This document shows, one piece after another, positions 1 through 64,000 of a stretch of 64,000 nt of DNA. The number at the start of each line of letters is the position of its first letter. Position 1 is the stretch's first letter. Location of the stretch: sequence record OP729297.1; one strand, given 5' to 3'. A model generated the notes under the pieces. The model worked only from the letters and a program-made list of their open reading frames with translations. It had not been told where the DNA came from and searched no databases. The position numbers and the translations under genes were made by a program.

Positions 1-1
1 G

Positions 2-2218
2 TACGATGGAACGCATCTCACAAACTACCGTGACCTGCAACTCATTCCAACACGTTCGTTGGTGAATAGTATCACTATCGAATGTCCTGATACGATGTAT
101 GAGAAGACACGTACCTTTGTTCGTTTGCTTGCGACCTATGTTGATGGCACACAGGAATATGTGACTGCTGCTGAATGGGTGGGCAACTGGCCAGAGAAGG
201 AAGAAGACGAGTACAAGTTCCTACAGTTCTCGCCTGGTCGTTATAGTGGCATGGCCGTTGTTGAAATCATCGAAGGCCGTACTCCTCTCGACTACAAAGA
301 CTTCCGTTCAATGGACGTTAGCAAGCTGCCGATGTTCAACGCAATTGGTAGTATCGCTGACCTGAACAAGTCTTACTACGATGGTGCTATTCTGCAAACA
401 GGCAAACTGAAATACGAGTACGATACATATACTCAGGTTATCGCTTCATTCTTCCGAGTGAGCAATAAGATTGATATGATCGTTTCACCTTCGCCTAAGC
501 AGAGTATCAACAACATCATTAACAGTCGTATCGAAGGTGCAACGCAAATCAGTGCTGATGTGCTGTCCGAGTCATACACTCTGGTCAACACGTATAAGAC
601 TGGTGGCGTGATGCGTACTCTCGATGGTTCGTATGCGGAGGAAACTCCAAAGACGTTTGACCTTGAAGTCGATTCGGAATGGGCTGTTGTGCAGAACTAC
701 TACACGCAACCAGGACCGAACAACACGCCTGTGCTTATTCCTACCACAGACAGTGTTGCTGAGATTGATGCTGACGGTTCACTTACACCAAGTCAGAACG
801 TTAATGGTGCTGTGCTGATTCGTGCTCGCTTTACGTGCGACCAGTATCAGATTGAGAAAACGTTGCTTGTGTTCCTTGTGCAGGCTAATACGTATCTCCG
901 TCAGATTGGCCTCGTTGGGCCTGACGTAGTGTGGGATGTGTCTGATCGTAACCCAACTATTGGCTACGAGAATGGACGCTGGTACGTTCCATACAGCTTG
1001 CGTGTTATCATCGACCCTGACGACGAACTCACAACCACAGATGCTATTTGGTCTATTGGTGACGAGACAAACGTTGATGGTGTGTCGATTGATCCGCTCA
1101 ATGGTCATTTGTTCATTGGTCAGTCGCAATTGTCTGACGGCCTGATTAACCTTCGTGCTGTGTTTACCAAGCAGAATCCACAGTCGCTTGCTGATGAAAC
1201 TATCACAGGCTTCCGTACGATTGAGCTTCACACGCAGAACACGATTCTCAACGGCTATATCGAGAATCCTCCAGGCAACATTAGCCCTAACACGGACTAC
1301 CGATTCACTGCGTTCTATACTCGTCGCTCTGGTGCTACTGGCTCAAGCCGTTTGCCTGATGCGAACTCAGTTAAGTTCAAGTGGAACATAGTCGAGTCTG
1401 TCAGTGGCTTTACGTTGGCCCAAGACGGTACCTTCCGCTTCCCTGCATCGAAAGACCCGCAGAAAGTTAAAGTGGAATGTATCATCACCGAGCAGCGTAC
1501 TGAAATCAGTCTCGTTCAGGAAATCACTTGCCCAGGCATCGGTTTCCCACAAGACCTGTCAGTAGGTGGATATACGAATGTGCGTGACGATAGTTCAATG
1601 CAGATGAACGCATTGCTCGGCCGTACTGGCACGTTCGTGAAAGAAGATGTTAGCTCCAAGTGTTTATGGCAAGTCACTAACAGTAAGGGCGACGTGGTTG
1701 ATGTTCAAGGCATCTCTATCAACTCTCAGACTGGACGATTGACCATAGGCCTGTTGCTTAACGATACCGACTTCGGTGTCAAGGCTATCTACATTGAAGG
1801 ACAGCAGACGCTTACGCAGACGCACTTCATGAAAGCCATGTCATCTTATCCACGCTTCGGTGTTGCACCTTTCGGTATCACAGGCGTGAGTATCGCGCTT
1901 GCTCAACTGCCTACACGTTTACGTTCTAAGACAGGTGGCCAGTTCGTGTTGTCTACCAAACAGGACGAATACGGTTACTTCGTTGTCAGACAGTCATACG
2001 GTAACGCTGTGTTTGCAGCAGCCGCAGACGGTACAGGCAACGTAAACAAAGGGTGGCAAGGCTTCGATGGTGCTCAGTGGCCAGTAACTGGAGACAACGG
2101 TAAGAAGGGACCAATTGTAGGTAAGATTGTGTACGATAACCTGACAGAAAACGTCTTGATCTATCGCACCAACGCCCGTGCATTCGGCTCCTCAGTCATC
2201 ACAGTTCGCTATCAATAA
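2..2218 (+). CDS. Large virion structural protein with tandem Ig-like/beta-sandwich repeats (5' truncated by the window)
   Basis: The frame is open from base 2 (YDGTHLTNYRDLQ...) into the 719-aa track ORF. It has repeated beta-rich segments with W-x-I/V and G-x-L motifs (WSIGD...IDPLNGHL; WQVTN...INSQTGRL) and leads the structural arm. Confidence 0.6.
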   Translation, partial: YDGTHLTNYRDLQLIPTRSLVNSITIECPDTMYEKTRTFVRLLATYVDGTQEYVTAAEWVGNWPEKEEDEYKFLQFSPGRYSGMAVVEIIEGRTPLDYKDFRSMDVSKLPMFNAIGSIADLNKSYYDGAILQTGKLKYEYDTYTQVIASFFRVSNKIDMIVSPSPKQSINNIINSRIEGATQISADVLSESYTLVNTYKTGGVMRTLDGSYAEETPKTFDLEVDSEWAVVQNYYTQPGPNNTPVLIPTTDSVAEIDADGSLTPSQNVNGAVLIRARFTCDQYQIEKTLLVFLVQANTYLRQIGLVGPDVVWDVSDRNPTIGYENGRWYVPYSLRVIIDPDDELTTTDAIWSIGDETNVDGVSIDPLNGHLFIGQSQLSDGLINLRAVFTKQNPQSLADETITGFRTIELHTQNTILNGYIENPPGNISPNTDYRFTAFYTRRSGATGSSRLPDANSVKFKWNIVESVSGFTLAQDGTFRFPASKDPQKVKVECIITEQRTEISLVQEITCPGIGFPQDLSVGGYTNVRDDSSMQMNALLGRTGTFVKEDVSSKCLWQVTNSKGDVVDVQGISINSQTGRLTIGLLLNDTDFGVKAIYIEGQQTLTQTHFMKAMSSYPRFGVAPFGITGVSIALAQLPTRLRSKTGGQFVLSTKQDEYGYFVVRQSYGNAVFAAAADGTGNVNKGWQGFDGAQWPVTGDNGKKGPIVGKIVYDNLTENVLIYRTNARAFGSSVITVRYQ

Positions 2219-2222
2219 AAAT

Positions 2223-2265
2223 AAAGGGAGTCTGGAGCTATATGTTCCCGGCTCCCTTTTGTTTT
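2223..2265 (+). terminator. Rho-independent terminator
   Basis: AAAGGGAG..GGAGC-TATAT-GTTCC..CTCCCTTTTGTTTT hairpin right after the stop at 2218. Confidence 0.8.
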
Positions 2266-2269
2266 ACGA

Positions 2270-2285
2270 TAATTTATAAGAGTTA
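2270..2285 (+). promoter_or_regulatory. Candidate late-promoter motif TAATTT..GAGT
   Basis: TAATTTATAAGAGTTA lies between the terminator and the RBS of 2305; near-identical strings occur at 22863 and 32148. Confidence 0.45.
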
Positions 2286-2304
2286 AAACCCAAGGAGTTC
2301 TTTG

Positions 2305-4644
2305 ATGGCCACTGAATCTATCTACGTTGACGCATTGCGTCTAACGCCTCAGGGAGAACAGGCCGTTGCGAACGCTAACGCTGGTGGACTTGCTATTCAA
2401 CCAGTGTCGTTTAAAGCAGGTGACTTTGTTGGCTCTAACCCTTCTGTGGTTCCAGAGCAGTTACTTGGCAGCGAGCTTGCGTCGGGCGCATTGTCGTATG
2501 TTCAGGTTCTTACCGAGAACAGTGCCCGCTTTATCTTTGATATTAAAGTCAACTACGTTGCAGGCGAATCGCTGAAACGAGTTGGTGAGCTGTTGATCAT
2601 GCTTTCTGACAACCGACCTTTTGGTCACGTTGTTCTGCAAGAGCCTATCATCGCCGTACCGAACTCTATCAATCGCGTTAGCCTTCTCGTACATATTCAG
2701 CAGGACATCCAAAAGATTCTTGCTGTGAAAATGGCTGACTACACATCTATACCGAGTGTAGCAACGCTCCAGAACTTACCGAGCTTGAGCGATAACGTGT
2801 TCAATGCCGTGTCGGTTCTTGATATGCACGTTAACTCTGACGGCACACGCTCTCCAGGTACTGCATATCGTTATGGACAAGGCTCATACTATTGGGCTTT
2901 CAGTGAGCATGACCGTGTGTTCAGCGGCCAGATTACTGCCGCAGGATTCATCAATGCAAACACGTTCAAGATTGCTTCGCTGTCCTCAGTGTTGAAGGCT
3001 AACGAGGTTGTTCTGATTCAGACAATCTCGGGTACGGGCGCTGGTGCGTGTCGTCACTTCAAATACACGAATGGTCAACTGGTCAACATGGACAGCGCGA
3101 TTCCATTCGTTAGCGCACAGACAACTATTGCCGTGTGGCGACGCATCACTAACCCAACAACTCCGTCTGCTGGCATTCCGTGGCCGCTGAATAACGATGT
3201 ACCAGAAGCGTGGGCATTGTACAGAGGCAAAGACTTGCAGCCGTATTGGGGACCTGTTGCTGGTGGTACTCGTCAAACAACTGGTACGCTGTTTGTTCCT
3301 CCAGGCAAACTGTTATTCAGTTCTGTTGTGACTACAGCAACGCCTGATAAGCTGCGCTACACGCTGTCTGAGATTCTCGATAGCTCAACCGACCTGTTGC
3401 TTGGTACGTCAGGTGTTCTCCAGCCGCGTACTGCCTACAGTGTTGTTGATGACCAGCTTCTGCTTTCGTCTTATCCTGAACAACGTATGCAACTCGATAT
3501 GCGTCAGTTCCGCGTTGAGCCTTCTCAAGGTCACGTTGTTCTGTTTGAGACATACGAAGGTGTTGGCGACGGACAGACTGCGCTGTTTAAACTCGGCAAC
3601 AAACCGATTGATAGCGTTGACATGGTGTTCTGTGTCGTCGGTTCAACGTGGCAGCCTACCACCGTGTATAAACTCACGAATGGTAACAGCGTAACGTTAA
3701 CCGAAGCAATCCCGTCAGGTCAGAAGTACACATTCTATGTAGCTCGCTATGAAGAACGCGCCAACTGGTCTACTCGTATTCGTGTTGCTCAGTATCGCCT
3801 GCCTTATGATGCTGATACATTTGTTCTGCCAACTACGCCACTGAACAAGTCGCATTGCGTTATGGCCATGAGCGGCCTGACAGTACACACGCAGGACTTC
3901 ACAGTAGCGGGCAATGTGCTGAAAACGTTGTCGCCTATTCCTGCCGACACACTCATTGAGATCACAATCTTTGAGAACGTTATGGCAGTAGGCTCGAAAG
4001 ACAGTTCGGTCGATGGCGTTATCATTGATGCTATCCCTACGCCGACTGGCTACATGTTCAAACGTCAAGGTCTGCCTCCTATCGACGTGCCTATCGCTGC
4101 ACCTGAAATCATTCAGGGTGAGGGCATTCAGATTACAGGCAAGTGGCCAGAGATTACAATTCGTAATACTCAGGCTCTCGCCGAAGAAGCTGACCCACGC
4201 AACATGTACAACATTCAGCAGAATGCGGACGATTCGGAAGAGCTGGTTATTCAGCAGCGCATCGAGTTCAAGAAAGGCATCATGCTTACGTGTGTCGCCG
4301 ACTTCCAGTGCCAACTAGGTCCTGGCTTTGCTGCCACCAGCGGTAAAGAGCATCTCGAATATGTTCTGTCGTTCAAGGTGCCTGGTACATCCGAAGCTGA
4401 ATATGGGCGTGGCCTTAAAGGCACAGGCAGTGCTGGCTTTAACGTTGTTACTTCTGATGCGAGTCTGACAGAAGTGATTGCGTATTCAAACGTTAGCCTG
4501 ACGCAGATGTTCACGGTGCTGATAGAAAACCAACCTCAAGGCTTCATTGATATCGTTGCTAAAGTGCGTATCGTTAACGCGCAGATTACAAGCTACGGTT
4601 CGAAGCTGTCAGGTAACTTGTGCATTAAGGTTGAACCGAAATGA
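2305..4644 (+). CDS. Tail fibre/baseplate-associated protein with tail-collar-like N-terminus and three ~60-70 aa beta repeats
   Basis: GGAG RBS then ATG at 2305. The N-terminus ([14 protein letters not shown]) resembles tail-fibre attachment domains, followed by repeats of the type [10 protein letters not shown]...QP..Y...N.VTL...P.G. Confidence 0.55.
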
Positions 4645-6080
4645 CAACACAGTTAAAACTTTCGCAAATCGAAACAACGGCTAACGATGAAGGTAAATCG
4701 CTGGTCGGTGTTGATGGTAGCGTCGAGTTTGAGTCTACGGACTTAGCGACGAATACTCAGATCGCAAGCGTAAGGTTTAACAGCAAGACAGGCGTGTTGG
4801 TGTTCATCAAGAAGAACGGGGAAGTAGTGAACGTCCCCGGACTTCCTACTATTGCTATGTTCGGTGAAGGGAAACCTGGGCGTCGAGGCGCTCCAGGTGC
4901 TCCTGGCCGTGACGGACGTGATGGTCGAGATGGTGAAACAGGCAGACAGGGCTGCGAAGGTGGTCCTGGCTCTAAAGGTAAGACTGGTCCTGTTGGTGAC
5001 CCAGGACGTGATGGTGAAGACGGTCCTCCTGGTGATACTGGGCGTCAAGGTCCAGACGGTCCTACGGGCCCAGACGGCCCTCCTGGTCCTACAGGTAACA
5101 TCGGTCCTCGTGGTGCTACTGGAGCAAGCTGTATCTCTGGTGCTACAGGCCCTACTGGCCCAGCGCCTATTACAACTGCTGTTCAGTCTAACACGCAGCC
5201 TACAGATGGTCGTGTGTTCGTTTGGTTGTACCCTACAGCCAACGTTACGCCAGCACCTCCTCTGCCTACTATAACGCCTCTTGCTGCGTCAGTGTCTAAC
5301 CTGTACATGGTAGGTCAACGTGCAGTGCAAGGCTCTGATGTATTTACTTCGCTTGCATACCTTCCTGTCAATGCGCGTGGTGGTGTAGGTCCATATAAGT
5401 ATCAATGGTCTATCACAACTACTGAGGGCGTAACGCTTGGCGCTACTGATACCTCAACGTGTATTGTTAACTTCTATCTGCGTCTCGGACTTGGTGCTGA
5501 TCGTACAATCAAAGGCACAATCCGTTGCGTAGTTACTGACCTGGGCCAAGCGTCACGTCCTACTGTTACTGTGAGTTCTGCGCTAACAGTTGTTGCACGT
5601 AACCCAACAAGCTCAACGTCTGGCTGTATTGTGTTTGGTTCTGTTGTCGAAACAATTACAGGACCTAAAGCTGTCGAGGACTTACGTGTAGGTGATAGCC
5701 TACTGAGTTTCTCTAATCAGCCTAAGAACTTCCGTCAGTGGTCTTCGCCTAGTCTCAAAGGCAATCTGGTGAATGCTACTGTTGTCGGTTTGAAGTACGG
5801 CGAAGAAGATCACTACTTCGTTATCAACGGACAGAAGTTCACACACGAACATCCAGTGCTTGTATATGACGATAGCGTGTGGCGTTATATTCCTGCGCGT
5901 GATGTGCAGCCAGGGAATACAGTGCTTGGTCGTAAGGGTCCTGTGTCAGTGTATGAGTTCCGCCGCGTAGATAATCAAGTGAAGACTGTTGATATCGACG
6001 TTGACCCATTTGATTGTTATTTCGTTGGTGATGTGCTCGCACACAACACGGATATTGTTGCGAAAGCGGAGAAAAAGTAA
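4641..6080 (+). CDS. Collagen-like fibre protein with an Ig/PKD-like domain and C-terminal Hint domain
   Basis: About 33 G-X-Y triplets, then a [10 protein letters not shown] Ig-like module, then CIVFGS...THEH...LAHN-T. Confidence 0.85.
5625..6047 (+). other. Hint (mini-intein / bacterial intein-like) domain, 141 aa
   Basis: Cys1 (TGT 5625), VEDLRVGD block, TxxH block B (THEH), terminal His-Asn (6042-6047), +1 Thr; no endonuclease insert. Confidence 0.85.
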
Positions 6081-6712
6081 TGAGTCTGATTAAAGTTAAG
6101 ACCGGTCTCATTCAGGCTGGTTCTTCGTCTACGCCTACTGCGATTCGTGCTCAGTCTGGGGTTCTCTCGATAGACCCTAGCGACGAACAGGTTCCCTCTG
6201 AGGTAACTTCCGATTCGTCGTTCGATGCAACTTCGGGTATTCTTACTCTCAAGTTTGCTAACGGGCAGACAGTTAAGGTAGGCGGCTTCCCTACTGCTGC
6301 TGATATACCTGAAGGTCGTCAGGGCGGTAGAGGTGAGACAGGTGCTGATGGTAAAGACGGACGAGATGGCCGCGATGGTAATCCAGGTGAGCCTGGGTGT
6401 ACTGGTCCTGTGGGTCCAGATGGTGAGCAGGGTATCCCAGGACCAGATGGCCGTGACGGATTACCAGGCCCTGTTGGTCCTACTGGCCCAGATGGTAGAA
6501 CAGGCCCTATGGGTCCTACTGGTCCTACTGGCCCTCGTGGCGGTACTGGTCCTACAGGCGCTACTGGTTCTACTGGACCGACTGGTCCTACCGGCCCTGC
6601 AGGTCCTGCTGGACGCCTGTCTATCATCGTCAGTGCTACTAACCCAGGGAACGTTGCTGCTGGCACAATCTGGGTGGACCCTACCAAAGATCAGAATATC
6701 ACATGGCCATAA
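6080..6712 (+). CDS. Collagen-like fibre protein 2
   Basis: [15 protein letters not shown]-domain, long G-X-Y tract, C-terminal SATNP..GTIWVDP motif. Confidence 0.85.
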
Positions 6713-6721
6713 GGAGGCAAC

Positions 6722-7213
6722 GTGGTAGAAAAAGTTGATATATCGCTCGTTAAGGCCAATGCTTCTGGTCCTGTCGTAGCGACCGAAGGGGGAATCACAG
6801 TTGATACTGTTCAGGATGATAGCCAACTCAGCGGCTCATTCGATGCAGTTACAGGTCTACTGGCGATTAACATCCCTAATATCGGCAAGCTCCAGATTTC
6901 TGGTCTGCCTACAATACACAGCATCGGCTACGGTCCTGCTGGTGGCGTTGGTCCTGCTGGCCGTGATGGTATTGATGGTCTCATGGGTAGCGATGGTCGT
7001 CGCGGTACTGATGGCTGTCCTGGTCCTCGTGGTTCTGATGGGCAGCAAGGTAAGCAAGGCTACGTAGGTAATCGCGGGCCTGCTGGTCCTACGGGCCCTA
7101 CTGGACCTACTGGCGCGCCAGGTAATCCTGGTACGGTGATGGTCTTCGTACAAGATACAGATCCAGCCATTGATAATGAGATCGCACCAGGCGCCATCTG
7201 GGTACGGCCGTAA
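6722..7213 (+). CDS. Collagen-like fibre protein 3
   Basis: AAGGAGG RBS and GTG start; FDAVTGLL..GLPT domain, G-X-Y tract, ends PGAIWVRP. Confidence 0.85.
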   Translation: MVEKVDISLVKANASGPVVATEGGITVDTVQDDSQLSGSFDAVTGLLAINIPNIGKLQISGLPTIHSIGYGPAGGVGPAGRDGIDGLMGSDGRRGTDGCPGPRGSDGQQGKQGYVGNRGPAGPTGPTGPTGAPGNPGTVMVFVQDTDPAIDNEIAPGAIWVRP

Positions 7214-7222
7214 GGAGAGAGC

Positions 7223-9247
7223 ATGTCACGTTTTCGCGTTCGTAATGCTGCGAATAACGGTTGGCTTGACTGCGTGGACACGCCCATGTTCATACGCACA
7301 CATGCAGGAGACTGGACGCCATTAAGCCCAGACAAATTCAGTGTGCGTAATCAGTGGGGAAAGAGTTGGTTACCAATCAACGACTCTTTCGACCCTACGT
7401 ATGATGACCCGTGTTCAAACCTTGAGACGGGCGCATGTGGTGGCGGTCCAACGTCAACTACCAAAGGTTCTGGTAACGGGATAGGGAGTGGTGGCCGTGA
7501 GAAATACGATATCCTCAAAGGCTATCCTGCAGGGTTTGATTTACCTGATGCTGGTCGCACTGGCTTCGGTCTTATTAACTCTTTCTCTCCTCCTACTGGT
7601 CGATCTATCAATAGACCCGGCATCAAGACCATCGAATCATACGACCCTACTGGTGTTGCTTCTCGCGCAGGGCTAGGCACTTATGCTAACCCTAACGTAC
7701 CTTACGCTTCTGTTCATGGGCGTGGTGCTGTTATCACCGAGACGTATTATGCAATGCCAGCAATCGAAGGTTACGTGGAGCTGATGATCGCGTCCTATGC
7801 ACCAGCTGGTGCTAGTGTTGACGTGTACCACATGGGTGTGCGTGTTGCATCGACGTGTGGTAAGCTGGCCGGTCGCTCGCGCATCAAATTCCAATTCGAC
7901 CCTGACGCTGCTGATATGCGTATCATGGTGCGTGTGCGTACAACGCAGGGTTATGGCTGGAGCTTAGAAGTATATCCTCCGCGCCTTGCCGCACCTTCTG
8001 ACCGTGGCGGATTAGCTCTCGATAGTCAGGCATCGTATGACGTTATCAATTTCCCTGACGTCATTCATCCAGACTACATCGGCAGCCCAATCTTCCCTGC
8101 ACCATGTCATGCAACTGTTTGGCCTATTGCTGAACGTATTCAGAATGCTAACGCTTTCGAATACTATCACTTCATCGGCTGGACAGCAGGCTGGATGTAT
8201 CTCGACTACACCTCGTGGGAAACATTCGACTTCATTGAGGTCTATCAGTCTGGTCGCCGTATCGCTACGACGCTTGACGCTCGTACTGGTGAGGGTTATC
8301 TGTATTTCTACTTTGACCCTCAAGGTGTTGCATGTGATATCATGGTGCGCGTAGTCAGTAAGGACTTTGGTAACGCTGCCTCGCTTGCGAGTTGCTTCTA
8401 CAGTCTGTACTGTCCTGGTGAACGTGGTGCGCGTGAATACATGCACCCTTGCCAGAGCTACAGCGTGTACTCTGCCGGTCATCCAACCACAGAAGATAAT
8501 TTTGCGTTAGGAACTCAATCGGACATTCGTGCAGAGCTTGTTGTTTGTGTTGCGAACTCGTTCGATACCAAGTTCGAAGTGTTTGACCAAGACATGAACG
8601 TGCTCGATACCTCTATCGTTGCTGCGGGCAAGACTGGTACACTCGAATTTTGGAAGTACCCTGAGCATGTGCTGCGCTCTAACATCACTGTACGAGCGAC
8701 AGCGCCTATCGGATGTGATTGGTCATACTTCGTGTACTGTCCGATTCAGCCTCCTAAGATTAACGTGAGTGACTTCACCGTTCCTTATCGTTGCGTAACA
8801 ATCGAAGGTGGTAACGATCAGCCGCCAGATTCAGACGTTCTGCCGTGGCAGCCAAACGCATGGGAACAAACAGGTGGACGCGGTACAGGTTCTCCTAATG
8901 CTTCTCAAGTGTGGACACGCGACGGTAACTACATGAACATCTGGGGCGGTGTGAATGGTTGGTTCAAGTGGGGTAACTTCTTCACTAAGCCAATTAAGCA
9001 AATCACTTTCGCATGGGTGTACGACGGTAAGAATGGTGGCTGGCACACAATTGAGATCTACGAGCGCACTGCTGGTGAAGGCGCTGCTAAGAATCCTGCA
9101 AACAACAGCGGAACGTATCAGTATTTCACGTTCGATGTGAACATACCTGTTGGCCAAGAAATTTGGTTGCGTGTTCAAGGTGGCGGTGACCGTGGTGACT
9201 CGAACGACCTCGATTATCTCGCTATCACCAACGTAGTATTTGGATAA
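7223..9247 (+). CDS. Cys-rich virion fibre-associated protein with three internal beta-sandwich repeats
   Basis: Three N-terminal (F/M)x(V/I)R(N/T)..W repeats and three ~110-aa repeats with the pattern ..VY..G.R(V/I)A(S/T)T....F.FDP....IMVRV. Confidence 0.55.
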   Translation: MSRFRVRNAANNGWLDCVDTPMFIRTHAGDWTPLSPDKFSVRNQWGKSWLPINDSFDPTYDDPCSNLETGACGGGPTSTTKGSGNGIGSGGREKYDILKGYPAGFDLPDAGRTGFGLINSFSPPTGRSINRPGIKTIESYDPTGVASRAGLGTYANPNVPYASVHGRGAVITETYYAMPAIEGYVELMIASYAPAGASVDVYHMGVRVASTCGKLAGRSRIKFQFDPDAADMRIMVRVRTTQGYGWSLEVYPPRLAAPSDRGGLALDSQASYDVINFPDVIHPDYIGSPIFPAPCHATVWPIAERIQNANAFEYYHFIGWTAGWMYLDYTSWETFDFIEVYQSGRRIATTLDARTGEGYLYFYFDPQGVACDIMVRVVSKDFGNAASLASCFYSLYCPGERGAREYMHPCQSYSVYSAGHPTTEDNFALGTQSDIRAELVVCVANSFDTKFEVFDQDMNVLDTSIVAAGKTGTLEFWKYPEHVLRSNITVRATAPIGCDWSYFVYCPIQPPKINVSDFTVPYRCVTIEGGNDQPPDSDVLPWQPNAWEQTGGRGTGSPNASQVWTRDGNYMNIWGGVNGWFKWGNFFTKPIKQITFAWVYDGKNGGWHTIEIYERTAGEGAAKNPANNSGTYQYFTFDVNIPVGQEIWLRVQGGGDRGDSNDLDYLAITNVVFG

Positions 9248-9250
9248 CAT

Positions 9251-9266
9251 AGGGGCTTCGGCCCCT
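9251..9266 (+). terminator. C(UUCG)G hairpin, weak U-tract (terminator or RNA-stabilising stem)
   Basis: AGGGGC-TTCG-GCCCCT immediately after the stop at 9247. Confidence 0.55.
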
Positions 9267-9288
9267 CTTCTCGATCTAAGGACATAAC

Positions 9289-12168
9289 ATGCTGCAACAA
9301 AGCTGCTTGTATGCGCGAGGCATTACGCCTGTATTTAGCGGTAGTCCTGGCGATGGCTCTATTACCGCAGTAGACGCTATGGCAGTTGATAGCTCACGCT
9401 TCACCTCTTTTGTTGTTGATGGTCATGCTCTTTCATACGTATGCGGCTTCGGCTCTGTTTACATGAATGGTCGATTCATCCGCGACGGTAGTCCTCTTGT
9501 TGATGCTAACTACGGTTGGCTCGGTAACTACCGCAATAAGAGCATTAACAACATGGGTGTGCTGCGTCACCTGTTGACACAACGCGGCTACAACTCGAAC
9601 ATCACATATGGCAGCACCATGCTTGTCATATCAGACCTTGCACCTGTCAATGATGACACTGCAATGGAGTCGTGGGGACAACTCGTTGCGTATATGCAGC
9701 GCATCCCTCTCGACATGCTTGCTCATAGCTGGCAAGAGATTAACGCTGGTGCGTATGGTTATGACGGTACGTACAAGTATTTCAAGCAGTTCAGTTGCGT
9801 GATGCTTCTGCTGTCTGCGCCCAACCAGAGTATGCCTGCCCAAATGCTTAGTGCTCTGAGTGAGGCCCATCGAAACGGCGTCAGCCTGATTGTGTTGCAG
9901 AAAGGTCCGTATGAAGGCAACGTAAACTTCAACGCGATCTTTAATCCACTCGGCATTCGCAGTAACGGTCAGGCGTATGTTGCTTCTACCGTTGCAGCAA
10001 AGAACAAGAGCATTAACGCATTCGGCAATCATGTATCTTGGACCAACGTCGCTCAGTTGCATAACCAAATCAACTTCGAGCTATCTGCTGCGTATCAGTT
10101 CACAGGAGCTACGCAGGCAGGACCAGGCACTATTGGTGGTCAGCCAGGTACATGGCGCCAGTTCTACTGCGGACAAGTTGATATCTCTGACGATGTTGTC
10201 ATTGACCCACCTCTTATCTATCGTGACAAGTGCTGCGTCGAACCAGGCTCTGCGTATCAGGTAGACTTCGATGTTACTACATATCCGCAGAAGCCCGATG
10301 ATTGGGCAGCGCGTATGGCAGCAGGTGATGTTACAGTCTCTTGGTCAAACGAAAACGCGCAGTCACTTGCAGCACGTAGCCTAATCTTCTCTCACGTCGT
10401 AGGCTACCAGCGTTATCTCGACACAGGCGATACAGGCTACACAATCTTTAACGGTACTCGCTACACCGACACTCGTGGCTGGAACGTCTATAAGATTCGT
10501 AAGTCAGACCGCGCGTTGGTTGAGCGTCGTACATTTGACATTCACGCATCTGCCGAAGGTACTAACCCAGGTGTTGCGAACGCTGCTGCCTGTGCGGCTT
10601 TCTTGAACTCAATTGGCTCTGACCATTACGTCTACGTTGTGTCTTACGATACGGCCGACGTTAACCGTTTGCAGGGTGGGCTACCTCAAGCCATGTACCG
10701 CATTGGTGCATCGCGTCGTGTGTACGCAGGTTCGCAGTATGTGTATCGCGCTGCATACTCTCTGTTTGGTGAGCCTGGTATTGGTGAAGGTAACGCGTGG
10801 AATGAAATGTATCGTGGCGCCAAGTCGTCTGATACTGACAGCTACTTCTCTGTCGGCTATGACTTCGACACGAATGGTTTCCCTTACGTTACAGGTACAG
10901 ACCGCGAAGGCAACATGAGCATGGCGCTCAACGGTTTGTTTGAGAACACCAAGAGTAGTCACCTGCGCTACTACAAAGTGCTTGGCTCTCAGGACGGTGC
11001 CTCGACAATGGGGATGCAGCACAACGTTACGATTAGGGATAACCGTTTCAAGAAGCTGCCTATGTATGAGTCAAAGACCTTCGTTGTGTCTGTGACTAAC
11101 CCATGCTTCCCTGTGCCTAAGATTCAGTCTCACGATTGGGTTCACGTTGTTAGCCGCGCCAACAACCGCTACGTTAAATATCCGTTCAAGGACCTATGTG
11201 AGTATCTGATTACAACGTCGGACGGTAGCGGCCAGAACGAAATGTGTACCTCTCACCTGATGATGAACTGGGATATGTTTGGCTCAATCGGGTCAGGCAC
11301 TATCTACAACTCTGCTGGTGCATCGCATAAGATTTACTGCGGTACTGAGAACGGGAACATTAATGACCCGAACTCGTTGTATATCCAAACAACGGAAGAA
11401 GGGAAAGTGTGGCACATCTATGAGCGTAAGTATCAGCTCATTACAGAAGAAGCCTCACGCGATTCGAACGACTGGCAGGTTGTCTGGAAATGGAATGGCG
11501 TCGGTACTCAAGGCCACAACATCCAGATTGAGGCCGGCTATGAGTACATCGTGTTTGCGTATGACCGCTACGGCGAGATTGAACTTGCAGAGCGTCACTT
11601 CTTCGTACCACCAGCAGAGTATTTGCCTAAGTGGGGATCGAACTACTACTGCCGTGACTTCTCGAACTCAACCACGTTCACAGTAGACCGTTCGCTGCGC
11701 TGCAATGCGTACTGCGAGAAGTCTAGCAACAATGGCGGTGAGAACGGGATTATGATGATCATTCGTCGTCCTCTGTTCTTAACTACTGGCGCTGCTGACC
11801 GTACTGGTTGGGAATGTATCTTCAACAACAACGGCACATCGGTTCCTCGCGGGAATAACTACAACATCCCGTGTGTGAAAGATTACCAGTACATGGTGCT
11901 GTGCTCTGTCGGTGATGGTGCTTATTCTTCTCACCACTTCAATGCGTGGAAAGGCGCTTTCGATATGGTGTGGGAAGGATTGTTTGAGGCTGACTCTGGT
12001 GGCCGTGCTTCCTGGACAGAAGGACTTGTGACGTTGATGCAAAGCGGAAACTCAGGAGGACGCACAATGGATTGCTTCATTGACGACGGACGCGCTAACC
12101 CTATCGGTGTGTTCCAAGTATGGCGCCGTCCTATTCTGTGCTGGGAGCCTGACGAGATTGATGGTTAA
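9289..12168 (+). CDS. Large multidomain fibre/receptor-binding protein containing an ILEI/PANDER-like (GG-type lectin) domain
   Basis: RGWNVYKI...RTFDI...AAFLNSI...YVVSYD...MYRIGAS...YRAAYSLFGEPG (about 10471-10820) matches the ILEI pattern; there are two further C-terminal repeats. Confidence 0.6.
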   Translation: MLQQSCLYARGITPVFSGSPGDGSITAVDAMAVDSSRFTSFVVDGHALSYVCGFGSVYMNGRFIRDGSPLVDANYGWLGNYRNKSINNMGVLRHLLTQRGYNSNITYGSTMLVISDLAPVNDDTAMESWGQLVAYMQRIPLDMLAHSWQEINAGAYGYDGTYKYFKQFSCVMLLLSAPNQSMPAQMLSALSEAHRNGVSLIVLQKGPYEGNVNFNAIFNPLGIRSNGQAYVASTVAAKNKSINAFGNHVSWTNVAQLHNQINFELSAAYQFTGATQAGPGTIGGQPGTWRQFYCGQVDISDDVVIDPPLIYRDKCCVEPGSAYQVDFDVTTYPQKPDDWAARMAAGDVTVSWSNENAQSLAARSLIFSHVVGYQRYLDTGDTGYTIFNGTRYTDTRGWNVYKIRKSDRALVERRTFDIHASAEGTNPGVANAAACAAFLNSIGSDHYVYVVSYDTADVNRLQGGLPQAMYRIGASRRVYAGSQYVYRAAYSLFGEPGIGEGNAWNEMYRGAKSSDTDSYFSVGYDFDTNGFPYVTGTDREGNMSMALNGLFENTKSSHLRYYKVLGSQDGASTMGMQHNVTIRDNRFKKLPMYESKTFVVSVTNPCFPVPKIQSHDWVHVVSRANNRYVKYPFKDLCEYLITTSDGSGQNEMCTSHLMMNWDMFGSIGSGTIYNSAGASHKIYCGTENGNINDPNSLYIQTTEEGKVWHIYERKYQLITEEASRDSNDWQVVWKWNGVGTQGHNIQIEAGYEYIVFAYDRYGEIELAERHFFVPPAEYLPKWGSNYYCRDFSNSTTFTVDRSLRCNAYCEKSSNNGGENGIMMIIRRPLFLTTGAADRTGWECIFNNNGTSVPRGNNYNIPCVKDYQYMVLCSVGDGAYSSHHFNAWKGAFDMVWEGLFEADSGGRASWTEGLVTLMQSGNSGGRTMDCFIDDGRANPIGVFQVWRRPILCWEPDEIDG

Positions 12169-12177
12169 GGAGAGCGT

Positions 12178-12381
12178 ATGCCAGCTTATGCACGTTTAGC
12201 ATTCAAAGACCCAAGCAGAGACAGATGGGTAGCTAATTTAGCGTATGGTGGAACGAAGGTTCGGTATCAGGATTCAGATGGAAGTGTGCGTTGGGTTCGC
12301 ATGACAATCAACAACACCAAAGTTAAAAATCCTGAGGCTGGACAATCGGGTCAACCAGATTGGACAACACTGACTGGTTAG
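12178..12381 (+). CDS. Small fibre adaptor-like protein (67 aa, three Trp-ending repeats)
   Basis: AAGGAG RBS; repeats resemble the N-terminus of the 7223 protein. Confidence 0.55.
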   Translation: MPAYARLAFKDPSRDRWVANLAYGGTKVRYQDSDGSVRWVRMTINNTKVKNPEAGQSGQPDWTTLTG

Positions 12382-12392
12382 GAGTTTAGCCC

Positions 12393-13214
12393 ATGTCTCT
12401 TACGAAGATTAACCCTGCACTTATCGACGGCGGTGCTTCGCCTGTTGGTAAAGTGTTGGGTAAGAAGACGGCGACCGCTGTTGCGTTTATCGACCCAACA
12501 GAGGCTGCAAAGATTCCCGGCTCTCAGGGTGTTGAGTTTGACACAACTACAGGTACGCTAACAGTCATCTGGCCTGATGGTAGTCAGTCTAGTGTTATCG
12601 GACTGCCTACTGCTGATCAGCTTAAATCAGGGCGCGAAGGTAAACAGGGTAAAGACGGCTTACGCGGTCTCCCTGGTGCTGATGGTCGTGATGGTCGTGA
12701 TGGTGAAGATGGTTGCCCGGGACCTCGTGGCCCTCGTGGCCGTAACGGACCTACTGGTAACACAGGACCTGTCGGCGCTACTGGTAACACTGGCGCTGTG
12801 GGTCCTACTGGTGCAACTGGTCCTACAGGTAGCCCGGGACGCGATGCTGCTATTGACGAGTATCGTGTGTCTCAGGCGCTCAACCCAAACACCGGCGCTG
12901 TAATACCGAACGCATGGATTGGTAGTAACCGTGACATGAACACAGGCTTTACTCAGAACATGGGTCGAGTCGTGAACGCGTCAACTACTGATACCATCCA
13001 CGTTGTGTTTAACACGGCATTCATCAACCGTTGTATCAGCATTAACATCACGTTCGTTAACGCTGCTCTGAACCAAGCAAGGACCTACCAGCTCTACAAT
13101 CTGGACGGTACGAGCGCGATGAATGAGAACGCCCTGTTAGGCGGCTTCACCATCAAGTCTACTGGCACCAACACTGCTGGCTGGGACTTCTGGTATACTG
13201 CGGTAGGTGATTAA
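12393..13214 (+). CDS. Collagen-like fibre protein 4 with a C-terminal tail-fibre tip-like domain
   Basis: FDTTTGTL..GLPT domain, G-X-Y tract, C-terminal HVVFNTAF...GGFTI...FWYTAVGD typical of fibre tip domains. Confidence 0.8.
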   Translation: MSLTKINPALIDGGASPVGKVLGKKTATAVAFIDPTEAAKIPGSQGVEFDTTTGTLTVIWPDGSQSSVIGLPTADQLKSGREGKQGKDGLRGLPGADGRDGRDGEDGCPGPRGPRGRNGPTGNTGPVGATGNTGAVGPTGATGPTGSPGRDAAIDEYRVSQALNPNTGAVIPNAWIGSNRDMNTGFTQNMGRVVNASTTDTIHVVFNTAFINRCISINITFVNAALNQARTYQLYNLDGTSAMNENALLGGFTIKSTGTNTAGWDFWYTAVGD

Positions 13215-13215
13215 T

Positions 13216-13692
13216 ATGCCGATAATCAAAATCAATCGCGCCACGAATGCAATTATTGGTCGTGTGCGCGAGAAGACAGACGACGATTGCATTGAAGTTA
13301 GTGACGAGCTATTCGGCCGAATCATTGGCGACCCATCTGCATTCGCGTTTGACCCTTCTACTGGTCAGATTGATCTTGTCGAAGGATATGATACAGCGCC
13401 TCCTGATATCGACCCTGTGGTGCTGGCGCAGTTCGTTGCCGAAATCAACCAGAACATCTTAGTGCCTGAGCTTGGCGTTGAGATTAGTATCTCTGGTGAC
13501 TTAGGCAACCATCTGCTATTTGCTTTGGCTTGTGCGCAGTTTGCTCCGCAGACTATTGTGTGCAACACCAAAGGGAAAATCAGCACACTCGTTGTCGATA
13601 AGGCTGCTGCCAAACTGATCGCTAAGGCCTTCTCCGATAAAAGTTCTATTATTCTTCAATCGTTAGGAGTCTCGGATGAGCCAGTTGACTAA
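13216..13692 (+). CDS. Putative tail-fibre assembly chaperone
   Basis: Follows a fibre gene; size and position are typical of assembly chaperones; ATG at 13216 after a GGTGA RBS. Confidence 0.35.
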   Translation: MPIIKINRATNAIIGRVREKTDDDCIEVSDELFGRIIGDPSAFAFDPSTGQIDLVEGYDTAPPDIDPVVLAQFVAEINQNILVPELGVEISISGDLGNHLLFALACAQFAPQTIVCNTKGKISTLVVDKAAAKLIAKAFSDKSSIILQSLGVSDEPVD

Positions 13693-14500
13693 CTACGTGG
13701 ACACGTTGATTAGTCTTGCACAACAGCAAGGTCTGTCAGCGTCGAACGATATTGTGTATAAGGTAAGTGCTGATGTAACAATCATCTTAGCATTCGCCGA
13801 ACCTTACACTCGCGTTTTCCCACTGAACGGTCTCTGGATTATCGCGGACGGTACGAACGCTAACTATAAAAAAGTGATGCGTCGTAAGTCCAAAACTGCT
13901 ACGGCTCCTTATAGGAATACGTGGCAGGAAGAGACCGACTACAATACGGTGATGACCACTGTTCAAGTCTGGGACGAGGCTGATTTGCCTGCTCCTCAGA
14001 TTATCAGCGCAAGTGGTGGACGTCTTACCGGTAAAGTTCTTGTGCGCACAGGTGTAACAACCTACGATAACGATGAACTGATTCCTAAGTCCTATACGGA
14101 CGGCGTTCGCACGGCGATGAACAACTCGTTCTTCACCATGTTCAACAACATGAACCAGCGCGTTAACTCTAACCTTAGCGCCATTCGTACCATTCAGTCT
14201 GATGCACAGCTTCTTACAGCGCGTGTGACAGCACTTGAAGAAGGTTCGAGTGAGCCAGAAACAAAAGGGTTAGTGTTCGTGCAGGAGAATGCCGACACCG
14301 TTTGGGCTTTGCGACATGGATTGGGCAAAGGCAACGGCATTCCTTACGTCACTGACGAGAGAGGAGAAGTTCTATGGCCGGAAACTGTTACTCCAGCCGA
14401 AGCCGATCCAGACAACGTATTGCTGCTTACATTCTTGGAGCCTGTCTCTGGTGTTGCACAGCTTCTGTACACGCCGAAAGCCGAGACGAACCTTCAATAA
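13676..14500 (+). CDS. Virion structural protein with a short coiled coil and C-terminal W.I.H.L module
   Basis: GGAG RBS; C-terminal VFVQENADTVWALRHGLG...TFLEPVSG module shared with 17028, 18705 and 19313. Confidence 0.55.
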   Translation: MSQLTNYVDTLISLAQQQGLSASNDIVYKVSADVTIILAFAEPYTRVFPLNGLWIIADGTNANYKKVMRRKSKTATAPYRNTWQEETDYNTVMTTVQVWDEADLPAPQIISASGGRLTGKVLVRTGVTTYDNDELIPKSYTDGVRTAMNNSFFTMFNNMNQRVNSNLSAIRTIQSDAQLLTARVTALEEGSSEPETKGLVFVQENADTVWALRHGLGKGNGIPYVTDERGEVLWPETVTPAEADPDNVLLLTFLEPVSGVAQLLYTPKAETNLQ

Positions 14501-15399
14501 CGTGGGAGCGCGCGGTAAAGCAGACAGGTAACGGCATGACGCTTGCTGAGTCGAAAGGCTTAGTTGAAGATGGCCTAATGATCGTTACCCAATTCTCTGC
14601 TGGGCCAACGTTAGGCAGTACGCTGATACGTTCGGTTGTCGATTCAATTGATGACCGATTCGTTGTCGTGCAATATCTGCCTATTAGTCGCGTACTATCC
14701 GACACGGAGTACAAGGCATCGCTTCGCAGTATGCAGCTTGTCATTCAGTTAACTAAGCCTCGCGTGATACTTAGTCTGGATGATGACTACATGAAGTACA
14801 TGCCTCCAAACGTGTATGATGTTTATCGTGACAAATTCTTTATCGCCAATAAGGGCTTGGCCACTGTAGGCAAGCCCTCTTGCGATCTTATCAACATGGT
14901 TGCGCAGAAGACATACCAGTCCGATGCTCCTGTCTATATACTGCGAGATGATAACGTAGCGCACATCGAATCTGCTCGTGCGTTAGGTGCTTGCCTCAAA
15001 GATTATGGCCATGACGTATCGTATTACTCTGCGTCAACTGTTGGCGATTTAAAAGAGAACTTGTTTGATATCGAAAGTAAGGAGAAAGGGTTTCTCATTA
15101 GCTTGGTCAATACTGTCAGTGACACGGAATTCAATCGGCCTGTTGGTTTGGACGCAATCAATAGACTGTTCATAAGCATAAACAGGAAGCATATTGATAT
15201 AGGTTTCGTCAGAGCAAATAGGAATCTCAGTATGGTCATTATCCCGATGCTTGGTGGACTCGACCGTAATGAGAAGACGTGGGCTAACATGCGCACATCA
15301 CCTAGACTTTATGTTCAGGCGGAACGATTGGACAAGCTGGATGGCTCATTGGTTTACAAAAATATGTTTGCGGAGATTGGTGGTGTATTGAAGGAATGA
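14374..15399 (+). CDS. Secreted protein resembling a type I periplasmic/ABC substrate-binding protein; 5' end overlaps the previous gene by 127 nt
   Basis: GAGGAG RBS 7 nt before ATG 14374; signal-peptide-like IAAYILGACLWCCTASVHA/E; alpha/beta pattern (KPRVILSLDD; VYILRDD; VSYYSASTVGDL) like ABC_sub_bind proteins. Confidence 0.45.
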   Translation: MAGNCYSSRSRSRQRIAAYILGACLWCCTASVHAESRDEPSITWERAVKQTGNGMTLAESKGLVEDGLMIVTQFSAGPTLGSTLIRSVVDSIDDRFVVVQYLPISRVLSDTEYKASLRSMQLVIQLTKPRVILSLDDDYMKYMPPNVYDVYRDKFFIANKGLATVGKPSCDLINMVAQKTYQSDAPVYILRDDNVAHIESARALGACLKDYGHDVSYYSASTVGDLKENLFDIESKEKGFLISLVNTVSDTEFNRPVGLDAINRLFISINRKHIDIGFVRANRNLSMVIIPMLGGLDRNEKTWANMRTSPRLYVQAERLDKLDGSLVYKNMFAEIGGVLKE

Positions 15400-15422
15400 C
15401 CTTCCGTACACAAGTGGTTCGC

Positions 15423-15428
15423 TAATTT
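15423..15428 (+). promoter_or_regulatory. Candidate TAATTT promoter core
   Basis: Intergenic TAATTT 36 nt upstream of 15464; lacks the GAGT half. Confidence 0.25.
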
Positions 15429-15463
15429 CAGTCAGATAAAAGGACCATGAGGTAGAACCCGAA

Positions 15464-15748
15464 ATGCAAGCCAAGCGAATTAGGATTGCGATTGTCGTTG
15501 CCGTTTCTCTCGCTGTGGTTGGTTTCGTGATCACTGCTGTTAGGAGTGCCAACGAGTCTCCTGAAAATTTAATACTCAAGGAAGATGTTAGCTGCTTGTC
15601 TGCCATTTGTGTCGTCGATGGTCGTTACGGACAGAGTTGCTTAGAGTTCAAGCCTAGGATGGCGCACACGTACAAAACCACTGACGTAAACGAACCAGGT
15701 GCCGAGAGGATTATTGTTGATCTGAACGACAACACCTGTAAGGGTTGA
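15464..15748 (+). CDS. Small membrane-anchored/periplasmic protein with four Cys
   Basis: Basic N-terminus plus hydrophobic helix IAIVVAVSLAVVGFVITAV; C-x4-C-x9-C...C. Confidence 0.55.
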   Translation: MQAKRIRIAIVVAVSLAVVGFVITAVRSANESPENLILKEDVSCLSAICVVDGRYGQSCLEFKPRMAHTYKTTDVNEPGAERIIVDLNDNTCKG

Positions 15749-15753
15749 ATATA

Positions 15754-16263
15754 ATGTGGGCGGAAATTTTAGACAAGTTGCTCGCGTCCAACTATGCGAC
15801 TGTCTTCTCTGTTGTTCTACTGATCATTGGCGGTGGCTATGTTTGGTGGAAAATACTGCCTCAGCTTGAAGAACTGGAGCAACTGAAAGAGCGGAATGCA
15901 GAGCTGGAAGCCGCAACTACTGCTGTCAATCCAGATAGCAGTATAGTGCAAGCCGACTTGGCGCAGATGATGCGACTGATTCAGTCAATCGCTGACTCCG
16001 CACCAGTCGATAATTTGGATATGAAAGAGGGATTGAACTCAGTTCTCCGTGCGATGCAGCGCTTCGAACGAATCATATCCCAGCAGTCCCATGACCATCA
16101 GGTATCAGTCGAGCTAATGCGCGAAGTGCTTGATAAGTTAGGTGGGAGTCAACAAGAACTTGAGAAGCTCGGTCTGCGATTGCAGAGCATATCCAGTTCT
16201 CTTTATACAACCCCGAATGCTCAAGGCAACACGGAGTTGAATGATTTGAGGGCATTGCGATGA
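15754..16263 (+). CDS. Single-pass membrane protein with coiled coil
   Basis: TM segment VFSVVLLIIGGGYVWW followed by heptad-rich LEELEQLKERNAELEAA. Confidence 0.6.
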   Translation: MWAEILDKLLASNYATVFSVVLLIIGGGYVWWKILPQLEELEQLKERNAELEAATTAVNPDSSIVQADLAQMMRLIQSIADSAPVDNLDMKEGLNSVLRAMQRFERIISQQSHDHQVSVELMREVLDKLGGSQQELEKLGLRLQSISSSLYTTPNAQGNTELNDLRALR

Positions 16264-17003
16264 TGGGCTATTTGAAGAATAACATAGGGTTCAGACGATT
16301 CACCGCCGAACGCTATGGTGATTTCTACAAAGCGAAAGCCTTTATGCTTGGTGAAGTCCTTGACTCCAACAGGCATGACTTCACGGCTGCCGCACGAGAA
16401 ACATTGCTTCAATACCTATCTGCGTCGGAGTCTTGGTTGAGAGACATTGAACGTCGATTCATTTCAACTGGTCGTGGTGTCGAAATGGAACACGATGCCA
16501 CTGATATTTTAAGTTCCTTTGCAGATACTGAAAACGAGGTGCTGGGTCTTATGGCCCATCATCCCGAAGACTTTCCCGCGCTGTTCTGTGAGAGTTGGTA
16601 TGAGATGCGTATGGCAATTCGGCCTTACGTTGATCAGATTCTCACACAACAGTTTCGGCAGGACATGAGTGAATCGTTCAAACTTATAGCCGAGTTCATT
16701 ATCGGTTATATGAACTTCACATTGTTTAATTTGCATGAGATTGACTACATCTTGTGTAAGCGTGAACGACCATTCATTTATGCCGACAAGATTGACCTCA
16801 CCATTATGGAACGCGGTGGAGTCAGCGCCCCGGTACTTCGCCTTGAAGTTTATCAACGTCACGGCCTGCTCGATGGGTACGATGTGCCAATCCGAGTGAA
16901 GTACAATATTGATGATAAATATATCAATCTTACGGAAGAAAGAATTACGGCCTACCAGAAGCTACGCTGTAGCCTCGATGACTGTGAAAGTAACTTCTTC
17001 TAA
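16260..17003 (+). CDS. Hypothetical soluble helical protein
   Basis: 247-aa ORF coupled (ATGA overlap) to the previous gene. Confidence 0.55.
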   Translation: MMGYLKNNIGFRRFTAERYGDFYKAKAFMLGEVLDSNRHDFTAAARETLLQYLSASESWLRDIERRFISTGRGVEMEHDATDILSSFADTENEVLGLMAHHPEDFPALFCESWYEMRMAIRPYVDQILTQQFRQDMSESFKLIAEFIIGYMNFTLFNLHEIDYILCKRERPFIYADKIDLTIMERGGVSAPVLRLEVYQRHGLLDGYDVPIRVKYNIDDKYINLTEERITAYQKLRCSLDDCESNFF

Positions 17004-17027
17004 TCCCACGCACTCAGGAGAATGACA

Positions 17028-18647
17028 ATGCGTACTGGTAATATTGAACTGATGCTCAGTGCTCAGATTAAGAACTTCCGTCCAGAGGTTCTTGCTACTG
17101 ACCCAGTTGTAGGCGATCTGGTGCAGGCACAAACTGCACGTATGTGGTACAACAGCACCGACGGGAAGTACAAATACTTCGACTGTACTGCAATCAAAGA
17201 GCTGGGCGGTGGCGGTTCTGTAGAAGGCGCTATCCTGGCTGACGGTACTGTACCGATGACTGCTGACCTGCTGCTGTCTGGCCCTGACCAGTCTGCTTCT
17301 GGTGACAACGCTGCTGTGTCTAAAAAGCACGTTGAAACAGTTGTTGCTACCAAGCAGGACAAGCTGACCGGCCTGACTGAAAACGGCGTAGTGGTTGCTG
17401 GTGCAGACAACGAACTGCAAACCTCAAACGTAACTGCTGCCGAGCTGGGCTATCTGTCTGGCGCAAGCTCCAACATTCAGTCTCAGATCACCGCTGTTAG
17501 CAACAAAGCTAACGCGAACGAAACTGCTCTGGCTGGTAAGCTGAATGCTGCTAACGGCCAACTGACTGGCGACCTCGACGCGAACGGTAACACCGTTTCT
17601 AACCTGGCTGCACCAGCTAACGCGAACGATGCTGCTCGTAAGATCGATATCGACAACGCTATCGCGGGCATCGACTGGCTGCAAGACTCCGATGCTATCC
17701 AGCAGGACGGTACCCTCGATCCAGAGCTGGTTACTGGTAAACAGTACCTGATTCTGGCCGCTGACCAGATCAACCCGAACTTCGGTTCTATCACTGGTCT
17801 TGTAGACAACATGATCGTTCGCTATAACGGCACTGCGTTCGTTATCGTGTTCGACCCTACTGGCAGCGAAGCTGGTGGCGCTGTTACCTGGATTAAGTCC
17901 ATCAAAGAGTATCGTCGTTTTGACGGCACTGTGTGGACTACGTTCGGCGGTGCTTCTGAGTTCAACGCCGGTGACGGTCTGAACAAATCTGGTAACGTTG
18001 TTAACGTCGTTGTTGGTGCTGGTATTCAGATCACCTCTAACGCTGTGACTGCGAAGCTGGACTCTGCTGGTGGCCTGGAAGATAACGCTGGTAGCACTCG
18101 CGTTAAACTGGACGGCGCTACTCTGGCACGTTCTGTCGATGGTCTGGCGATTGCTGACGGCGGTGTGGGCTATACTCAGATTGCTGCGGCTGCCCTGGGT
18201 GATGGCCTGAAACAGGACACCACTAACAGCAAAATCGCTGTTGACGTTGCTGCGGTTAAAACTGCTGGTGGCTTCATCGACGCAAACGGTGGTGACGTTG
18301 ACCACATCAACCTGACTGGTACTGGCGCTCTGACCGACGCTTCTGCTGTCAGCAAGAAATACGTTGACGATGCTATCGCAGGTTCTACTGGCGGCGCTGC
18401 TGCTAAACTGTATCAGTACGACAAAACTGCTGGCGGTGATGCTGCTGCAACTGCCCACACCTTCACGCACAACGCTGGTGTGAAGTACGGTACTGTCACC
18501 GTTGTTGACGACACTGGCTATCAGATCATCCCTGATGAAGTTGTGTTCATCGACGCAAACAGTCTGCGTGTTGAGCTGGCTACTGCGAAGAAAGTCGCAA
18601 TCGCATTCGTAACTGGTGCTAACGCCTACGTTGAACCAGAAGCGTAA
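17028..18647 (+). CDS. Abundant Gly/Ala/Thr-rich fibre-like virion protein
   Basis: AGGAG RBS 7 nt before ATG 17028; strongly biased codons (CTG/AAC/GCT); AGDGL and AANKKYVD-like fibre motifs; C-terminal HNAG module. Confidence 0.7.
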   Translation: MRTGNIELMLSAQIKNFRPEVLATDPVVGDLVQAQTARMWYNSTDGKYKYFDCTAIKELGGGGSVEGAILADGTVPMTADLLLSGPDQSASGDNAAVSKKHVETVVATKQDKLTGLTENGVVVAGADNELQTSNVTAAELGYLSGASSNIQSQITAVSNKANANETALAGKLNAANGQLTGDLDANGNTVSNLAAPANANDAARKIDIDNAIAGIDWLQDSDAIQQDGTLDPELVTGKQYLILAADQINPNFGSITGLVDNMIVRYNGTAFVIVFDPTGSEAGGAVTWIKSIKEYRRFDGTVWTTFGGASEFNAGDGLNKSGNVVNVVVGAGIQITSNAVTAKLDSAGGLEDNAGSTRVKLDGATLARSVDGLAIADGGVGYTQIAAAALGDGLKQDTTNSKIAVDVAAVKTAGGFIDANGGDVDHINLTGTGALTDASAVSKKYVDDAIAGSTGGAAAKLYQYDKTAGGDAAATAHTFTHNAGVKYGTVTVVDDTGYQIIPDEVVFIDANSLRVELATAKKVAIAFVTGANAYVEPEA

Positions 18648-18657
18648 GTAGCATAAT

Positions 18658-18686
18658 AAAAGGGTGGGCATCTGCCTGCCCTTTTT
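18658..18686 (+). terminator. Rho-independent terminator
   Basis: AAAAGGGTGGGCA-TC-TGCCTGCCCTTTTT. Confidence 0.8.
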
Positions 18687-18704
18687 ACCTTCAGGAGAAG
18701 ATTT

Positions 18705-19301
18705 ATGAAAGTCCTCGGTAGTTTAGACTTAGAGTTTGGTTCGATTAAGAACTTCAAGTTTGCAGAAGTTACTGATTGGCCAGATAACCCTCAGCCGGGC
18801 ATGGCAATCTTCATGGATAAGCGACTGATGTTCTGTGTTGAGATTTTGGACCTGCCTATCTGGGTTCCACTAACTCAGCAAATGACGATGTACCGTCATG
18901 CTCAGGCGTCTGCTTCATCTCGCTGGGAAATCGCCCACAACATGAACACGGCAACGCCTATCGTGCAGTGCTACGATGAAAACGGCGAAGTGCTGATGCC
19001 ATCTTCAATCAAAGCGCAGGATGCTAACACCACAATCGTGCTGTTCCCTGAGCCTGTTGCTGGTACTGCTGTTCTGCTGTCTGGTATTGAAAGCGGTCTG
19101 CCTGCACCTACGGTTGCATTCACTGCATCATTCACTGATGAAGCTGTATGGGTTGTTACCCACAACCTGGGCTACCATCCTGCTGTTCAGATCCATCAAG
19201 GGTCGAAAGAAGTTCAGCCTAAATCTATCGTCCATGATAGCAATACCCAGCTCACCATCACGTTTGACAGTGCGCAGTCTGGTACTGTTATTCTGTATTA
19301 A
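18705..19301 (+). CDS. Virion protein with two W.I.HN(L/M) modules
   Basis: RWEIAHNMN...PEPVAGTAVL and VWVVTHNLG...SAQSGTVIL. Confidence 0.6.
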   Translation: MKVLGSLDLEFGSIKNFKFAEVTDWPDNPQPGMAIFMDKRLMFCVEILDLPIWVPLTQQMTMYRHAQASASSRWEIAHNMNTATPIVQCYDENGEVLMPSSIKAQDANTTIVLFPEPVAGTAVLLSGIESGLPAPTVAFTASFTDEAVWVVTHNLGYHPAVQIHQGSKEVQPKSIVHDSNTQLTITFDSAQSGTVILY

Positions 19302-19312
19302 GGGAGATTCGC

Positions 19313-19534
19313 ATGATCAACTATTCGATGGGGCGCACCTTTGAACAGGAGACGCCCGCGACCGAATGGACGATCGCACATAACTTCGGCCGCTACGTCG
19401 CAGTGACAACTTGCGTGAATATGCCTGATGGTAAGCTCCATCAAGTGCTACCACTCGATGTTATCGTTGTGGATATGAATACGGTCAAAGTAACATTCCC
19501 GTATGCAGTTACGGGGCATGTGCGGATCGCCTAA
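19313..19534 (+). CDS. Stand-alone W.I.HN module protein
   Basis: EQETPATEWTIAHNFGRY...VTFPYAVTGHVRI; GGGAG RBS. Confidence 0.6.
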   Translation: MINYSMGRTFEQETPATEWTIAHNFGRYVAVTTCVNMPDGKLHQVLPLDVIVVDMNTVKVTFPYAVTGHVRIA

Positions 19535-19545
19535 GGAGATAAACA

Positions 19546-20127
19546 ATGTATACTTTTGGTTTGCAACTCGCAGGCGAACAAGCTCAGATTACACGCGCAC
19601 CAGGTGACCCTAATTCGTCTGGACCTACCTTTCCTTCAAACCCAACAAACGGTCGTGTATGGAACCTGACTGCTGTTGTTGGCGCTAACCAGCCTGGCCT
19701 GTACGTCTACTCGACTGTCCGCGCTAAGTGGGTTAACCAGTTGCAGTCTGTAAATCCATATGACGTAGGCCTGAGCATTCTCAAGCGCTACGCTGGTGGC
19801 CAAGAGATTGCGCGTTACCTGTCAGTGCGTACCACCGCAATCATCAAAAACTTCGCTGGCTCTATGGCGAATGCTGATGTTGCTGCTACCGCCCAAGCGG
19901 TGTTCAAAGTAAGCGCATACGACACAGTTACTCAGGCTGTTATTCAGCTTGGTACTATCACGTTCGGTGCTGGTTCTAAGACTGGCGTATTCGCACCGTT
20001 ATCTGCATATCTCGACACTGAGATCATTCTGGTTGCTGGTGACCAGCTTCGCGTTGTCGCACCAGACACTGCTGATACGACACTGAACGGCGTGGCAATC
20101 ACCATCGCAGGCCGTCTGCTAGTGTAA
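19546..20127 (+). CDS. Virion structural protein (fibre knob motif plus beta-sandwich)
   Basis: FPSNPTNGRVW...LYVY...W motif; C-terminal LVAGDQLRVVAP. Confidence 0.55.
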   Translation: MYTFGLQLAGEQAQITRAPGDPNSSGPTFPSNPTNGRVWNLTAVVGANQPGLYVYSTVRAKWVNQLQSVNPYDVGLSILKRYAGGQEIARYLSVRTTAIIKNFAGSMANADVAATAQAVFKVSAYDTVTQAVIQLGTITFGAGSKTGVFAPLSAYLDTEIILVAGDQLRVVAPDTADTTLNGVAITIAGRLLV

Positions 20128-20133
20128 CAACAT

Positions 20134-20166
20134 ATGGCCTGTATCGTAATGGTACGGGCCATTTTA
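20134..20166 (+). terminator. Probable terminator hairpin
   Basis: ATGGCCTGTATC-GTAAT-GGTACGGGCCAT followed by TTT. Confidence 0.55.
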
Positions 20167-20188
20167 CCTTCTATCGGAGATTTTCACC

Positions 20189-20824
20189 ATGACTTACGTC
20201 CAAGCATTGACGTATGACTTCGATGTTGGCGACAAGACGCGTGTGCTCTTGAGAGCTACAGACGGATTCAACGATCTCGCCGTTCCAGGAAGAAAGCTAA
20301 CACTGTGGACAAGCCCTGTCGTAAGCACGGCACAATCCAAGTTTGGTGGCAAATCCTTTCTGATGAACAACGGTTATGTGGACTTCGGCACCACAGACTT
20401 GCCATTCGAGATCGGTGACTTCACTATTGAGGGCTGGGTGTATACGATTAGTATCACAGGCAATCAGTGGTGGTTGAGTAAGGGTGATGGTGTGTCGAGT
20501 TGCTTTAAGACATATCAAGGCAACGTGTATCTACAGACTCGCACACAATACGCTATGGCTTCTGCTGCTGCGATCATTCCTGTTGGTCGTTGGTATCACC
20601 TAGCGTTAACGCGCAAGGGCAACGTATATACTATCTGGATTGATGGTGTTGCTAAAATGACTACTACTGACACCGCTCCTGGATTCGGCATGTCCGCCGT
20701 ACCTCTGCGCATTGGTGGGTACGAAGGGTCCTCGAATAGTTATTGGGATCAGATTCGTGTGAGTAACTTCTCTCGTTACGACACCACATTCGTACCTCCT
20801 GCTAGCGCATTCGAATTAGATTAA
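20189..20824 (+). CDS. LamG / concanavalin A-like lectin domain protein
   Basis: SKFGG.S...DFTIEGWVY...WYHLALTR.G....WIDG...LRIG...DQIRVS..RY...F.PP. Confidence 0.85.
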   Translation: MTYVQALTYDFDVGDKTRVLLRATDGFNDLAVPGRKLTLWTSPVVSTAQSKFGGKSFLMNNGYVDFGTTDLPFEIGDFTIEGWVYTISITGNQWWLSKGDGVSSCFKTYQGNVYLQTRTQYAMASAAAIIPVGRWYHLALTRKGNVYTIWIDGVAKMTTTDTAPGFGMSAVPLRIGGYEGSSNSYWDQIRVSNFSRYDTTFVPPASAFELD

Positions 20825-20833
20825 GGAGTTTTT

Positions 20834-21877
20834 ATGTTGTATGCCACGTACCATAACAATAAGGCGAATGCGATTGCCAAGCTGGCTGTACATCGAGGTC
20901 TTTACTTTGATGATCAGACAGACATATCAGACGCACACGTTGACGAGGAGCATTACATATCTAAGATTGCTTCTGTCCGTGCTTGGGGAAATAGCTCTGA
21001 TACACAAGGCGACCAAGTTACCTTAAGCCCTATGAGCGGTGTTAAGGACAACTACTTCTACCCTGCGCGTAGTGCTAACCTAATCTCAGGCAACTCTGCT
21101 CCTCACAATAGCTACACGGCAATTCAGACCTATAAGGCTATGGCCGAACGTTATTTCTGTGTGTACGATACAGCCGCAGGAAATGGTCAGCAGTGGGCTA
21201 ACGGCAATCCTGTGTTCAATGGCTGGAACGGCGTCAGTAGAGATACGGGCGAGACTGGTTACTATTGGCCTTCATCCTGTATGCTCGTCTTCCCTGAGAA
21301 CATGCGTGAATCATCCATAATTGAATCATACAGTTCTAAGGCCGGCAGTCAGTATTCTAGGTACGTTGATGGTTTCTGGGGAACGTATAGTGGTTATGAT
21401 GCAGGATTTATGAATGCTTCTCTTAATCTGAATACGCGGGCAGAATCAGGAGCGCAGTCTTACTCCTACATTCAGACTACCTCTTCGCCGATGCAAGGCA
21501 TCCCTTCTGTCCTTAGTGGTCCTGCTTCTAATCCTCATATCACATTCATTAGGCCTGTTGGTAAACGCTACAGCTATAGTGGACTTAATCAGTTTACTGC
21601 TTGGGATGCACCTACTGTTTCGAATGGCGTCGGCGGTTATGTCCGTGATAGTGCGGCTTTTCCTATGCGCACTGCGGTCACTGGAAAAGACAATACGCCT
21701 GACGTGCTTCTGACCTCATGCATGATGATGTTTAAATGCAATGGTCAAGGGTATATGCTTCGTGCCAAAATTGGCCAGGACATTATACAGACCGCACCCG
21801 CGGCCACTGGCGATGTTGCTGTATTGAACATCGAATTTGAGAACCCATTTGGGACCAAAACACTGTTCAAAGTGTAA
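20834..21877 (+). CDS. Fibre-array paralog, long type (divergent)
   Basis: N-terminal GLYFD and C-terminal KIGQDII echo the array base domain; Ser/Gly/Tyr/Asn-rich insert. Confidence 0.45.
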   Translation: MLYATYHNNKANAIAKLAVHRGLYFDDQTDISDAHVDEEHYISKIASVRAWGNSSDTQGDQVTLSPMSGVKDNYFYPARSANLISGNSAPHNSYTAIQTYKAMAERYFCVYDTAAGNGQQWANGNPVFNGWNGVSRDTGETGYYWPSSCMLVFPENMRESSIIESYSSKAGSQYSRYVDGFWGTYSGYDAGFMNASLNLNTRAESGAQSYSYIQTTSSPMQGIPSVLSGPASNPHITFIRPVGKRYSYSGLNQFTAWDAPTVSNGVGGYVRDSAAFPMRTAVTGKDNTPDVLLTSCMMMFKCNGQGYMLRAKIGQDIIQTAPAATGDVAVLNIEFENPFGTKTLFKV

Positions 21878-21886
21878 GGACACAAT

Positions 21887-22837
21887 ATGTTGCTTGTTCT
21901 TCCGAAGCAGGATGATGTTCGTAAATACGGATTCTTCTTCGATTCGAACCAGCAGATACAATTCAAAAGCATATCCGAGCTACGTGATTTAATTCGTAAT
22001 AGCAGAAGCTCCGTTGCAAGTATCTCTGGAAACACGATAACCTGTCAACCAATGATGGGTGTCGCTGCGTACAACACACAAGCACGACTCTATTACTCGA
22101 AGTTAACCATGGTTGCCGAACCGCCGGACTTCACATCGGATGATGGCGTCATTCGAACGTTATTGGTTACAGGTCTTAAGGACGGCTACGGACGTAAGTC
22201 TAGCCAGATGGACTTTATTGATAACTACAACTCGAACACACCATTCACAGGGAATACAACAAACTTTGCATATACGCCTTTCGCATTAGTACCGAGTGCT
22301 ATTCAAGGGACAACGCTACCTACAACATTCCTGGCTTCATTCCCTGATACGCAAGTCACTGTATCGTCTGCTAGTAGACAGACGGGTGATGCTTACAATC
22401 ACAGACGTAGACTGTTTACGTCAACGAGTGCAACTACAGTCACTAAGTCTGTTCACTCGTGGTCGTATAATTTCACAGGCACAAACTACTCCTCATGGGC
22501 ATCTGACCAAACAGACTTGATGGCGTTCAGTATGGGCGCATATCTGGAATCCATTTCAAATGGAGGCTGGTGGCGAGCAACAACTCCAGTACGCCGCAAT
22601 ACCTACGATGCAGGCAAGTATGTTTGCTGCTCAAACCCATACGGAAACAGCGGCTATGCAGAGTCACCGCAGACCATAGATAAGTTCGCGCTGTTTATTT
22701 GGGAAGGTACGCGCGTTCGCACAGTGCTTTATACCGAAGAAGATTTTGGCGTTAAGACATTGGGTGTAGGCAACACAACTTCATTCAATATCCAACCTCA
22801 GCCTGACATATACTCTACAGATCCCATACGTCTGTGA
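21887..22837 (+). CDS. Fibre-array paralog, long type (divergent)
   Basis: YGFFFDS...LRDLIRNSRSSV aligns with AAFFRNG...TDLVASSRAAV of 30646. Confidence 0.5.
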   Translation: MLLVLPKQDDVRKYGFFFDSNQQIQFKSISELRDLIRNSRSSVASISGNTITCQPMMGVAAYNTQARLYYSKLTMVAEPPDFTSDDGVIRTLLVTGLKDGYGRKSSQMDFIDNYNSNTPFTGNTTNFAYTPFALVPSAIQGTTLPTTFLASFPDTQVTVSSASRQTGDAYNHRRRLFTSTSATTVTKSVHSWSYNFTGTNYSSWASDQTDLMAFSMGAYLESISNGGWWRATTPVRRNTYDAGKYVCCSNPYGNSGYAESPQTIDKFALFIWEGTRVRTVLYTEEDFGVKTLGVGNTTSFNIQPQPDIYSTDPIRL

Positions 22838-22862
22838 TGGCCTAGCGTATTCGACTTGTCAG

Positions 22863-22880
22863 TAATTTTATAGCGAGTTA
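22863..22880 (+). promoter_or_regulatory. Candidate late-promoter motif
   Basis: TAATTTTATAGCGAGTTA just upstream of the GGAG RBS of 22895. Confidence 0.45.
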
Positions 22881-22894
22881 ACTGGAGACATACA

Positions 22895-23392
22895 ATGGAA
22901 ATAGTTTCATTCCCTTTGGTCGCCAACGGCATTGTGATTCCAGATGCAGGCAAACGTCCTGTAACTGATCCGCCGTTGAAGTACGGCCTTTCAAACATGC
23001 AGAAGACAATCTGCCTCGCTAAGGTACCTGACCCTGCGAACATTGTTGTTGCCGACGGCACTACAGTGCAGACAGCTATCGGGGCTACTGCGGTGCTTGA
23101 CCTGACTTCTGTTACCGTTAACCCTGTGCGCTGGATTCACGGCTCCGATAACAAATACAAGTTCCGTCTGAGCGCTACGCTGCAAGGCACATTCGCGGGC
23201 ACTATCTCTGATTTGTTGAACGCGTACAACGTGATTGTCTTCAACAAAGATATTGCAAGCACGCCTTATGGTGGCTTCTTGATTCTGACTATCGGCGCTG
23301 CTGGCTCTGGTGCTGACCTGATTCTGTCTGCATCTAACCTGCGTAACGGTAAGTTCCTTGCTACCGTCGTCAAAGATTCTAAGGAGTTCTAA
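22895..23392 (+). CDS. Fibre-array paralog, short type
   Basis: C-terminal TIGAAGSGADLIL motif shared with 28461, 30103 and 31548. Confidence 0.6.
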   Translation: MEIVSFPLVANGIVIPDAGKRPVTDPPLKYGLSNMQKTICLAKVPDPANIVVADGTTVQTAIGATAVLDLTSVTVNPVRWIHGSDNKYKFRLSATLQGTFAGTISDLLNAYNVIVFNKDIASTPYGGFLILTIGAAGSGADLILSASNLRNGKFLATVVKDSKEF

Positions 23393-24348
23393 TGCGCATC
23401 TTAGGACACAACCTTCTGCCTTTCAGTGTGCTCAACTTAGGTTCTGGTTGGGCGTCGAACGCGGCTAACGGCATTCCTGTTAACGTATTCTTCTTCGACA
23501 CTGAGATGGCCGATCAAGGTAACTTCTCACAGCATCTGTTGGACATGCGTAACCTGTTCGACAACGCTGTTGCTGCAACACGACTCACACTGCGTCCAAC
23601 TACAGAAGGCCTGTTGCCTCTTATGGACCAACAGGAAGGATGGAAAGCTCGTTCTGGTCATGTGTATGAGATCAAGAACGGCGCTACCGTACACTACCCG
23701 TCTAAGGCTCGTCCTATCGGTTATAACGGTGCGGCTTCTGTTCAGATTCAAACTGCGTACACCACAAGCAACGATGCAGGTAACAAAGCTCTGTGGGGAG
23801 CTGGTCCTGCTGGCTATCGTGCATGGGACTATGCGGGCGTTCCTCACGACGCACTCATGCCTGGCATTCATCTGTCAACAACTGACCTGACGTTTGACTT
23901 CGCTGTTACGATTGATGCGGTGCTGTCTGACGTTGGTGATATGAGCACTGCCGCAGCAGGTACCATTGCTCCTATTGATGGTTCTGGCGTTGTTGGTACT
24001 GCTGTCGCTTGGTCGATTGCAGCAAACCAAGAGGGCAACGTGATTGCTACCGCTGTGCCTCAGTCCAACCGCTACCGCTTCATTCAGACGTCTGGTACTC
24101 GTCGTGTGCTGCCTGTAACTGCATCAGATGTAGGCCGCAACGCAGCATACAGAACGATTAAGACAGCGCTGGTTGTTATTCAAGACACCAACTACGGTGC
24201 TCTAGCGAATGGCAGCTACATCCCTACTTACTTCGCATGTGAAGTAGGCGCCATTGGTAGCGGCAAACCTATCGAGTTACTTTCTACAGCACTCGGTCCT
24301 GGTGAGTTTGCTTCTGTCGCCCAGCTTCGTCTGTCTACCGAGGTATAA
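23392..24348 (+). CDS. Fibre-array paralog, long type with discoidin-like insert
   Basis: VFFFDT; LTFDFAVTID...SNRYRFIQ insert; EVGAIGSGKPIEL. Confidence 0.55.
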   Translation: MRILGHNLLPFSVLNLGSGWASNAANGIPVNVFFFDTEMADQGNFSQHLLDMRNLFDNAVAATRLTLRPTTEGLLPLMDQQEGWKARSGHVYEIKNGATVHYPSKARPIGYNGAASVQIQTAYTTSNDAGNKALWGAGPAGYRAWDYAGVPHDALMPGIHLSTTDLTFDFAVTIDAVLSDVGDMSTAAAGTIAPIDGSGVVGTAVAWSIAANQEGNVIATAVPQSNRYRFIQTSGTRRVLPVTASDVGRNAAYRTIKTALVVIQDTNYGALANGSYIPTYFACEVGAIGSGKPIELLSTALGPGEFASVAQLRLSTEV

Positions 24349-24349
24349 C

Positions 24350-25438
24350 ATGAACTATAAGTTGTTTGCTAACTCTGCTGTGCCTCAGTTGACACGTTTG
24401 TTTGCTCAAGCGACGGCGGATGATAAGTCCTGCTATCTGGTAAAGCTGAATGCGGGTTACACCGAAGCAGATATCAACAAGTGCCTTAACTACCAGACAC
24501 AAACTGGCGCAGGATATGTGTTCGATGCAGCACTTGCAGCGTCCAGCGGTATCTGTACTGTGTTGGCCAAAGGCACTAACTGCGTTCGTACTATTGATCG
24601 CAACAAGCTGTCTATCTCTGACTGCTTGCTTACGGCTTTAGCGGAAGGTGTGCCTACCCATCTCATTCTCGGTGGCATTCTCCCTATCTGCCTGACTGTG
24701 GGCACGGATGTGACGTTGCTCTATCCTGACCTGAACATCAAGTATGACCCTAATGGCTATAAGACGCAGATCACTATCCTTGCGTTCTCTATCAGCCTGA
24801 CGCAGATGTGGTCAGAGACTACTGGCGCTACGTGGCTGACAGGTTCTGAGTCTACAGCATTCGACCTTGGTTGCTTCAACACTGGAGCATTCACTGACTA
24901 CGTAGGTATTGCGTACACATCGACAGGAACCAAAGTTGCCACAGACGGTCAAGGTATCGATCTCGGCACTGCCGGTGTAATCTCAACACCATCTGTTCCT
25001 GGTTTCGATCCGAGTAAGTCATTCACGATTGAGTGTGACTACCACCAATCAGGTAACGCTGATTATGCAGAATGGTCGATTTTAAAGATCGGTACGGGCA
25101 CCTCAGACCGCTTTGCAATCGCGTTCGACCGCTCAAACGAGCGTGGTCTGTGTATATGGAACAACACTAACGGCGGTTCTGCTACGGCCAAAGTGTCGCG
25201 TTCTATCTCTGCCTACTCGGCTCTGTGGTCAGGCAGTATTGTCCATATCAAGTATGTGTACGATGCTACGACCAACCAACATACTGTGTATATCAACGGT
25301 ACTCAGGTTGATCAGTTCACCTACGCAGTCACCAAGCCAGCCTCAGCAACAATACAGCAGGTAACTGGCGGCTATGGTGGAGGCAATGCAACGTATACAC
25401 CTATCGTCAATAACTACAGCGTGAGACAAGGAGCATAA
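24350..25438 (+). CDS. Fibre-array paralog with C-terminal LamG/ConA-like domain
   Basis: ATG 24350 after a GAGGT RBS; LTVGTDV base motif; FTIECD...HIKYVYD...VYINGTQV. Confidence 0.6.
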   Translation: MNYKLFANSAVPQLTRLFAQATADDKSCYLVKLNAGYTEADINKCLNYQTQTGAGYVFDAALAASSGICTVLAKGTNCVRTIDRNKLSISDCLLTALAEGVPTHLILGGILPICLTVGTDVTLLYPDLNIKYDPNGYKTQITILAFSISLTQMWSETTGATWLTGSESTAFDLGCFNTGAFTDYVGIAYTSTGTKVATDGQGIDLGTAGVISTPSVPGFDPSKSFTIECDYHQSGNADYAEWSILKIGTGTSDRFAIAFDRSNERGLCIWNNTNGGSATAKVSRSISAYSALWSGSIVHIKYVYDATTNQHTVYINGTQVDQFTYAVTKPASATIQQVTGGYGGGNATYTPIVNNYSVRQGA

Positions 25439-25439
25439 C

Positions 25440-25895
25440 ATGTTTGTACCTGTCATTGCGTATGATCCTGATCTCTTTGCTGACTTCGTGTTCGTTATGT
25501 CGCAGCTTGAAATCAGCACGGCATCACAGCCGTCTAAGCCTACGACGAACGAGAAAGCCACATACATTCCTCATGAACGTGTGGCTGATGTTCTGTCTCA
25601 AACGATTCCTGTGTATCGTTGGTCACAGATTCTCAATCAGCAGATAACGAGCGCAGACACGCTTGTGTTTGTTGCAGCACTTGTCACTCAGGTGCAGTCG
25701 AAATTCACGGCCCGCACGTTTAACTCCAGTGTCACGCCAGGCCGTATCGACGTACCTCTGGCTACTGGTGCTTTCGTGACTGACCAGACCATTGAACCGC
25801 TGTTTGATAACATCGTGTTCCGTGTGTCGGTTCCTGCGCTTGACCTGTCTGATACGAAAGCGAATAACAAATCTGTTGCACCGGTGGTGAGCTAA
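25440..25895 (+). CDS. Probable fibre-array protein, short type (divergent)
   Basis: AAGGAG RBS; size and position fit the array, but sequence similarity is weak. Confidence 0.4.
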   Translation: MFVPVIAYDPDLFADFVFVMSQLEISTASQPSKPTTNEKATYIPHERVADVLSQTIPVYRWSQILNQQITSADTLVFVAALVTQVQSKFTARTFNSSVTPGRIDVPLATGAFVTDQTIEPLFDNIVFRVSVPALDLSDTKANNKSVAPVVS

Positions 25896-26800
25896 TGAAG
25901 ATCATTAACACACGTATCATGGCGCAAGCAGTTGTAGGCACGAACGCAAACACGGCAGCACTACTCAACGACCCAAACGTAGGTGCTGGCTGGAACATCT
26001 TTGCGTTTAGTGGCAAACTGCCTACGTCTAAAGAAGGCTTCGAAGCGGCCTTCAACAATAAGTCACTTGCTGATATGTATAACCAAGCTATCGGCATTGT
26101 GCGAAACCCTATTACTGGTATTGAAAACGGCAACGTGATTGCACTTGCCCTTCAATCTCAGTACATCCCTAAAGGGGTATCGTACTATGGGACCATTGGC
26201 ACTCCTGCTATTGTGGTATCTCAACTTGTGCCTCATCGTATCACTCGTTCAGGCGTTACTGATCGTAACATCACGTTAGTTATGGGAGCTGGTGGCGTTG
26301 CAGAACCTGCTGTTCGTTTCGGTGGTGTCGATATTGACATTGAGTTCGATACGGCTGTCACAGTGACACATATCAAATTTAATAGTGCCGTGACTGATGG
26401 CTTCCAGTTGGTTGCGCTATCTGACGATGGAACCACTGAGTCAACTCTTGGTGGAGCTTCCACAGTTACAGGTGACGCCACCGCCATGTCTCTGTCCGAG
26501 CCTAAGGCGTCGAAGCGCTATCGCTTTAAGTCAACGAGCCTGACCGCAGCAAGCGCTATGCGTGTGCTACTCAGCTCTGTTGATGTGCCGTCTTCTGTTG
26601 CTGTAACTTCTCCTACGTGGGCGGCGCTCGCACACTGTAATACGTTCACGCACGGCGATACCGATTACTCGGACAGCATCATGTACACTGCCGGCGCTGT
26701 GGGGAATCAGGGTCCGTTCAAGCTGGTGGATCAGGTTATCCCAAGTCAGAAGACGTTGATGTACTGTCCTAAACTGCGATTCACGCAAAGGAGTAGCTGA
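25895..26800 (+). CDS. Fibre-array paralog, long type with discoidin-like insert
   Basis: IFAFSGKLPT; IDIEFDTAVTVTHI...SKRYRFK; AGAVGNQGPFKL. Confidence 0.6.
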   Translation: MKIINTRIMAQAVVGTNANTAALLNDPNVGAGWNIFAFSGKLPTSKEGFEAAFNNKSLADMYNQAIGIVRNPITGIENGNVIALALQSQYIPKGVSYYGTIGTPAIVVSQLVPHRITRSGVTDRNITLVMGAGGVAEPAVRFGGVDIDIEFDTAVTVTHIKFNSAVTDGFQLVALSDDGTTESTLGGASTVTGDATAMSLSEPKASKRYRFKSTSLTAASAMRVLLSSVDVPSSVAVTSPTWAALAHCNTFTHGDTDYSDSIMYTAGAVGNQGPFKLVDQVIPSQKTLMYCPKLRFTQRSS

Positions 26801-27378
26801 TGTATATCTCTAAAGCAATGCTCAACATGCGCGGGGATTCGCTTGGGTCAACGGCCAACCCGACTGTTGAAAACCCGTGTCAGCCTGCATCTTTTGTGGG
26901 ATATAACTCAGGTAATCTACAGGCTGGTGGCATTCCGATCTCGGCCGAAGTTACTGCCGCTCTTGTTTTCTCTGCTGGCGATACTATTCCCGATTCAGTG
27001 TGGAACAACCAAGCGCAGGCACCATTCAGTCTGACTTCATTGCGCACATACCTGACAGCGAACGTTCCTGGCTGCGTAATGGAATCAACCTTTGCCTCGT
27101 CTGGTACGATTCGTATCGTCAATCTGGGCAACGGTAAGCGCATGTTCGATCTGTATACTGCGCTCGGTCGCTTCGCCTATGCTAAGGCGTTCAACCGCAT
27201 GTATCTGCTGTTGAGCAATAGCGCGTCTGCTCTTGGGACAGGTACGGCTTCTGTTTCATCTCTGGTTGAGTTCACACCGCAAGATTTGATCTCTATGGGT
27301 GTTCCTCTGACTGATAACGGTGATGGTACGTTCAACCTGAATGGCACTGTCAATATCAACAACATCACATTCAGCTAA
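26800..27378 (+). CDS. Fibre-array paralog, short type
   Basis: MYISKAMLN start like 28461 and 30103; LVFSAGDTIP. Confidence 0.5.
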   Translation: MYISKAMLNMRGDSLGSTANPTVENPCQPASFVGYNSGNLQAGGIPISAEVTAALVFSAGDTIPDSVWNNQAQAPFSLTSLRTYLTANVPGCVMESTFASSGTIRIVNLGNGKRMFDLYTALGRFAYAKAFNRMYLLLSNSASALGTGTASVSSLVEFTPQDLISMGVPLTDNGDGTFNLNGTVNINNITFS

Positions 27379-27387
27379 GGACGCATT

Positions 27388-28464
27388 ATGGAACTCTTTC
27401 CGTATCAGGCAGCGAACGTAGCTTCTCTGTTCTCGCTCGGCCTGTTGTACGATACAGACGTGCCTGAGAATGGTGAGCGTGGTATTCACAGCACGTTCAA
27501 CGATGCCATTACGATTCGTCTGCTACAAAAGACGCCAATGAGCACAGCGCCGTTTCGTTGGCAGTACACGCCAGTATCGGCCTCGACCTTTGTCGGTAAT
27601 AACTTCTACCCAGCTTGGGTGGAGATTAACGCCACGTTCGGATATGGCGCTGCGATCAACGCAATGACTCGCATCATTCCTAAGTTGCGTCTGCCTGCAC
27701 TCGACAACCGTTTTGCTGCAACTGTCGGTAAGTATAACGAGAGTGTGGCAACTACTATCCTTGCGCACAAGATGGGCAACGCGGCAAGCCAATTCTCAAC
27801 GACTACCAGTCTGTACTTGAGTCCTCAGTACAATCTAACAGAAGCAGGTAATTGGCTGATCGCCGAGTATGATTTCGGTGCCGAGATGGAACTCAAAGGT
27901 CTCGTGGGTGTTTCAGTAGGCGCTGCCGTGAACACACTTATGGTACTCGGTACACAAGGTACCGTACTGCAAGCCTATGTCAACGGTCAGTGGGTAGATG
28001 CGGTAGACTGCTACGCTAACGTTCGTACAATAACTAACTGGGCGCCTATTGCATATACGCTGCCTGCATCTGTCAAAGCTCAGAAGTTTAGGCTGATCAA
28101 TAAATCAGTATCATGGCCGTGGACAACGCTGGGCCACTATCCGTTTAGCTTGCAGTTCTACGGCAACTATACAGGTGTTAAGCCTCGCACGTTAGGTAAG
28201 TATAAGCACATGTCTGTGCTCAACCTGATTGCCAGCGCAAGCTATGCAAACAGCACTCAGTGGCACTTCAACTGGCCTGCCTTAGAGGCTACGGTTGCTG
28301 GCCGATACTTCGGTATGACACACTTCACTGTCACCGACGACGTTAAGCTGTCAGCCAGTAACGATATCGTAATGCTGGACACAACGTATAACACAGCATT
28401 CGGTGAAGCGCCTGTGCCTACGTTCCGTGTGAAGCAAGACGCACTCGTAGGGAGGGGCGTATGA
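27388..28464 (+). CDS. Fibre-array paralog, long type with discoidin/F5-8-like insert
   Basis: AEYDFGAE...LQAYVNGQWVD...LPASVKAQKFRL; clearly paralogous to 29046. Confidence 0.65.
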   Translation: MELFPYQAANVASLFSLGLLYDTDVPENGERGIHSTFNDAITIRLLQKTPMSTAPFRWQYTPVSASTFVGNNFYPAWVEINATFGYGAAINAMTRIIPKLRLPALDNRFAATVGKYNESVATTILAHKMGNAASQFSTTTSLYLSPQYNLTEAGNWLIAEYDFGAEMELKGLVGVSVGAAVNTLMVLGTQGTVLQAYVNGQWVDAVDCYANVRTITNWAPIAYTLPASVKAQKFRLINKSVSWPWTTLGHYPFSLQFYGNYTGVKPRTLGKYKHMSVLNLIASASYANSTQWHFNWPALEATVAGRYFGMTHFTVTDDVKLSASNDIVMLDTTYNTAFGEAPVPTFRVKQDALVGRGV

Positions 28465-28985
28465 TTAGCAATAAAGCCGTTTCTATGGCTCAGATGAATG
28501 CTGCCTTTCCAGCGACTGCAATCGTAGCCAACTCTCTGCATATTGGTCTGTTCAAAGGCACAGCTCCTAAGATTAGTAAGGCGCTTGACGTGTTACCTCC
28601 AGGTGCTGTCAATAGTCTACTGAACTGGAACACCGTGTGTGCAAACCTGGGACTTGTGTCCGCCGATTTTCTCGGTGTACTGGCCTCTGCTGCGATCACA
28701 CCTGTTGTTAACACACAGGCGCGTACAGTAACACTGCCTCTTGCTGGGCAGGCTGCTACTCTTACTGGTGTTGCTGACGGTACGCCTACGTTCTACGTTG
28801 CACGTATTCTGCCTGCAAACGCATCGAACAACTGGGCCGGCTTTGCATACAGCGCCAGTCTGACAGGACCATTCTGGATTGGCTCTGTGGGTACGCAGGG
28901 TTCTGATGCCGAACTCCAGTTCATTGGAGGTCAGATTAAAACAGGTCAGGCCTATCGCTTCCTCGATCTGACTATCCAACTGTAA
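28461..28985 (+). CDS. Fibre-array paralog, short type
   Basis: LFKGTAP...ADGTPTFY...GSVGTQGSDAELQF.GG.I..G..Y...DLTI. Confidence 0.7.
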   Translation: MISNKAVSMAQMNAAFPATAIVANSLHIGLFKGTAPKISKALDVLPPGAVNSLLNWNTVCANLGLVSADFLGVLASAAITPVVNTQARTVTLPLAGQAATLTGVADGTPTFYVARILPANASNNWAGFAYSASLTGPFWIGSVGTQGSDAELQFIGGQIKTGQAYRFLDLTIQL

Positions 28986-28990
28986 TACAC

Positions 28991-29014
28991 ACGTGGTGGC
29001 TTCGGCTGCCACGT
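28991..29014 (+). terminator. C(UUCG)G hairpin
   Basis: ACGTGGTGGC-TTCG-GCTGCCACGT, followed by TAATTT at 29018. Confidence 0.55.
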
Positions 29015-29045
29015 CATTAATTTGAACTGTCTTTAAACCAAGGGC

Positions 29046-30101
29046 ATGTATATGAAAATTGTACCTATCTATCAGAACACACCACTTGCTGTGTTCGGCG
29101 CCTTCATGGAAGGGAATCTTCCGACTACACTGAACTACGATCTCCAAACTGTGTTGAATAACATGGTGAGTGGTCGTGCTTTTCTGCAAAACAACATCGG
29201 TAACTCCCAGCAGCAACTGGTGCCTACCGCTGTCTCTAACTACCAAGTATCTCCAGCTCCTGCCTGGACTACTGTGCAGGGCTACCGTGGAAAGCGCGTC
29301 CTGCCTAAAGTGACCTTCGCAACATACAGCACTGTCTATCAAGATCTTGTGGCCAACCTGTCCCTCAACAGCACACAGCTTGATATGTTGTTCTTCACTA
29401 TTCTGGCCCACCGCACCGCGTCCACTACAGCCGCATATATTGGGCCGTGTATTTCAACGAACTCATCTGTACCTCCGGTTAAGAACGTCAACGCAGATGG
29501 GTCATGGACTCTTGCTGAATATGATTTTGGCGCTGAGGTTGTAGTAAATAGTTTGGCTGCAATATGCATGATACCAGCGAATAACTTGTTCAGTGTCACA
29601 GCAGGAAACTTAACCTTCCTGCAAGTTCAGCAGGGTAGCTCCTGGGTTGACGTGACGAACATCAACACGAACCTATCCGTCACCACAGCACAATCCGAGA
29701 AGTATTTCCAGCTCCCTGCTACAGTTCAAGGTCGTCGCTGGCGTGTCGTCTCTAAAGCGGCAACCAACCCATTCCCTACAGGGTTGGGTCCGTTTATTTT
29801 GCACTTCTATGGCGACTACGTTTCAGGTACGTCACCACGTACTCTGGCAAAGATTCAACACGCAGTGATCATGCCTGTTATGTATGCCACAACGTGGGGT
29901 TCTGTGTCTATGTCTAACGGCCTAAGCACGGTGGCATACGGACGCTACTTCGGTCACTATGGCCTGACTGTTACTGACGATTTGAAACAGGCCGCAAACT
30001 TTGACCTCGTTATCAATGACGCCACTGTTTACCCTGCGCAGGAACAAGCTGTAAGCTCGTTCACTGTAACCTATAAACCTGCCGCAACTGAGGTATACTA
30101 A
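29046..30101 (+). CDS. Fibre-array paralog, long type with discoidin/F5-8-like insert
   Basis: AEYDFGAE...FLQVQQGSSWVD...LPATVQGRRWRV; GRYFG..TVTDD. Confidence 0.65.
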   Translation: MYMKIVPIYQNTPLAVFGAFMEGNLPTTLNYDLQTVLNNMVSGRAFLQNNIGNSQQQLVPTAVSNYQVSPAPAWTTVQGYRGKRVLPKVTFATYSTVYQDLVANLSLNSTQLDMLFFTILAHRTASTTAAYIGPCISTNSSVPPVKNVNADGSWTLAEYDFGAEVVVNSLAAICMIPANNLFSVTAGNLTFLQVQQGSSWVDVTNINTNLSVTTAQSEKYFQLPATVQGRRWRVVSKAATNPFPTGLGPFILHFYGDYVSGTSPRTLAKIQHAVIMPVMYATTWGSVSMSNGLSTVAYGRYFGHYGLTVTDDLKQAANFDLVINDATVYPAQEQAVSSFTVTYKPAATEVY

Positions 30102-30102
30102 T

Positions 30103-30636
30103 ATGCGCGTCTCAAAAGCATACAACACACTCCAGGCCCAAATTGCTCTTTGCATCCGTATGCCACCAGGACAGGCAGTCACGGCTGGAGCTGTTCACGT
30201 TGCCCTGTTCTCAGGCACTCCTCCTACAGATGACCAGTTGCAGACACTGCTGGCTACAACTAACACGATGACCTCGTGGTCTGCATCACTTATCTCAGCA
30301 TTTGCAACACAGACGAATTTCTTGGGTAACGTTGCTCTAGGCGCGTTCGTTCCAACTATGGACTTCGACAACAACGTGTTTAATCTGCCGTTAAGTGCTC
30401 AGACTAACCTGTTCACTATCGCAACGTCGGGAACACCTACATGGTTTATGTTGCGTCAGTGCTCCGCGGCATCGAACGCTGACGCTTGGGCAAACTTTGT
30501 ATCAGGTACCAACCTGTACAACTGCATCGTCGGTACTGTTGGTGACGAGAACTCCGCAGCAGATCTCAAAATCGTTGGTGGTGCTGTTACTGCTGGTCAG
30601 CCTGTGCGCGTACCTGATATGCGTATCAAACTCTAA
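30103..30636 (+). CDS. Fibre-array paralog, short type
   Basis: LFSGTPP...SGTPTWF...GTVGDENSAADLKIVGG. Confidence 0.7.
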   Translation: MRVSKAYNTLQAQIALCIRMPPGQAVTAGAVHVALFSGTPPTDDQLQTLLATTNTMTSWSASLISAFATQTNFLGNVALGAFVPTMDFDNNVFNLPLSAQTNLFTIATSGTPTWFMLRQCSAASNADAWANFVSGTNLYNCIVGTVGDENSAADLKIVGGAVTAGQPVRVPDMRIKL

Positions 30637-30645
30637 GGAGGCATT

Positions 30646-31548
30646 ATGTTAGTCTCTGAAAAACAGGCGCTGTATCAGCTACTGCAAACAGTTGGTACTA
30701 GCGCCAGTAACGGCTGGGCTGCTTTCTTCCGAAACGGAAGTAGCAACAACGTACCGAAAGCGTTTACTGATCTCGTGGCTTCATCTCGCGCTGCCGTTGA
30801 GTTGAAGTACCAAACGCAGACCGCAGACCCTAATGGCATTCTGTGTCGTCAGTACAGCAAGGTTAGAAGCCTGATGCCTATTGGTGGCTACGGTCAAGGC
30901 CGTGTCGCATTTGACGCTACAACCAAACAGTCTGTGCAAACGTATGCAGTGTTCCCTGAATACTCGCGCTATACACCATCTATTGGTTGGTCTAAAACAC
31001 CTCAGCAGATAATGGCCAACGTTTGCTCCTGCTCTGACATTACGTTGCCTATTGCTCAGTCTTGGGATGCGAACGATACAATGGAGTACGACTACGGACG
31101 TACTCTGCGTTTCCGTTCATTTATGATCGCAACCTCGGGTATAAACACAGGCAATATCCGACTGGAGTATCAAGACCCGACGACTCTGGTGTGGACGCGC
31201 ATCGTAGTTGCTCTTGGTATGAATGAAGTCGATATCACAGCACGTAAACTGCGTATCAACACGAACGGTACCTCATCGGTCACCCAAATCATGTTTACGC
31301 CGTATGCAGAGAAAGGCAGTGACTTCGTTACAGCCGCTTTTACACACGCTGTGCTCGTACCTCTGACGCCTGCTGTCCCTACAACAACTCAGCCCTATCT
31401 TGGGGCAAGCGCCGAAGACTATTATGGTCTTGTGCTTGATGTAGGTACGGATATCGTACTCGGTACTCCGTCTATCGGCCAGTATGGAACTCTTGCGGTA
31501 TCTGATTTCACTATCCGCATCTCTGATAACTTCTTGGGGAGTGTATAA
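30646..31548 (+). CDS. Fibre-array paralog, long type with discoidin-like insert
   Basis: MEYDYG...LEYQD...W...ITARKLRI; LDVGTDIVL. Confidence 0.6.
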   Translation: MLVSEKQALYQLLQTVGTSASNGWAAFFRNGSSNNVPKAFTDLVASSRAAVELKYQTQTADPNGILCRQYSKVRSLMPIGGYGQGRVAFDATTKQSVQTYAVFPEYSRYTPSIGWSKTPQQIMANVCSCSDITLPIAQSWDANDTMEYDYGRTLRFRSFMIATSGINTGNIRLEYQDPTTLVWTRIVVALGMNEVDITARKLRINTNGTSSVTQIMFTPYAEKGSDFVTAAFTHAVLVPLTPAVPTTTQPYLGASAEDYYGLVLDVGTDIVLGTPSIGQYGTLAVSDFTIRISDNFLGSV

Positions 31549-32147
31549 TGAAGATGCTTCCAGCAACCGCTAACGCCATGATGCGAAATGCGCTTATCAA
31601 CTTGGTAGGTAACGCATCACCTACGGCGTTTACTGCCACTACCATGTCTGTTTTGTTCTACACAGGCACGATGCCGACCAAAGCAGAGGTGCAATCGCTA
31701 CTCGCTGAGGGAACACAGTTGGCCGGTGGTAACGCAGCGTACACGCGAGTAGGTCCTTTGTTTACTGCGCGTGTTGCAGACTACGTTGGCGGTGTGACGG
31801 GCAACAAGCCTGTTGTTACTCAGATGGCAAACAACGTCATTGTTCCTATGTCTTCTGCGATGAACATGCGTCTGAATAACACCTACAACGACTACCGTGC
31901 AAGCTACTTCCTGAAAGACGCTTTCCCTACATGGTGTATCGTCATCGGTGCGTATTCGAATACAGTTAACTTGCAGACAGGCAGCAACGATGCAGGAGCT
32001 TCTTTCCTCGCAGTCTGTAGTGTTGGTGACGAAAACTCAAACGCAGACTTGAAGCTGCTTGGTGGCAAGGTGTATGCAAACAACACCACGCCAACTGACC
32101 AGTCGAAAGCTGTTATCATTAACGACCTTGTTTTGAAATTCGCTTGA
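31548..32147 (+). CDS. Fibre-array paralog, short type
   Basis: FYTGTMPT...PTWC...SVGDENSNADLKLLGG...DLVLKF. Confidence 0.7.
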   Translation: MKMLPATANAMMRNALINLVGNASPTAFTATTMSVLFYTGTMPTKAEVQSLLAEGTQLAGGNAAYTRVGPLFTARVADYVGGVTGNKPVVTQMANNVIVPMSSAMNMRLNNTYNDYRASYFLKDAFPTWCIVIGAYSNTVNLQTGSNDAGASFLAVCSVGDENSNADLKLLGGKVYANNTTPTDQSKAVIINDLVLKFA

Positions 32148-32162
32148 TAATTTAAGCGAGTA
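32148..32162 (+). promoter_or_regulatory. Candidate late-promoter motif
   Basis: TAATTTAAGCGAGTA upstream of the GAGG RBS of 32183. Confidence 0.45.
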
Positions 32163-32182
32163 CAAAATAAGAGGATGGTATT

Positions 32183-32422
32183 ATGCAACTAACAGTAGCT
32201 CTGTCAGTCAAGCAGTATATCAGCGTAAGTGCGGAGAAATCAATGCTCCAGCAAGAATACGCAGATATGGTCAAAGGTATGTGCGCTAAGTATGGTGTAC
32301 AGCAACCCTTTGAGCTGGACGATGATCGTTTGAGGGAGTTCTTCTCGGAACTTTCTTCTTCGTGGAAAGCGCGTAAGCGTGAACTGTATCAAGATGGTCA
32401 GATTACTTCTGAGCAACTTTGA
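32183..32422 (+). CDS. Hypothetical 79-aa protein
   Basis: GAGGA RBS; has its own motif upstream and a terminator downstream. Confidence 0.6.
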   Translation: MQLTVALSVKQYISVSAEKSMLQQEYADMVKGMCAKYGVQQPFELDDDRLREFFSELSSSWKARKRELYQDGQITSEQL

Positions 32423-32427
32423 TCGAT

Positions 32428-32456
32428 AAGGGCGGCTTCGGCTGCCCTTTCTTTTT
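32428..32456 (+). terminator. Rho-independent terminator with UUCG loop
   Basis: AAGGGCGGC-TTCG-GCTGCCCTTTCTTTTT. Confidence 0.85.
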
Positions 32457-32477
32457 GTCTAATAGGGAGTATTAAAC

Positions 32478-32786
32478 ATGGGTGATGTGTTATCACAAAT
32501 GCCAACGATCCAAATCGTAGCCTTCTTCCTTTCATATGTTGGCGGCGTCTTGATGAACTATGTGGTCAAGACTAAGCGAGAAGGCTTAAACTGGAAAGAG
32601 TATTGGACTCTGAATCCAATCTCTTCCGTCGCCGCAGTGTTTGTGTCTACAGGTATGTTCATTGGTTTACTGATGAACGGCCAGACAGACCATCTTACCT
32701 ACTTCTCTTTGGCGTTCACAGTTGAGAACCTTGTCAACATGCAGACCACCAAAGCTCAGGAGCAGGATAAAGACAAAGCCGAATAG
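32478..32786 (+). CDS. Holin-like membrane protein
   Basis: Two to three hydrophobic segments and a highly charged C-tail (KAQEQDKDKAE); sits upstream of spanin-like genes. Confidence 0.45.
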   Translation: MGDVLSQMPTIQIVAFFLSYVGGVLMNYVVKTKREGLNWKEYWTLNPISSVAAVFVSTGMFIGLLMNGQTDHLTYFSLAFTVENLVNMQTTKAQEQDKDKAE

Positions 32787-32800
32787 TGGAGTGCGTGATT

Positions 32801-33097
32801 ATGTCTAAGGCTATTGAGATCGTGAGAAAATACTGGAAGGTTTTCGCATCTGTTATTGTGCTTGTCGTTACGGCGTTGTTGTTCCGTCGCCCTAAGACAA
32901 GTCCTTCAACTACCACAGGTGAACAGAAAGCCGCTGACAATACGCGTGAAGCAGCAATCGAGAACCAAGTCCAAGACAGCAAGACTGTCAACGAGGCGGT
33001 GAAAGAACTGAACACGCGGAAGCCTGAGACTGATGTTAAGCCTCCGACCAAAGAAGACAGCATGGACGAGCTGGTGGACAGGTACAATAAGCTATGA
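32801..33097 (+). CDS. i-spanin (Rz)-like inner-membrane protein
   Basis: N-terminal TM (VFASVIVLVVTALLF) then a hydrophilic helical domain; ATGA overlap with a lipoprotein gene. Confidence 0.5.
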   Translation: MSKAIEIVRKYWKVFASVIVLVVTALLFRRPKTSPSTTTGEQKAADNTREAAIENQVQDSKTVNEAVKELNTRKPETDVKPPTKEDSMDELVDRYNKL

Positions 33098-33558
33098 AAA
33101 TAATCACGTTACTCCTGTGCTTGCTAGTGACTGGTTGTAGTTCGTTGTCTGGCATCGAACCAACCAAGAAAACAACCATGCAAGACATTCAGCAGATCAA
33201 TCGTGTTGAGTGGGAAAAGGAAGCCGTTCCTGCCAAGCCTCAAGTCGTTGTCAAAGTTGTAGACGACAAAAAGGTTGCAGTGCTCGACAATAAGGGAATG
33301 GTTGATTTGATCAATTTGTATGAGTCAGGTAAGACACGCACCGAAGAACGAAACAAGTTACTCGATGTGTTGAATCTGACGATTGATGAACGCAACAAAC
33401 TACTGCGTTTGGCTCAAGTCGAAGAGGTGAGGGCGAACGGACTATCCGATGACTTAGCAGCAGAGCGTAAGGCACGTATTGAAGATCAGAAGTCTGCCGA
33501 TTTTCAATTGTGGTTGACGCGCATTGCAGCAGCTATCGGTATAGGTTTAGCGCTATAA
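33094..33558 (+). CDS. Spanin-like outer-membrane lipoprotein with hydrophobic C-terminus
   Basis: Lipobox LVTG/C-SS, coiled-coil core, C-terminal LWLTRIAAAIGIGLAL. Confidence 0.55.
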   Translation: MKIITLLLCLLVTGCSSLSGIEPTKKTTMQDIQQINRVEWEKEAVPAKPQVVVKVVDDKKVAVLDNKGMVDLINLYESGKTRTEERNKLLDVLNLTIDERNKLLRLAQVEEVRANGLSDDLAAERKARIEDQKSADFQLWLTRIAAAIGIGLAL

Positions 33559-33560
33559 CG

Positions 33561-33598
33561 AAAAAGGGCGACTCTCAATTACGAGGGCCGCCCTTTTT
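33561..33598. terminator. Bidirectional terminator at the convergence of the two arms
   Basis: AAAAAGGGCG..CTC-loop-GAG..CGCCCTTTTT between stops at 33558 (+) and 33615 (-). Confidence 0.85.
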
Positions 33599-33614
33599 GC
33601 TTTTCTACAGCAGA

Positions 33615-34637
33615 TTACAACTGGTCGTTGATCATCTGAGTCAGACCATCAACACGAATCACCAGATACTCCAGCATCTCGTCAATAGCGCGAACAATTT
33701 CGAGCTTAGCCAGTTCACTAAAGCCCACATTGATTCCGCCGATTTCTTCTGGCGCCTCACCCAACAGACGCAAACCAGCTTCACTGATATCCGCCTGAAT
33801 GTTATTGTAGACAACCAGAATGTCCATAGCCAGATCACGAACGTCTTGATCTGCACGGTTCAGCAGCACGCCTTCTTGCGCACGACGGGCCATATCACCG
33901 TCAGGGAATACCTGACCCATGAGGAACTGAGTCAGAGTGATGATCGGTGCGGCGTGGCAGCCAACAACTTTCAGCGGCGATTGAGTACGCGATTCGAAGT
34001 ACGAATTGTGCATGTAGTATGCCATGCTGCGTACATAATCGTATGCAGGAACCAGTTCGCCGTCTGCACGAATATCACCATCAGCGTCCGCTTCGTTCTG
34101 GCCTTCAAATATTTCGTTGATGCGAGAACGCAGATCAGCAACGCAGGAATTGTCAATCGCACCGAAGTCATACAGCGCGATAGTCAGATGTGCGATGCTG
34201 TCCATCAGGTTCACGGAGCGGCGAGCAACGCGCGGGCCGATCGGCACTTCTACGTCTGAGCCACTTTCGATTGACGGTGGAATGTGAGAGATTACACCAG
34301 CAGGACCAGGGCTAGATGCAGCGCCGCGTGGACAAGGTCCTGGTCCGCGAACACCAGTATCACCATCAGACAGACCATAACCTGAACGCATGGTAGAGTT
34401 ACGTGCTGCGGCGCGATCAGTACCGATAGTATCGGCGTGTTGGAACGATTGGGTCTGACCACGAGCAGGTGCTACCGCCTGGGAGTTCAGCTTATGAACA
34501 CGGTCGGCATCCCACTCTTTGTGTGCTTGCTGTTCTGCGTCTGTCAGATAGTGACGCTTGAACTTGCCTTTCTCGCCGCGTACAACAATGTACGGGTTAC
34601 GGTCATCATCGAATTTAACAGCGGTAAAGTCGATCAT
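33615..34637 (-). CDS. Hypothetical protein (disordered middle, helical C-terminus)
   Basis: 340-aa ORF coupled to the upstream gene (TAATG overlap). Confidence 0.6.
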   Translation of the reverse strand: MIDFTAVKFDDDRNPYIVVRGEKGKFKRHYLTDAEQQAHKEWDADRVHKLNSQAVAPARGQTQSFQHADTIGTDRAAARNSTMRSGYGLSDGDTGVRGPGPCPRGAASSPGPAGVISHIPPSIESGSDVEVPIGPRVARRSVNLMDSIAHLTIALYDFGAIDNSCVADLRSRINEIFEGQNEADADGDIRADGELVPAYDYVRSMAYYMHNSYFESRTQSPLKVVGCHAAPIITLTQFLMGQVFPDGDMARRAQEGVLLNRADQDVRDLAMDILVVYNNIQADISEAGLRLLGEAPEEIGGINVGFSELAKLEIVRAIDEMLEYLVIRVDGLTQMINDQL

Positions 34638-35338
34638 TATAAAGTGGCTCCCAGCAGATTGTTTGACAGGTCTGCATTGACGCGATGCAGGGTAGAGATT
34701 GTGTCGTCCAGGTGATCAACCAGATTGCACAGGCAAGCGTGAACGCTATCGGTCACCTCAGCTTCACGGCGGTCAGCAGGACCCTCTACGCCGATCATAG
34801 AAGCGTTCAGACGATTGGCCTGGCTCTGAATAGACAGCAGACGAAGAATAGCAGTCTGTGAGTCATGATACACGCTACGTCCATACTGCGTTTTCATGAT
34901 CAGGCCGGTAGGCTCTTTGGCTACGTCTTCGTCTTCGCCCATTTCATCACGCTCACCATCACCGTTAACAGCTTCATACACCAGATGGTTGGTGTGACGC
35001 AGAGCCACGTTCAGATCTTCATTAAGGATGCGCAGCACGTTGTGGTGCTGACTCGCGGCCAGATCTTCTGCTTTGGCTGGAGAAGGCTCGTACAGGCCGA
35101 GAGCCATCAGCGTGTCCGCCAGTTGCGAACGAGCGGAGTTTAGGCTATCAATGCGGCCATAGATTTGCTGGGCTACAGACAGACCGATGCAGGCTGAGGT
35201 AGCAGCACCAGCTTCAACTACAGCCGAGGCCTGGACACCGTTATAGACAGGTGCAGTCACACGCTTACCAGCAGAGCCTCCGGAGCGGACAGACTTAGCA
35301 GAGTTATCGACAGCACCACCACGTTCTTTAGAAGCCAT
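34637..35338 (-). CDS. Hypothetical helical protein with an internal duplication
   Basis: AAGGA RBS; two similar helical-hairpin segments. Confidence 0.6.
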   Translation of the reverse strand: MASKERGGAVDNSAKSVRSGGSAGKRVTAPVYNGVQASAVVEAGAATSACIGLSVAQQIYGRIDSLNSARSQLADTLMALGLYEPSPAKAEDLAASQHHNVLRILNEDLNVALRHTNHLVYEAVNGDGERDEMGEDEDVAKEPTGLIMKTQYGRSVYHDSQTAILRLLSIQSQANRLNASMIGVEGPADRREAEVTDSVHACLCNLVDHLDDTISTLHRVNADLSNNLLGATL

Positions 35339-35400
35339 ACTTTGTTCCTTCTGATATTTGATAGATAGTTAGTTTAGATAGATAACTTTAGCAGTTAGTA

Positions 35401-35411
35401 TTTACAGATTT
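35401..35411 (-). promoter_or_regulatory. AAWCTGTAAA motif
   Basis: AAATCTGTAAA on the - strand, 63 nt upstream of start 35338. Confidence 0.45.
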
Positions 35412-36127
35412 ACTAACTTGCGATAGGCGCGCAGATGCTCTTGCGTCAGGCCGTGATCCCACGGCTGGGTAATGAATTTGAATACAGGCGTCATATCAAA
35501 CAGATTCGCTGTACCTGCTGTGTGTCTGTCAGGGTCAACCACGATCAGATTTCCACCGCTAAACAGCAGACGCGCCTTGGAATTTCTCATGCTCTCACCT
35601 GTGGCGTAATATTTCTCAAACACCACTGACGAGATTTCTTGGCGAGGACCTGAGTGAACATAGCCTTCAATCACACCCATAAAGTCACGCATATTGAGCG
35701 CATCGTCGATGTTAACGATCCACGCTTCTGGCATACGCAACTCAGTTTTTGCTGTTACCGGATCATGGTTGATCAAGAAGGCGCGGAGTTTGCGCAACGG
35801 TGCATAGAACAGGTCCTGCTCCGCTTTCGCCGTTATTGCTTTAGCCAGGTCAGTGTACGTAGCGTTTGGATCAGCCAGCATATGACCGAACGTATAAGCC
35901 AGAGGGTGTCTGTTTTCATACGTGTACTTCGGAGTATAGGTCCAAGTACCGTTGAGTAAATCAACACCCAACTCTTTTGTGGAGCGCAAGACCACACTAC
36001 TGTGCCTGTGCAGGTCAAGGGTGCTGTCCAGAATCTCAATGCTACCATCGAGAATCTGTTTGTAAATCAGGTCACCACTGTCAGGCAGCGGGCTCCCGAT
36101 GTTGATTTCCGATAATGGACTCGCCAT
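35402..36127 (-). CDS. Hypothetical protein
   Basis: 241-aa ORF within the co-oriented arm. Confidence 0.55.
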   Translation of the reverse strand: MASPLSEINIGSPLPDSGDLIYKQILDGSIEILDSTLDLHRHSSVVLRSTKELGVDLLNGTWTYTPKYTYENRHPLAYTFGHMLADPNATYTDLAKAITAKAEQDLFYAPLRKLRAFLINHDPVTAKTELRMPEAWIVNIDDALNMRDFMGVIEGYVHSGPRQEISSVVFEKYYATGESMRNSKARLLFSGGNLIVVDPDRHTAGTANLFDMTPVFKFITQPWDHGLTQEHLRAYRKLVNL

Positions 36128-36428
36128 TTACTTTACCTTCTGCAACGAGTTTGTTGAGTTCAGTGCGCAGTCTACGGCTCAATGACTTTGCACGGTTATC
36201 TTTAGGCAGCAAGTCTGCCATGCCGTTAGTATCAGTCCACGTCAGATGGCGTCGATAGATATCGTGGCAGATGCAGGACAGACTTGAACCATGAATACGA
36301 CGACCGCCAGTGCGCTTTGGTCCATAGTAGACGGTCTCTACTAGGCCAATCGCTGTACCTTCTTCTGCATCAACAACCATCTTGTGAATGACTGTCTCCG
36401 TCGTTATCAACCAGTCTTTGATACTCAT
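36081..36428 (-). CDS. Hypothetical protein
   Basis: ATG 36428 after a GGGG purine tract. Confidence 0.5.
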   Translation of the reverse strand: MSIKDWLITTETVIHKMVVDAEEGTAIGLVETVYYGPKRTGGRRIHGSSLSCICHDIYRRHLTWTDTNGMADLLPKDNRAKSLSRRLRTELNKLVAEGKVNGESIIGNQHREPAA

Positions 36429-36578
36429 GGCCATTCCCCTGAGCAAGCTCTGCATCTACAACACGGCTGATACACTGACCTGCTGGTGTACGTTCATTAT
36501 TAAGCACATCAAGAAAAACCTGTGTGCGTGTCGATACCGCATCAATTGGATGCTGCGGCAGAGATGGTGGATTGTTTG

Positions 36579-37229
36579 TCAACGACCGCGACCTTTAAAG
36601 TTCTGACGCTGAGGCTTCGCGCTGAAACGCTGATTGCCAGAGTGTCTGCCTACACGATTATGCGTCTGACGAACTGCTTTCAGATTAGGGTCAGGCTCTT
36701 TGCGTACACGAGGCGTATCAAGTTCGAAGAAGCCTGTGCTCTGTGAACATCGGGCCATCTTTTCGTTAATAGCCGCAATCTGGCCTGAGTCACGTACCTC
36801 ATAACCAGACTCAAGGGCCAGATGTTTAGCCAACGCAGTACCATGACCGTTAAGCACCAACACGATCTTCTTATCACGCGCAGCCGCGGACAGGTGCGCC
36901 ATGGAAAGAATCGTCTTCCCACCAACTTCGTGCCGATCACTGTCCAGCATCAGAGCCAGCAGCACAACGAAACGTGCTTCAAGCGTCTGCCCTTCCTCAA
37001 ACACAGCATCAGGCAAATCATCGCCTGTATGAGCCGCTCGTTCATCAGCAATAGCAGCATGGCCTTGTTCGAGATAAGGCTCAATCGCCTGATACGTCAT
37101 GGTGTTGGCGGTCTTGTCGTCGTGCGCATCATGAGCCAAACGAGCAGCTTCAATGTACGCACGACCACGCCAGTACGCTTCAACGTCTTTCGCAGTCAGT
37201 TCAAGCGCGGGCCCAGCAGCGTTCAGCAT
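36579..37229 (-). CDS. Hypothetical protein with basic C-tail
   Basis: AAGGAGG RBS before ATG 37229. Confidence 0.6.
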   Translation of the reverse strand: MLNAAGPALELTAKDVEAYWRGRAYIEAARLAHDAHDDKTANTMTYQAIEPYLEQGHAAIADERAAHTGDDLPDAVFEEGQTLEARFVVLLALMLDSDRHEVGGKTILSMAHLSAAARDKKIVLVLNGHGTALAKHLALESGYEVRDSGQIAAINEKMARCSQSTGFFELDTPRVRKEPDPNLKAVRQTHNRVGRHSGNQRFSAKPQRQNFKGRGR

Positions 37230-37584
37230 CTTGCCCTCCTTCCACACGAATCTCCACAGGCACCACGTTGTCGGCAACGATTGCTTCGGAGCTTTCGCCA
37301 ACAAAGAACACATCATTGCCGCGACGAATCAACTGCCAAACACGCACAGGCTCAAGGTTCATCGCCTCCTGCAGGTGCTCAGGCAGCTTCTGGCCAACAG
37401 TTGCGGCATACGTGCGGGTGTCACCTACTTCGTACACAGCGAACGTCACAGGCTGACTGTCTTTGGCGTACGGGCTGTTCGACGATACACCGTGCATGAA
37501 CATAATGCTTTTGTGGAAGCGACGTTCAGCGAACTCCTGTTCGTTCGCTACGTTCTCAAACAGATGCAGAGATAAGGCGGCCAT
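37201..37584 (-). CDS. Hypothetical protein
   Basis: GAGG RBS; 127 aa. Confidence 0.5.
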   Translation of the reverse strand: MAALSLHLFENVANEQEFAERRFHKSIMFMHGVSSNSPYAKDSQPVTFAVYEVGDTRTYAATVGQKLPEHLQEAMNLEPVRVWQLIRRGNDVFFVGESSEAIVADNVVPVEIRVEGGQDAERCWARA

Positions 37585-37930
37585 GATTCTTCCTCATGTG
37601 AATAGAAAGGCGGTGCGCGAGCAACTGATCATAATGAGTCATGTTCATGTTGCGCATATCGCGTAGTGTATTGGTTGCCACTGTCAAGACTTCACTGTCG
37701 TCGCAGATGGGCATGTAAATAAAACCGTCAACCCACTTAACAAGAGCGAACCACTCAGGCTCCTTGCGAGTGATCTTATCGCAGCGCATTACCACACGCA
37801 GATGACGTTTACGAAAACCCCACCAGCTAGTTTCGCTGACGGTCAATACCGCAGTAGCGTGTTTGTTTTTAACTTCCATGTTTTCAACCAACACGCTACG
37901 AGTTTTAAACGGAGGCAGCTTCATGTCCAT
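37556..37930 (-). CDS. Hypothetical protein
   Basis: GGAG RBS; 124 aa. Confidence 0.5.
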   Translation of the reverse strand: MDMKLPPFKTRSVLVENMEVKNKHATAVLTVSETSWWGFRKRHLRVVMRCDKITRKEPEWFALVKWVDGFIYMPICDDSEVLTVATNTLRDMRNMNMTHYDQLLAHRLSIHMRKNHGRLISASV

Positions 37931-38579
37931 ATGAATCTCCGATATGCAGCGTGTAGCCGTTGTAGTTCTGTGCTTCGGCCAGCGCGTTGTGGAAGTGGAT
38001 TAACAGGCTGTCTGGGCATTCGCGTTCAAGACGCTGCATATACTCCAGACAGTAGATACGGTGCTCGTCTGCCATTTTGTTGAAGATATCAGACAGCAGG
38101 AGAATCACTGCGGCACGAACGTCACCCTGAGCGCGAGTGAACATGCGAACCAGGAAGAACTTCTCTGCGATGTAACGTGCAGCATACGCAGGGTCAAGGT
38201 CGTAAACGTCTTTGCAGTTGTCATAGATATCACCGCACTTGAGCGTTTGCGCCTGATGGCTTGCTTGCAGCAATTTGATGACGTTACCCCAATACTTCTC
38301 GATACGCGGTGTACCTTCAGGGTATTCGTTGTTGGTTACTTCGAGTACCAGATCGGCAACCTGTGTACCGACCGTCAGTTCGAGAGCACTGTGACCGACA
38401 CCTGTGTCTTCGATAACGTCATGGCAGATCGCGGCGGCTTCGATCAGTTCACCAACGTGAAACTGAGACAACCACTGGCTAACACGAAGCGGGTGATTGA
38501 TGTACGGCTCGTTGGTGTACTTACGAATCTGACCAGAGTGAGCTTGTGTAGCGACAAGACGAGCAATGTTAGTAAGCAT
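37905..38579 (-). CDS. HD-domain phosphohydrolase of the RelA/SpoT-hydrolase (MESH1/small alarmone hydrolase) type
   Basis: AH.GQ.RKY..EPY.NHP; CHDVIEDT; V..LV.EVT; LKCGDIYDN. Confidence 0.85.
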   Translation of the reverse strand: MLTNIARLVATQAHSGQIRKYTNEPYINHPLRVSQWLSQFHVGELIEAAAICHDVIEDTGVGHSALELTVGTQVADLVLEVTNNEYPEGTPRIEKYWGNVIKLLQASHQAQTLKCGDIYDNCKDVYDLDPAYAARYIAEKFFLVRMFTRAQGDVRAAVILLLSDIFNKMADEHRIYCLEYMQRLERECPDSLLIHFHNALAEAQNYNGYTLHIGDSYGHEAASV

Positions 38580-39084
38580 GTTGTACCCACGGGTAGAGGT
38601 TATAGAGATCGCCACGCACGTATTTGATTTGTGCATGGTTATTGACGATACGGATTTCGAAGTACGTGTGCGATGGAGTGCTTGGCTCGTCTGCCCATAT
38701 GTTCACACGATCATCGTGAATATTATACAGGTCGTCTTCGCCTCGCATAACACCGATTACTTCATCCCGATGATCGATGTACGGTTCGAGCCAGTTGATA
38801 AATCCTACGAGACGGTCTGTGCCTTGAGCGCGACGAGAGAAGTTGGCACTGGTGCGGATATACGATACGACGCCAGAACCATGAATGAAGTTACGTTCAG
38901 GTACAACACCAGCAAAGCCTTCACTATCGCGGCAACCCAAAGCAGCACCAACATCAATACCGAGATGCAGGAAGTCATCAAACCCGTGTGGATTGTTGTG
39001 CCACTGCTTCAACATGCTGATAACCTCTTTGGGTGTATCAGGCTTCAAGCGAATGTTCCAGTCAACAACAAATGAATAGCTCAT
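38569..39084 (-). CDS. Hypothetical protein
   Basis: 171 aa, coupled to its neighbours. Confidence 0.55.
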   Translation of the reverse strand: MSYSFVVDWNIRLKPDTPKEVISMLKQWHNNPHGFDDFLHLGIDVGAALGCRDSEGFAGVVPERNFIHGSGVVSYIRTSANFSRRAQGTDRLVGFINWLEPYIDHRDEVIGVMRGEDDLYNIHDDRVNIWADEPSTPSHTYFEIRIVNNHAQIKYVRGDLYNLYPWVQHAY

Positions 39085-39410
39085 TATTCGTCCTCGTCTT
39101 CGTCAGCTTCGTCTTCACGTAACACTTGACCATTATCTTTGGCTTCTTCCATGAGAGCCTTCAATTCGTCAGTACGGTTCAACGCACGAATCAGGTCAGG
39201 AACGTATTCAAACCCACGCGTCTTTTCTTCAAGCAGATAACGGGCCGCGTCAATATCACGCAGGCTGCCGTACAGACGCGCCTCAACCGACTTGCCGTTA
39301 CCATCTTTGTGCTCCAGACCAAACTGCTGTGCCTCAATAGCAAGGGCTGAGGCCTCAGTACACTTCTGAGCAAACATAGAAAGAGCAAACTGCAATTCTG
39401 TCATAGCCAT
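39084..39410 (-). CDS. MazG-like helical protein (degenerate)
   Basis: KCTEAS...FGL...ARL...DI.A resembles the EECAEV..K..RFGL family, but with the acidic residues replaced. Confidence 0.3.
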   Translation of the reverse strand: MAMTELQFALSMFAQKCTEASALAIEAQQFGLEHKDGNGKSVEARLYGSLRDIDAARYLLEEKTRGFEYVPDLIRALNRTDELKALMEEAKDNGQVLREDEADEDEDE

Positions 39411-39439
39411 AATAGGTCCTTATTCTTGGTATAGTGGTT

Positions 39440-40006
39440 CTATGCTTTATTTACAGATTTCAACATAGCCAGTGTTTCGTTGACCACACCCATGGTATCG
39501 AGCATAGCTTGCCTGTGGTTGGCCAGTTCTACACGCAGACGCTCAAGGGTGGTCTTTAGGGTACGCAGTCTATTGCGTCCCGTGGGTGCTGGGTAGAATC
39601 GAATCTTCTCTGTGCAGGAAGCCAGTTCGAAATAGATGGTGGCCTCTTTTGGCGTAACTGAATAGCAGAAAGCAACACTGCCTGTGGCTCCTGTCTCAAT
39701 CGGGTTCAACCACTCACGGCAATGGCCAGTGTTAGTCGTACCCAACAGATCCATGAACGCATTCAGGCAGTCGATGATTTTGGTCAGCTTGTCGATGTAT
39801 AACTGATCGCAGTTATCGCGTATCGCCTCGGTTGCATCTAGTGTGTGAATCACAACGTAAGAATCTCCCCACGCCACAGCGAACTGCCCGTAAGCAGTAC
39901 CGCTGAATGGACTCACGTACACCTCCCAATTAACGGCTCTTAGCGACGGACTTTTTGCGAGAAACTTTCTTCCCGTCTTTTTGACTATTGGCTTTGGCTG
40001 CTGCAC
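39440..40006 (-). CDS. Hypothetical protein
   Basis: 188 aa. Confidence 0.55.
   Translation of the reverse strand: MQQPKPIVKKTGRKFLAKSPSLRAVNWEVYVSPFSGTAYGQFAVAWGDSYVVIHTLDATEAIRDNCDQLYIDKLTKIIDCLNAFMDLLGTTNTGHCREWLNPIETGATGSVAFCYSVTPKEATIYFELASCTEKIRFYPAPTGRNRLRTLKTTLERLRVELANHRQAMLDTMGVVNETLAMLKSVNKA
39450..39460 (-). promoter_or_regulatory. AAWCTGTAAA motif
   Basis: AAATCTGTAAA, 40 nt upstream of start 39410. Confidence 0.45.
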
Positions 40007-40355
40007 GACGACGTTTCCTGTAAGTGGCTTTTATACGCTCCCATTTACAGTTTGCATTGTATGCCCACTCTGCTGCTCTGGCCAACGCGTCACCATGACA
40101 ACGCTTTGGACTGCACCAACACCCAAGACGCTTGCCATAGAGTTCAAGCAAATGACCAATGCGTATCTCACCATCATATATCTTGAGCCACAAATCTATC
40201 TCATGTTCATCGCACACTCGGTCACGTTCGGCGACAGACTCATGGGTCATGTAGAACTTATTACCCCACTTAGTCTCACGGTCAATACGAACGTCATAGT
40301 CCTTATTGCCCTTACGCATACTGACTACGCGGGTCTTAGGTGCAAACGGTAACAT
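39930..40355 (-). CDS. DUF4326-domain protein
   Basis: IDR.TKWGN.F...L.GK.LGCWC.P..CHGD.L; AAGGAG RBS. Confidence 0.85.
   Translation of the reverse strand: MLPFAPKTRVVSMRKGNKDYDVRIDRETKWGNKFYMTHESVAERDRVCDEHEIDLWLKIYDGEIRIGHLLELYGKRLGCWCSPKRCHGDALARAAEWAYNANCKWERIKATYRKRRRAAAKANSQKDGKKVSRKKSVAKSR
40044..40054 (-). promoter_or_regulatory. AAWCTGTAAA motif
   Basis: CAAACTGTAAA, 38 nt upstream of start 40006. Confidence 0.4.
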
Positions 40356-40372
40356 GGTGCTCCTTAAACGCG

Positions 40373-40397
40373 AAAAGGGTAGCACGAGGCCACCCTT
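40373..40397 (-). terminator. Rho-independent terminator
   Basis: AAGGGTGGC-CTCGT-GCTACCCTTTT on the - strand. Confidence 0.75.
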
Positions 40398-40400
40398 GTT

Positions 40401-40616
40401 TTACATACCTCGCATATGCCTAACAACTTCATAGTCATCAGCAGTAGGCGAGTAGCCATAGAGAAAGACAACGGCAGCAACTGGTGCAATGCCTGTAGTG
40501 TAGATTGTTGCGCCACGTACCTGCATGTGCCGAACGAAATACACGTCATTACGATCTTCATTAACCAGTTGTGCGGGCAATACCTTGCCACGGAATACAA
40601 CCAGTATCGGCCTCAC
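40401..40616 (-). CDS. Hypothetical protein
   Basis: 71 aa, overlapping the ASCH gene stop. Confidence 0.5.
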   Translation of the reverse strand: MRPILVVFRGKVLPAQLVNEDRNDVYFVRHMQVRGATIYTTGIAPVAAVVFLYGYSPTADDYEVVRHMRGM

Positions 40617-41011
40617 TGTGATTTAGCCAGCTTACCGCCTATTACACAGTACGGTGTGTTGAAGAAACTGAGAGCGCCTTTGAAGCGGACAGGCTCAACG
40701 GCACGACAGTCTTTCAGTTGCAGGCCAACAGGACCGAAGAAGAATGGATCGTCTGATTTCGTTGTCGTACCACACAACGTTGCGTAACCGACGATAGAAC
40801 CGAGAACAAACTCATTCTTCTCAGGCAGCTTGATGTTCAGGCCGGCACAAATCTCAGATGCTATCAGCATGTCGTCATCGCTTGGTCGCTTCGAACTGGC
40901 GTGAATGAGAAAACGCCCGCGCTTCTTCGTGTCCCACGTACGGTTCTCAATCTTCTTGTGGCCTTGCGTGATCAACCACGCCCAGGGCTGGCGAATGGAA
41001 AGTGCTTTCAT
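40613..41011 (-). CDS. ASCH-domain protein
   Basis: KALSIRQPWAWLI..G.K.IENR.W....RG..LIHAS. Confidence 0.9.
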   Translation of the reverse strand: MKALSIRQPWAWLITQGHKKIENRTWDTKKRGRFLIHASSKRPSDDDMLIASEICAGLNIKLPEKNEFVLGSIVGYATLCGTTTKSDDPFFFGPVGLQLKDCRAVEPVRFKGALSFFNTPYCVIGGKLAKSQ

Positions 41012-41475
41012 TCTGCTTTCTCTCCTTCTTTGAGCACACGATATGACTGCGGCAGTTCTTCTGGCTTTTCAAAGATCAGATCTGCCATAGCACACGACTC
41101 CCAGCCGTCAGACAGTGCGCGATACTTCAAACGCAGTTGATTATCAGACGACACACCGATGATGATAATCGGGTAGATTACCCTATGCTGGTGGCCAACG
41201 AGAAAACGAACAGGCTCACGCTGTGAACTCAGGCGGCGCGCTTTCTTAACCAGACGACGACGTTCTGCTTTGCCTAAGCGTTCATTTTCAAGCATACGCT
41301 CGAACGGAGGACGTAGATGCGGATTGAAGTGTCGCGCATGTTTTTGAAGTTCGTTCATGGATTTCCCGAAGAAGCCTTCCCCGCAGTCGCGTTCACCGCA
41401 CTCTGCGTATTGTACAAGGGTGCGGTACACATCTTTATCCAGCACCACAACCTTTTCATCAGTGTTACGTTCCAT
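41008..41475 (-). CDS. Hypothetical protein
   Basis: 155 aa. Confidence 0.55.
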   Translation of the reverse strand: MERNTDEKVVVLDKDVYRTLVQYAECGERDCGEGFFGKSMNELQKHARHFNPHLRPPFERMLENERLGKAERRRLVKKARRLSSQREPVRFLVGHQHRVIYPIIIIGVSSDNQLRLKYRALSDGWESCAMADLIFEKPEELPQSYRVLKEGEKAE

Positions 41476-41493
41476 AGTTTATTCTCGGTATAG

Positions 41494-41703
41494 TTAAAAA
41501 CGATTTAGTATCTTCTGATACGTACGGTTGGCAAACACAATGATTGGCCATGCGATGATCGCCGCAAACATGTGAACGGCAAGCATCAGCATTGTTCTGT
41601 TACGTCTGCGAAATGTGATTTCACCTAACAGGCTCATTGTCGCAGCGGCAGAAACGAGCAAACCTATTGTAACCCATGCAAAAGCGAAGTTGACTAGAAG
41701 CAT
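41494..41703 (-). CDS. Small two-TM membrane protein
   Basis: Two hydrophobic helices. Confidence 0.5.
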   Translation of the reverse strand: MLLVNFAFAWVTIGLLVSAAATMSLLGEITFRRRNRTMLMLAVHMFAAIIAWPIIVFANRTYQKILNRF

Positions 41704-41732
41704 ATTTTTCTCGGTATATGTTGATCGTACTG

Positions 41733-42140
41733 TTAGTTTACAGAAACTGATTTGACCTTGAAGTCCTTACCATCGAAGTCAAGTTCAGGAATGTCTCTGT
41801 ACTTACGACGCATGGCATCACGCCAATCGCTTATGCCTGTGTGACACTCATACGGCGTCATGATTTTACCGTTATGAATGTTCAACCGGTTTTCATAACC
41901 GAGAGCGCGTGTACGAACATACTCAACAGCCTCTGCCGTTTGAGGCAAGTCTGCACCACACCAGTCGTACACGTCAGTACAGGCGCGCATCATCGCTTCG
42001 TGCTGGCGCAGCTTGCGCTTGTTTGCGTCTGAGATAAACATCAAGCCTATCCAGTTCATTAGACGTTTAATCACAGCCGCTACCTCCGCTATATCCAGAA
42101 TCCGAACCACCATCGTATGCTGGGCTTGGATCAGGGTCAC
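41733..42140 (-). CDS. Hypothetical protein (start uncertain)
   Basis: 135-aa ORF; a downstream Met start is possible. Confidence 0.45.
   Translation of the reverse strand: MTLIQAQHTMVVRILDIAEVAAVIKRLMNWIGLMFISDANKRKLRQHEAMMRACTDVYDWCGADLPQTAEAVEYVRTRALGYENRLNIHNGKIMTPYECHTGISDWRDAMRRKYRDIPELDFDGKDFKVKSVSVN
41737..41747 (-). promoter_or_regulatory. CTGTAAA motif
   Basis: GTTTCTGTAAA, 34 nt upstream of start 41703. Confidence 0.35.
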
Positions 42141-42555
42141 TATGACGATGACTTGGCGTATGGTCTACGCGGCAGTTATCATCATACGAACGAATGGGTG
42201 CTGGTGCAACATAGGTTTCCCGCATCAGCATAGCCATTGTCAGATCATCCGACACAACGCGATTAGAAGTAGTCTGATTGATTGTCATGCCACGATTCAA
42301 CGGTTCAGGACGAGCTGCCGAACGTTGAGGCTGATATCGCTTGCGCGGCGCATCGACTACCACATGACGCTCTTTCTTACGCACAGGTTGATGCCCAGGA
42401 TGCAGAGCACGACGTAGACGTTCCTCGTCACGACGAATCTGATCTGCCAGACGTTCTTCCTGTGTAGCGTCCGCAATCGCATCCAGCTTTTCTTCAAAGG
42501 TCTTTTTGACCTGCGGTTTCTTCTTGCTGAATAAAGCCAACAGACGTTTTAGCAT
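42067..42555 (-). CDS. Hypothetical protein with low-complexity S/G/D C-tail
   Basis: Ends YDGGSDSGYSGGSGCD. Confidence 0.55.
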   Translation of the reverse strand: MLKRLLALFSKKKPQVKKTFEEKLDAIADATQEERLADQIRRDEERLRRALHPGHQPVRKKERHVVVDAPRKRYQPQRSAARPEPLNRGMTINQTTSNRVVSDDLTMAMLMRETYVAPAPIRSYDDNCRVDHTPSHRHSDPDPSPAYDGGSDSGYSGGSGCD

Positions 42556-42844
42556 TGTCGTTCCCCGTTTCGAGAATTACTTGGATCCTGCTTGGTCTGT
42601 TAATCTCCAAGCGCATAGTCAAGATGTTGTTTTCGAGATTGTACTGCGGATTGTTTGATTCATCGCAGACAACACGCATACCGCAATTGTGCGCAGCAAG
42701 CGACTTCGCTACGCCCTGAACGATATCACGGACGTGGCTTTTAATCGCTTCATCGCTGATATCGAGGCCTTCTACAGCGTTCTCATTAACACGCTTCGAT
42801 ATGTAGTCGGCCATTTGTTTGACTGCCTGTTTATCCTGCTCCAT
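42494..42844 (-). CDS. Small protein resembling an isolated tail-sheath C-terminal domain
   Basis: MRVVCDESNNP...ENN.L...I..P matches the sheath C-terminal F.V.CD..NN motif. Confidence 0.45.
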   Translation of the reverse strand: MEQDKQAVKQMADYISKRVNENAVEGLDISDEAIKSHVRDIVQGVAKSLAAHNCGMRVVCDESNNPQYNLENNILTMRLEINRPSRIQVILETGNDNAKTSVGFIQQEETAGQKDL

Positions 42845-42852
42845 GTTAACCC

Positions 42853-43512
42853 CTATGATTGAACGGTGTGGAGTTCACGTTTGACACGACTGAATACTTC
42901 CCAGCAAATCTCGCCGTACGCCTTGTCTGAGTCTTCATGCAGATCGACATACTGGCCGCGTTCTGGATTCTCCAGCACTGCGTACTTGACGTTAGCTGTC
43001 AGGTAGATGTACGAGAAGTGGTTAAGGGTGATAGTAAGATTACGGAAGCGCCCATCTTCGTACACGTTGCCCAACACCGCGAAATAATCGCGTTCTTCTT
43101 TGCTTGCGTTAACCCCTGGTGCTTCGGCTTGTGACCAGAAGATGTGTGCAGGCGCAAGATCTCCCTGTGCAGCCAAGAACTCGCGCAGCTCTTTGTTCAG
43201 CGTACGGAACATCTCCCGTGTAGTTGGAAAGTCACCATCATACACATCAAGATCAATTTCAGGCAGCATCACTGGCCCGTAGCGCTCGTCGAGTTTGATT
43301 TTAAACGGGCACTTCGATACGACACCTACAAGGGCCATGCGAGATAGACGCAAGAAGTCATACTCCTGACTTCCGTTAAAGCCTGGGTAGAAGATACGAA
43401 TGCCGTCCGTTGTATCTTTGACTTCGAAGCCTTGTTTTTCTGCTTCGCTTTTCATCTCATTAACGAGATTTACCACAGCCACAGTGGCCAGTTGTACGTG
43501 CTCAAGATTCAT
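42853..43512 (-). CDS. Hypothetical protein
   Basis: 219 aa; GAGAG RBS. Confidence 0.6.
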   Translation of the reverse strand: MNLEHVQLATVAVVNLVNEMKSEAEKQGFEVKDTTDGIRIFYPGFNGSQEYDFLRLSRMALVGVVSKCPFKIKLDERYGPVMLPEIDLDVYDGDFPTTREMFRTLNKELREFLAAQGDLAPAHIFWSQAEAPGVNASKEERDYFAVLGNVYEDGRFRNLTITLNHFSYIYLTANVKYAVLENPERGQYVDLHEDSDKAYGEICWEVFSRVKRELHTVQS

Positions 43513-43543
43513 ATTGATTCTCTCTTTGTTTGTGTATCAGATA

Positions 43544-43554
43544 TTTACAGTATT
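43544..43554 (-). promoter_or_regulatory. AAWCTGTAAA motif
   Basis: AATACTGTAAA, intergenic, just after a terminator and 32 nt upstream of start 43512. Confidence 0.55.
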
Positions 43555-43561
43555 CAGATAC

Positions 43562-43586
43562 AAAAATGGGCGGCCGAAGCCACCCA
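43562..43586 (-). terminator. Rho-independent terminator with UUCG loop
   Basis: TGGGTGGC-TTCG-GCCGCCCATTTTT on the - strand. Confidence 0.85.
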
Positions 43587-43593
43587 CAGGGTC

Positions 43594-44499
43594 TTACTTA
43601 GAACGAGGAATCTCGCTCAGGTTTTCATGCGCACAGCTAACACGCCCAGTAACAGTGCCTTTAGAACGGAAGGCGCTTAGGCGTTTATCCTGTTCATGGA
43701 TATACTGACCTAAGAAGTTACGTGCCGCGTCTTTGTTGCTGTCGCCACACAGCACACCGTTGAGATGTGCTTCGTATGCAGCGTCGAACAGATCGTTGGA
43801 GATTGGTACAGCGGTAGGCTCGAATGCGATTGAGTTGGCTGTAATAACCAGCTCTGCGTCGCAGTCGATAGCCACAGTGCCATCACCTTTAATGGTGAGC
43901 GCTACATCACCTTTCTCAGAATCGAGAACGGTTTCAGGCCAACCACCAACAGGTTTCAGATAGATGCTGTCGATATTGCTCAGAGTATCACGCACCAGAC
44001 GGCCGTTTTTAACACGACCATCTTCATAATAAGCACGTTGAATGCTCACTTCGTACAGCACTTTACCTTCGACGTAGGTAACGCCAGTAACCATAACAGG
44101 AATGTTGAACTTATCCTGTTCGCCAGTTCCTTCGAGGTCGATATCAACTTCGACAAGCTGACCAGGAATGAACTGCGTGTTACCTGAGTACGCTTCGTCA
44201 GGACGCTCGAACTTACCAACATGGCCGATGTGATCGATATACTGACGATCAAGAATCGGCTTCAAGTCCTGCGCAATGAAACCATCAACAGGACGACCCT
44301 GGTGCAAGAACGCAGATGGGTTCGACTCTGGTCCATCGTTAACGAATAACGACACGCGATACAGACGCTGACGTCCGTAGAACATCACACCTTCGATAAC
44401 GCCGTAAGGTACTTTGTTCTGACCAAAGTTATCGAGAGACAGTAACGCCATCTCACCGATTGCGAACGCACTGCTATAAGACACATGTTGCTTTGACAT
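43594..44499 (-). CDS. Hypothetical protein with two SH3/KOW-like repeats
   Basis: F.IGE...GVIEGV.FY...LYRVSL and FIPGQ...VMVTGVTY...LYEVSI. Confidence 0.55.
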   Translation of the reverse strand: MSKQHVSYSSAFAIGEMALLSLDNFGQNKVPYGVIEGVMFYGRQRLYRVSLFVNDGPESNPSAFLHQGRPVDGFIAQDLKPILDRQYIDHIGHVGKFERPDEAYSGNTQFIPGQLVEVDIDLEGTGEQDKFNIPVMVTGVTYVEGKVLYEVSIQRAYYEDGRVKNGRLVRDTLSNIDSIYLKPVGGWPETVLDSEKGDVALTIKGDGTVAIDCDAELVITANSIAFEPTAVPISNDLFDAAYEAHLNGVLCGDSNKDAARNFLGQYIHEQDKRLSAFRSKGTVTGRVSCAHENLSEIPRSK

Positions 44500-44557
44500 A
44501 GTACATACCTTTTAGGTAGAGGGTGTAGTCACGTTTGTGCTACACACCGAATGCCGA

Positions 44558-44968
44558 TTACTCGGCGGGAGTTTCAACCGGCCACTTAACTACAGGCGGA
44601 TTGATGTAAAACTTGGTATCGACGATGCTGACGTGATAGTTCGCGTACGGAAGGCCGCAAGAAGAATCACGCAACAACAAAAATGCAGAAGCCAAACGCG
44701 AAAGGTCTTTCTTATCGCGCTCGGGGTGCATAGCCACTGAGTGTGCAGAACCACCGCTAACCAGGCAGATATTGACACGGCATACAATGACAATGCTTCC
44801 ATCTACACTGTTAACACCTTCACCACGTTCTATGGTGACTTCACGAATTTCGTCCAGATGGAACTGGAATGCTGAAAGATATTCGCCACGAACGATACGA
44901 ATAAACCCACGCTGGTGGTCGAAGCCGAACTCTTTCAGAACGTTGAGGGCGTCTTGGCGCTTACTCAT
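44558..44968 (-). CDS. Hypothetical protein
   Basis: ATG 44968 overlaps the TAA of the upstream small ORF. Confidence 0.5.
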   Translation of the reverse strand: MSKRQDALNVLKEFGFDHQRGFIRIVRGEYLSAFQFHLDEIREVTIERGEGVNSVDGSIVIVCRVNICLVSGGSAHSVAMHPERDKKDLSRLASAFLLLRDSSCGLPYANYHVSIVDTKFYINPPVVKWPVETPAE

Positions 44969-45135
44969 TAACTCTGCCCCTTGATAAAACGTTGCCATTT
45001 GATTTCGAAGTGTGTGACAAGCGCAGCGCAAACGATGCCTATCTTCTCACACCACTCATATGTAACGTCCATTGTCGATAACGAGTACGCTACCAGAATC
45101 CATGTAGCGAGGAATATTATCGGGTAGCGTATCAT
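44968..45135 (-). CDS. Small membrane protein, 55 aa (not in the track)
   Basis: MIRYPIIFLATWILVAYSLS...; fills the gap exactly, with TAATG coupling. Confidence 0.5.
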   Translation of the reverse strand: MIRYPIIFLATWILVAYSLSTMDVTYEWCEKIGIVCAALVTHFEIKWQRFIKGQS

Positions 45136-45136
45136 T

Positions 45137-45700
45137 TTATTTACCAACCAGAACCATCAGCTTGCTGCTGTCATCATACAGTGAGAACATGTTGACGCCG
45201 AGAACTTTATCATCGACGTCAAAGTTATCATCGCACACAACAGGCACGACATTGCGACCGACGTAATCAACGTCCGAGTCTGCGCCAACAAACAACGTTT
45301 TACCGAAGAGGTCTTCTTTGTCTGTCTCCAGAACCTGACAGGCAACTGCCGAAGGCTGCGTCAGATAAAACACAGAGGCCACGTCAGTTGTGTCCTTGAA
45401 ACAGTTCACCAGACGACAGTTAACGCCATGTTTCAGAGCAAGCTGAACAATGCGAGAGAACACGCTGCCGTTACCTTCCAGTACTTTGGCCATCTTGCGA
45501 TAGTTAAGCGTAGGCATAAGGTCACGGTCCTGTTCGTCTTCAAGTAGAATGCGACCATTGTACTCAAAGAAGACACGGTGCATGAAGTTGAACAGCGTTG
45601 TGGAGTCTTTACCACCGAGTTTGACCTTGTACTTAGAGCAAACAAGCTGACCTTCTTGCACATGCGCAATCATCATTGAACGAACTAAACTGTATGACAT
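45137..45700 (-). CDS. Hypothetical protein
   Basis: AGGAG RBS before ATG 45700. Confidence 0.6.
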   Translation of the reverse strand: MSYSLVRSMMIAHVQEGQLVCSKYKVKLGGKDSTTLFNFMHRVFFEYNGRILLEDEQDRDLMPTLNYRKMAKVLEGNGSVFSRIVQLALKHGVNCRLVNCFKDTTDVASVFYLTQPSAVACQVLETDKEDLFGKTLFVGADSDVDYVGRNVVPVVCDDNFDVDDKVLGVNMFSLYDDSSKLMVLVGK

Positions 45701-45732
45701 TTTAATCTCCTGGACGTCCTTGTCCTGTTGTA

Positions 45733-45837
45733 TCAAGACTTGAACACCTTGAAATCCTTAAGGAAGAAATACCACAAGCTGAATAGCGTGATGACAACTC
45801 CCACCACGATACCTACCACTAAGCCTGTCCAGAACAT
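45733..45837 (-). CDS. Single-TM peptide, 34 aa (not in the track)
   Basis: MFWTGLVVGIVVGVVITLFSLWYFFLKDFKVFKS; AAGGT RBS. Confidence 0.5.
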   Translation of the reverse strand: MFWTGLVVGIVVGVVITLFSLWYFFLKDFKVFKS

Positions 45838-45845
45838 AGGTGACC

Positions 45846-47975
45846 TTACTTAAAGATATCGCCTGGCTTCTTCTTACGCTTCTTCGCGTACGGAAGTAAG
45901 ACGTGTTCGATAAGCGCTTTGGATGCAGCGTGTGTCATTGCTGGCACACAGATACGACCGAGACGCTCCCATTGTTCTTCGAATTTGCCCACCAGCTTAT
46001 AGTCAGAGGGCAGACCAGAAATAACTTTGAGTTCGTCGATGGTCAGTTTACGGCGATGGCCTTTGTTATCTTCGATGAAACCAGCAGACGAGAACCGCGC
46101 AGTTTCATAGGCTATCGCATCGGCCGCAGTGATAGTCGGCATCGGTCCGTTCATCGCAGGCAGATACGTAATGATATCTTTCTTCGTGGACTTATACCGT
46201 TGAATATGCGGCAGCGCATCGGCAAGGAATGCCATTGTGTCACAAGGCACAACATCAGGCACAGCGGTCTTAATGCTCTTGTGACCGAGAGCGTGTGCTA
46301 CGTCTTTGCGTACACCCATGAAGATGATACGCTCTCGGGACTGAGGCACACCGAGCCAGGCAGCGTTAAGCAGCGGCGCTCGGACGTAATACCCAATCCT
46401 GTCGAACTCTTTCATGATCTCGATGAAGTAACCTTTCGAAGCGCCCTTAACAAGACCACTAACGTTCTCCGCAGTGAACACTTTCGGCATCATGCCTTCC
46501 AGCATACGGCAATACTGATCGAACAGGTCATCAACCTGCTGATACTTGTTATCGCTGTACTTAACTTCTTTGCCCCAGCCTTCTTCTTTCACGCCGGCAG
46601 TCGAGAAGCCTTTGCAGTTGTGCACCACAGTACCATTAGCCACGTAGGTTTCGTCAACTTCAACCGAGAAGTTATAGACGTCACAAGTTGCCTGATACGC
46701 AAGGTTCTCAATCACTTGTACCCACAGGTTCGGGTCTTCTTTATCGAACTCGTGGAAGAAGTTGTGCTCTTCCTGCAGGAACAAATAGCCGAGATGCTCA
46801 CGCGCACTGTTACGCTCTTTTGGAGTTAACGCGCTACCGAAATACACGTCGCCCCAAATCATTCCGTCGAATAGCGGACGGTTGAACGCAGAACAGCACA
46901 GGTAGTTCATCTCTAACAGGAAGCGCTTGCTTGAAGACGTGATAGCAAGGCCAGTGCCCATCGCTGTAACGTAGTCATGCCCAGCGCAGCCGAGAATGAA
47001 TTGACGTTTCAGTTCGGTGCTCAGGTGGAATACCAGAGCAGGTAGACGACGAGAGAACGTGTTGTTGCCAGCACTGACGAAGCGGCGCAGGAACTGCACC
47101 AGCTCGGCGTCGATAACAGTACGGAACGTTTTACGTTGTGCTGTCATGCGGTCGATACGGTTCAGGCTACTGAGTTTAAGCGCATCAAACGCCTGCTCAA
47201 TCATCGCGTTTTCCAGACTGGTATGCGATTCGAAGCTAACAACTTCTACACCACTAACAGTCTCGATTGAACCGCGATCACACCAGTGACCTACCATCCA
47301 CCAGAACTCAGGGATGCTCACCCACTGCTGAATCAACTTCGGCAGTTGTTCCATCTGGGCGTGTACTGCATCTGCACCAATGTCAGGAGTAGTTCTTGGA
47401 GTACCGACCAGGTCACCTTCCTGCACGTCTTTAGCGTCACACCAGAACGGGTCAGAGAAGCCACCAGACTCAAGCGGACGACGAATGAAGAACGGATGCT
47501 CGGGCGTTGCGTTGTTTGCACTGATCAGAGTTTCAATCTTGTGCATAGTACCGACATACGGACGAACCATAGTGTCATACACAGGAAGATACTGACCGAT
47601 GCTTGTCATCGCTTTATCGCCGACGTTCATGTCCGAGATGAACTTCATGCCGTCTGCTGTATGAATGATAGTGTCTTCGGTAAAGCAAGGAGGACTACCG
47701 TCAAGTAAATCCAATTCGCCTTTAGACAGACCAGCATAGCGCATCAGCTTGCCTGGGTCTAAGCGACGAATATCATGCGGCAGCACTTTGGTTGTCGGGT
47801 GGTTTGCTTCATACGACTCACGCGCCGAGTCAACAAACTCGTTACTCAGCACGATGTTGATACCGGCCATCTTGTGACCGGTAGAAGAACCACCGCAACC
47901 TGCGAAGAAACTCATACCACGCCAGGGTTTATCCAGCTTGTTGATTTCCTTCATCGTAGGCGGCTTGATGATCAT
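45846..47975 (-). CDS. C5-cytosine DNA methyltransferase interrupted by an intein
   Basis: Motif I FFAGCGG, motif IV GSPP/C, ENV, PQSRER.IF.G and C-terminal R.LT..E...G.P. Confidence 0.92.
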   Translation of the reverse strand: MIIKPPTMKEINKLDKPWRGMSFFAGCGGSSTGHKMAGINIVLSNEFVDSARESYEANHPTTKVLPHDIRRLDPGKLMRYAGLSKGELDLLDGSPPCFTEDTIIHTADGMKFISDMNVGDKAMTSIGQYLPVYDTMVRPYVGTMHKIETLISANNATPEHPFFIRRPLESGGFSDPFWCDAKDVQEGDLVGTPRTTPDIGADAVHAQMEQLPKLIQQWVSIPEFWWMVGHWCDRGSIETVSGVEVVSFESHTSLENAMIEQAFDALKLSSLNRIDRMTAQRKTFRTVIDAELVQFLRRFVSAGNNTFSRRLPALVFHLSTELKRQFILGCAGHDYVTAMGTGLAITSSSKRFLLEMNYLCCSAFNRPLFDGMIWGDVYFGSALTPKERNSAREHLGYLFLQEEHNFFHEFDKEDPNLWVQVIENLAYQATCDVYNFSVEVDETYVANGTVVHNCKGFSTAGVKEEGWGKEVKYSDNKYQQVDDLFDQYCRMLEGMMPKVFTAENVSGLVKGASKGYFIEIMKEFDRIGYYVRAPLLNAAWLGVPQSRERIIFMGVRKDVAHALGHKSIKTAVPDVVPCDTMAFLADALPHIQRYKSTKKDIITYLPAMNGPMPTITAADAIAYETARFSSAGFIEDNKGHRRKLTIDELKVISGLPSDYKLVGKFEEQWERLGRICVPAMTHAASKALIEHVLLPYAKKRKKKPGDIFK
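46617..47687 (-). mobile_element. Intein (357 aa) with degenerate LAGLIDADG region
   Basis: Begins CFTEDT, has TPEHPF block B, VYNFSVE block F, ends VVHN, +1 Cys. The middle has eroded LAGLIDADG-like helices (VGHWCDRGS; FILGCAGHD). Confidence 0.9.
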
Positions 47976-47977
47976 TA

Positions 47978-48688
47978 TTATCCCTCGAACTTGAATCCAC
48001 AACGCGGGCAGGTGCAGTTCAGAGCGTCACCCACATCATCTGGGCTATACTCGTTGAACTTGCCGGTACTACCGTTCATCTGGCCAGTAGTCTTGCCAGC
48101 ACGTTTCTCGTCCTGCACAACGGCCTGAACTTTCAGCTTGGCTTGAAGACCACGAATTTCTAACGGGTCGAGACCGAGCAGTTGAGGCTTGATTGTATTG
48201 AGGTCGAGTTGTTCAACCAGCTTGGCGAGTTTCTTGTTATCGAACTCACCGCCATGGGCGTTTGCCGCGATGTTCGCAGCGTACTCAGCTTTCTTATCAG
48301 TCCAGTTCACGACACGCAGAGGAATGCTGATCACTTTATCAGCTTTCTTCGGATGCGTTGCGTGGATATAACCCAGGCCGATTGTACCGTGCTTGTCAAC
48401 AGACTTTTGGATCTCGATACGAGTCTTCCAGCCTTCGATCGATTTCAGGCGCTGGTGGCCAGAGATCAACACGCCTGATTTGACGTTGTTGTTGAACACG
48501 ATACCAGACAGGTCGCCGAAACTACCCAAAGAACCTTCGAGCGCTTTCAGGCGACTGTCTGTAATGAAGCGCGGGTTGTACGCTGCACCTTTCAACTGAG
48601 CGACGGAGTTGAGTTTCTTCAACTCAAACTTTAGTCCGTCGTTCTTTTTCTTTTTCCCTTCCTTTGCTTTGATAGCAGTTTTTGCCAT
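47978..48688 (-). CDS. ParB/Srx-like N-terminal domain protein with C-terminal CPxC zinc-ribbon tail
   Basis: YNPR.I...L..SL..FG...IV.N...ISGHQRL; ends CTCPRCGFKF. Confidence 0.8.
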   Translation of the reverse strand: MAKTAIKAKEGKKKKNDGLKFELKKLNSVAQLKGAAYNPRFITDSRLKALEGSLGSFGDLSGIVFNNNVKSGVLISGHQRLKSIEGWKTRIEIQKSVDKHGTIGLGYIHATHPKKADKVISIPLRVVNWTDKKAEYAANIAANAHGGEFDNKKLAKLVEQLDLNTIKPQLLGLDPLEIRGLQAKLKVQAVVQDEKRAGKTTGQMNGSTGKFNEYSPDDVGDALNCTCPRCGFKFEG

Positions 48689-48722
48689 TGTCGTATCTCT
48701 TATCGGTTGCTCTTTCTCTGTC

Positions 48723-48733
48723 TTTACAGATTC
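48723..48733 (-). promoter_or_regulatory. AAWCTGTAAA motif
   Basis: GAATCTGTAAA, 35 nt upstream of start 48688. Confidence 0.5.
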
Positions 48734-49067
48734 AGTAATAGTAGTGCCGAGGTGTTGTCTGCCATTCAATTTGAACTTTGCCGAACTCCACTACTCGACG
48801 GTCTAACTTAATTACCATTTTCAGACCAGAGACAGAGCATTTCTTAATGTCGATACCCCCGCCAGAGTCTTTAGCCCTGAACGTTACGGTACCTCTGTCC
48901 ATCTGATTCATCTGGGCCACAGTAAACTCGAACGTGCATTCATCGCTGCCGATGTTTACATCGTTCTCAATCAAGTTAACCGTGTTGCCTAAGAACCCTG
49001 TGTGCGGGGCTTTAGGTGCGCCCAGATATTGGAACGGATGGAAGTCTTTCTTCGGATCATATTTCAT
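48732..49067 (-). CDS. Hypothetical protein
   Basis: AGGAG RBS. Confidence 0.55.
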   Translation of the reverse strand: MKYDPKKDFHPFQYLGAPKAPHTGFLGNTVNLIENDVNIGSDECTFEFTVAQMNQMDRGTVTFRAKDSGGGIDIKKCSVSGLKMVIKLDRRVVEFGKVQIEWQTTPRHYYY

Positions 49068-49117
49068 GGCAAGTCTCCTGTTAGACAATCAAATTACTGA
49101 CAGGAGGCCAACGCCGG

Positions 49118-50008
49118 TCAGATGAAACGAATCAGATTCAGTGCATGGTTATAACCGATGGTAGGTCGAGCACTGCGCTCAAAGTCCAGATACTTTTGCG
49201 GGAAGTGATGTTCGATACTTACCGTCATATTTAGATTAGCGCCAGCATCCTGCATCAGAACTTTAGGCATCAGTCCACGAAGTGCGATGTGCATGAACTC
49301 TGCATCATCAACTTGACGAGTCGCGTACCCACCATCACGAGCAACAAATGTGTACTGGTATTGAGGTCTACCGCGGTCGACACCGAAAGTGATGTACGCT
49401 GCAAGCAGATCGTTTTCCGCTGCAAGGCGCATCATCTCTTTGTTGTGCTCGTGCAGCCAGTGCTGCGTACCCTTTTCAGAGATATGCGCATCGTGGAAGA
49501 TAACGTCGCCTTCAGGGTTGCGCGTCACAGTCAGATTACCTTCTACCATCAGGTAGTGTTTGTACAACATCCAGATATCGTACTTACTACCTGTCTTAAC
49601 TGCCGTAAGCGTGTCGTATTTAAACGTGACTTCGAGCGTAGGCATCTTGGCTGTTTCTGCTTTCAACCACTCAACGAACTGATCAAACTCCTGAGTGATG
49701 TTAGGCAGAAGTGCTTTCAGCTTATGCGCATCAAGCAGGACTTCGATTGTCGGTGAATAGCCGTTGAACCAGTCCATGTATTCTTTAGTGAACATCTTAC
49801 TGGTCAGGTCAACACGCCAATCAGTAGCCGCAGGCAAAGCGAGAATCGCATGGCCAGTATCAATGTCGTGCGACACGTCAACGTTGGTGAAGATGCAGTC
49901 GAACAGGTCAATACGTTCGTGCGTACCGTCAGTGAGTTGGCCTGAATCTTCTACACGCAGAATACGAAACGGCGTGCCACCGCAGGCCTCATAACCTAAT
50001 AGCTTCAT
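49118..50008 (-). CDS. Hypothetical protein
   Basis: 296 aa; GGAGA RBS. Confidence 0.6.
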   Translation of the reverse strand: MKLLGYEACGGTPFRILRVEDSGQLTDGTHERIDLFDCIFTNVDVSHDIDTGHAILALPAATDWRVDLTSKMFTKEYMDWFNGYSPTIEVLLDAHKLKALLPNITQEFDQFVEWLKAETAKMPTLEVTFKYDTLTAVKTGSKYDIWMLYKHYLMVEGNLTVTRNPEGDVIFHDAHISEKGTQHWLHEHNKEMMRLAAENDLLAAYITFGVDRGRPQYQYTFVARDGGYATRQVDDAEFMHIALRGLMPKVLMQDAGANLNMTVSIEHHFPQKYLDFERSARPTIGYNHALNLIRFI

Positions 50009-50658
50009 TGCATCTCTCCCAAATCGAGTAGCTTACGCATTTCTGCGACCTGCTGCTCAGGTGTCATGTCCGATTCAAGCACAGAGCGAATCGCCTTGTT
50101 AGGGATTGTACGCTTCTGACTGAACGGCAGGTTCTTGAGGAAGCGCAGAGCCATTGCACCTGTCTGCGTCGCCTCAATGCGCATGTTTTCGATCAGACGC
50201 GCATCGCCGTTTTCTTCAAACGTTGCGCAGTCACGCAGCAACTCACCTGCTTCTTCAACCACGATAGACGCAGCGTGAATACATTCCTCTGGCCACGTAG
50301 GATGATCTGTTTCTGCATCGCGCAGTTCGTTCAGGATCAGATTGATAGCAGCCTGCTCGCGGCCATGCACTGACTTCTGGAACAAACCTTCGTTGAATTT
50401 ACAATGCGACTTCATAGCGCACATTGTCTCATTACCTTCTGCACCAGGTCTAGCCTGCAGGATAAAGCAGTTGTGCGGCAGGTGGTAGATACACTGAGCC
50501 TGCATGTCCAGAATAGGTTCATCATCACCTTTTGGATCTGGGATGACAACGTGGACGCTCTGGACACCACGACGAGGAATATGCAGCTCATGCTCTGCAT
50601 ACCCGACATACAGGAACGCACTCAAGCGTTTAATCAACATGAAGTTATCGTTGTTCAT
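50005..50658 (-). CDS. Protein with C-terminal MazG-like NTP pyrophosphohydrolase domain
   Basis: HAASIVVEEAGEL...EA.Q..AMA.RFL. Confidence 0.6.
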   Translation of the reverse strand: MNNDNFMLIKRLSAFLYVGYAEHELHIPRRGVQSVHVVIPDPKGDDEPILDMQAQCIYHLPHNCFILQARPGAEGNETMCAMKSHCKFNEGLFQKSVHGREQAAINLILNELRDAETDHPTWPEECIHAASIVVEEAGELLRDCATFEENGDARLIENMRIEATQTGAMALRFLKNLPFSQKRTIPNKAIRSVLESDMTPEQQVAEMRKLLDLGEMQ

Positions 50659-51761
50659 TTGGTCACACGTCCCTTAACCGCTGGTGATGGTGCATAATCG
50701 AGGAGCTGGAACCACTCTGCGTTGGCGTTGTCCAGCAACTCTTCTGGCGTCAGGCCGAGAATGTCGTCGCTGATTTCCAGCATAGGATAGACAACAGGTT
50801 CGCCTGTGCGTTTCATGTTGTCTGCGAGAACTGCCCACTGCTCACGTTGCTTTTCAAACGCTTCGAAGTGATGCGTATACAGGTGAGTGTTGGTAGTGTT
50901 CAGTGTGAAGCTGCCGACGTTCAGGCCAGCCCACTTGGCGATCATCTGGTGCATCGCGCTGTAGCCCATGATGTTGAAGGGACGCCCAAGCAGCACATCG
51001 TTGGAACGCATGGTCACAGTGATATGCAGCGTATCTTCGGCAGGTGCCATTTGACGCGCTTCCATCTGAGCAACTTCATACAGCGTCGGCTTAGTGACGT
51101 TGAACTCGAACTCAGTATGGCACGGAGGCAGACCTTGCATGTGGAGATAAGCGGGGTTATATGCCTGAACGCGAATACGACGAGAGCGACTGCGGTTCAT
51201 CACCTGACGCAAAGCATCAGCGAACTGATCAACAGTACCTTCATAGCACACACGGCCATCTGCCATTTGTGTTTCGGTATAACCAGCGGCTTTCATGCGA
51301 TTGATCTCTTTGGAGATACGCTCGATTTCAGCATCGCTAATCTGACGTTCTTTCATCGACTCAATAGTCGGGAACGTTTTGATATCAGGCCACATACGCC
51401 ACATCAGACCGTAGATAGGACCGCACTCGCCGTCTTCGTCTGCCCACTCGTTCCAGATTTTGGAGCCGAGGCTGCCGATGTTCGTTTCACCACGAGCCAT
51501 CCAGCACATTTCATCTACAGCAGCGTACCAGTTCTTACGCGCAGACACCAGCGCAGGGAAAGCGATCAGCGTGTTAGACAACTGGAATCCAACACCAATC
51601 AGAGTGCGCCACGTATCTTCGGTGCGGCCTGGGTCCGTTTCGTCGGTACCGTGCATCATGATAGCGTTGCCCAGATTGATGTACTGCTCGTCTACGCAAT
51701 GTAGAGAGTAGAGTTCGTACTGGTTAGGGTCACGCAGATCAAGGGTTTGTTGTTTGCTCAT
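50655..51761 (-). CDS. thyA: Thymidylate synthase family enzyme
   Basis: GPIYG.MWR, SRR, LPPCH, RSND..LG.PFN, H.Y..H; carries a ~50-aa insertion. Confidence 0.9.
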   Translation of the reverse strand: MSKQQTLDLRDPNQYELYSLHCVDEQYINLGNAIMMHGTDETDPGRTEDTWRTLIGVGFQLSNTLIAFPALVSARKNWYAAVDEMCWMARGETNIGSLGSKIWNEWADEDGECGPIYGLMWRMWPDIKTFPTIESMKERQISDAEIERISKEINRMKAAGYTETQMADGRVCYEGTVDQFADALRQVMNRSRSRRIRVQAYNPAYLHMQGLPPCHTEFEFNVTKPTLYEVAQMEARQMAPAEDTLHITVTMRSNDVLLGRPFNIMGYSAMHQMIAKWAGLNVGSFTLNTTNTHLYTHHFEAFEKQREQWAVLADNMKRTGEPVVYPMLEISDDILGLTPEELLDNANAEWFQLLDYAPSPAVKGRVTK

Positions 51762-52123
51762 TACGAGTTCCGTCTGTCTTTATGGTAGATGATTGGATGG
51801 AGTTCGAAGGCGAGTGCTTCTGGTTGGCTATCACCGACTGCCATGTACTCACGGTCGAAATGCGGATGCCATTCGTACACTTCCTCGTCTTCGCCCAGAT
51901 AGAGCTTGTCGCCAAGGTCAAGACCTTTGACGCGAGGAACGGTAACAGTGTTCGTGCCATTAGACAGATACACACGAAAGCCCAGCGCTGAACCTAAATC
52001 TGAATCAGGACCTGGGCCGCCAATGATTGTATCTCGACGCACGACAAAGAACGGCTTGTGTATGCCGAAGATCTTTGCCAGCAGTTCACGCGTCTTAGCA
52101 TCAAAGCGAATTACTGGAGTCAT
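51761..52123 (-). CDS. Hypothetical protein
   Basis: 120 aa, coupled to its neighbours. Confidence 0.55.
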   Translation of the reverse strand: MTPVIRFDAKTRELLAKIFGIHKPFFVVRRDTIIGGPGPDSDLGSALGFRVYLSNGTNTVTVPRVKGLDLGDKLYLGEDEEVYEWHPHFDREYMAVGDSQPEALAFELHPIIYHKDRRNS

Positions 52124-52461
52124 TCTTTTATCTCGCTGTAGCGGTAGCGTAATACACAGGCAGGCATTTCAACATAACGCCCACCATTTCTTTGTACGAA
52201 CACGGACGGCGTGAACTTATCGTTCGGGCTGTTCGAGTAGAAGTCAACGCGACACGTCATAAACGGGAACCACTTGTGACGAAAACGCGCATTCTTCTTA
52301 GGACCCCAGCCGTCTGCGAAAGCCTTGCGGGACAAACGCAGAGTACGACGCTCACGCCATTCGGTGAAAATGAAATAGCCGATGACGATAACAGGCACGA
52401 CGAACGCACTGATAGGCTCGTCCCAGAAAGGACTGTTCCAGATTGCTTTAAGCATGTCCAT
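52120..52461 (-). CDS. Membrane-anchored hypothetical protein
   Basis: N-terminal TM AFVVPVIVIGYFIF. Confidence 0.55.
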   Translation of the reverse strand: MDMLKAIWNSPFWDEPISAFVVPVIVIGYFIFTEWRERRTLRLSRKAFADGWGPKKNARFRHKWFPFMTCRVDFYSNSPNDKFTPSVFVQRNGGRYVEMPACVLRYRYSEIKE

Positions 52462-52808
52462 TACGCGTCGTCCTCTGGAGGCGCTTCTGCACCTTTGCCC
52501 TGAGTCTTCATGTACTCGGCAATTATCTGACTGTCTTCTGGGCGTGATTTGAGTTCCAGAGATTCAGACTCACCGAAGCATTGAAGTGTACGCAGATCGA
52601 TGAAGCCGGCAGACACAGCTTTCATCTGTTGGTAGTAGTGATTCTCCACGTGGCCATTATAGACCGCGTAGCCAATCATGGCTTCGTCCATATCAGAGTG
52701 CATGATATGCGACGGAAAGATCACTGGCATGTGTACGCCGTCCGTACGCTCTTTATTACGAGTGCGGACGAACATCACGTACTTAAACACTAGCGCTTGC
52801 TGTGTCAT
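52461..52808 (-). CDS. Hypothetical phage protein
   Basis: P.IFP....H...SAGF...CFGESESL.L.S...D motif, common in phages. Confidence 0.55.
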   Translation of the reverse strand: MTQQALVFKYVMFVRTRNKERTDGVHMPVIFPSHIMHSDMDEAMIGYAVYNGHVENHYYQQMKAVSAGFIDLRTLQCFGESESLELKSRPEDSQIIAEYMKTQGKGAEAPPEDDA

Positions 52809-53427
52809 TGGCTTCGACCTCTTTGTGATAAACGAAGATAAACTGCGAAAGTAACATCGCTGTTTGGTGTTCTTCATTTACAGTATACACAACGATAGGA
52901 TGGGCCTTGCCTAAGCCCAGCACAAGATCAATACGCGCACGTAGAGGAAGGACTTTAGCCACGTGGCCTAGCGACTCCAGTTCAGGAGAAGGCTCGTTAC
53001 GCACAGAACTCTCCACCCAAATCTCACCCTCTTTAGGCAGTCTCAGTTTGGTGTTATTGATCATCTGAGTTACGAGCAAAGTAGTGTTGAAGCACTCAGA
53101 TGGCTGGCCTCCACTGATATGCGTAAACTTGTGGCAGAACTCACTGAAAGGCCTGTTGTAGATCTGCTCGAAGTCATTCGTGTAGACGACGTTGACTTCC
53201 CACCCAGCCTTTGAGGTGCCTGTGTTAGTCAGACATAACACAGTGTAGGGTCGACCTGTCTTCAAGTGAACCCAGACGTTGCCGCGATCAAGACGCCCGC
53301 AGTTGTAGTGCTCCTGCGCTTTGATCAAGTGGCGGTCACGTTCGACCTTGTTCATGACATAACGCCAGAGGATGTAGCAGAGTATAATCGCAGGGATTGC
53401 TTTCAACGTATCAATCAACATGGTCAT
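52783..53427 (-). CDS. Protein with N-terminal TM and DUF1653-like domain
   Basis: WVHLKTGRPY.V...VVY...YNRP..EF..KF. Confidence 0.5.
   Translation of the reverse strand: MTMLIDTLKAIPAIILCYILWRYVMNKVERDRHLIKAQEHYNCGRLDRGNVWVHLKTGRPYTVLCLTNTGTSKAGWEVNVVYTNDFEQIYNRPFSEFCHKFTHISGGQPSECFNTTLLVTQMINNTKLRLPKEGEIWVESSVRNEPSPELESLGHVAKVLPLRARIDLVLGLGKAHPIVVYTVNEEHQTAMLLSQFIFVYHKEVEANDTASASV
52877..52887 (-). promoter_or_regulatory. CTGTAAA motif
   Basis: TATACTGTAAA, 69 nt upstream of start 52808. Confidence 0.3.
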
Positions 53428-53954
53428 TCCTTAGGTATCTGAGGTGTGTCGAACACAGACAGGTCTGTGCCCTGACGAATTGCATCTGCGATGATGGATA
53501 GACGCATAGCAGTCTGCGGCGTATCGCCTTGCACCAGACGCTTACGATGGAAATACTGATAGGTCATGTACAGCGCTTCGAGCATCACAGGACCGGCAGC
53601 GGCCAGCACACAGTTGGCTTTGCGATTATCTTCGCACATCTTATAGCCTGCGTCAGTGCTGTCCAGACCGCTTTGCATCTGACCCAGATGTGTCCACCAG
53701 TAGCGCTCACCTTCTCGCTTTTCACGTAGCTCATAAATGCCGTTGCCATACGTTCCGTTCTTTACGTTGACGTAACGTTGAGCGCGTGAGTGTTTGAGAT
53801 CTTTGAACGGAGGTACACCGTCTTCGTTCTCAGGCACGTCGATGATTTGCACCAACGTGTATTCGAATTTTGTGCTGCCCTGACAGTCGCAGCTACTGAC
53901 TTTTCCGATGTGGACATACTTGCAGTGTTTACAACGGTATGCTGTTTGCATCAT
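53424..53954 (-). CDS. Hypothetical protein with N-terminal CxxC..CxC
   Basis: GGAG RBS; YRCKHCK...SCDC. Confidence 0.55.
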   Translation of the reverse strand: MMQTAYRCKHCKYVHIGKVSSCDCQGSTKFEYTLVQIIDVPENEDGVPPFKDLKHSRAQRYVNVKNGTYGNGIYELREKREGERYWWTHLGQMQSGLDSTDAGYKMCEDNRKANCVLAAAGPVMLEALYMTYQYFHRKRLVQGDTPQTAMRLSIIADAIRQGTDLSVFDTPQIPKE

Positions 53955-53965
53955 GTTCTCCAAAC

Positions 53966-53988
53966 AAAAATGGGGCACTAGGCCCCAT
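53966..53988 (-). terminator. Rho-independent terminator
   Basis: ATGGGGC-CTAGT-GCCCCATTTTT on the - strand. Confidence 0.8.
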
Positions 53989-53991
53989 GAA

Positions 53992-54150
53992 TTAGATCTT
54001 GCAGCCGCCACCTTCGCATTCATCGGATGCTTCTACAACTTCACCGCCACCGTCACGCATTGTTTCAACACGCTCTTGGGCTTCGTCCAGACCAGGGATA
54101 GATGCAGATTCATCGAAGAATTTCGCTAAGGGGTTTTCAGGTTGGCTCAT
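53992..54150 (-). CDS. Acidic 52-aa peptide ending ECEGGGCKI (not in the track)
   Basis: Start overlaps the end of the upstream gene; stop lies 3 nt before a terminator. Confidence 0.6.
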   Translation of the reverse strand: MSQPENPLAKFFDESASIPGLDEAQERVETMRDGGGEVVEASDECEGGGCKI

Positions 54151-54625
54151 TGCTTTTCTCGTCGTACAATTGTTGGATTTTCTGACCCATCTCGTTCATG
54201 CACGTCACAGCAACAAGGCTGGCGCGACGAGCGAGAATCGGGTCGGTCAAGACGCCAGTGAGAGTGGCATCATCAAAACCCAGAATGTTCATCAGCATAG
54301 CCAGACGAACACTACCGAGTGTCGATTTAGTTTCCGCGTCACCTGCTTGCGCCAGCTTGTTCACAAGCGAGGCACTCAGGTCCTGATACGCAGTATTAAC
54401 CAGACGCTCAGTTTCGTCCAGATGGTTCGTCAGTAACTCAAAACGAACTTCATCAGGAATTTGGAGTTGCAGCAGCGCCAGGCCGACAACCATCTTGCGA
54501 CGCTTCTCTTCGGAGAGACTATCCACAAAACGCGCAGCGTCATCGTCTGGGAAGAGATTCATAAAATCATCAGGCAGACCGAGAGCACGGTAGCGCTGAA
54601 TCGCAACTTCTTTAAGATCAATCAT
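54137..54625 (-). CDS. Hypothetical helical protein
   Basis: GAGG RBS before ATG 54625; the longer track ORF overlaps the upstream gene. Confidence 0.55.
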   Translation of the reverse strand: MIDLKEVAIQRYRALGLPDDFMNLFPDDDAARFVDSLSEEKRRKMVVGLALLQLQIPDEVRFELLTNHLDETERLVNTAYQDLSASLVNKLAQAGDAETKSTLGSVRLAMLMNILGFDDATLTGVLTDPILARRASLVAVTCMNEMGQKIQQLYDEKSNEPT

Positions 54626-54635
54626 TGCTGTTACC

Positions 54636-55418
54636 TCAGCGTTGTTTACGACGCGCTTTCTTCTGGGCGCGTGTTTTGGCACGGAGCTTCTTGCGATCAG
54701 AAGCGGGTGTTGCAGCACGGTCACGGCGTTCGGCAGACCAATTAGAGCCACGGCGTACACGCAGCGCACGACCAGAACCCTGAGGGCCTTTAGGGTCGCC
54801 GGTTGTTTTGAAATCGACGATAGGGCCTCTCTCAGATTGCAGATAATGCAGAGGGAGATGTTCTGGTGTAGATTGGCCGCCACCAGACTCAGCAGGAATA
54901 ACGCCAAGTTGTTCGCCACTAAGACCATACGCAAATGCGGCAAGCGCATCGCCCAAATCTTCGGTCTTCACATTGCCTGCATAGATATCAGTTTGCATAA
55001 TACGTTTCCCTGGTGCTACGTCAACTTTAATACGTCCATCACGAGGCAGATTGTCCATCATTATAGGAAAGCGCTGCACAACACCGCGAGTTACGCCTGA
55101 CGTGCGACGTAACGTAGGTGAGACATGTCCGCGTGGCTGCTGCATACGATCAGCATGAACATCAGCCTGCGAGGCTATGACTTTCTCAAGCGCAGACAGG
55201 TCGAGGTTCTCAAACTTCTTCTGATCCTTGTCTAGCCACAGACCGTACTTGGCCCTCAACTCAGGACTGGATTCAATCATCTGCACAAAACGCTCCAGAT
55301 TACGGCGACGACTTTTTTCAATCTCAGCCATTGCGTCTAAGAACCGTCGATCTTCTGCGTCAGTAACCTGACGTATCTGTGCCTCTGTAGGTTGCGCAGT
55401 GTTGTAATGCTTTTCCAT
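54636..55418 (-). CDS. Hypothetical protein with basic C-tail
   Basis: 260 aa; GAGAGG RBS. Confidence 0.6.
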   Translation of the reverse strand: MEKHYNTAQPTEAQIRQVTDAEDRRFLDAMAEIEKSRRRNLERFVQMIESSPELRAKYGLWLDKDQKKFENLDLSALEKVIASQADVHADRMQQPRGHVSPTLRRTSGVTRGVVQRFPIMMDNLPRDGRIKVDVAPGKRIMQTDIYAGNVKTEDLGDALAAFAYGLSGEQLGVIPAESGGGQSTPEHLPLHYLQSERGPIVDFKTTGDPKGPQGSGRALRVRRGSNWSAERRDRAATPASDRKKLRAKTRAQKKARRKQR

Positions 55419-55443
55419 GTTGAGAGCCTCTCAGTTATTGGTC

Positions 55444-56007
55444 TTAGTTAGACGCTGGTGTTGTTGCGATCACTTCTTTGATGCGGTCGATGCCGTGCTG
55501 CATACGCTGGACAACGCTGTCCATATCCAGGCAGAACATCTTGATAGGAGATGCGTCCAGATGATCAGTCAGGCGATATTCACGCGCATACACAACGGTC
55601 TTAACGCCTTCGGCTTCGAGATCCGCCAAGCAGTTAGGGCACGGCGAATCGGTGCAGAACAGAATGTCTTCTTCGTTTGCCCACATGCTGTACTCTTCCA
55701 TGCGGTTGAGGCAGTTCACCTCTGCATGGATAACTGTGTCGAGCGATAACGTCAGGTCTTCGTTCTCCATGACGTTGCTTGCGCCAGGCTCAGTACCATT
55801 CACGCCGCTGCTCACAATAGTAGGGAAGCCATTGTGGAAGTGAATCAACATCGCAGCAGTCGCACGGCGTTTTGACTTTGAAGCACCAGCCAGAGTAAAC
55901 ACGCTCGCCATGATGTGTTCAGCCTGAGTGATGTTAATCGGTAATTCGTTTAAGGTGCAGCGCACGTTCTTTCCTCCGCTTTTCTCTTTTCGACGTTGAG
56001 CAACCAA
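55444..56007 (-). CDS. dCMP deaminase family protein (start uncertain)
   Basis: S.G.NG...HAE.N...SPCxxC...G...VVY...YR. Confidence 0.88.
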   Translation of the reverse strand: MVAQRRKEKSGGKNVRCTLNELPINITQAEHIMASVFTLAGASKSKRRATAAMLIHFHNGFPTIVSSGVNGTEPGASNVMENEDLTLSLDTVIHAEVNCLNRMEEYSMWANEEDILFCTDSPCPNCLADLEAEGVKTVVYAREYRLTDHLDASPIKMFCLDMDSVVQRMQHGIDRIKEVIATTPASN

Positions 56008-56360
56008 TCAAGATAGGCAAGCCGCAGATTACGGCCTTTACCTTCAACTGGATTTTCATCGCCCTTGTTGCTGATCTTTACAGATTTCTTGGTATGCGAG
56101 ACAAACAGCTTTAGCTCGTCAATGCGATCAGCTATACCCATTTGTTGGGGTATGCAGTCAGACTTAGTGCCACGACACTTGCCTGTCTCGTCAAAGACAA
56201 ACTCGCAATCGTCACAAATGCCATTGTGCCATTCCCAACGTACAGTCCAACCACGAAGCACCCACACCTGCTGCATGACCGCTTCGGCATCACGATGAAT
56301 CTGCTCGTAGTAACGGCGGATTTCATCGGACGAGGCATCATCACTCAGCTGGCGATACAT
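55950..56360 (-). CDS. Hypothetical protein
   Basis: GGAGA RBS before ATG 56360. Confidence 0.5.
   Translation of the reverse strand: MYRQLSDDASSDEIRRYYEQIHRDAEAVMQQVWVLRGWTVRWEWHNGICDDCEFVFDETGKCRGTKSDCIPQQMGIADRIDELKLFVSHTKKSVKISNKGDENPVEGKGRNLRLAYLDWLLNVEKRKAEERTCAAP
56077..56087 (-). promoter_or_regulatory. AAWCTGTAAA motif
   Basis: AAATCTGTAAA, 70 nt upstream of the deaminase ORF start. Confidence 0.4.
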
Positions 56361-56820
56361 AGACTTTCTCCCGCAGTGCACCGAAGTGGTAGAGCTTACC
56401 TTCTGTTTTAGACTCGCGCAGTTGCTTAACACGCTCGGCGCGAAGTACAGCCCACGTAAACACGGCAGTTGTCAGGTCAGGACCAACGATACGCGGTCCG
56501 TTCTGCAACGCACGTCCGTAGTCCTGAGATAGGTTGCGATAGATAGGATTGCGGGACCACACGTTAAACTCCCACACAATTCTGTCTTCTTCGCCAGGCT
56601 TTGGTTTGTGTCGTGGATCGACAGTGCGCTCGACATGCAGACCATAGCGCTCAATCACAAGCAGAATGTTCTCTGCCGACTCAGGACGCCAGTGACTGAC
56701 AAGACCCATTGGTTTGCCAGTTGCATCGACGTAACAGGCAGATGGGCCGTCGCTTACTACGGACATATCGAGCGCCTTAACCAGACGCTCACGTAACTCA
56801 GTGAAGGACGAGGGTGCCAT
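56341..56820 (-). CDS. Hypothetical protein
   Basis: 159-aa ORF. Confidence 0.5.
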   Translation of the reverse strand: MAPSSFTELRERLVKALDMSVVSDGPSACYVDATGKPMGLVSHWRPESAENILLVIERYGLHVERTVDPRHKPKPGEEDRIVWEFNVWSRNPIYRNLSQDYGRALQNGPRIVGPDLTTAVFTWAVLRAERVKQLRESKTEGKLYHFGALREKVYVSPAE

Positions 56821-57181
56821 CGACTACCTCTGCTTTATCGAAGCCACGAATAGTCGTGAAGCTATCGTTATCACGGAACACAATGAAGTCACCAGGCTTG
56901 AGTTCGACTTCAACGTCCATATCACGAACGTTGAGTACCATGTAGGCATAACCGCCTACGATGGAATCTTCGATGCAGTTTGGAAACAGCTTGTCGCACA
57001 CGCGGTTGCGAACAAAGTCAGGCGCAGCTTTAGGATCGCCGTCAAAGAAGATGATATCAAACAGCGGACCATCTTCATAGCCGTTACGCAACTGCTCCAG
57101 AAAACGCATTTTCAATACAGCAACGATCTTACGCACTCTTGCCTCCGAACTGCTCAGGGAATTTGTTGTACAGGTACGCAT
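56798..57181 (-). CDS. Hypothetical protein (true start may be 57109)
   Basis: ELKPGDFIVF...F C-terminal motif. Confidence 0.5.
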   Translation of the reverse strand: MRTCTTNSLSSSEARVRKIVAVLKMRFLEQLRNGYEDGPLFDIIFFDGDPKAAPDFVRNRVCDKLFPNCIEDSIVGGYAYMVLNVRDMDVEVELKPGDFIVFRDNDSFTTIRGFDKAEVVDGTLVLH

Positions 57182-57827
57182 TGAGCATTTCTTTCATGCG
57201 GTGCTCAGTGAGCGCGTGATTGTGATGCCAGCTGGAGAAGTGCATCTTACGCATCTCCAGCGGCTGCGTCAGGTACGCTCGCCAATCACCGTTCCAGACA
57301 AACTGGTGGCTATTGCTCGAATGAATGCCAAGCACAACAGGCTCAGCGTCACACAGACTGGCAGCTTGACGGCGATACGTGTGGAGCATCAGAATGTCTT
57401 TCTCTTCGGCAGGTCGCGTCAGATACTTGATCAGTTCGCGGCTGAACATGTTCGTCTTGTTGCGACGAATAAGAGTAGACGCACCATCTTCTTCGAGAAA
57501 TGCAGTCTCCAGCTCACGCATCAGCAGATCGAGGCCGTAGATAAGAGCCTCAAGAACAACGTGCGCATTCTTGCGGCATCGCTCCAGCGATTCAAACAAA
57601 TCAAACTGACGGCGATCAATAACAGGCCCTGTGATATGGACAACGGACATGAGATCAATCTTGTTGAGATTTTCGACGATGCGGTCTTCCCAGAAAGACT
57701 CGTCAATTGTACCGCCAAGACGAACGACGTCTAAAGCGAAGGACAGGAGTTGCGCTGAACCTTCGCGGAATGAAAAACCATTGACGATGTGCTGAGGCAG
57801 ATCGCGCAGATCTTGTTTCTGTTCCAT
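57129..57827 (-). CDS. Hypothetical protein
   Basis: GGAGAG RBS before ATG 57827. Confidence 0.55.
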   Translation of the reverse strand: MEQKQDLRDLPQHIVNGFSFREGSAQLLSFALDVVRLGGTIDESFWEDRIVENLNKIDLMSVVHITGPVIDRRQFDLFESLERCRKNAHVVLEALIYGLDLLMRELETAFLEEDGASTLIRRNKTNMFSRELIKYLTRPAEEKDILMLHTYRRQAASLCDAEPVVLGIHSSNSHQFVWNGDWRAYLTQPLEMRKMHFSSWHHNHALTEHRMKEMLNAYLYNKFPEQFGGKSA

Positions 57828-57828
57828 A

Positions 57829-58410
57829 CTACTCTCCCAGCAGACTGTGGATTTGAACGTACACCATGCCTTGTTGTTTATTGTAGTCGGCACTTACGTT
57901 TACGTCGCGGTTGTTGGACAGATGCGCACTACCTTTCCAGTAGCCGTCGTATTGCTCTTTCATGTTGTACGCACGAACGCAGGTAACGTCGTTCTCTTTC
58001 AGACTGTCCAGCGTGTCGAGAATGCGGCACACGTCCTGTTCAACCTGCACGTTGTTATCTTTGGACATAGCGAGGAAGCTGGTACCGAAAGAGATTACAC
58101 ACAACAACATCCACGCCCAGAAGATATTGCGATTCTTTTTCTTCGTCAGTGTATCGCGCTTCCACAAGTAGATAGGAATGAACAGCAACCAGCCCCACGA
58201 TGGCGAAGTGTTGCCGCTGTCCATAATCTTACGAACATCGAGAACCACCGCAACCGAGTAGATTGCGACAACAACGATTGACGGCCAGATGGCGTTGTAG
58301 TCGAACAGGAAGTCACTGGCCATTGCCCAAAGAATACCGATGAACATCAGACCCAGCGGCCAGCTATCGTACTCACGCAGGTCGAAATACTTAGACAGGA
58401 ACTCTTTCAT
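57829..58410 (-). CDS. Multi-pass membrane protein with C-terminal soluble domain
   Basis: Four hydrophobic segments, GWLLFIPIYLWKR motif; AAGGA RBS. Confidence 0.7.
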   Translation of the reverse strand: MKEFLSKYFDLREYDSWPLGLMFIGILWAMASDFLFDYNAIWPSIVVVAIYSVAVVLDVRKIMDSGNTSPSWGWLLFIPIYLWKRDTLTKKKNRNIFWAWMLLCVISFGTSFLAMSKDNNVQVEQDVCRILDTLDSLKENDVTCVRAYNMKEQYDGYWKGSAHLSNNRDVNVSADYNKQQGMVYVQIHSLLGE

Positions 58411-58454
58411 TTTTATATCCTTAATGTGTAGTCAAATGGTTGGTACGTTATTGT

Positions 58455-58465
58455 TTTACAGATTA
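58455..58465 (-). promoter_or_regulatory. AAWCTGTAAA motif
   Basis: TAATCTGTAAA, intergenic, 45 nt upstream of start 58410. Confidence 0.5.
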
Positions 58466-58774
58466 CTTCTTGGAGCAGTATTTCTGGTAAAGCTCGTCGG
58501 CTCTGTATTCGGCCGCACGTTGATGGCTCTCGGCACCACCATGAAGACCAGCAATGTAGCGCTTGCGTTCTTCGATTTGCAGAGTGCGCCGTTCGATTTC
58601 CACAATCAGCGCTTCGTCCGACCAGTCAGGAATTGATGAAGGACAGATCACACCGCAGGCGTCTTTTTCGTCTTTCGAAACGTACCATGCGACAGCGCTA
58701 ATCTTTTCCAGTTCACGCACGATGCTAAACAGAACGCGTTTCAGTTTGGGATTTGCTTCATGTTCAGGTGTCAT
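58463..58774 (-). CDS. Hypothetical protein
   Basis: 103 aa; GAGG RBS. Confidence 0.55.
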   Translation of the reverse strand: MTPEHEANPKLKRVLFSIVRELEKISAVAWYVSKDEKDACGVICPSSIPDWSDEALIVEIERRTLQIEERKRYIAGLHGGAESHQRAAEYRADELYQKYCSKK

Positions 58775-58781
58775 AGCAGCC

Positions 58782-59624
58782 TCAGTAGTTCATTGCCAGA
58801 ATTTCAACAGTACCATGCGAGCCACTCTGGCCGTTGTTCATCGCATAGCTTTTGTTCGGGTACAGCACGGTAGTTGCGTGTTTCTTTAACCAGCGTTTCA
58901 ACAAATCGTTTGAGAAGTGTCGGTGCTCGGTCACGTTGCTCAACATCCAGGGTACACCTAAACGATTGAGTTGTTCCAGAGTGGCAAGCAGGTTACGCTC
59001 GTTCGTTTCAGTCCACTTGCCATACTGCATTGCACCGCTCGCCAGATATGGAGGGTCGAAGTAGCAGAACGTGTTGCAGTTCAGTTGGTGGCCTAAGCGA
59101 CTCAGCAACTTACCATACTTCATGTTCGTCAGGTGAACGCCTTGCATGTGACTGTGGAAGGTAGTGAGTTCGTGCTCCAGCTCGTCGAACTTACCAATCA
59201 AGCCACGATCACCAAAGCCTACGTTGTACACACCCTGCTGGTTGAAGCGCAGCATGTTCGAGTGCGCGTGTCTGTGTGCAACGTAATGTAGTATCGGTGT
59301 ACGCTTCTTCTGGACGACAGTTCGAAACGCATCATAGTTCGCTTCGTTGCTGTTTGTCAGACACCAGTGTTTGACCAGGCGCTTAACTTGACCGAGAGTT
59401 TTCTTCGGGTCTTGTTCCACCAGCATCTTAACGATCTCAAACACCTGAGGACTAAGCTCATTGTACACGCGAAACTTCTGTGGCATGTTAGCGCAGACGG
59501 TAGCACTACCACCAAACACATCTACCATACGCGGACAGTCCTGTACGCTTGGTGTGTGCTCAAGAATAAGAGGGATAAGGCTTCGCTTATTGCCCTGATA
59601 ACGGATTGGACTGATTACGGTCAT
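58782..59624 (-). CDS. dam: Dam-family (D12 class) N6-adenine DNA methyltransferase
   Basis: SPIRY.GNK, D.FGGSA.V, YFDPPY; target sequence unknown. Confidence 0.88.
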   Translation of the reverse strand: MTVISPIRYQGNKRSLIPLILEHTPSVQDCPRMVDVFGGSATVCANMPQKFRVYNELSPQVFEIVKMLVEQDPKKTLGQVKRLVKHWCLTNSNEANYDAFRTVVQKKRTPILHYVAHRHAHSNMLRFNQQGVYNVGFGDRGLIGKFDELEHELTTFHSHMQGVHLTNMKYGKLLSRLGHQLNCNTFCYFDPPYLASGAMQYGKWTETNERNLLATLEQLNRLGVPWMLSNVTEHRHFSNDLLKRWLKKHATTVLYPNKSYAMNNGQSGSHGTVEILAMNY

Positions 59625-59644
59625 TTTTCTCTCCTTTATCAGTA

Positions 59645-59655
59645 TTTACAGTTTT
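59645..59655 (-). promoter_or_regulatory. AAWCTGTAAA motif
   Basis: AAAACTGTAAA, intergenic, 21 nt upstream of start 59624. Confidence 0.5.
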
Positions 59656-59776
59656 TAAGCGCTTCCCACTGCTCAAGAAAAAGGTGGTGTTTCTACGCTG
59701 CCTACACATGGTTTTATACTGTTTACGCACGGTTCTACATGGTCCTTATGGGCTTGTTTTAGTTGTCTAAGATCAG

Positions 59777-59803
59777 AAAAGGGCAGCCTAATGGCCACCC
59801 TTT
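59777..59803 (-). terminator. Rho-independent terminator
   Basis: AAAGGGTGGCC-ATTA-GGCTGCCCTTTT on the - strand. Confidence 0.85.
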
Positions 59804-59808
59804 GAGTA

Positions 59809-59835
59809 TTACCAGTCGTAGAACCAATCGCTCAT
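59809..59835 (-). CDS. Micro-ORF MSDWFYDW (8 aa)
   Basis: TAAAGGAG RBS 6 nt before ATG; stop 5 nt before the terminator stem. Confidence 0.5.
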   Translation of the reverse strand: MSDWFYDW

Positions 59836-59862
59836 GATCGTCTCCTTTAGCTGGTTAGGTTA

Positions 59863-60246
59863 TTAGGCTTCGATCTCATGATAGTATGAGTTATCGAACA
59901 CGGCCTGCTCAACCTTATCCCGCACAGCAGCCCATTCAGCCAGAGTGCGCTCAGGCCCACAGAAGTGCCAAATTTCACACTCGCCACCTTCAAGGAAGAA
60001 AGCGAGAGCTGGTACGCTTACGTGACTCTCGTTATCAGGCAGAACGTCGTCTGGATGCAGACCGATATCAGCAGTGAACTGTTCGATGTGACCAGCACCA
60101 ATCATCTCACGATGCAGTGCCTGTACAGCGTCCAGATTAATGACGTGGTTAACAGGAGCTAGCTGGCCGAAAAAGTCAGTGGCCGACACAGTTGATACTG
60201 TAGGTACAGACTTAACGATCACAGGTGGTCGAATAAAACGAGGCAT
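59863..60246 (-). CDS. Hypothetical protein
   Basis: 127 aa. Confidence 0.55.
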   Translation of the reverse strand: MPRFIRPPVIVKSVPTVSTVSATDFFGQLAPVNHVINLDAVQALHREMIGAGHIEQFTADIGLHPDDVLPDNESHVSVPALAFFLEGGECEIWHFCGPERTLAEWAAVRDKVEQAVFDNSYYHEIEA

Positions 60247-60260
60247 GTTTGTGCTCCAGA

Positions 60261-60695
60261 TTACTTGGCGACTACTGCACGAACAGCGCAGTCTTTGGCT
60301 TCGAGAAGTTTACGCAGACCCGCAGACTTCTCAGCACCGTCAGGCAGATACAGGTCCATCTCTTGCGCCAGCAGCGCGAAAGGTTTACTGACACGCTGCA
60401 AATGAGGCGGCAGATGGGCGTATGCGAAATACTGCATGATCTGATTTTTCGACATGGCGGAGTCGGTGCGGATGCAGGCTTCTTCCAGAACAACTTCTGG
60501 AGCAAACTGATACAGGTCAGCCTGAGCCGAAGCCGCTTCGCCAGCATTCTGCAACATGTTCCACGCCTTCTCGTCAGCATGAACAACGGTCGCGCCACTG
60601 TCTTTCAGCATCGCAGCAATGCGACAGTAGGCAGCAGACTTACCGCTACCAACATCACCGAGAATACGCACGATGATTTTGTGTTTATTTTCCAT
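60261..60695 (-). CDS. Two-part protein: P-loop-like N-terminus plus helical-hairpin domain with possible Acb2/Tad1-like register
   Basis: GDVGSGKS; QYFAYAHLP.HLQ.VS.PF..LA...LP.G.EKS..LRKLLEAKDCAVRA. Confidence 0.5.
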   Translation of the reverse strand: MENKHKIIVRILGDVGSGKSAAYCRIAAMLKDSGATVVHADEKAWNMLQNAGEAASAQADLYQFAPEVVLEEACIRTDSAMSKNQIMQYFAYAHLPPHLQRVSKPFALLAQEMDLYLPDGAEKSAGLRKLLEAKDCAVRAVVAK

Positions 60696-60859
60696 TACGA
60701 ACATCCTTTAAGGAGATAACGAAAGACCATGAAGTTACAGAAACCCACAGCGATAAGTCCAACAATTGATAGATTGCAGGAAGGGTCCCACTTCAACCAA
60801 AGATTCAGTACAAGAGTGCCAACTGCAAGCACAATAAAGATGATGCAGATGACATACAT
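60695..60859 (-). CDS. Small two-TM protein, 54 aa (not in the track)
   Basis: MYVICIIFIVLAVGTLVLNLW...; TAATG coupling to the 60695 start. Confidence 0.45.
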   Translation of the reverse strand: MYVICIIFIVLAVGTLVLNLWLKWDPSCNLSIVGLIAVGFCNFMVFRYLLKGCS

Positions 60860-60882
60860 TATCACGCAGAAAGTTTTCAGAG

Positions 60883-61399
60883 CTACTTCCTCACGAATGG
60901 GAGAGTTAGATCGAGAAGTTCACTGTCAGTCATTTCATCAAGGTCTTTGCTGGTGGTGCCTAGTCCAAACGTCTGACTAAACTTTTCACCTGCTGCATCG
61001 TTGTCACCAAGACAGACGAAGCGTAGACCGAGAAGACGCAACTGATGGTAAAGGTGCAGACTAACATCCGAACCTAGAACGGACCAAGCGTTAAGTCCAA
61101 CGCGATGCAGAGCACATGCCTTGAACACAGACTCAGTTAAGAATACGGTCGACCCGTTCAGGTTTAATTTCCGATCCCCACACCAACTGCTTGCCACCGA
61201 ATGCTCGCGTGAAGTAGCGACACTCTTTTGGGTTCTTATCGTGCTTTGGTGCATCTGGTGTGTAGACCTGTAGACCGCGCATGGCTCGATCAAAGCCAAA
61301 CAGAGGCACGGTCATTTGCGTTTCACTTAGCCAACAGTGATAGGAAGAAGGAGCAAATCCCCTTGATTCCAGATGACGATACAAGCTCGTTGTGTTCAT
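60883..61399 (-). pseudogene. Toprim/primase-like gene split by a +1 frameshift near 61165-61180
   Basis: One frame gives ..RYFT...LVWGSE; the +1 frame continues LNLNGSTVFLTESVFKA...LGS...GDNDAAG...KDLDE. Confidence 0.7.
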
Positions 61400-61616
61400 G
61401 GTGCTCTCCTGATTCGTACTCAGAGAACTGCATCACAAACAACGATTCTGGGATTACCCACACGCTATCAGCAGGTCTGTCTGACGTAGGTTCGAGATTA
61501 CGATAGACAACCATAGGTAGTGAGCAATCCTGTCCGTGTGCAGCAATGCAGTCAACAATAAATGGCTTGTCGCTATGCGACTTGTAGATATGGCCGACTG
61601 TAATGTCACTAATCAT
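61323..61616 (-). CDS. DUF1653-like protein
   Basis: G.IYK.H...F.V..IA.H......MVVYR...VWV.P...F. Confidence 0.55.
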   Translation of the reverse strand: MISDITVGHIYKSHSDKPFIVDCIAAHGQDCSLPMVVYRNLEPTSDRPADSVWVIPESLFVMQFSEYESGEHHEHNELVSSSGIKGICSFFLSLLAK

Positions 61617-61645
61617 ACTTGCTCCTCACACGGACAGACCGTGCG

Positions 61646-61855
61646 TTACGATTTAGAGTTGTTGGTCCGCATCAAGAACACCGTTGACATGTTGTTAATG
61701 AAACAAACAACGAGAACGATCAGCAGAGGTGTGGTTACTTCCTTCGATATGTCCATAACAACATTGAACACAATCAGAGCGAAGATCACCAGAGTCAGGA
61801 ACAAGCCTGAGACAAACGCGCTACAGGACAAAAGGAATTGAATGCGCTTACTCAT
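61646..61855 (-). CDS. Two-TM membrane protein
   Basis: Two hydrophobic helices; GAAG RBS. Confidence 0.55.
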   Translation of the reverse strand: MSKRIQFLLSCSAFVSGLFLTLVIFALIVFNVVMDISKEVTTPLLIVLVVCFINNMSTVFLMRTNNSKS

Positions 61856-62310
61856 GCTTGCTTCTCCACAGCTACCCACTGCATACCTGACAGACCTTGC
61901 TGCAAGCGATAGAGTTTCTCTCGCTTACCTTTAGGCGTCACGCCACAGATGAAGTAGCCTTTCTTAAATGACTTAGGCTTACCGCTCATTGCCTTTTCGA
62001 GAGTTTTGATGTTCTCGGCGACAGGGCTATCGAAGCGTTTAAAGAAGATCGAATACGACACGTACTTGCTCGCTCCCCACTCGTCGATCTTTTCGAGTAA
62101 CGCATCAGGGTAACAAGCGATAGGCTCAGAAGTACCTGGCTCAATATAGAAGCAGGTGTTAGCGCCAGTCTTGCCGACGATATACATCTGGCCTTTGATT
62201 TCCACAGAGTAACGCCAGTCGAACAACGAACGAATCTCAGGCTCGTGATTCGCTTCGGTCGATAGCGCTTTTTTCACTTGCTGTTTTAAAATAGAAAACA
62301 GGTTCATCAT
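61852..62310 (-). CDS. Hypothetical protein
   Basis: GAGGG RBS. Confidence 0.55.
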   Translation of the reverse strand: MMNLFSILKQQVKKALSTEANHEPEIRSLFDWRYSVEIKGQMYIVGKTGANTCFYIEPGTSEPIACYPDALLEKIDEWGASKYVSYSIFFKRFDSPVAENIKTLEKAMSGKPKSFKKGYFICGVTPKGKREKLYRLQQGLSGMQWVAVEKQA

Positions 62311-62314
62311 GCCC

Positions 62315-62578
62315 TCAATCTGCCAACACGTAGTTGGTGTGCAGCTCGGATGCTGTGATTGCATCGAACTTACCATCTTCGCGTTTTATTGCATAGTTGC
62401 CAACTGCCACGTTCGCAAGAGTGGGCTTGCCGTACTGGTCAGTCACACCGATTTGAACGTAACGCCCTACAACGTAACCGCTGCCGTTGAGAAAGTTATT
62501 CATCTCCTCAACGTTCTCACCGTTCCACTGACAGGCTTCAATCACTGGAACTCGTTTTAACTGAAAGCGATTAATCAT
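62315..62578 (-). CDS. Widespread small phage protein (PV.IEA.QW.G.N ... G.Y.IK..G.F family)
   Basis: Motif recognised by eye; function not assigned. Confidence 0.55.
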   Translation of the reverse strand: MINRFQLKRVPVIEACQWNGENVEEMNNFLNGSGYVVGRYVQIGVTDQYGKPTLANVAVGNYAIKREDGKFDAITASELHTNYVLAD

Positions 62579-62590
62579 CGTGCCCTCGCG

Positions 62591-63211
62591 TTATTGCTGC
62601 TGGCGCTTTTCAAGGAACTCTCGCACCAACCCTGCATAGTTGTGATACATGCTGCGCTTCACACCGAGTTTGTGTGCTGCAACAATCATTGACGGACTCG
62701 ATAAGAACTTAGGCGTATCGTCCAGTTCTTCACGCGCGCCGTGTTCATCAAACTCCGAGCCTGACGCGAACCGCACTGACTTATCAGCGATAATAAATTC
62801 GTGGTCAAGGTCGAAGTGTTTGATACGCCCAGCGATGCGTCCGAGTTGCCGTTGCTTCTTGTAGATGTTTACAGAAATTGAGGAAGCAACAACAGGCGTT
62901 GAGCCACACTGCAAATCATCGCAGTAGATGATGTTATGGCTCTGACCGCATTGATCAATCATGCTACGTGCAACAAGAGAGCCTACGTAACTACTGATCA
63001 GGAACAGGCCGCGATAGGTACCCAGCACGTTACCGATATGTTTCTCGATCTCCTGCGCTTCAAAGCCCATAGACAATGAAGGATAAGGAGCATACTGAGC
63101 GCGAATGCGCGGATTGTTTGGAGCGTGAGTGCGGCAGTTGATATTCGACTCACGCAATTTCTCAGCTACATAATTGCAGCCTACGCCACCGTCAATGATG
63201 TGTACTAACAT
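62591..63211 (-). CDS. Hypothetical alpha/beta protein (Rossmann-like start VHIIDGG.G)
   Basis: GAGGA RBS; coupled to the upstream Asn-synthase-like gene. Confidence 0.55.
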   Translation of the reverse strand: MLVHIIDGGVGCNYVAEKLRESNINCRTHAPNNPRIRAQYAPYPSLSMGFEAQEIEKHIGNVLGTYRGLFLISSYVGSLVARSMIDQCGQSHNIIYCDDLQCGSTPVVASSISVNIYKKQRQLGRIAGRIKHFDLDHEFIIADKSVRFASGSEFDEHGAREELDDTPKFLSSPSMIVAAHKLGVKRSMYHNYAGLVREFLEKRQQQ

Positions 63212-63212
63212 G

Positions 63213-64000
63213 TTACGTCCTCGTTGACCAATCACGGGCAACATCCATGATACGCTTGCGCCCGTTGAAGTTGATCTCAGGATTATCCAGTAAGCGTTCG
63301 AAGTACGCAGGTACTCCAGCTTCTGTTTGATATCCGCGATGTGGGCGATGCCCTACAATAGCGATGTGGTCAGCCCATGCTTCTGTAATAGGTTGTTTCT
63401 GCTTAGGCTGATTGAGTTCCTGCCATGTGTACTTGATGAAGTAATCAAATACTTTCGGCTGCATCCACGGGTTAACGTGAACGAGGCCGAAGTGGTCACA
63501 CAGCATTTCGTGTTGCAGCATACCGCTTGGGTTATACCCATCAACACCGAGAGACTTCTTACCGTCTTTGATCCACGGGCGGAAGTATTCGGTGCGGTAC
63601 GCGTGATACTTTTCAGCGACTGAGTGCGGGCCACTTACTTTCTGAATGTGTGTATTGCGGTTATACAGGAAGTAACCGTCGGCCACCAGACCACTGAGCA
63701 CATACTTAAACCCAGCTTCTTTGATCGCCTTGTAGCAATACACCATAGGGTACGCACACTCATAGTCACGCTTCTTAATGCAGCGAAACTTTTTATGCAG
63801 CGTCTTCCAGCCCTGAGCAATAGCACTGTCAGACGTAGGCACTTTGACGAGCGTGAACTCCCAGCCCATCTTCTGTGCGACGATTGCAGCGTGTTTGCTA
63901 TCGAAGCTCTGGTTGTCGCCCATCTGGAAAGTAAAGGCATGGACCTTCATGCCGAGATCGTGCGCGGCGAGTGCGCTAACCAAACCGTCGAGGCCGCTCG
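63213..64000 (-). CDS. Asparagine-synthase-like adenine nucleotide alpha-hydrolase (5' truncated by the window)
   Basis: SGLDG PP-loop variant, AFTF...D...A..VA..G, VLSG..ADG.F, H.NPW. Confidence 0.7.
   Translation of the reverse strand, partial: SGLDGLVSALAAHDLGMKVHAFTFQMGDNQSFDSKHAAIVAQKMGWEFTLVKVPTSDSAIAQGWKTLHKKFRCIKKRDYECAYPMVYCYKAIKEAGFKYVLSGLVADGYFLYNRNTHIQKVSGPHSVAEKYHAYRTEYFRPWIKDGKKSLGVDGYNPSGMLQHEMLCDHFGLVHVNPWMQPKVFDYFIKYTWQELNQPKQKQPITEAWADHIAIVGHRPHRGYQTEAGVPAYFERLLDNPEINFNGRKRIMDVARDWSTRT

Follow-up and report, generated by a model that had tools for sequence, protein, structure and literature searches.

The Erwinia jumbo phage vB_Ea_2910A, a "hairy" myovirus, carries four collagen-like genes within the 64,000-nucleotide stretch of DNA analysed here (the window), and the products of all four place a cysteine at one and the same distance from a common N-terminal domain. 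This raises the question of what the cysteine holds together: the three chains of one helix, neighbouring fibres, or a fibre and another part of the virion.

The collagen genes and their surroundings

The four genes, g4641, g6080, g6722 and g12393, had been described from the sequence as collagen paralogs. All of these open reading frames were confirmed, and each product exceeded the Pfam threshold for the collagen triple-helix repeat (PF01391; 51-55 bits against a cutoff of 27.2). The features of the locus are as follows.

2302..4644 (+): conserved 780-aa protein of unknown function, whose stop overlaps the start of g4641; found at the same place in all related phages
4641..6080 (+): g4641, family-0 fibre gene, 479 aa, with N-domain, collagen, C-cap motif, Ig-like region and C-terminal Hint domain (Pfam Collagen and PT-HINT)
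4641..4850 (+): beta-rich N-terminal domain of g4641, aa 1-70, ending in GLPT, delimited from alignments
4869..5165 (+): collagen domain of g4641, with 29 Gly-X-Y triplets, then a Gly-to-Cys break (triplet 30) and 3 further triplets
4953..4955 (+): TGC codon of g4641 Cys105, X position of triplet 10, conserved
5130..5132 (+): g4641 Cys164, the second conserved cysteine of family 0, at the Gly position of triplet 30
5625..6047 (+): Hint (intein-like) autoprocessing domain of g4641, aa 329-469 (PF07591, 31.8 bits, cutoff 27.7)
6080..6712 (+): g6080, family-1 fibre gene, 210 aa, with N-domain, 34 triplets and a 30-aa C-cap; its start overlaps the stop of g4641
6398..6400 (+): TGT codon of g6080 Cys107, X position of triplet 10, the sole cysteine of the protein, conserved
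6722..7213 (+): g6722, family-2 fibre gene, 163 aa, with N-domain, 23 triplets and a 24-aa C-cap
7016..7018 (+): TGT codon of g6722 Cys99, X position of triplet 10, the sole cysteine of the protein, conserved
7223..12168 (+): pair of large conserved genes that separates the family-2 from the family-3 collagen gene, encoding 674 aa and 959 aa, the latter with a sub-threshold ILEI-like domain
12178..12381 (+): conserved 67-aa open reading frame that always precedes the family-3 gene
12393..13214 (+): g12393, family-3 fibre gene, 273 aa, with N-domain, 24 triplets and a beta-rich C-terminal domain of ~120 aa
12714..12716 (+): TGC codon of g12393 Cys108, X position of triplet 10, conserved

The window contained exactly four modules composed of the N-domain, ten triplets and the cysteine, and a Pfam search matched the shared N-domain to no family. 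The uninterrupted Gly-X-Y runs comprise 29 (g4641), 34 (g6080), 23 (g6722) and 24 (g12393) triplets, and the collagen lengths are fixed in two classes, of ~33-34 triplets (g4641, g6080) and 23-24 triplets (g6722, g12393), which are also kept across distant phage lineages. Charged triplets of the GRD/GKD type lie proximal to the cysteine, and a Pro/Thr-rich segment lies distal to it.

The window matches vB_Ea_2910A at 100%. The gene order is common to Alexandravirus, Sasquatchvirus, Yoloswagvirus, Salmondvirus, Rivsvirus, Snuvirus and a Yersinia phage. In relatives, the collagen genes keep their place beside tail and baseplate genes, and in contig L013 the PAAR, gp25 and Baseplate_J genes are directly followed by the collagen cluster. 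The g4641 protein, with orthologs in 11 loci, matched phrog_38766 ('virion structural protein', E 1e-256), and the PHROG tail-fibre families 8745, 5073 and 6320 were among the matches. These tail-fibre and virion-protein matches, together with the tail and baseplate neighbourhood, place the proteins among the collagen-like tail fibres of phages. The four genes appear to encode paralogous collagen-like fibres of the baseplate or tail and are candidates for the phage hairs; a published description calls the hair proteins unknown and puts forward the tail-fibre proteins as candidates (PMC6143709). The C-terminal domain of g12393 is likely a binding tip; it showed a weak match to PF21882 (Gp53-like_C, E 0.013), and its AF2 model was beta-rich with low confidence. 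Foldseek searches with both AF2 monomer models, which were poor (pLDDT 56.5 and 51.9), returned no significant match.

The Hint domain of g4641 was considered separately. Residues C329, T401xxH404 and H468-N469 are invariant among orthologs and correspond to the Cys1, TxxH and terminal HN of Hint/BIL domains. After HN, orthologs have T, V or M and hence no consistent splicing nucleophile (Cys, Ser or Thr), and a protein-splicing intein was rejected on this +1 position, the other three features being invariant. The sequence of this C-terminus thus fits a Hint/BIL autoprocessing domain (PF07591) instead of an intein, and only 10 residues follow it, without a toxin domain. Because the Hint domain is missing from phage JA11 and from distant relatives that retain the triplet-10 cysteine, the two are not coupled.

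Conservation of the cysteine and its register

In all four proteins the cysteine is, as had been observed, the 35th residue after G[LF]PT, following 4 residues and 10 X-Y-G triplets. In Gly-X-Y terms it occupies the X position of triplet 10, leaving the Gly register intact. Among 51 unique sequences, representing the 4 paralog families in 14 phage genomes that are related and do not count as independent events, this column was cysteine in 49 (96%), while the most frequent residue of the other X/Y columns had a mean share of 43%. The two exceptions were the family-0 protein of JA11 (Asn) and the family-2-like protein of contig L013 (Ala). All 26 metagenomic orthologs of g6080, down to 44% identity, retained the cysteine, as did 89 of the 93 N-terminal modules recovered by a profile search of 1.84 billion protein representatives. 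The original prediction had proposed checking the 35-residue distance in related phages; it was free of indels in 109 of 118 modules.

Long near-identical stretches of DNA are absent between the paralogs, and the cysteine codon is either TGC or TGT, indicating that conservation acts at the protein level and not via gene conversion. Judged from these alignments, strong purifying selection maintains both the cysteine and its spacing to the N-domain in at least seven genera and in distant metagenomic phages, and the conservation of the register far exceeds chance. Thus, a fixed axial reference point common to the paralogs is real.

Distant relatives carry cysteines periodically: family-0-like proteins have them at triplets 10 (X), 20 (X) and 30 (G), family-1-like proteins at triplets 10 and 20, and the short class only at triplet 10. 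Relative L014 bears the same module and cysteine on fibres of 25 and 31 triplets, in proteins of 404 and 968 aa, and relative L012 has the module with 34, 23, 53 and 52 triplets; the fibres with the module in these two phages carry different large C-terminal domains. The presence of one module and cysteine on fibres that differ in collagen length and C-terminal domain fits separate trimers.

What the cysteine may hold together

In 93 idealised triple-helix models, built from backbone angles and selected for a proper rise and twist and for Gly-N...O=C(X) hydrogen bonds, X residues of the same register were separated by interchain Cβ-Cβ distances of 8.4-8.9 Å, and their side chains pointed outward (Cβ radius 5.1-5.4 Å); interchain X..Y distances were 4.0-5.6 Å. 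Within these models, the X..X distance and the outward side chains exclude a disulfide knot inside one regular helix, whether homo- or heterotrimeric. Membership in the cystine-knot class of collagens was also rejected, as each chain has a single triplet-10 cysteine, at an X position inside the helix, and not at least two at the helix end. Of the proposal that the cysteine and N-domain fix the chain stagger, the conserved axial reference point stands, and the intra-helix disulfide does not.

Our leading explanation, to which we give somewhat less than an even chance, is that the paralogs form separate fibres on one common proximal module, stapled in register through the triplet-10 cysteine in the manner of C1q. 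All four proteins are built on a ~70-aa beta-rich N-domain, which would serve attachment and/or trimerisation, followed by ten charged triplets and the cysteine; past this point, the helices diverge into the two fixed length classes with their different C-termini. Because the X side chains point outward and are too distant for a bond within the helix, each trimer would expose three thiols as a ring, at ~8.6 nm from the N-domain, and this ring could serve to cross-link separate helices in register, either with one another or with the virion. Starting from a shared base, the fibres would run in parallel over the first ten triplets, which are conserved, acquire their disulfide staples after exit from the reducing cytoplasm, and then splay as in a C1q or collectin stalk. 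Since the phage assembles in a reducing cytoplasm, any disulfide would have to form post-lysis. For thiols of different fibres to lie at equal height, an identical cysteine register would be needed in all paralogs. The cysteine has been lost in one paralog and kept in the others in both JA11 (family 0) and L013 (family 2), which is expected of optional staples and not of a fold requirement. The bundling across the first ten triplets is suggested by their sequence conservation, but these GRD/GKD-rich triplets could equally be an ordinary stabilising or nucleating sequence of collagens without hydroxyproline (Hyp).

Under this explanation of stapled separate fibres, the two long paralogs would be specific in-register partners, and g4641 and g6080 do look like such partners in their sequences. 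Their spans to the C-cap Trp are 118 and 119 residues, against 89 in g6722, and are near-equal in all 12 loci. Their positional charge complementarity is positive, with z between +1.1 and +2.8 across 10 genomes and at +2.1 in L013, an independent lineage, whereas g4641 paired with itself is neutral or repulsive. In addition, families 0 and 1 agree on the triplet-20 cysteine in 16 of 16 genomes: either both have it or both lack it. The suggestion that different paralogs co-assemble has signs in its favour for g4641 and g6080 (span, charge and triplet-20 cysteine) and is unlikely for g6722, with its 23 triplets and its anti-complementary charge towards g6080 (z -1.5); g4641 and g6722 are neutral to each other. 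Pfam and PDB sequence searches of the four proteins found no dedicated chain-selection domain (C-propeptide, NC1 or gC1q).

The same signals could instead reflect a single mixed g4641/g6080 helix of 2:1 or 1:2 composition, like collagen I, which we consider possible but rather unlikely. Its cysteine rings would still face outward, and a single g4641 chain would bring the Ig-like and Hint domains. Besides the near-equal span, the concordant triplet-20 cysteine and the recurrence of the charge signal in L013, this reading draws on the stop/start overlap of the two genes and on the charges: net charge pairs are about zero or negative for a g4641 homotrimer (mean 0.6, down to -18) and ~22 for g4641 with two g6080 chains, the cross z distal to the cysteine is +2.0 against a self value of -1.0, and reciprocal like-charge and opposite-charge patterns occur at triplets 12-13 and 14-18. 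A Gly-to-Cys break at triplet 30 would also do less harm to the helix if one chain carried it than if all three did. However, the charge metric is a rough one applied to small counts, and two homotrimers packed laterally in register would produce the same response, so that charge and co-variation do not distinguish the two arrangements. The g6080 homotrimer scores best of all compositions, which means that mixing is not forced; relatives L012 and L019 have a family-1-like gene without an adjacent family-0-like gene; and literature searches found no phage or prokaryotic collagen heterotrimer.

Alternatively, though this seems unlikely to us, the cysteine might tie each fibre to a non-collagen virion protein, such as a socket in the baseplate or sheath, at a set distance from the N-domain, through a disulfide or a tight thiol contact. 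Its outward side chain, its association with the N-terminal, virion-proximal module whatever the distal end, and the position of the cluster in a baseplate module, where large conserved proteins without an assigned function contain cysteines, would all suit such a socket. Against it, no partner cysteine was identified, and the extra cysteines that distant phages have at triplets 20 and 30 of their long fibres would call for an elongated partner with the same 10-triplet period.

We regard as improbable that two of the three cysteines of a homotrimer bond after local unwinding and so clamp the helix. In favour of such a clamp, the helices are short (23-34 triplets) and without hydroxyproline, and the cysteine sits at the border of the charged and Pro/Thr-rich segments; yet the geometry demands a distortion of the helix, the odd number of thiols leaves one unpaired, and the concordant triplet-20 cysteine in two different proteins is unexplained. 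In some close homologues the site is occupied by Ala, Glu, Pro, Asn or Lys, which also argues that the fold does not need the cysteine. Little probability likewise attaches to a non-redox role, as a packing or hinge residue, an inter-helix metal ligand or a modification site: it would agree with assembly in a reducing cytoplasm, and conservation alone does not specify the chemistry, but cysteine is rare at collagen X/Y positions, is here conserved far above any neighbouring residue, and the locus shows no sign of a modifying enzyme.

Finally, the proposed 1:1:1 heterotrimer of g4641, g6080 and g6722, with the register set by an intra-helix disulfide at the invariant cysteine, is highly improbable, despite the adjacency of the three genes, their common N-domain and cysteine register, and the single-paralog losses that one disulfide per trimer could tolerate: same-register cysteines are all outward X residues at 8.4-8.9 Å, g6722 has its own C-terminal cap and is shorter by 10-11 triplets, a length difference kept in every lineage examined, its charges complement neither partner, and the 1:1:1 permutations have a mean charge score of 11.0, near the average of the three homotrimers.

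Comparison with known collagen systems

The collagen systems with cystine knots (type III C-terminal knot, FACIT junction cysteines) and the C-propeptide cysteine code of fibrillar collagens have two cysteines per chain at the helix end or in a globular propeptide, whereas each phage chain has one X-position cysteine ten triplets into a continuous helix. The streptococcal proteins Scl1 and Scl2 resemble the phage fibres in having an N-terminal globular trimerisation domain followed directly by a charge-rich, GKD-type helix free of hydroxyproline; unlike them, Scl proteins are single homotrimeric cell-surface proteins without this cysteine, a C-cap or a paralog set.

Collagen tail fibres of phages and prophages, such as E. 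coli EPclA, also have a Hyp-free Gly-X-Y helix with non-collagen domains at both ends, one of them trimerising, and occur in tail-fibre modules as dumbbells or rods (PMC3368898). EPclA has PfN, PCoil and PfC domains, forms a single homotrimer and has no reported conserved cysteine, whereas vB_Ea_2910A has four paralogs per genome, a different N-domain, fixed length classes and a register-locked cysteine.

The C1q, collectin and adiponectin systems share with the phage the use of several paralogous collagen chains from neighbouring genes. The cysteines of C1q lie in a short N-terminal segment outside the helix, and its assembly is driven by the C-terminal gC1q domain; Pfam detected no gC1q or lectin domain in the four phage proteins, and a PDB sequence search found no homology to C1q beyond the Gly-X-Y repeat. 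In C1q, interchain disulfides A-B and C-C join both chains and trimers (PMC5902488), and in cystine-knot and fibrillar collagens cysteines contribute to determining the chains that remain associated (PMC6181919). On the alignments and helix models, the outward, in-register cysteines of the phage fibres would be compatible with a C1q/collectin-type stalk of cross-linked trimers.

The collagen gene set and its phage

The region 4641-13214 matched Erwinia phage vB_Ea_2910A (OP729297.1) at 100% identity; this phage is a jumbo myovirus of 263 kb. A further 47 records matched the region at 74-99% identity. They came from Alexandravirus and sister genera, with Erwinia amylovora and Dickeya solani as hosts. 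All these phages are members of the 'hairy Myoviridae', and the proteins constituting the 'hairs' of these jumbo viruses had not been identified as of 2018 (PMC6143709). The four reading frames, g4641 (family 0, 479 aa), g6080 (family 1, 210 aa), g6722 (family 2, 163 aa) and g12393 (family 3, 273 aa), were found as originally described, and each passed the Pfam Collagen threshold; their products belong with the phage collagen-like fibre proteins. Homologues of 272, 164 and 210 aa have been reported in the related phage JA11 (PMC6143709).

Each protein consists of a beta-rich N-domain of ~70 aa, ten charge-rich triplets, a Cys, a Pro/Thr-rich helix and a short beta-strand/Trp C-cap; the part from the N-domain through the Cys is called the module here. 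The N-domain matched no Pfam family, and a PDB sequence search returned collagens only. AF2 monomer models had a mean pLDDT of 56.5 for g6080 (29-sequence alignment) and 51.9 for g12393 (20 sequences), reaching ~70-80 only in the N-domain and C-cap, and Foldseek found nothing below E 0.01 for them in the PDB; fold assignment from these models was therefore dropped. The C-cap forms the end of g6080 and g6722. In g12393 it is followed by a beta-rich domain of ~120 aa with a weak Gp53-like_C match, and in g4641 by an Ig-like region and then a Hint domain. The number of triplets is constant across genera, at 29+1+3, 34, 23 and 24 in families 0 to 3, and the distance from the helix start to the aromatic residue of the C-cap is 118, 119, 89 and 95 residues, respectively. 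The same two classes, a long one of ~33-34 and a short one of ~23-25 triplets, recurred in the distant metagenomic phages L012, L013, L017, L019, L021 and L023. The following features were located in g4641:

5130-5132: Cys164, a Gly-to-Cys replacement at triplet 30, kept in every family-0-like protein seen, including the distant metagenomic ones
5625-6047: Hint/intein-like domain (aa 329-469), with three hallmarks (Cys1, TxxH and a terminal HN) that do not vary among 11 orthologs

Because the HN is followed by T, V or M and just 10 residues remain to the end of the protein, the C-terminal domain of g4641 fits a self-cleaving domain, not a splicing intein. No toxin domain accompanies it, though its Pfam name is PT-HINT, and it is missing in JA11 and in the distant family-0-like proteins.

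The gene order was common to 11 related phage loci from at least 7 genera: a 780-aa protein, the collagen with the Hint domain, collagens of 210 and 163 aa, proteins of 674, 959 and 67 aa, and the collagen of 273 aa. In the metagenomic locus L013, the collagen cluster comes straight after PAAR, gp25 and Baseplate_J genes. The 959-aa protein (9289-12168), located between the collagen genes, showed a sub-threshold ILEI-like domain (25.2 bits vs a cutoff of 27), and its homologue in JA11 has 1177 aa. All related phages have a 67-aa reading frame devoid of Cys (12178-12381 here) immediately 5' of the family-3 collagen gene. RefSeq and PHROG give the label 'HNH endonuclease' to a 274-aa reading frame amid the fibre genes (13676-14500). 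This label looks doubtful, since the frame has no Pfam match at E<=0.01, is surrounded by fibre genes, finds matches among PHROG tail-protein families too and, in one related record, is called a tail-fibre protein. The four collagen proteins also occur, unchanged, in records named Alcaligenes phage Afa-NA1 (L010, PV550095.1, 78 kb) and Salmonella phage Sen-NF (L011, PV359490.1, 108 kb), whose genome sizes and hosts look at odds with a jumbo-phage source of the module; in Sen-NF, every annotated CDS abuts its neighbour without spacers.

A register-locked cysteine

The register point at triplet 10 is real. As predicted, all four proteins have a Cys 35 residues after G[LF]PT, where it forms the X residue of triplet 10 in an unbroken Gly register, and in g6080 and g6722 it is the sole Cys of the protein. 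In the collagen part of the four-way alignment, the only invariant residues other than Gly were one Asp and this Cys, and the 64-kb window contains exactly four modules of this kind. Among the 11 related loci, the Cys was kept across all four families, the family-0 protein of JA11 (Asn) being the sole exception, and it was kept in all 26 metagenomic g6080 orthologs, at identities down to 44%. Its column was 96% conserved vs a mean of 43% for the other X/Y columns (51 unique sequences from 14 genomes). A profile extending from the N-domain through the Cys was searched against 1.84 billion representatives and revealed 118 N-domain modules, 93 of which possessed the Cys; the distance from the N-domain to the Cys, whose conservation had been put forward as a check, was free of indels in 109 of the 118. 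Modules located at the protein N-terminus had the Cys in 89 of 93 cases and internal ones in ~0/18, a difference that was discarded as evidence because it is confounded by divergence; the 'internal' matches were adhesin-like repeats (P0155) or shared just the last hairpin before the collagen. The DNA of the paralogs showed only periodic similarity (60-80%) and their Cys codons differ, which ruled out gene conversion as the source of the shared register and argues for selection at the protein level.

Idealised triple helices were built from backbone dihedral angles, and 93 models passed filters which demanded that each triplet rise by 8.4-8.9 Å, that the twist lie within 30-56 degrees, that Gly N and O=C(X) be 2.8-3.1 Å apart and that there be no clash. 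In these models, the interchain X..X distances were 8.4-8.9 Å (Cβ-Cβ) and 6.6-7.2 Å (Cα-Cα), the X Cβ pointed outward at 5.1-5.4 Å from the axis, and the interchain X..Y Cβ-Cβ distance was 4.0-5.6 Å. Because Cys residues at the same position are all X residues, no disulfide could form within an undistorted helix, whatever its chain composition, and an intra-helix disulfide is thus disfavoured. On this geometry, a register common to all the chains speaks for linkage to some partner outside the helix and against a knot within it. A role of the triplet-10 thiol as acceptor of a thioester from the g4641 Hint domain was ruled out, since the Cys persists in JA11, L012, L013 and L014, which have no such domain.

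Distant relatives showed additional cysteines. There, Cys occupies triplets 10(X), 20(X) and 30(G) of family-0-like proteins and triplets 10(X) and 20(X) of family-1-like proteins, and short-class fibres have the triplet-10 Cys only, or none. Long-class Cys residues with a period of ten triplets were observed in the metagenomic jumbo-phage contigs L013, L016, L017, L021, L022 and L023. Both long paralogs have the triplet-20 Cys in L013, L017, L021 and L023, and neither has it in the 12 loci from the Erwinia/Dickeya/Yersinia clade, giving a concordance of 16/16 among genomes that are related to one another. Cys164 of g4641 would place three core-facing thiols near each other in a homotrimer and might therefore form a hinge, a cystine or a metal site. 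We note in passing that a 10/3 collagen helix repeats axially every ten triplets, so that Cys residues at this spacing would lie on one face of a 10/3 helix, and not of a 7/2 helix.

Chain composition of the fibres

The original prediction also held that the Cys and N-domain fix the chain stagger so that different paralogs could co-assemble, and that g4641, g6080 and g6722 could form one heterotrimer. That heterotrimer is disfavoured, because 10-11 triplets of two chains would be unpaired and the g6722 C-cap would be misplaced. In addition, the module with its Cys occurs on fibres of 25 and 31 triplets in L014 and of 34/23/53/52 triplets in L012, which have unrelated large C-terminal domains; such variety in length and C-terminus beyond one shared module fits separate trimers.

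A Y residue contacts X(i-1) and X(i+2) in the chain that follows, and charge pairs at these contacts were scored for all 64 ordered trimer compositions. The score, which serves only as a hint, was highest for the g6080 homotrimer (mean 24), ~0 for the g4641 homotrimer (down to -18 in a Yersinia phage) and ~22 for one g4641 with two g6080 chains; the 1:1:1 permutations of g4641, g6080 and g6722 averaged 11, close to what the three homotrimers give on average. Apart from a weak one for g4641, the 64 compositions revealed no negative design against homotrimers. When the region distal to the Cys was compared with shuffled triplet orders, g4641 and g6080 were complementary in 10/10 non-redundant genomes (z 1.1-2.8, mean 2.0); z was -1.0 for g4641 with itself and -1.5 for g6080 with g6722. 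The complementary positions vary by lineage (for instance, K/K vs D/E at triplets 12-13, or K15/R16 vs an acidic run), and complementarity appeared again in the independent lineage L013 (z 2.1). From their sequences, g4641 and g6080 look coupled as specific partners, either as one shared helix or as two paired helices. The predicted co-assembly is thus supported in part: the register point and an apparent g4641/g6080 coupling hold up, and an intra-helix disulfide and the three-gene heterotrimer are disfavoured. Literature searches returned no description of the triplet-10 Cys or of heteromeric phage collagens.

Proposed assembly and known collagen systems

The sequence, length and geometry data fit a set of fibres with a shared module, linked in register. 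The fibres would share one proximal module on a common base, so that the outward-facing thiols of different fibres would stand at equal height above it and might be linked in register, helix to helix or helix to virion. Because the phage assembles in the cytoplasm, any disulfide would form after release. A more specific scenario, which we consider rather unlikely, is a heteromeric collagen assembly in which g4641 and g6080 are co-folded or paired in register and all four fibre types are stapled by disulfide 'rungs' every ten triplets (at 10 in all four; in related phages, the long fibres would add 20 and 30). Such an assembly, if real, would be a viral counterpart of the C1q stalk, and no heteromeric collagen assembly from outside animals would have been described before it.

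The conserved four-gene set is the obvious candidate for the hair proteins of hairy jumbo myoviruses. Its signature, a register-locked Cys that is periodic at ten triplets in relatives, is simple and testable, and at the sequence level it points to a putative covalent in-register linkage between different collagen helices. If confirmed, this would open heteromeric collagen assembly to study in a bacterial virus and supply a compact natural module with which collagen-material design could align and cross-link Hyp-free triple helices.

Animal collagens achieve chain register via knots and propeptides; covalent in-register linkage of different helices, if confirmed, would be a different solution. 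In the prophage protein EPclA, a trimerising domain flanks the collagen helix, which is the ordinary homotrimeric design (PMC3368898). C1q is not a relative of the phage fibres, as the phage proteins have no gC1q domain and the likeness is limited to the Gly-X-Y repeat. However, C1q is the nearest working analogy for the phage set, being built of paralogous chains in which A-B and C-C disulfides tie chains and trimers into a stalk (PMC5902488).

What the first reader, a model, noticed from the sequence alone, without database searches (positions are those of the whole stretch)
5625..6080. Intact Hint domain at the tip of a collagen fibre with only a 10-residue C-extein
Seen: Cys1, TxxH, His-Asn and a +1 Thr are all present, with no homing endonuclease, and only [10 protein letters not shown] follows. 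Established: inteins splice, while Hedgehog/BIL Hint domains use the N-terminal thioester for cleavage or for ligation to another nucleophile. Inference: a selfish intein is unlikely to persist 10 residues from a C-terminus without an endonuclease. This looks like a domesticated autoprocessing module, either a self-removing folding chaperone or a device that covalently couples the fibre's Ig-like domain to another virion protein or host molecule.
Basis: partly seen in the sequence, partly recalled or inferred. Interest (0 to 1): 0.72.

Follow-up and report, generated by a model that had tools for sequence, protein, structure and literature searches.

The report
Self-removing Hint cap on phage fibre
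A jumbo Erwinia phage fibre protein ends in an intact, strongly conserved intein-like (Hint/BIL) domain followed by ten residues; it looks like an inherited self-processing end-cap found on many phage fibres, not a mobile intein, but no processing has been shown.

Summary
The window is Erwinia phage vB_Ea_2910A. ORF 4641-6080 (479 aa) consists of an N-terminal domain, a collagen repeat, an Ig-like domain, a TSSTSG linker, a 141-residue Hint (Cys329, T401xxH404, His468-Asn469) and the tail [10 protein letters not shown].

Its nearest sequence and fold neighbours are bacterial intein-like (BIL) domains. All 23 orthologues (45-98% identity) keep the domain and its catalytic residues. It is under purifying selection (pN/pS 0.30) and has co-diverged with the rest of the protein (r = 0.92).

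The more distant phage NCTB also has the domain at the syntenic gene. The closer Salmondvirus phages lack it, and their protein stops at ...ARNPK with no tail. That pattern fits one loss, not an intein empty site.

The +1 Thr is not conserved; it is Ser, Ala, Val or Met in relatives. Part of the tail's conservation (A-E-K) is the Shine-Dalgarno site of the next gene.

Of the 150 nearest cluster representatives, 103 carry the Hint at the extreme C-terminus with a tail of 1-19 residues. Many sit on fibre-like proteins. 99 of the 103 tails contain a lysine.

Best reading: a domesticated type-A-BIL-like cap that excises itself. Its biological role is inferred, not shown.

The parts
4641..6080 (+). 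Whole gene: 479-aa collagen-like virion fibre protein with a C-terminal Hint cap (phrog_38766, 'virion structural protein')
   Evidence: ORF list. The PHROG match covers the full length, E 1e-256. The sequence is 100% identical to OP729297.1, Erwinia phage vB_Ea_2910A.
4641..4865 (+). N-terminal domain (aa 1-75), shared with the two downstream collagen fibre paralogues; probably the virion-attachment end
   Evidence: The paralogues at 6080-6712 and 6722-7213 match phrog_38766 from about position 20 onward. The attachment role is inferred by analogy with other tail fibres.
4866..5165 (+). Collagen G-X-Y repeat (aa 76-175)
   Evidence: Pfam Collagen, E 1e-13. Glycines are invariant at every third position in alignment A1.
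5166..5606 (+). Middle region (aa 176-322); beta-sandwich (Ig-like) domain from about residue 205, ending in the invariant Asn321-Pro322
   Evidence: AlphaFold pLDDT is 80-93 over about residues 205-322. Fold matches to Ig-like proteins are weak. The region is 50% identical to the Hint-less JA29 orthologue, which stops one residue after this point.
5607..5624 (+). Linker TSSTSG (aa 323-328); Gly328 is the -1 residue of the predicted scissile bond
   Evidence: This is the most variable segment, with mean identity 0.53, but Gly328 is invariant. In the wider family the -1 residue is Gly in 28 of 49 proteins, often within a poly-Gly linker.
5625..6047 (+). Hint domain (aa 329-469, 141 residues): Cys329 (5625-5627), T401xxH404 (5841-5852), His468-Asn469 (6042-6047)
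   Evidence: establish the domain. The catalytic residues are invariant in all 24 sequences. pN/pS is 0.30.
6048..6077 (+). Ten-residue tail [10 protein letters not shown] (aa 470-479) with three lysines
   Evidence: Residues 470-475 are constrained at the amino-acid level, with pN/pS 0.26 and synonymous variation present. In the wider family, 99 of 103 short tails contain Lys.
6066..6082 (+). Shine-Dalgarno site (GGAG at 6068-6071) inside tail codons 476-478, stop TAA 6078-6080, and the overlapping ATG (6080-6082) of the next collagen fibre gene
   Evidence: GCG GAG AAA is invariant at the nucleotide level in 11 of 12 orthologues; one has AAG as the last codon. pS is only 0.21 here.
6080..6712 (+). 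Downstream paralogous collagen fibre gene (210 aa), without a Hint
   Evidence: The gene is syntenic in every relative examined.
6722..7213 (+). Second downstream paralogous collagen fibre gene (163 aa), without a Hint

Best explanation
The domain is a vertically inherited Hint of the type-A bacterial-intein-like (BIL) kind. It acts as a self-removing cap on the C-terminal end of a collagen-like, Ig-tipped virion fibre; that end is probably the one distal from the virion.

**Proposed mechanism (inferred from the conserved residues and published Hint chemistry).**
1. Cys329, assisted by Thr401 and His404, converts the Gly328-Cys329 peptide bond into a thioester.
2. Asn469, assisted by His468, cyclises and cuts the bond to the tail.
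3. The thioester is then resolved in one of three ways: by Thr470 as in a class 1 intein (possible in this phage), by an amine of the short tail (the alpha-amine freed by step 2, or a lysine side chain), or by water.

**Outcome.** The Hint is released either way. The mature fibre ends at Gly328, either bare or carrying the ten-residue tail.

**Biological role (inference only).** A removable pro-domain that helps or controls folding or assembly of the fibre tip. This would be functionally analogous to, but unrelated in sequence to, the peptidase S74 intramolecular chaperone of other phage fibres.

**Shown here:** domain identity, residue conservation, selection, distribution and the loss in one lineage. 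**Not shown:** any processing event.
For: **The domain is an intact Hint whose closest relatives are BILs.**
- The best PDB sequence hit is 2lwy (C. thermocellum BIL).
- The best fold hits are 2lwy (TM 0.80) and Tetrahymena BIL2 (6y75/6tmm), ahead of mini-inteins.

**The chemistry is under selection.**
- Gly328, Cys329, Thr401, His404, His468 and Asn469 are invariant in 24 sequences at 45-98% identity.
- Hint pN/pS is 0.30 with synonymous sites near saturation (pS 0.71).

**Inheritance is vertical.**
- Pairwise Hint and N-extein identities correlate, r = 0.92 over 276 pairs.
- Every homologue of the middle domain found at 57% identity or more is 477-480 aa long, that is, it carries the Hint.
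- A homologous Hint (33% identity, E 4e-13) caps the syntenic gene in the distant phage NCTB.

**The Hint and tail are dispensable as a unit.**
- JA phages are closer to the window phage than NCTB is. The neighbouring gene is 62% identical in JA29 against 29% in NCTB.
- JA phages have the fibre ending at ...ARNPK, with no Hint and no tail.

**BIL-like rather than intein-like.**
- The +1 residue varies: T, S, A, V, M.
- Type A BILs keep His-Asn, lack the +1 nucleophile, and give mostly cleavage with some splicing through the freed amine (PMC4031507; PMC7664689).

**The architecture is general.**
- 103 of the 150 nearest cluster representatives (103 of the 138 that end in His-Asn) have the Hint at the extreme C-terminus. 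None has a zero-length tail.
- Cys is the first residue in 47 of 49, and only 13 of 103 have C/S/T at +1.
- Of the 57 examined for domains, many have fibre-like N-terminal parts: collagen in 12, Ig, fn3, PKD, the tail-fibre N-terminal domain, and PHROG tail-fibre families.
- The genomic contexts that could be read are phage structural modules.
Against: - No direct evidence of cleavage or splicing exists for this protein or any orthologue. The Y3 virion proteomics paper is not in the held library, and no paper on C-terminal Hint domains of phage fibres was found.
- Hint domains are not known to trimerise, so the chaperone analogy with S74 is weak.
- The two paralogous collagen fibres and the JA orthologue manage without a Hint, so any assembly role is not essential.
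- If only N-terminal cleavage mattered, the invariant His-Asn and the amino-acid-level constraint on tail residues 470-475 would be unexplained. The mechanism must therefore involve the C-terminal junction, and the purpose of that step is unclear.
- Purifying selection on catalytic residues alone does not prove benefit to the phage, because failure to excise could simply be harmful.
Confidence: 0.6

Rival explanations
1. The point of the reaction is the ligated product. The Hint splices the conserved tail onto Gly328, either by a peptide bond through Thr470 or by an isopeptide bond to a tail lysine. On this reading the mature fibre needs that C-terminal tail.
For: - In the DNA-compared orthologues, tail residues 470-475 are constrained at the amino-acid level despite synonymous change (pN/pS 0.26).
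- The +1 residue is Thr in 21 of the 24 sequences in alignment A1, and Asp471 is invariant.
- His-Asn is invariant, and a residue always follows it.
- Lysine is nearly universal in the short tails of the wider family (99 of 103).
- BIL2 of Tetrahymena, the second-best structural neighbour, is reported to form a Lys-epsilon isopeptide with its C-extein (PMC8616854).
Against: - The Hint-less JA orthologue has no tail-like sequence at all.
- The +1 residue is Ala, Val or Met in several relatives.
- Family tails can be a single residue, which is hard to see as a functional appendage.
- The A-E-K invariance is due to a ribosome-binding site.
Confidence: 0.15
2. The Hint is a ligation device acting in trans. 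The Gly328 thioester is attacked by a nucleophile on another virion protein or on a host surface molecule, coupling the fibre tip covalently. This would resemble Hedgehog cholesterol transfer or BUBL ubiquitin-like conjugation.
For: - The Gly-Cys junction at the start of a C-terminal Hint is as in Hedgehog.
- There is structural similarity to BIL2, which is reported to conjugate its N-extein to lysines of other proteins without ATP.
- The catalytic residues are invariant.
Against: - No adduct-recognition region follows the Hint; there are only 10 residues.
- His-Asn and a tail are conserved, which a pure N-terminal transfer does not need.
- No partner has been identified.
- The JA lineage dispenses with the whole module.
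- A thioester is unlikely to persist on a virion (general chemistry, inference).
Confidence: 0.12
3. The Hint is retained unprocessed as a structural or receptor-binding tip domain.
For: - It sits at what is probably the distal end of the fibre.
- At large evolutionary distances it is more conserved than the rest of the protein (slope 0.5).
Against: - A purely structural role does not explain why exactly the nucleophile, block B Thr/His and the terminal His-Asn are invariant across a family otherwise at about 30% identity.
- A receptor-binding tip would be expected to vary with host. AD1 (Dickeya host) and the Erwinia phages share a Hint that is 99% identical.
Confidence: 0.08
4. The domain is an ordinary selfish mini-intein that recently invaded the gene and has lost its homing endonuclease.
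For: - It has Cys1, TxxH, His-Asn and +1 Thr in this phage.
- The same window carries a genuine intein in a DNA methylase gene.
Against: - It is present in all orthologues and has co-diverged with the host protein.
- Its GC content is close to that of the window.
- The insertion point is not a conserved site. It is a variable linker at the end of the protein.
- The Hint-less homologue has no continuous extein sequence across the site.
- The +1 nucleophile is not conserved.
Confidence: 0.04

Closest known systems
Type A bacterial intein-like (BIL) domains (e.g. Clostridium thermocellum BIL, PDB 2lwy)
   Same: - It is the best sequence and fold match.
- It has a Cys1 nucleophile, block B TxxH and a C-terminal His-Asn.
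- The +1 residue is not a conserved nucleophile across the family.
- There is no endonuclease.
- It lies in a variable region, not a conserved site, of a surface or extracellular fibrous protein.
   Different: - It is encoded by phages, at the extreme C-terminus of virion fibres, followed by only 1-19 residues that almost always include a lysine.
- The window's own copy has a +1 Thr.
- Processing has not been demonstrated.
Tetrahymena BUBL BIL2 domain (PDB 6y75/6tmm)
   Same: - It is the second-best structural neighbour.
- It is reported to resolve the thioester with a lysine epsilon-amine of the C-terminal flank, giving an isopeptide (PMC8616854). The phage family has a near-universal lysine in its C-terminal flank.
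   Different: - Sequence identity in the fold alignment is only 17-18%.
- BIL2 sits between ubiquitin-like domains, whereas here the C-flank is a ten-residue tail.
- There is no evidence that the phage lysines act as nucleophiles.
Hedgehog C-terminal autoprocessing (Hog/Hint) domain
   Same: It is a C-terminal Hint that begins at a Gly-Cys junction, and its N-terminal product is the functional part.
   Different: - Hedgehog-type domains use only the first step and carry an adduct (sterol) recognition region.
- This domain keeps His-Asn and has only ten trailing residues.
Peptidase S74 intramolecular chaperone domain of phage tailspikes and fibres
   Same: It occupies the same position (the C-terminal end of trimeric phage fibres, including collagen-repeat fibres) and follows the same logic of a self-cleaving, discarded module (PMC7824862; PMC12143355; PMC12220804).
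   Different: - The fold and chemistry are unrelated (Ser-Lys dyad, trimeric).
- No S74 signal is present here.
- A chaperone role for the Hint is conjecture.
Pre-toxin HINT (PF07591) of polymorphic toxins
   Same: It is the best Pfam model, scoring above the gathering threshold. 29 of 57 wider-family members also match it.
   Different: No toxin domain follows and no immunity gene is present. Both flanking genes are fibre or structural genes.

Membership tests
HINT superfamily | Hint fold | tested here: met
   The AlphaFold model has pLDDT about 90 over residues 329-470. Foldseek matches 2lwy (E 5.5e-8, TM 0.80) and many inteins.
HINT superfamily | N-terminal Cys/Ser nucleophile and block B TxxH | tested here: met
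   Cys329, Thr401 and His404 are invariant in all 24 sequences. Cys is invariant in the 57-member wider alignment, and the block B Thr and His are at least 90% conserved there.
Canonical class 1 intein | C-terminal His-Asn | tested here: met
   His468-Asn469 are invariant.
Canonical class 1 intein | +1 Cys/Ser/Thr nucleophile, retained among homologues | tested here: not met
   The window has Thr470. Relatives have Ala (P0022, P0024, NCTB), Val (fHe-Yen9-02) or Met (Afa-NA1, P0025). Only 13 of 103 in the wider family have C/S/T.
Canonical class 1 intein | Inserted within a conserved site of the host protein; intein-free homologues are continuous across the site | tested here: not met
   The junction lies in the most variable segment, at the end of the protein. 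The Hint-less JA29 homologue stops at ...ARNPK with no C-extein counterpart.
Canonical class 1 intein | Sporadic, horizontally mobile distribution (often with a homing endonuclease) | tested here: not met
   There is no endonuclease (141 residues). The domain is present in all orthologues and has co-diverged with the host protein, r = 0.92.
Canonical class 1 intein | Demonstrated protein splicing | not testable with these tools
   No proteomic or biochemical data were accessible.
Type A BIL domain | Hint motifs with C-terminal His-Asn but no conserved +1 nucleophile | tested here: met
   The definition is taken from PMC4031507. Caveat: the window copy itself has Thr at +1.
Type A BIL domain | Closer in sequence and structure to BILs than to inteins | tested here: met
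   2lwy is the top hit by both sequence and fold.
Type A BIL domain | Predominant N- and C-terminal cleavage with minor splicing | not testable with these tools
   This is a biochemical property (PMC4031507, PMC7664689).
Hedgehog-type autoprocessing domain | Adduct (sterol) recognition region after the Hint; the C-terminal junction chemistry is dispensable | tested here: not met
   Only ten residues follow the Hint, and His-Asn is invariant. That Hedgehog uses only the first step is stated in PMC7664689. The recognition region is from my own knowledge.
Pre-toxin HINT of polymorphic toxins | Followed by a C-terminal toxin domain with an adjacent immunity gene | tested here: not met
   The Pfam model matches, but nothing except the tail follows, and the neighbouring genes are fibre genes.
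Peptidase S74 intramolecular chaperone | S74 domain sequence or fold | tested here: not met
   There is no Pfam S74 match and no such fold hit. The resemblance is a functional analogy only.

The most novel reading that the evidence does not exclude
The short lysine-bearing tail is a built-in acceptor. These phage Hint caps would transfer the fibre's C-terminal glycine from the Cys thioester to a lysine amine. The lysine could be in the protein's own tail (self-resolving 'side-chain splicing'), or in trans on another virion or host-surface protein. That would make them an ATP-independent, BUBL-like protein-lysine ligation system used in phage fibre maturation or attachment. The near-universal tail lysine (99 of 103) would be its signature.
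Probability: 0.15. Interest if true: 0.8.

Novelty: new variant of a known kind. Interest (0 to 1): 0.6.

Why it matters
Hint/BIL chemistry is well known, but its natural roles outside inteins and Hedgehog are poorly understood. Here it appears as a conserved end-cap on phage fibre proteins across several jumbo-phage genera. The same arrangement recurs in many uncultured phage proteins: a Gly-rich linker, a Cys1...His-Asn Hint, and a short tail containing lysine.

If processing is confirmed, this would be a second, chemically distinct solution to phage fibre maturation, alongside the S74 intramolecular chaperone. It would also be a natural case in which a BIL domain has a clear selective role.

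The tail-lysine pattern gives a concrete, testable hint about how the thioester is resolved. Compact natural self-cleaving or self-ligating C-terminal modules are also useful to protein chemists.

Tried and rejected
**Literature.**
- Searches for Hint or intein-like domains on phage tail fibres found nothing relevant.
- The Y3 paper that reports virion mass spectrometry is not held, so no proteomic evidence could be read.

**Searches that returned nothing useful.**
- NCBIfam gave no model for the Hint.
- The word-indexed search with the middle domain found only Hint-bearing proteins and missed the 44%-identical JA orthologues. Those came from tblastn against phage genomes.

**Ideas rejected.**
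- The idea that conservation of the last tail residues shows a functional C-extein was rejected for A-E-K. These codons are invariant at synonymous sites and form the next gene's Shine-Dalgarno site.
- The idea that tail lysines are only a by-product of purine-rich ribosome-binding sites, or of the search query's own tail, was tested and not supported. The lysine is present where the Shine-Dalgarno site lies in a spacer, and in 42 of 45 hits whose alignment stops before the tail.
- Recent horizontal acquisition was considered and rejected on composition and co-divergence.

**Limit of the tools.** The structure tool returns no coordinates, so whether the tail lysines approach Cys329 in the model could not be examined.
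Full report
**1. What is there**

The window is 100% identical over this gene to Erwinia phage vB_Ea_2910A (OP729297.1), a 263-kb jumbo phage. Related phages are described as 'hairy Myoviridae' (PMC6143709).

ORF 4641-6080 (+) encodes 479 residues. Its parts are:
- an N-terminal domain (aa 1-75);
- a collagen G-X-Y repeat (aa 76-175; Pfam Collagen);
- a middle region whose residues about 205-322 are modelled confidently as a beta-sandwich;
- the linker TSSTSG;
- a 141-residue Hint (Cys329, T401-H-E-H404, His468-Asn469);
- the tail [10 protein letters not shown].

The Hint is real and not a chance match:
- Pfam PT-HINT scores above its gathering threshold.
- The best PDB sequence hit is the C. 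thermocellum bacterial intein-like domain 2lwy, E 7e-7.
- The model has pLDDT about 90 over the Hint.
- The best fold matches are 2lwy (TM 0.80) and Tetrahymena BIL2, followed by mini-inteins.

There is no room for an endonuclease.

**2. Conservation and inheritance**

The Hint search against 5.8 billion proteins returned 23 proteins, all 476-490 aa long, and all carry the Hint. In their alignment Gly328, Cys329, Thr401, His404, His468, Asn469 and Asp471 are invariant.

By tblastn the Hint is present in 55 phage records. The records fetched are assigned to Alexandravirus, Sasquatchvirus, Yoloswagvirus, Rivsvirus and Snuvirus, plus an unclassified Yersinia phage.

A codon-level comparison of 12 orthologues gives pN/pS 0.30 for the Hint, with synonymous sites near saturation (pS 0.71). 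This is as constrained as the Ig-like region (0.31) and the collagen repeat (0.33). The linker is the most variable part.

Pairwise identity in the Hint tracks that in the non-collagen N-extein (r = 0.92, 276 pairs). The slope is 0.5, so the Hint diverges more slowly than the rest. Its GC content (0.46) is close to that of the window (0.50). These results argue for long vertical inheritance under selection.

**3. The Hint-less relatives**

A tblastn search with the middle domain found four Dickeya Salmondvirus phages (JA11, JA13, JA29, JA33) that the Hint search had not found.
- In JA29 the syntenic gene is 324 codons and ends ...ARNPK. That is one residue after the Asn-Pro that is invariant in the Hint-bearing proteins. 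It has no linker, no Hint and no tail.
- The more distant phage NCTB has a Hint at the end of its syntenic 506-aa gene (GGGG|C ... HN|AVMVAKK), annotated 'contains intein domain'. That Hint is homologous to the Erwinia-phage Hints (33% identity, E 4e-13).
- The neighbouring gene is 62% identical between the window and JA29 but only 29% identical between the window and NCTB.

The parsimonious reading is that the cap is ancestral and was lost once, as a clean truncation, in Salmondvirus. This is not an intein 'empty site', because there is no C-extein in the Hint-less protein. It also shows that the functional fibre can end at about residue 323. That fits a model in which the Hint is removed or dispensable in the mature fibre.

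**4. The C-terminal junction and the tail**

The +1 residue is Thr in most orthologues. It is Ser in P0021, Ala in P0022 and P0024, Val in Yersinia phage fHe-Yen9-02, Met in Afa-NA1 and P0025, and Ala in NCTB. Canonical class 1 trans-esterification therefore cannot be the conserved mechanism.

The last tail residues A-E-K are invariant because their codons (GCG GAG AAA) are invariant even at synonymous sites. They hold the GGAG Shine-Dalgarno site eight bases upstream of the next gene's ATG, which overlaps the stop codon.

Residues 470-475 (T-D-I-V-A-K/Q) do show synonymous variation, with pN/pS 0.26, so they are constrained as protein.

**5. A wider class**

A full scan of 1.84 billion cluster representatives gave 357 hits. 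Among the best 150:
- 138 end the domain with His-Asn.
- 103 have the Hint at the extreme C-terminus, with a tail of 1-19 residues and never zero.
- The first residue is Cys in 47 of 49 alignable cases.
- The -1 residue is Gly in 28 of 49, often as a poly-Gly linker.
- Only 13 of 103 have Cys, Ser or Thr at +1.

The N-terminal parts of the 57 proteins examined include collagen repeats (12 of 57), Ig, fn3, PKD, Calx-beta and BACON domains, the phage tail-fibre N-terminal domain, and PHROG tail-fibre families.

The contexts that could be read are phage structural modules. One is a 311-kb contig with the same gene order as the window. Another gene lies next to an SU10-type adaptor gene.

NCTB carries three Hint genes in this one module. 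They include a 1304-aa protein with the same poly-Gly/Hint/short-tail ending and a stand-alone 153-aa Hint.

The window's feature is therefore one member of a recurrent 'C-terminal Hint cap' on phage fibre proteins. I found no paper describing this class. GenBank annotators had noted an 'intein domain' in Y3_110 and in NCTB.

**6. An unexpected regularity**

99 of the 103 short tails contain at least one lysine. Lysine makes up 13.7% of tail residues, against 3.8% in the same proteins. Controls:
- Random same-length segments of the same proteins give about 27 of 103 (maximum 40 in 1000 draws).
- C-termini of ORFs in the window give about 38 of 103 (maximum 58).

The lysine is the last or penultimate residue in 59 cases.

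The pattern is not explained by embedded ribosome-binding sites in the two cases where the Shine-Dalgarno site lies in a spacer. It is also not an effect of the query's own tail, since 42 of 45 hits keep the lysine where the alignment stops before the tail. The representatives are related, so this is not a phylogenetically corrected statistic.

The window's tail has Lys475, Lys478 and Lys479.

**7. How it most likely works**

Type A BILs keep His-Asn and lack a +1 nucleophile. They form the N-terminal thioester and cut at the C-terminal Asn. They give mainly cleavage products, with some splicing when the freed amine attacks the thioester (PMC4031507; PMC7664689). The phage domain fits this description by sequence, by fold and by family-wide residue pattern.

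I therefore propose self-excision in three steps:
1. N-S acyl shift at Gly328-Cys329.
2. Asn469 cyclisation.
3. Resolution of the thioester by Thr470 (possible in this phage), by a tail amine, or by water.

The invariant His-Asn, the rule that at least one residue always follows it, and the conserved lysine all suggest that the tail takes part in resolving the thioester. Tetrahymena BIL2, the second-best structural neighbour, is reported to use a lysine epsilon-amine of its C-flank in this way, forming an isopeptide (PMC8616854).

All of these steps are inferred. No processing has been observed.

The biological purpose, a removable pro-domain that aids or gates assembly of the Ig-like tip, is an analogy with the S74 intramolecular chaperone. 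It is the weakest part of the argument, because the JA orthologue and the two paralogous fibres do without a Hint.

One argument for benefit to the phage is that a terminal domain can be lost by simple truncation, as happened in Salmondvirus, yet it has been kept everywhere else. This argument is tempered by possible translational coupling to the downstream gene.

**8. Rivals**
- Splicing in order to display the tail (0.15).
- Trans-ligation to another protein or to a host molecule (0.12).
- An unprocessed structural tip (0.08).
- A recent selfish mini-intein (0.04).

The evidence for and against each is given in the rival entries.

The same window contains a textbook intein for contrast. It is 357 residues, sits inside a C-5 DNA methylase gene, and has the junctions ...GSPP|C ... 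VVHN|C..., with Cys as the first residue after His-Asn.

**9. Verdict**
- The interpretation as a domesticated autoprocessing module is supported by comparative evidence but untested biochemically.
- The specific roles remain open.
- The feature is a new variant of a known kind: a BIL-type Hint used as a terminal cap of phage fibres.
- The family-wide tail lysine is a new, unexplained detail.

Noticed in passing
window 45846-48002 (-), intein about 46617-47687: A canonical large intein of 357 residues sits inside a C-5 cytosine DNA methylase gene. It has Cys1 and His-Asn, with junctions ...GSPP|C ... VVHN|C..., so the +1 residue is Cys; from my own knowledge this looks like the enzyme's catalytic Pro-Cys motif. 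An insert of about 230 residues lies between the Hint halves. It is a useful internal contrast to the fibre Hint.
   Followed up: partly
window 6066-6082: The Shine-Dalgarno site (GGAG) of the next collagen fibre gene lies inside tail codons 476-478, and that gene's ATG overlaps the stop codon (TAATG). This nucleotide-level constraint mimics protein conservation of A-E-K.
   Followed up: yes
wider family (proteins P0024-P0171); window tail 6048-6077: 99 of 103 short tails after C-terminal Hint domains contain a lysine, usually as the last or penultimate residue. Controls give 27 to 38 of 103. This is unexplained. The lysine may be an acceptor amine for the thioester.
   Followed up: partly
L014 1524-5438 and L016 1398-3379 (phage NCTB): NCTB has three Hint genes in the same fibre module. 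They are the syntenic 506-aa fibre, a stand-alone 153-aa Hint ORF directly after it, and a 1304-aa protein with a poly-Gly linker, C-terminal Hint and 7-residue tail. That last gene occupies the same position in the module as window ORF 7223-9247, for which Pfam finds no domain.
   Followed up: partly
proteins such as P0050, P0073, P0079, P0103: Some metagenomic proteins carry tandem arrays of related Hint domains joined by ...VHNK-GGGG-C... linkers. The +1 residue is Lys in 21 of the 35 proteins with long tails.
   Followed up: no
window 4953-4955 and 5130-5132 (Cys105, Cys164): Two cysteines, one within the collagen repeat and one near its C-terminal end, are invariant in all 24 Hint-bearing orthologues. 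JA29 keeps only the second. They may form interchain disulfide staples of the triple helix.
   Followed up: no
L002 (Alcaligenes phage Afa-NA1, PV550095.1) and Salmonella phage Sen-NF (PV359490.1): Two records with different stated hosts and sizes (78 kb and 108 kb) give the same identity, E-value and score for this fibre module. The module is syntenic with the jumbo-phage module. Its Hint has a Gln|Cys junction and a +1 Met.
   Followed up: no
window 4641-7213: Three consecutive collagen-repeat genes share a related N-terminal domain, and only the first has the Ig-like domain and the Hint. The relatives are 'hairy Myoviridae' in the literature (PMC6143709), so these genes may encode the tail hairs.
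   Followed up: no

What the first reader, a model, noticed from the sequence alone, without database searches (positions are those of the whole stretch)
6640..12381. A fibre knob motif appears split between genes: three collagen C-termini and single-chain triple-repeat caps
Seen: the collagen tracts end in S/Q.T.P....(G).(I/V)W motifs ([13 protein letters not shown]; [13 protein letters not shown]-; QDTDP..PGAIWVRP-stop). The intact version of this knob in 19546 continues with a beta-strand and a second Trp (FPSNPTNGRVW...LYVY..VRAKW). That missing half occurs three times in tandem at the N-terminus of 7223 (RFRVRNAANNGW, MFIRTHAGDW, FSVRNQWGKSW) and three times in the 67-aa 12178 protein (LAFKDPSRDRW, VRYQDSDGSVRW, VKNPE..QPDW). 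Inference: one pseudo-trimeric chain completes the knob of three collagen chains, giving a 3:1 adaptor that mounts a monomeric head on a trimeric stalk.
Basis: inference. Interest (0 to 1): 0.68.

Follow-up and report, generated by a model that had tools for sequence, protein, structure and literature searches.

The report
Three-hairpin caps for headless collagen fibres
A giant "hairy" Erwinia phage makes two collagen-like fibre stalks that stop right after the collagen, and two related three-hairpin, three-tryptophan modules that may each sit as one chain on a three-chain stalk end; computed support for this is real but weak, and nothing has been shown at the bench.

Summary
The window is Erwinia jumbo myophage vB_Ea_2910A (Alexandravirus). 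colB (6080-6712) and colC (6722-7213) end 24-30 residues after the collagen in a strand-loop-strand "clasp" (..P..G.hWh..). p674 residues 1-52 and the whole 67-aa protein each form three Trp-bearing beta-hairpins.

With diverse alignments the two hairpin modules are homologous (hhalign E 1.8e-7). Every lineage examined, including Pseudomonas phage PaBG, has two headless collagens and two such modules.

- **Complex prediction:** three colC tails plus p674(1-66) scored 0.55 against a best control of 0.00. The tool calls this weak support. 58 of 80 solved complexes and 2 of 110 mismatched pairs reached the mark; at 0.60 or under, only 7 solved complexes and both mismatches did.
- **Folding alone:** neither module folds confidently alone.
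- **Co-variation:** p67 distances follow the colB tail (partial Mantel r 0.65); p674N shows no such signal with the colC tail.

All four collagen paralogs carry the same clasp, two continue without any completing hairpin, and protein 19546 shows no significant similarity. A three-chain-to-one-chain cap is plausible (about 0.45). It would be a new variant of the T-even gp38-type monomer-on-trimer adhesin.

The parts
4641..6080 (+). colA, 479 aa: N-terminal docking domain, collagen (33 triplets with one break), post-collagen clasp (5169-5225), Ig/SprB-like region, C-terminal Hint domain
   Evidence: Pfam Collagen E 1.1e-13 and PT-HINT E 2.8e-6; triplet count
6080..6712 (+). colB, 210 aa: headless collagen stalk with N-domain, 34 GXY triplets, Cys in triplet 10 and a 30-residue tail
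   Evidence: Pfam Collagen E 5.9e-15; invariant 102-residue collagen span in 23 lineages
6617..6709 (+). colB tail: clasp [20 protein letters not shown] plus an extension ending in an aromatic residue (..ITWP)
   Evidence: Conserved to PaBG, where it reads ..IIVSTTDPGAVGAGWLWV..TPWP; distances co-vary with p67, partial Mantel r 0.65, p 0.0005
6722..7213 (+). colC, 163 aa (GTG start): headless collagen stalk with N-domain, 23 GXY triplets, Cys in triplet 10 and a 24-residue tail
   Evidence: Pfam Collagen E 4.3e-14; alignment A2
7136..7210 (+). colC tail: clasp VMVFVQ-DTDPAIDNEIAPG-AIWVRP, then the stop
   Evidence: Q144, D147, P148, G157 and W160 invariant in 18 sequences; used as three copies in the complex prediction
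7223..7381 (+). Three-hairpin Trp module at the N-terminus of p674 (residues 1-53; W14, W31, W49)
   Evidence: DSSP hairpins; invariant Trp residues; homologous to p67, E 1.8e-7; complex score 0.55 against 0.00
7391..7582 (+). p674 residues 57-120: Gly/Ser-rich segment with C64 and C72, nearly invariant but predicted disordered
   Evidence: Invariant columns; pLDDT 22-34
7223..9247 (+). p674, 674 aa: non-collagen fibre protein with a beta-sandwich array and a hypervariable last ~146 residues (8807-9244)
   Evidence: phrog_26008; residues 1-~525 conserved to 36-44% identity while the C-terminus is exchanged; Foldseek hits to tandem CUB/discoidin/reelin-type sandwiches
9289..12168 (+). p959: second large non-collagen fibre protein (ILEI-like region); no three-hairpin module
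   Evidence: Pfam ILEI E 2.3e-5, below the cut-off; N-termini compared
12178..12381 (+). p67: free-standing three-hairpin Trp module (W17, W39, W62)
   Evidence: phrog_29040; 91-100% identical across Alexandravirus; DSSP hairpins, pLDDT 55 alone; distant 56-83 aa relatives
12393..13214 (+). colD, 273 aa: collagen stalk (24 triplets) with clasp (12858-12923) and its own gp53-like C-terminal domain; always the gene directly after p67
   Evidence: Pfam Collagen E 5.6e-15 and Gp53-like_C E 0.016; synteny
7211..7225 (+). TAA stop of colC embedded in a GGAG Shine-Dalgarno site 9 nt before the p674 ATG; the same layout occurs at 6710-6724, 12166-12180 and 12379-12395
   Evidence: Read directly from the sequence
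19546..20127 (+).
   Evidence: Motif conserved in orthologues; hhalign E 0.54 and 0.2; not hit by the hairpin profile

Best explanation
This is the fibre module of a 'hairy' jumbo myophage, encoded directly downstream of the baseplate genes.

Four paralogous proteins build collagen-like triple-helical stalks. They share an N-terminal docking domain, one Cys in triplet 10, and a short strand-loop-strand clasp right after the collagen. Two of them, colB and colC, end there and have no head.

The head for colC is the next gene, p674, a non-collagen and probably single-chain array of beta-sandwich domains with an exchangeable C-terminal receptor-binding tip. Its first ~52 residues are three beta-hairpins, each presenting one conserved Trp. 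This pseudo-threefold module docks on, and folds together with, the three clasps at the end of a colC trimer, joining one chain to three.

p67 is the same module as a free 67-residue protein. It most likely does the same on the colB tail, either as a plain cap or as a landing pad for p959.

**Shown:** the motifs, their conservation, the homology of the two modules, and the two-and-two co-occurrence.

**Computed but weak:** the colC tail-p674N contact and the p67-colB tail co-variation.

**Inferred:** the 3:1 ratio, the Trp-in-pocket geometry, the partner of p67, and that the proteins are in the virion.
For: - **Complex prediction:** colC(119-163) x3 plus p674(1-66) gave ipSAE 0.49/0.55/0.61 (median 0.55), best of three controls 0.00. 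The mark was reached by 58 of 80 solved complexes and 2 of 110 mismatched pairs, but at 0.60 or under by only 7 solved complexes and both mismatches. Runs agree in at least 82% of contacts. Partner pLDDT is at least 69 in the complex, against 32 with colC replaced. Tail pLDDT is 78-84, against 58-61 with an unrelated partner.
- **Folding alone:** p67 alone has pLDDT 55.5 and p674 residues 1-52 have pLDDT 40-52. Both still show three hairpins.
- **Homology:** p67 family against p674 N-terminus, hhalign probability 93.8%, E 1.8e-7.
- **Co-occurrence:** two headless collagens and two modules in every lineage read, although the number and size of the large proteins vary.
- **Co-variation:** partial Mantel, p67 against the colB tail, r 0.65, p 0.0005, the best of nine segments.
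- **p674 architecture:** conserved N-terminal ~525 residues and a swapped C-terminus; tandem beta-sandwich body.
- **Gene layout:** stop codons embedded in the next gene's ribosome-binding site.
- **Precedent:** S16 gp38 sits as a monomer on trimeric gp37 through three conserved Trp residues (PMC6851490).
Against: - The tool itself rates a pass at this score as more often wrong than right unless the pairing was already likely. It gave no contacts, and the job (three copies, my own shallow alignments) differs from its calibration.
- p674N shows no co-variation with the colC tail: partial r -0.006.
- colA and colD have the same clasp and need no cap, so the clasp may be self-sufficient.
- The most constant neighbour of p67 is the downstream collagen gene colD, not colB.
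- PaBG has only one large protein yet still has a p67-like gene, so p67 is not simply an adaptor for p959.
- An earlier scan note proposes that two collagen chains form a mixed helix. In contig L031, colA and colB both gain a Cys in triplet 20. If they do mix, colB would not be a headless homotrimer.
- No virion proteomics or structure for these proteins was found in the paper library.
Confidence: 0.45

Rival explanations
1. The clasp is a self-sufficient trimerisation and registration knot. colB and colC are bare whiskers, perhaps the 'hairs' of this phage group. p674 and p959 attach elsewhere, for example to the baseplate or through the invariant 57-120 segment. On this reading the three-hairpin module is a small independent domain with another partner, such as a glycan or a proline-rich strand.
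For: - All four paralogs carry the clasp, and colA and colD continue without a cap.
- There is no p674N-colC tail co-variation.
- Relatives have the hairy morphology (PMC6143709).
- The best, non-significant, PDB profile hits are generic Trp hairpins: WW domain, designed trefoil and designed propeller.
- The p67 profile also picks up FG-GAP-like propeller hairpins.
Against: - The complex test passed with 0.00 controls, and both sides gained confidence together.
- Neither module folds alone.
- The count is two headless stalks and two modules in every lineage read.
- p67 co-varies with the colB tail.
Confidence: 0.3
2. p67, and perhaps the p674 N-terminus, is an assembly factor. A pseudo-threefold template transiently aligns three collagen chains to nucleate the triple helix, and p67 is not kept in the virion.
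For: - p67 is small, very conserved, and always directly upstream of a collagen gene with coupled translation signals.
- Phage fibre chaperones are typically small genes next to fibre genes (general knowledge).
- p67 also co-varies with the colD N-domain, partial r 0.39.
Against: - The homologous module is covalently part of p674, a large structural-type protein.
- There is no match to known chaperone families in Pfam or PHROGs.
- Nothing here tests whether p67 is present in the virion.
Confidence: 0.15
3. Single heads arise from mixed collagen helices rather than from caps. colB fills in beside colA, and colC beside colD, so that one headed chain pairs with two headless ones.
For: - Collagen spans match pairwise and never vary: 33/34 triplets for colA/colB and 23/24 for colC/colD.
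- colA and colB overlap (ATGA) and both gain a Cys in triplet 20 in L031.
- Earlier scan note s1-159942.
Against: - colC and colD are separated by three genes.
- This model leaves the two three-hairpin modules and the attachment of p674 unexplained.
- A colC homotrimer tail model passed the complex test.
- Length invariance gives no co-variation to test.
Confidence: 0.1

Closest known systems
T-even gp38-type adhesin on the gp37 trimer (Salmonella phage S16, PDB 6F45; Dunne et al. 2018, as described in PMC6851490)
   Same: One monomeric receptor-binding protein is mounted on the end of a homotrimeric fibre and is encoded next to it. Its N-terminal attachment domain has three elements, each presenting one conserved Trp, 120 degrees apart, into three equivalent pockets. 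Here there are three hairpins with three near-invariant Trp residues.
   Different: The gp38 domain is a three-helix bundle docking on a beta-helix. Here the module is three beta-hairpins docking on the end of a collagen helix. There is no sequence similarity. The module also exists as a free 67-aa protein.
PAAR-repeat cap on the VgrG/gp5 spike (general knowledge; a PAAR gene lies upstream in the AD1 relative)
   Same: A single chain with three internal repeats and pseudo-threefold symmetry caps the blunt end of a trimer. It often carries a large extension domain.
   Different: There is no PAAR Pfam match and no Cys/His metal site in p67. The partner would be a collagen tail, not a beta-helix. 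The extension here is C-terminal and attached through a long Gly-rich linker.
T4 fibritin foldon (sequence confirmed in 41 papers)
   Same: It is a Trp-centred beta-hairpin (..AYVRKDGEWVLL..) used to register a three-chain fibre, and by eye it resembles hVR..(turn)..Wh.h in each unit. Foldon is commonly fused to collagen peptides to trimerise them (general knowledge).
   Different: Foldon has one hairpin per chain, acting within the same chain as the fibre. Here three hairpins sit in one separate chain. Profile searches of the PDB did not retrieve fibritin, so the likeness is visual only.
Monomer-in-trimer junctions of other fibres (T4 gp35 hinge, T5 pb5 tip; general knowledge)
   Same: They show a symmetry mismatch between a trimeric fibre and one copy of a distal protein.
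   Different: No similarity in sequence or predicted fold was found. One relative annotates p959, not p674, as 'T4 gp35 like', and I did not confirm that.

Membership tests
Collagen triple helix repeat proteins (PF01391) | Long uninterrupted Gly-X-Y tract above the Pfam cut-off | tested here: met
   colA, colB, colC and colD score 51-55 bits against a cut-off of 27.2. They have 33, 34, 23 and 24 triplets.
gp38-type monomeric adhesin cap (S16 gp37-gp38) | Three conserved Trp residues on three repeated elements of an N-terminal attachment domain | tested here: met
   W14, W31 and W49 in p674 and W17, W39 and W62 in p67 are invariant or nearly so. Their geometry is not known.
gp38-type monomeric adhesin cap (S16 gp37-gp38) | The attachment domain is a three-helix bundle | tested here: not met
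   DSSP on both models gives beta-hairpins only.
gp38-type monomeric adhesin cap (S16 gp37-gp38) | Sequence relationship to gp38, or a glycine-rich PGII sandwich | tested here: not met
   No Pfam, PHROG or PDB sequence match.
gp38-type monomeric adhesin cap (S16 gp37-gp38) | One cap per fibre trimer, bound at the distal end | tested here: inconclusive
   The 3:1 model passes the complex test weakly: 0.55 against a best control of 0.00. No other ratio was folded.
PAAR-repeat spike caps (PF05488) | PAAR repeats detectable by profile; a metal-binding site | tested here: not met
   No Pfam hit at E <= 0.1 for p67 or p674. p67 has no Cys or His.
T4 fibritin foldon | A C-terminal hairpin on each fibre chain that trimerises within the fibre chain itself | tested here: not met
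   The three hairpins lie in one separate chain. PDB profile searches did not return fibritin.
Phage tail-fibre assembly chaperones | Match to a known chaperone family; absence from the virion | tested here: inconclusive
   No family match. Virion content is not testable with these tools, and no proteomics were found.
phrog_29040 / phrog_26008 (function unknown) | Full-length profile match | tested here: met
   p67 matches at E 1.3e-44 and p674 at E 0 over its full length. Neither PHROG has an assigned function.

The most novel reading that the evidence does not exclude
The three hairpins of one chain and the three clasps of a collagen trimer may fold only together, into one composite beta-domain spread over four chains. 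That would be a natural single-chain registrar and cap for collagen triple helices. It would also be a new way to mount exchangeable single-chain receptor-binding heads (p674), or a bare cap (p67), on collagen stalks, conserved across hairy jumbo phages of Erwinia, Dickeya, Yersinia and Pseudomonas.
Probability: 0.3. Interest if true: 0.75.

Novelty: new variant of a known kind. Interest (0 to 1): 0.55.

Why it matters
Collagen-like fibres are common in phages, yet how they carry receptor-binding parts is largely unknown, and no structure of such a junction turned up in my searches. If a 50-70 residue three-hairpin module caps a collagen trimer, three things follow.
- It would explain how these jumbo phages exchange host-recognition heads on constant stalks.
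- It would add a beta-hairpin solution to the trimer-to-monomer mismatch, so far known from T-even gp38 and PAAR.
- It would offer a small natural tag for putting one cargo on a collagen-like trimer.

If it is false, the region is an ordinary, well-conserved fibre gene cluster.

Tried and rejected
- **Stop-codon readthrough fusing colC to p674.** The two genes are in frame here, 9 nt apart. The stop is TAA inside a ribosome-binding site. Frame identity is not conserved: Y3, Yen9-02 and L031 are out of frame, and Yoloswag has an HNH gene between the two. Rejected.
- **colA/colB/colC mixed trimer capped by one module.** Rejected on the fixed, unequal collagen lengths.
- **19546 as the intact version of the knob.** Not supported by hhalign or by the hairpin profile.
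- **First profile comparison of p67 and p674N.** With shallow alignments it was negative (E 0.26), and cross-searches with hairpin-unit profiles were negative. Only alignments that include PaBG, NCTB and metagenomic relatives gave E 1.8e-7.
- **Structure and atlas searches.** PDB sequence and profile searches and the ESM Atlas gave nothing significant.
- **Search for a fusion.** An exhaustive profile search of 1.84 billion proteins with p67 found only small free-standing relatives and unrelated FG-GAP-like repeats. No protein fusing the module to a collagen was found.
- **Wider tail search.** A search with the colC tail found only close relatives.
- **Other limits.** The window's own assembly is not held. 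The paper library has no proteomics or structure for this module.
- **Not done.** No read-mapping tools and no alternative genetic code were used.

Full report
**Source and context.** The 8.6 kb around the finding is 100% identical to Erwinia phage vB_Ea_2910A (OP729297, 262.9 kb) and 92% identical to Dickeya phage AD1, genus Alexandravirus. These are 'hairy' jumbo myophages (PMC6143709). In AD1 the cluster lies directly downstream of PAAR, baseplate and baseplate-wedge genes.

The gene order is colA (4641-6080), colB (6080-6712), colC (6722-7213), p674 (7223-9247), p959 (9289-12168), p67 (12178-12381), colD (12393-13214) and p161. The same order holds in:
- Y3, pEa_SNUABM_5, Yoloswag, Yersinia fHe-Yen9-02 and Dickeya JA29;
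- metagenomic contigs at 35-45% identity;
- with variations, Pseudomonas phage PaBG and phage NCTB.

All quoted strings are present and conserved.
- colB always ends ..h-I-I-V-S-x-x-[NQD]-P-..-G-x-h-W-V-.., plus a short extension ending in an aromatic residue.
- colC always ends ..h-Q-x-x-D-P-..-G-[AS]-h-W-h-[RKV]-x and then the stop.
- The first ~52 residues of p674, and all of p67, are predicted as three consecutive beta-hairpins with a conserved Trp at the start of each second strand.
- The tail motif occurs in only three of 532 six-frame ORFs of the window. Three hairpin-pattern hits in a row occur only in p674, and are reached by 0 of 20,000 shuffles; the pattern was chosen after the fact.

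**The two modules are homologous.**
- With narrow alignments the comparison failed.
- With alignments that include PaBG, NCTB and metagenomic relatives, hhalign gives probability 93.8% and E 1.8e-7 over 47 columns, with hairpins 1 and 2 and the first strand of hairpin 3 aligned in register.
- A control against colC gives E 0.44.
- The module has no relative among solved structures. The best, non-significant, hits are designed symmetric trefoils and propellers and a WW domain.

**The 'split knob' argument does not hold.**
- The strand-loop-strand clasp follows the collagen in all four paralogs. colA continues through a Pro-rich linker into an Ig-like region and a Hint domain. colD continues into a gp53-like domain. 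The clasp is therefore a complete shared element, not half of a domain.
- Protein 19546, the proposed intact version, has a conserved P..P..G.hW plus LYVY..W motif. It shows no significant similarity to the module (E 0.54) or to the colC tail (E 0.2), and the hairpin profile does not hit it.
- A colA/colB/colC mixed trimer is unlikely, because the collagen spans are a fixed 33, 34 and 23 triplets in all 23 lineages.

**Evidence that one chain docks on three.**
- *Complex prediction.* The one available job used colC residues 119-163 in three copies and p674 residues 1-66.
  - The score was ipSAE 0.49/0.55/0.61 (median 0.55), and all three controls scored 0.00.
  - 58 of 80 solved complexes and 2 of 110 mismatched pairs reached the mark. 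At 0.60 or under, only 7 of the solved complexes and both mismatches did, so the verdict is weak support.
  - The runs share at least 82% of contacts. Partner pLDDT is at least 69.
  - With colC replaced, the partner falls to pLDDT 32. With an unrelated partner, the tails fall from 78-84 to 58-61.
  - The job differs from the tool's calibration (three copies, my own shallow alignments), and no contacts were released.
- *Folding alone.* p67 reaches pLDDT 55.5. p674 residues 1-52 reach 40-52. Residues 57-120 are nearly invariant in sequence but predicted disordered, which suggests a segment that orders on a partner.
- *Co-occurrence.* Every lineage read has exactly two headless collagens and two modules, although the large proteins vary: PaBG has one, and L041 has p674 split in two.
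- *Co-variation.* A partial Mantel test over 22 lineages, controlling for the p674 body, links p67 to the colB tail (r 0.65, p 0.0005), the best of nine segments. A conserved control segment gives r -0.05. p674N shows no link to the colC tail (r -0.006). Such tests are inflated by shared ancestry and count as modest evidence.

**What p674 looks like.** Residues 1-~525 are conserved to 36-44% identity in distant relatives, while the C-terminal part is exchanged or much longer. The body matches tandem CUB/discoidin/reelin-type beta-sandwiches, an architecture typical of single chains, and the last ~135 residues fold confidently. This fits a single-chain adhesin with a swappable tip and a constant attachment end.

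**Gene layout.** Each stop codon (TAA, or TAG for p67) lies inside the GGAG ribosome-binding site of the next gene, which fits coupled expression.

**Alternatives.**
- The clasp may be a self-sufficient knot and colB and colC bare whiskers.
- p67 may be an assembly template rather than a virion part. It always sits directly upstream of a collagen gene.
- Single heads may come from mixed helices. An earlier scan note proposes one mixed helix, and in L031 both colA and colB gain a Cys in triplet 20.
- Readthrough fusion of colC to p674 is rejected.

**Comparison with known systems.** The closest precedent is the gp38 adhesin of phage S16. It is a monomer on trimeric gp37, held by three conserved Trp residues on three helices that enter three equivalent pockets (PMC6851490). 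PAAR on VgrG is a second single-chain pseudo-threefold cap (general knowledge). The present module shares the logic but not the fold, the sequence or the partner. Each hairpin resembles the fibritin foldon hairpin by eye (sequence checked), but no search links them.

**Verdict.** The three-to-one cap is plausible but only weakly supported, at about 0.45. The split-domain rationale is not supported. If true, this is a new variant of a known kind of junction, on a collagen stalk.

Noticed in passing
window 5625-6080; L027/L034 colA orthologues; L031:6695-9988; L043:12368-16282: colA ends in a Hint domain (Pfam PT-HINT E 2.8e-6). In the JA29-like and L034 lineages colA stops about where the Hint domain begins (about 315-327 aa), which fits self-removal. 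In other lineages the p959-like (L031) and p674-like (NCTB) proteins also end in Hint-like ..HN tails.
   Followed up: partly
window 4641-13214 and orthologues in L009-L042: Collagen spans never change across lineages down to about 35% identity: colA 33, colB 34, colC 23 and colD 24 triplets, with a Cys at position X of triplet 10. In L031 both colA and colB have an extra Cys in triplet 20, and colB also has it in L037. This hints that colA and colB share one helix.
   Followed up: partly
window 7391-7582 (p674 residues 57-120): This Gly/Ser-rich stretch with two Cys residues is almost invariant in 18 sequences, yet it is predicted as disordered coil (pLDDT 22-34). It probably orders on a partner or forms a disulfide or metal knot.
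   Followed up: no
L005:3188-4045 (Yoloswag); L041:1934-5241: Mobile or foreign insertions lie exactly between colC and p674. Yoloswag has an HNH endonuclease gene there. L041 has a 105-aa ORF there, and its p674 orthologue is split into 513-aa and 484-aa genes.
   Followed up: no
L003 (PV550095, Alcaligenes phage Afa-NA1, 78 kb) and L008 (PV359490, Salmonella phage Sen-NF, 108 kb): These two records, with different stated hosts, encode identical colB, colC, p674 N-terminus and p67 proteins. In Sen-NF the genes abut with no intergenic bases. In Afa-NA1 p959 is missing and p674 is truncated. The records look fragmentary or mis-assigned.
   Followed up: no
L043:12155-12367 and 19342-19470 (phage NCTB): The deposited annotation misses the three-hairpin N-terminus of the p674-like gene and most of the p67-like gene, of which only its last 38 codons are called.
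   Followed up: partly
P0006, P0008, P0011, P0013: The p67 profile weakly matches tandem FG-GAP/VCBS-like repeats (..DLAVFRPSTDQWIIRLSNGG..) of bacterial proteins. Hairpin 1 of p67 (LAFKDPSRDRWVANLAYGG) looks like a propeller-blade hairpin, and the likeness is probably convergent.
   Followed up: no
window 12178-12381 compared with its neighbours: p67 is 91-100% identical across Alexandravirus genomes, whereas neighbouring p959 falls to 61% and colC to 77%. That is unusually strong constraint for a 67-residue protein of unknown function.
   Followed up: partly
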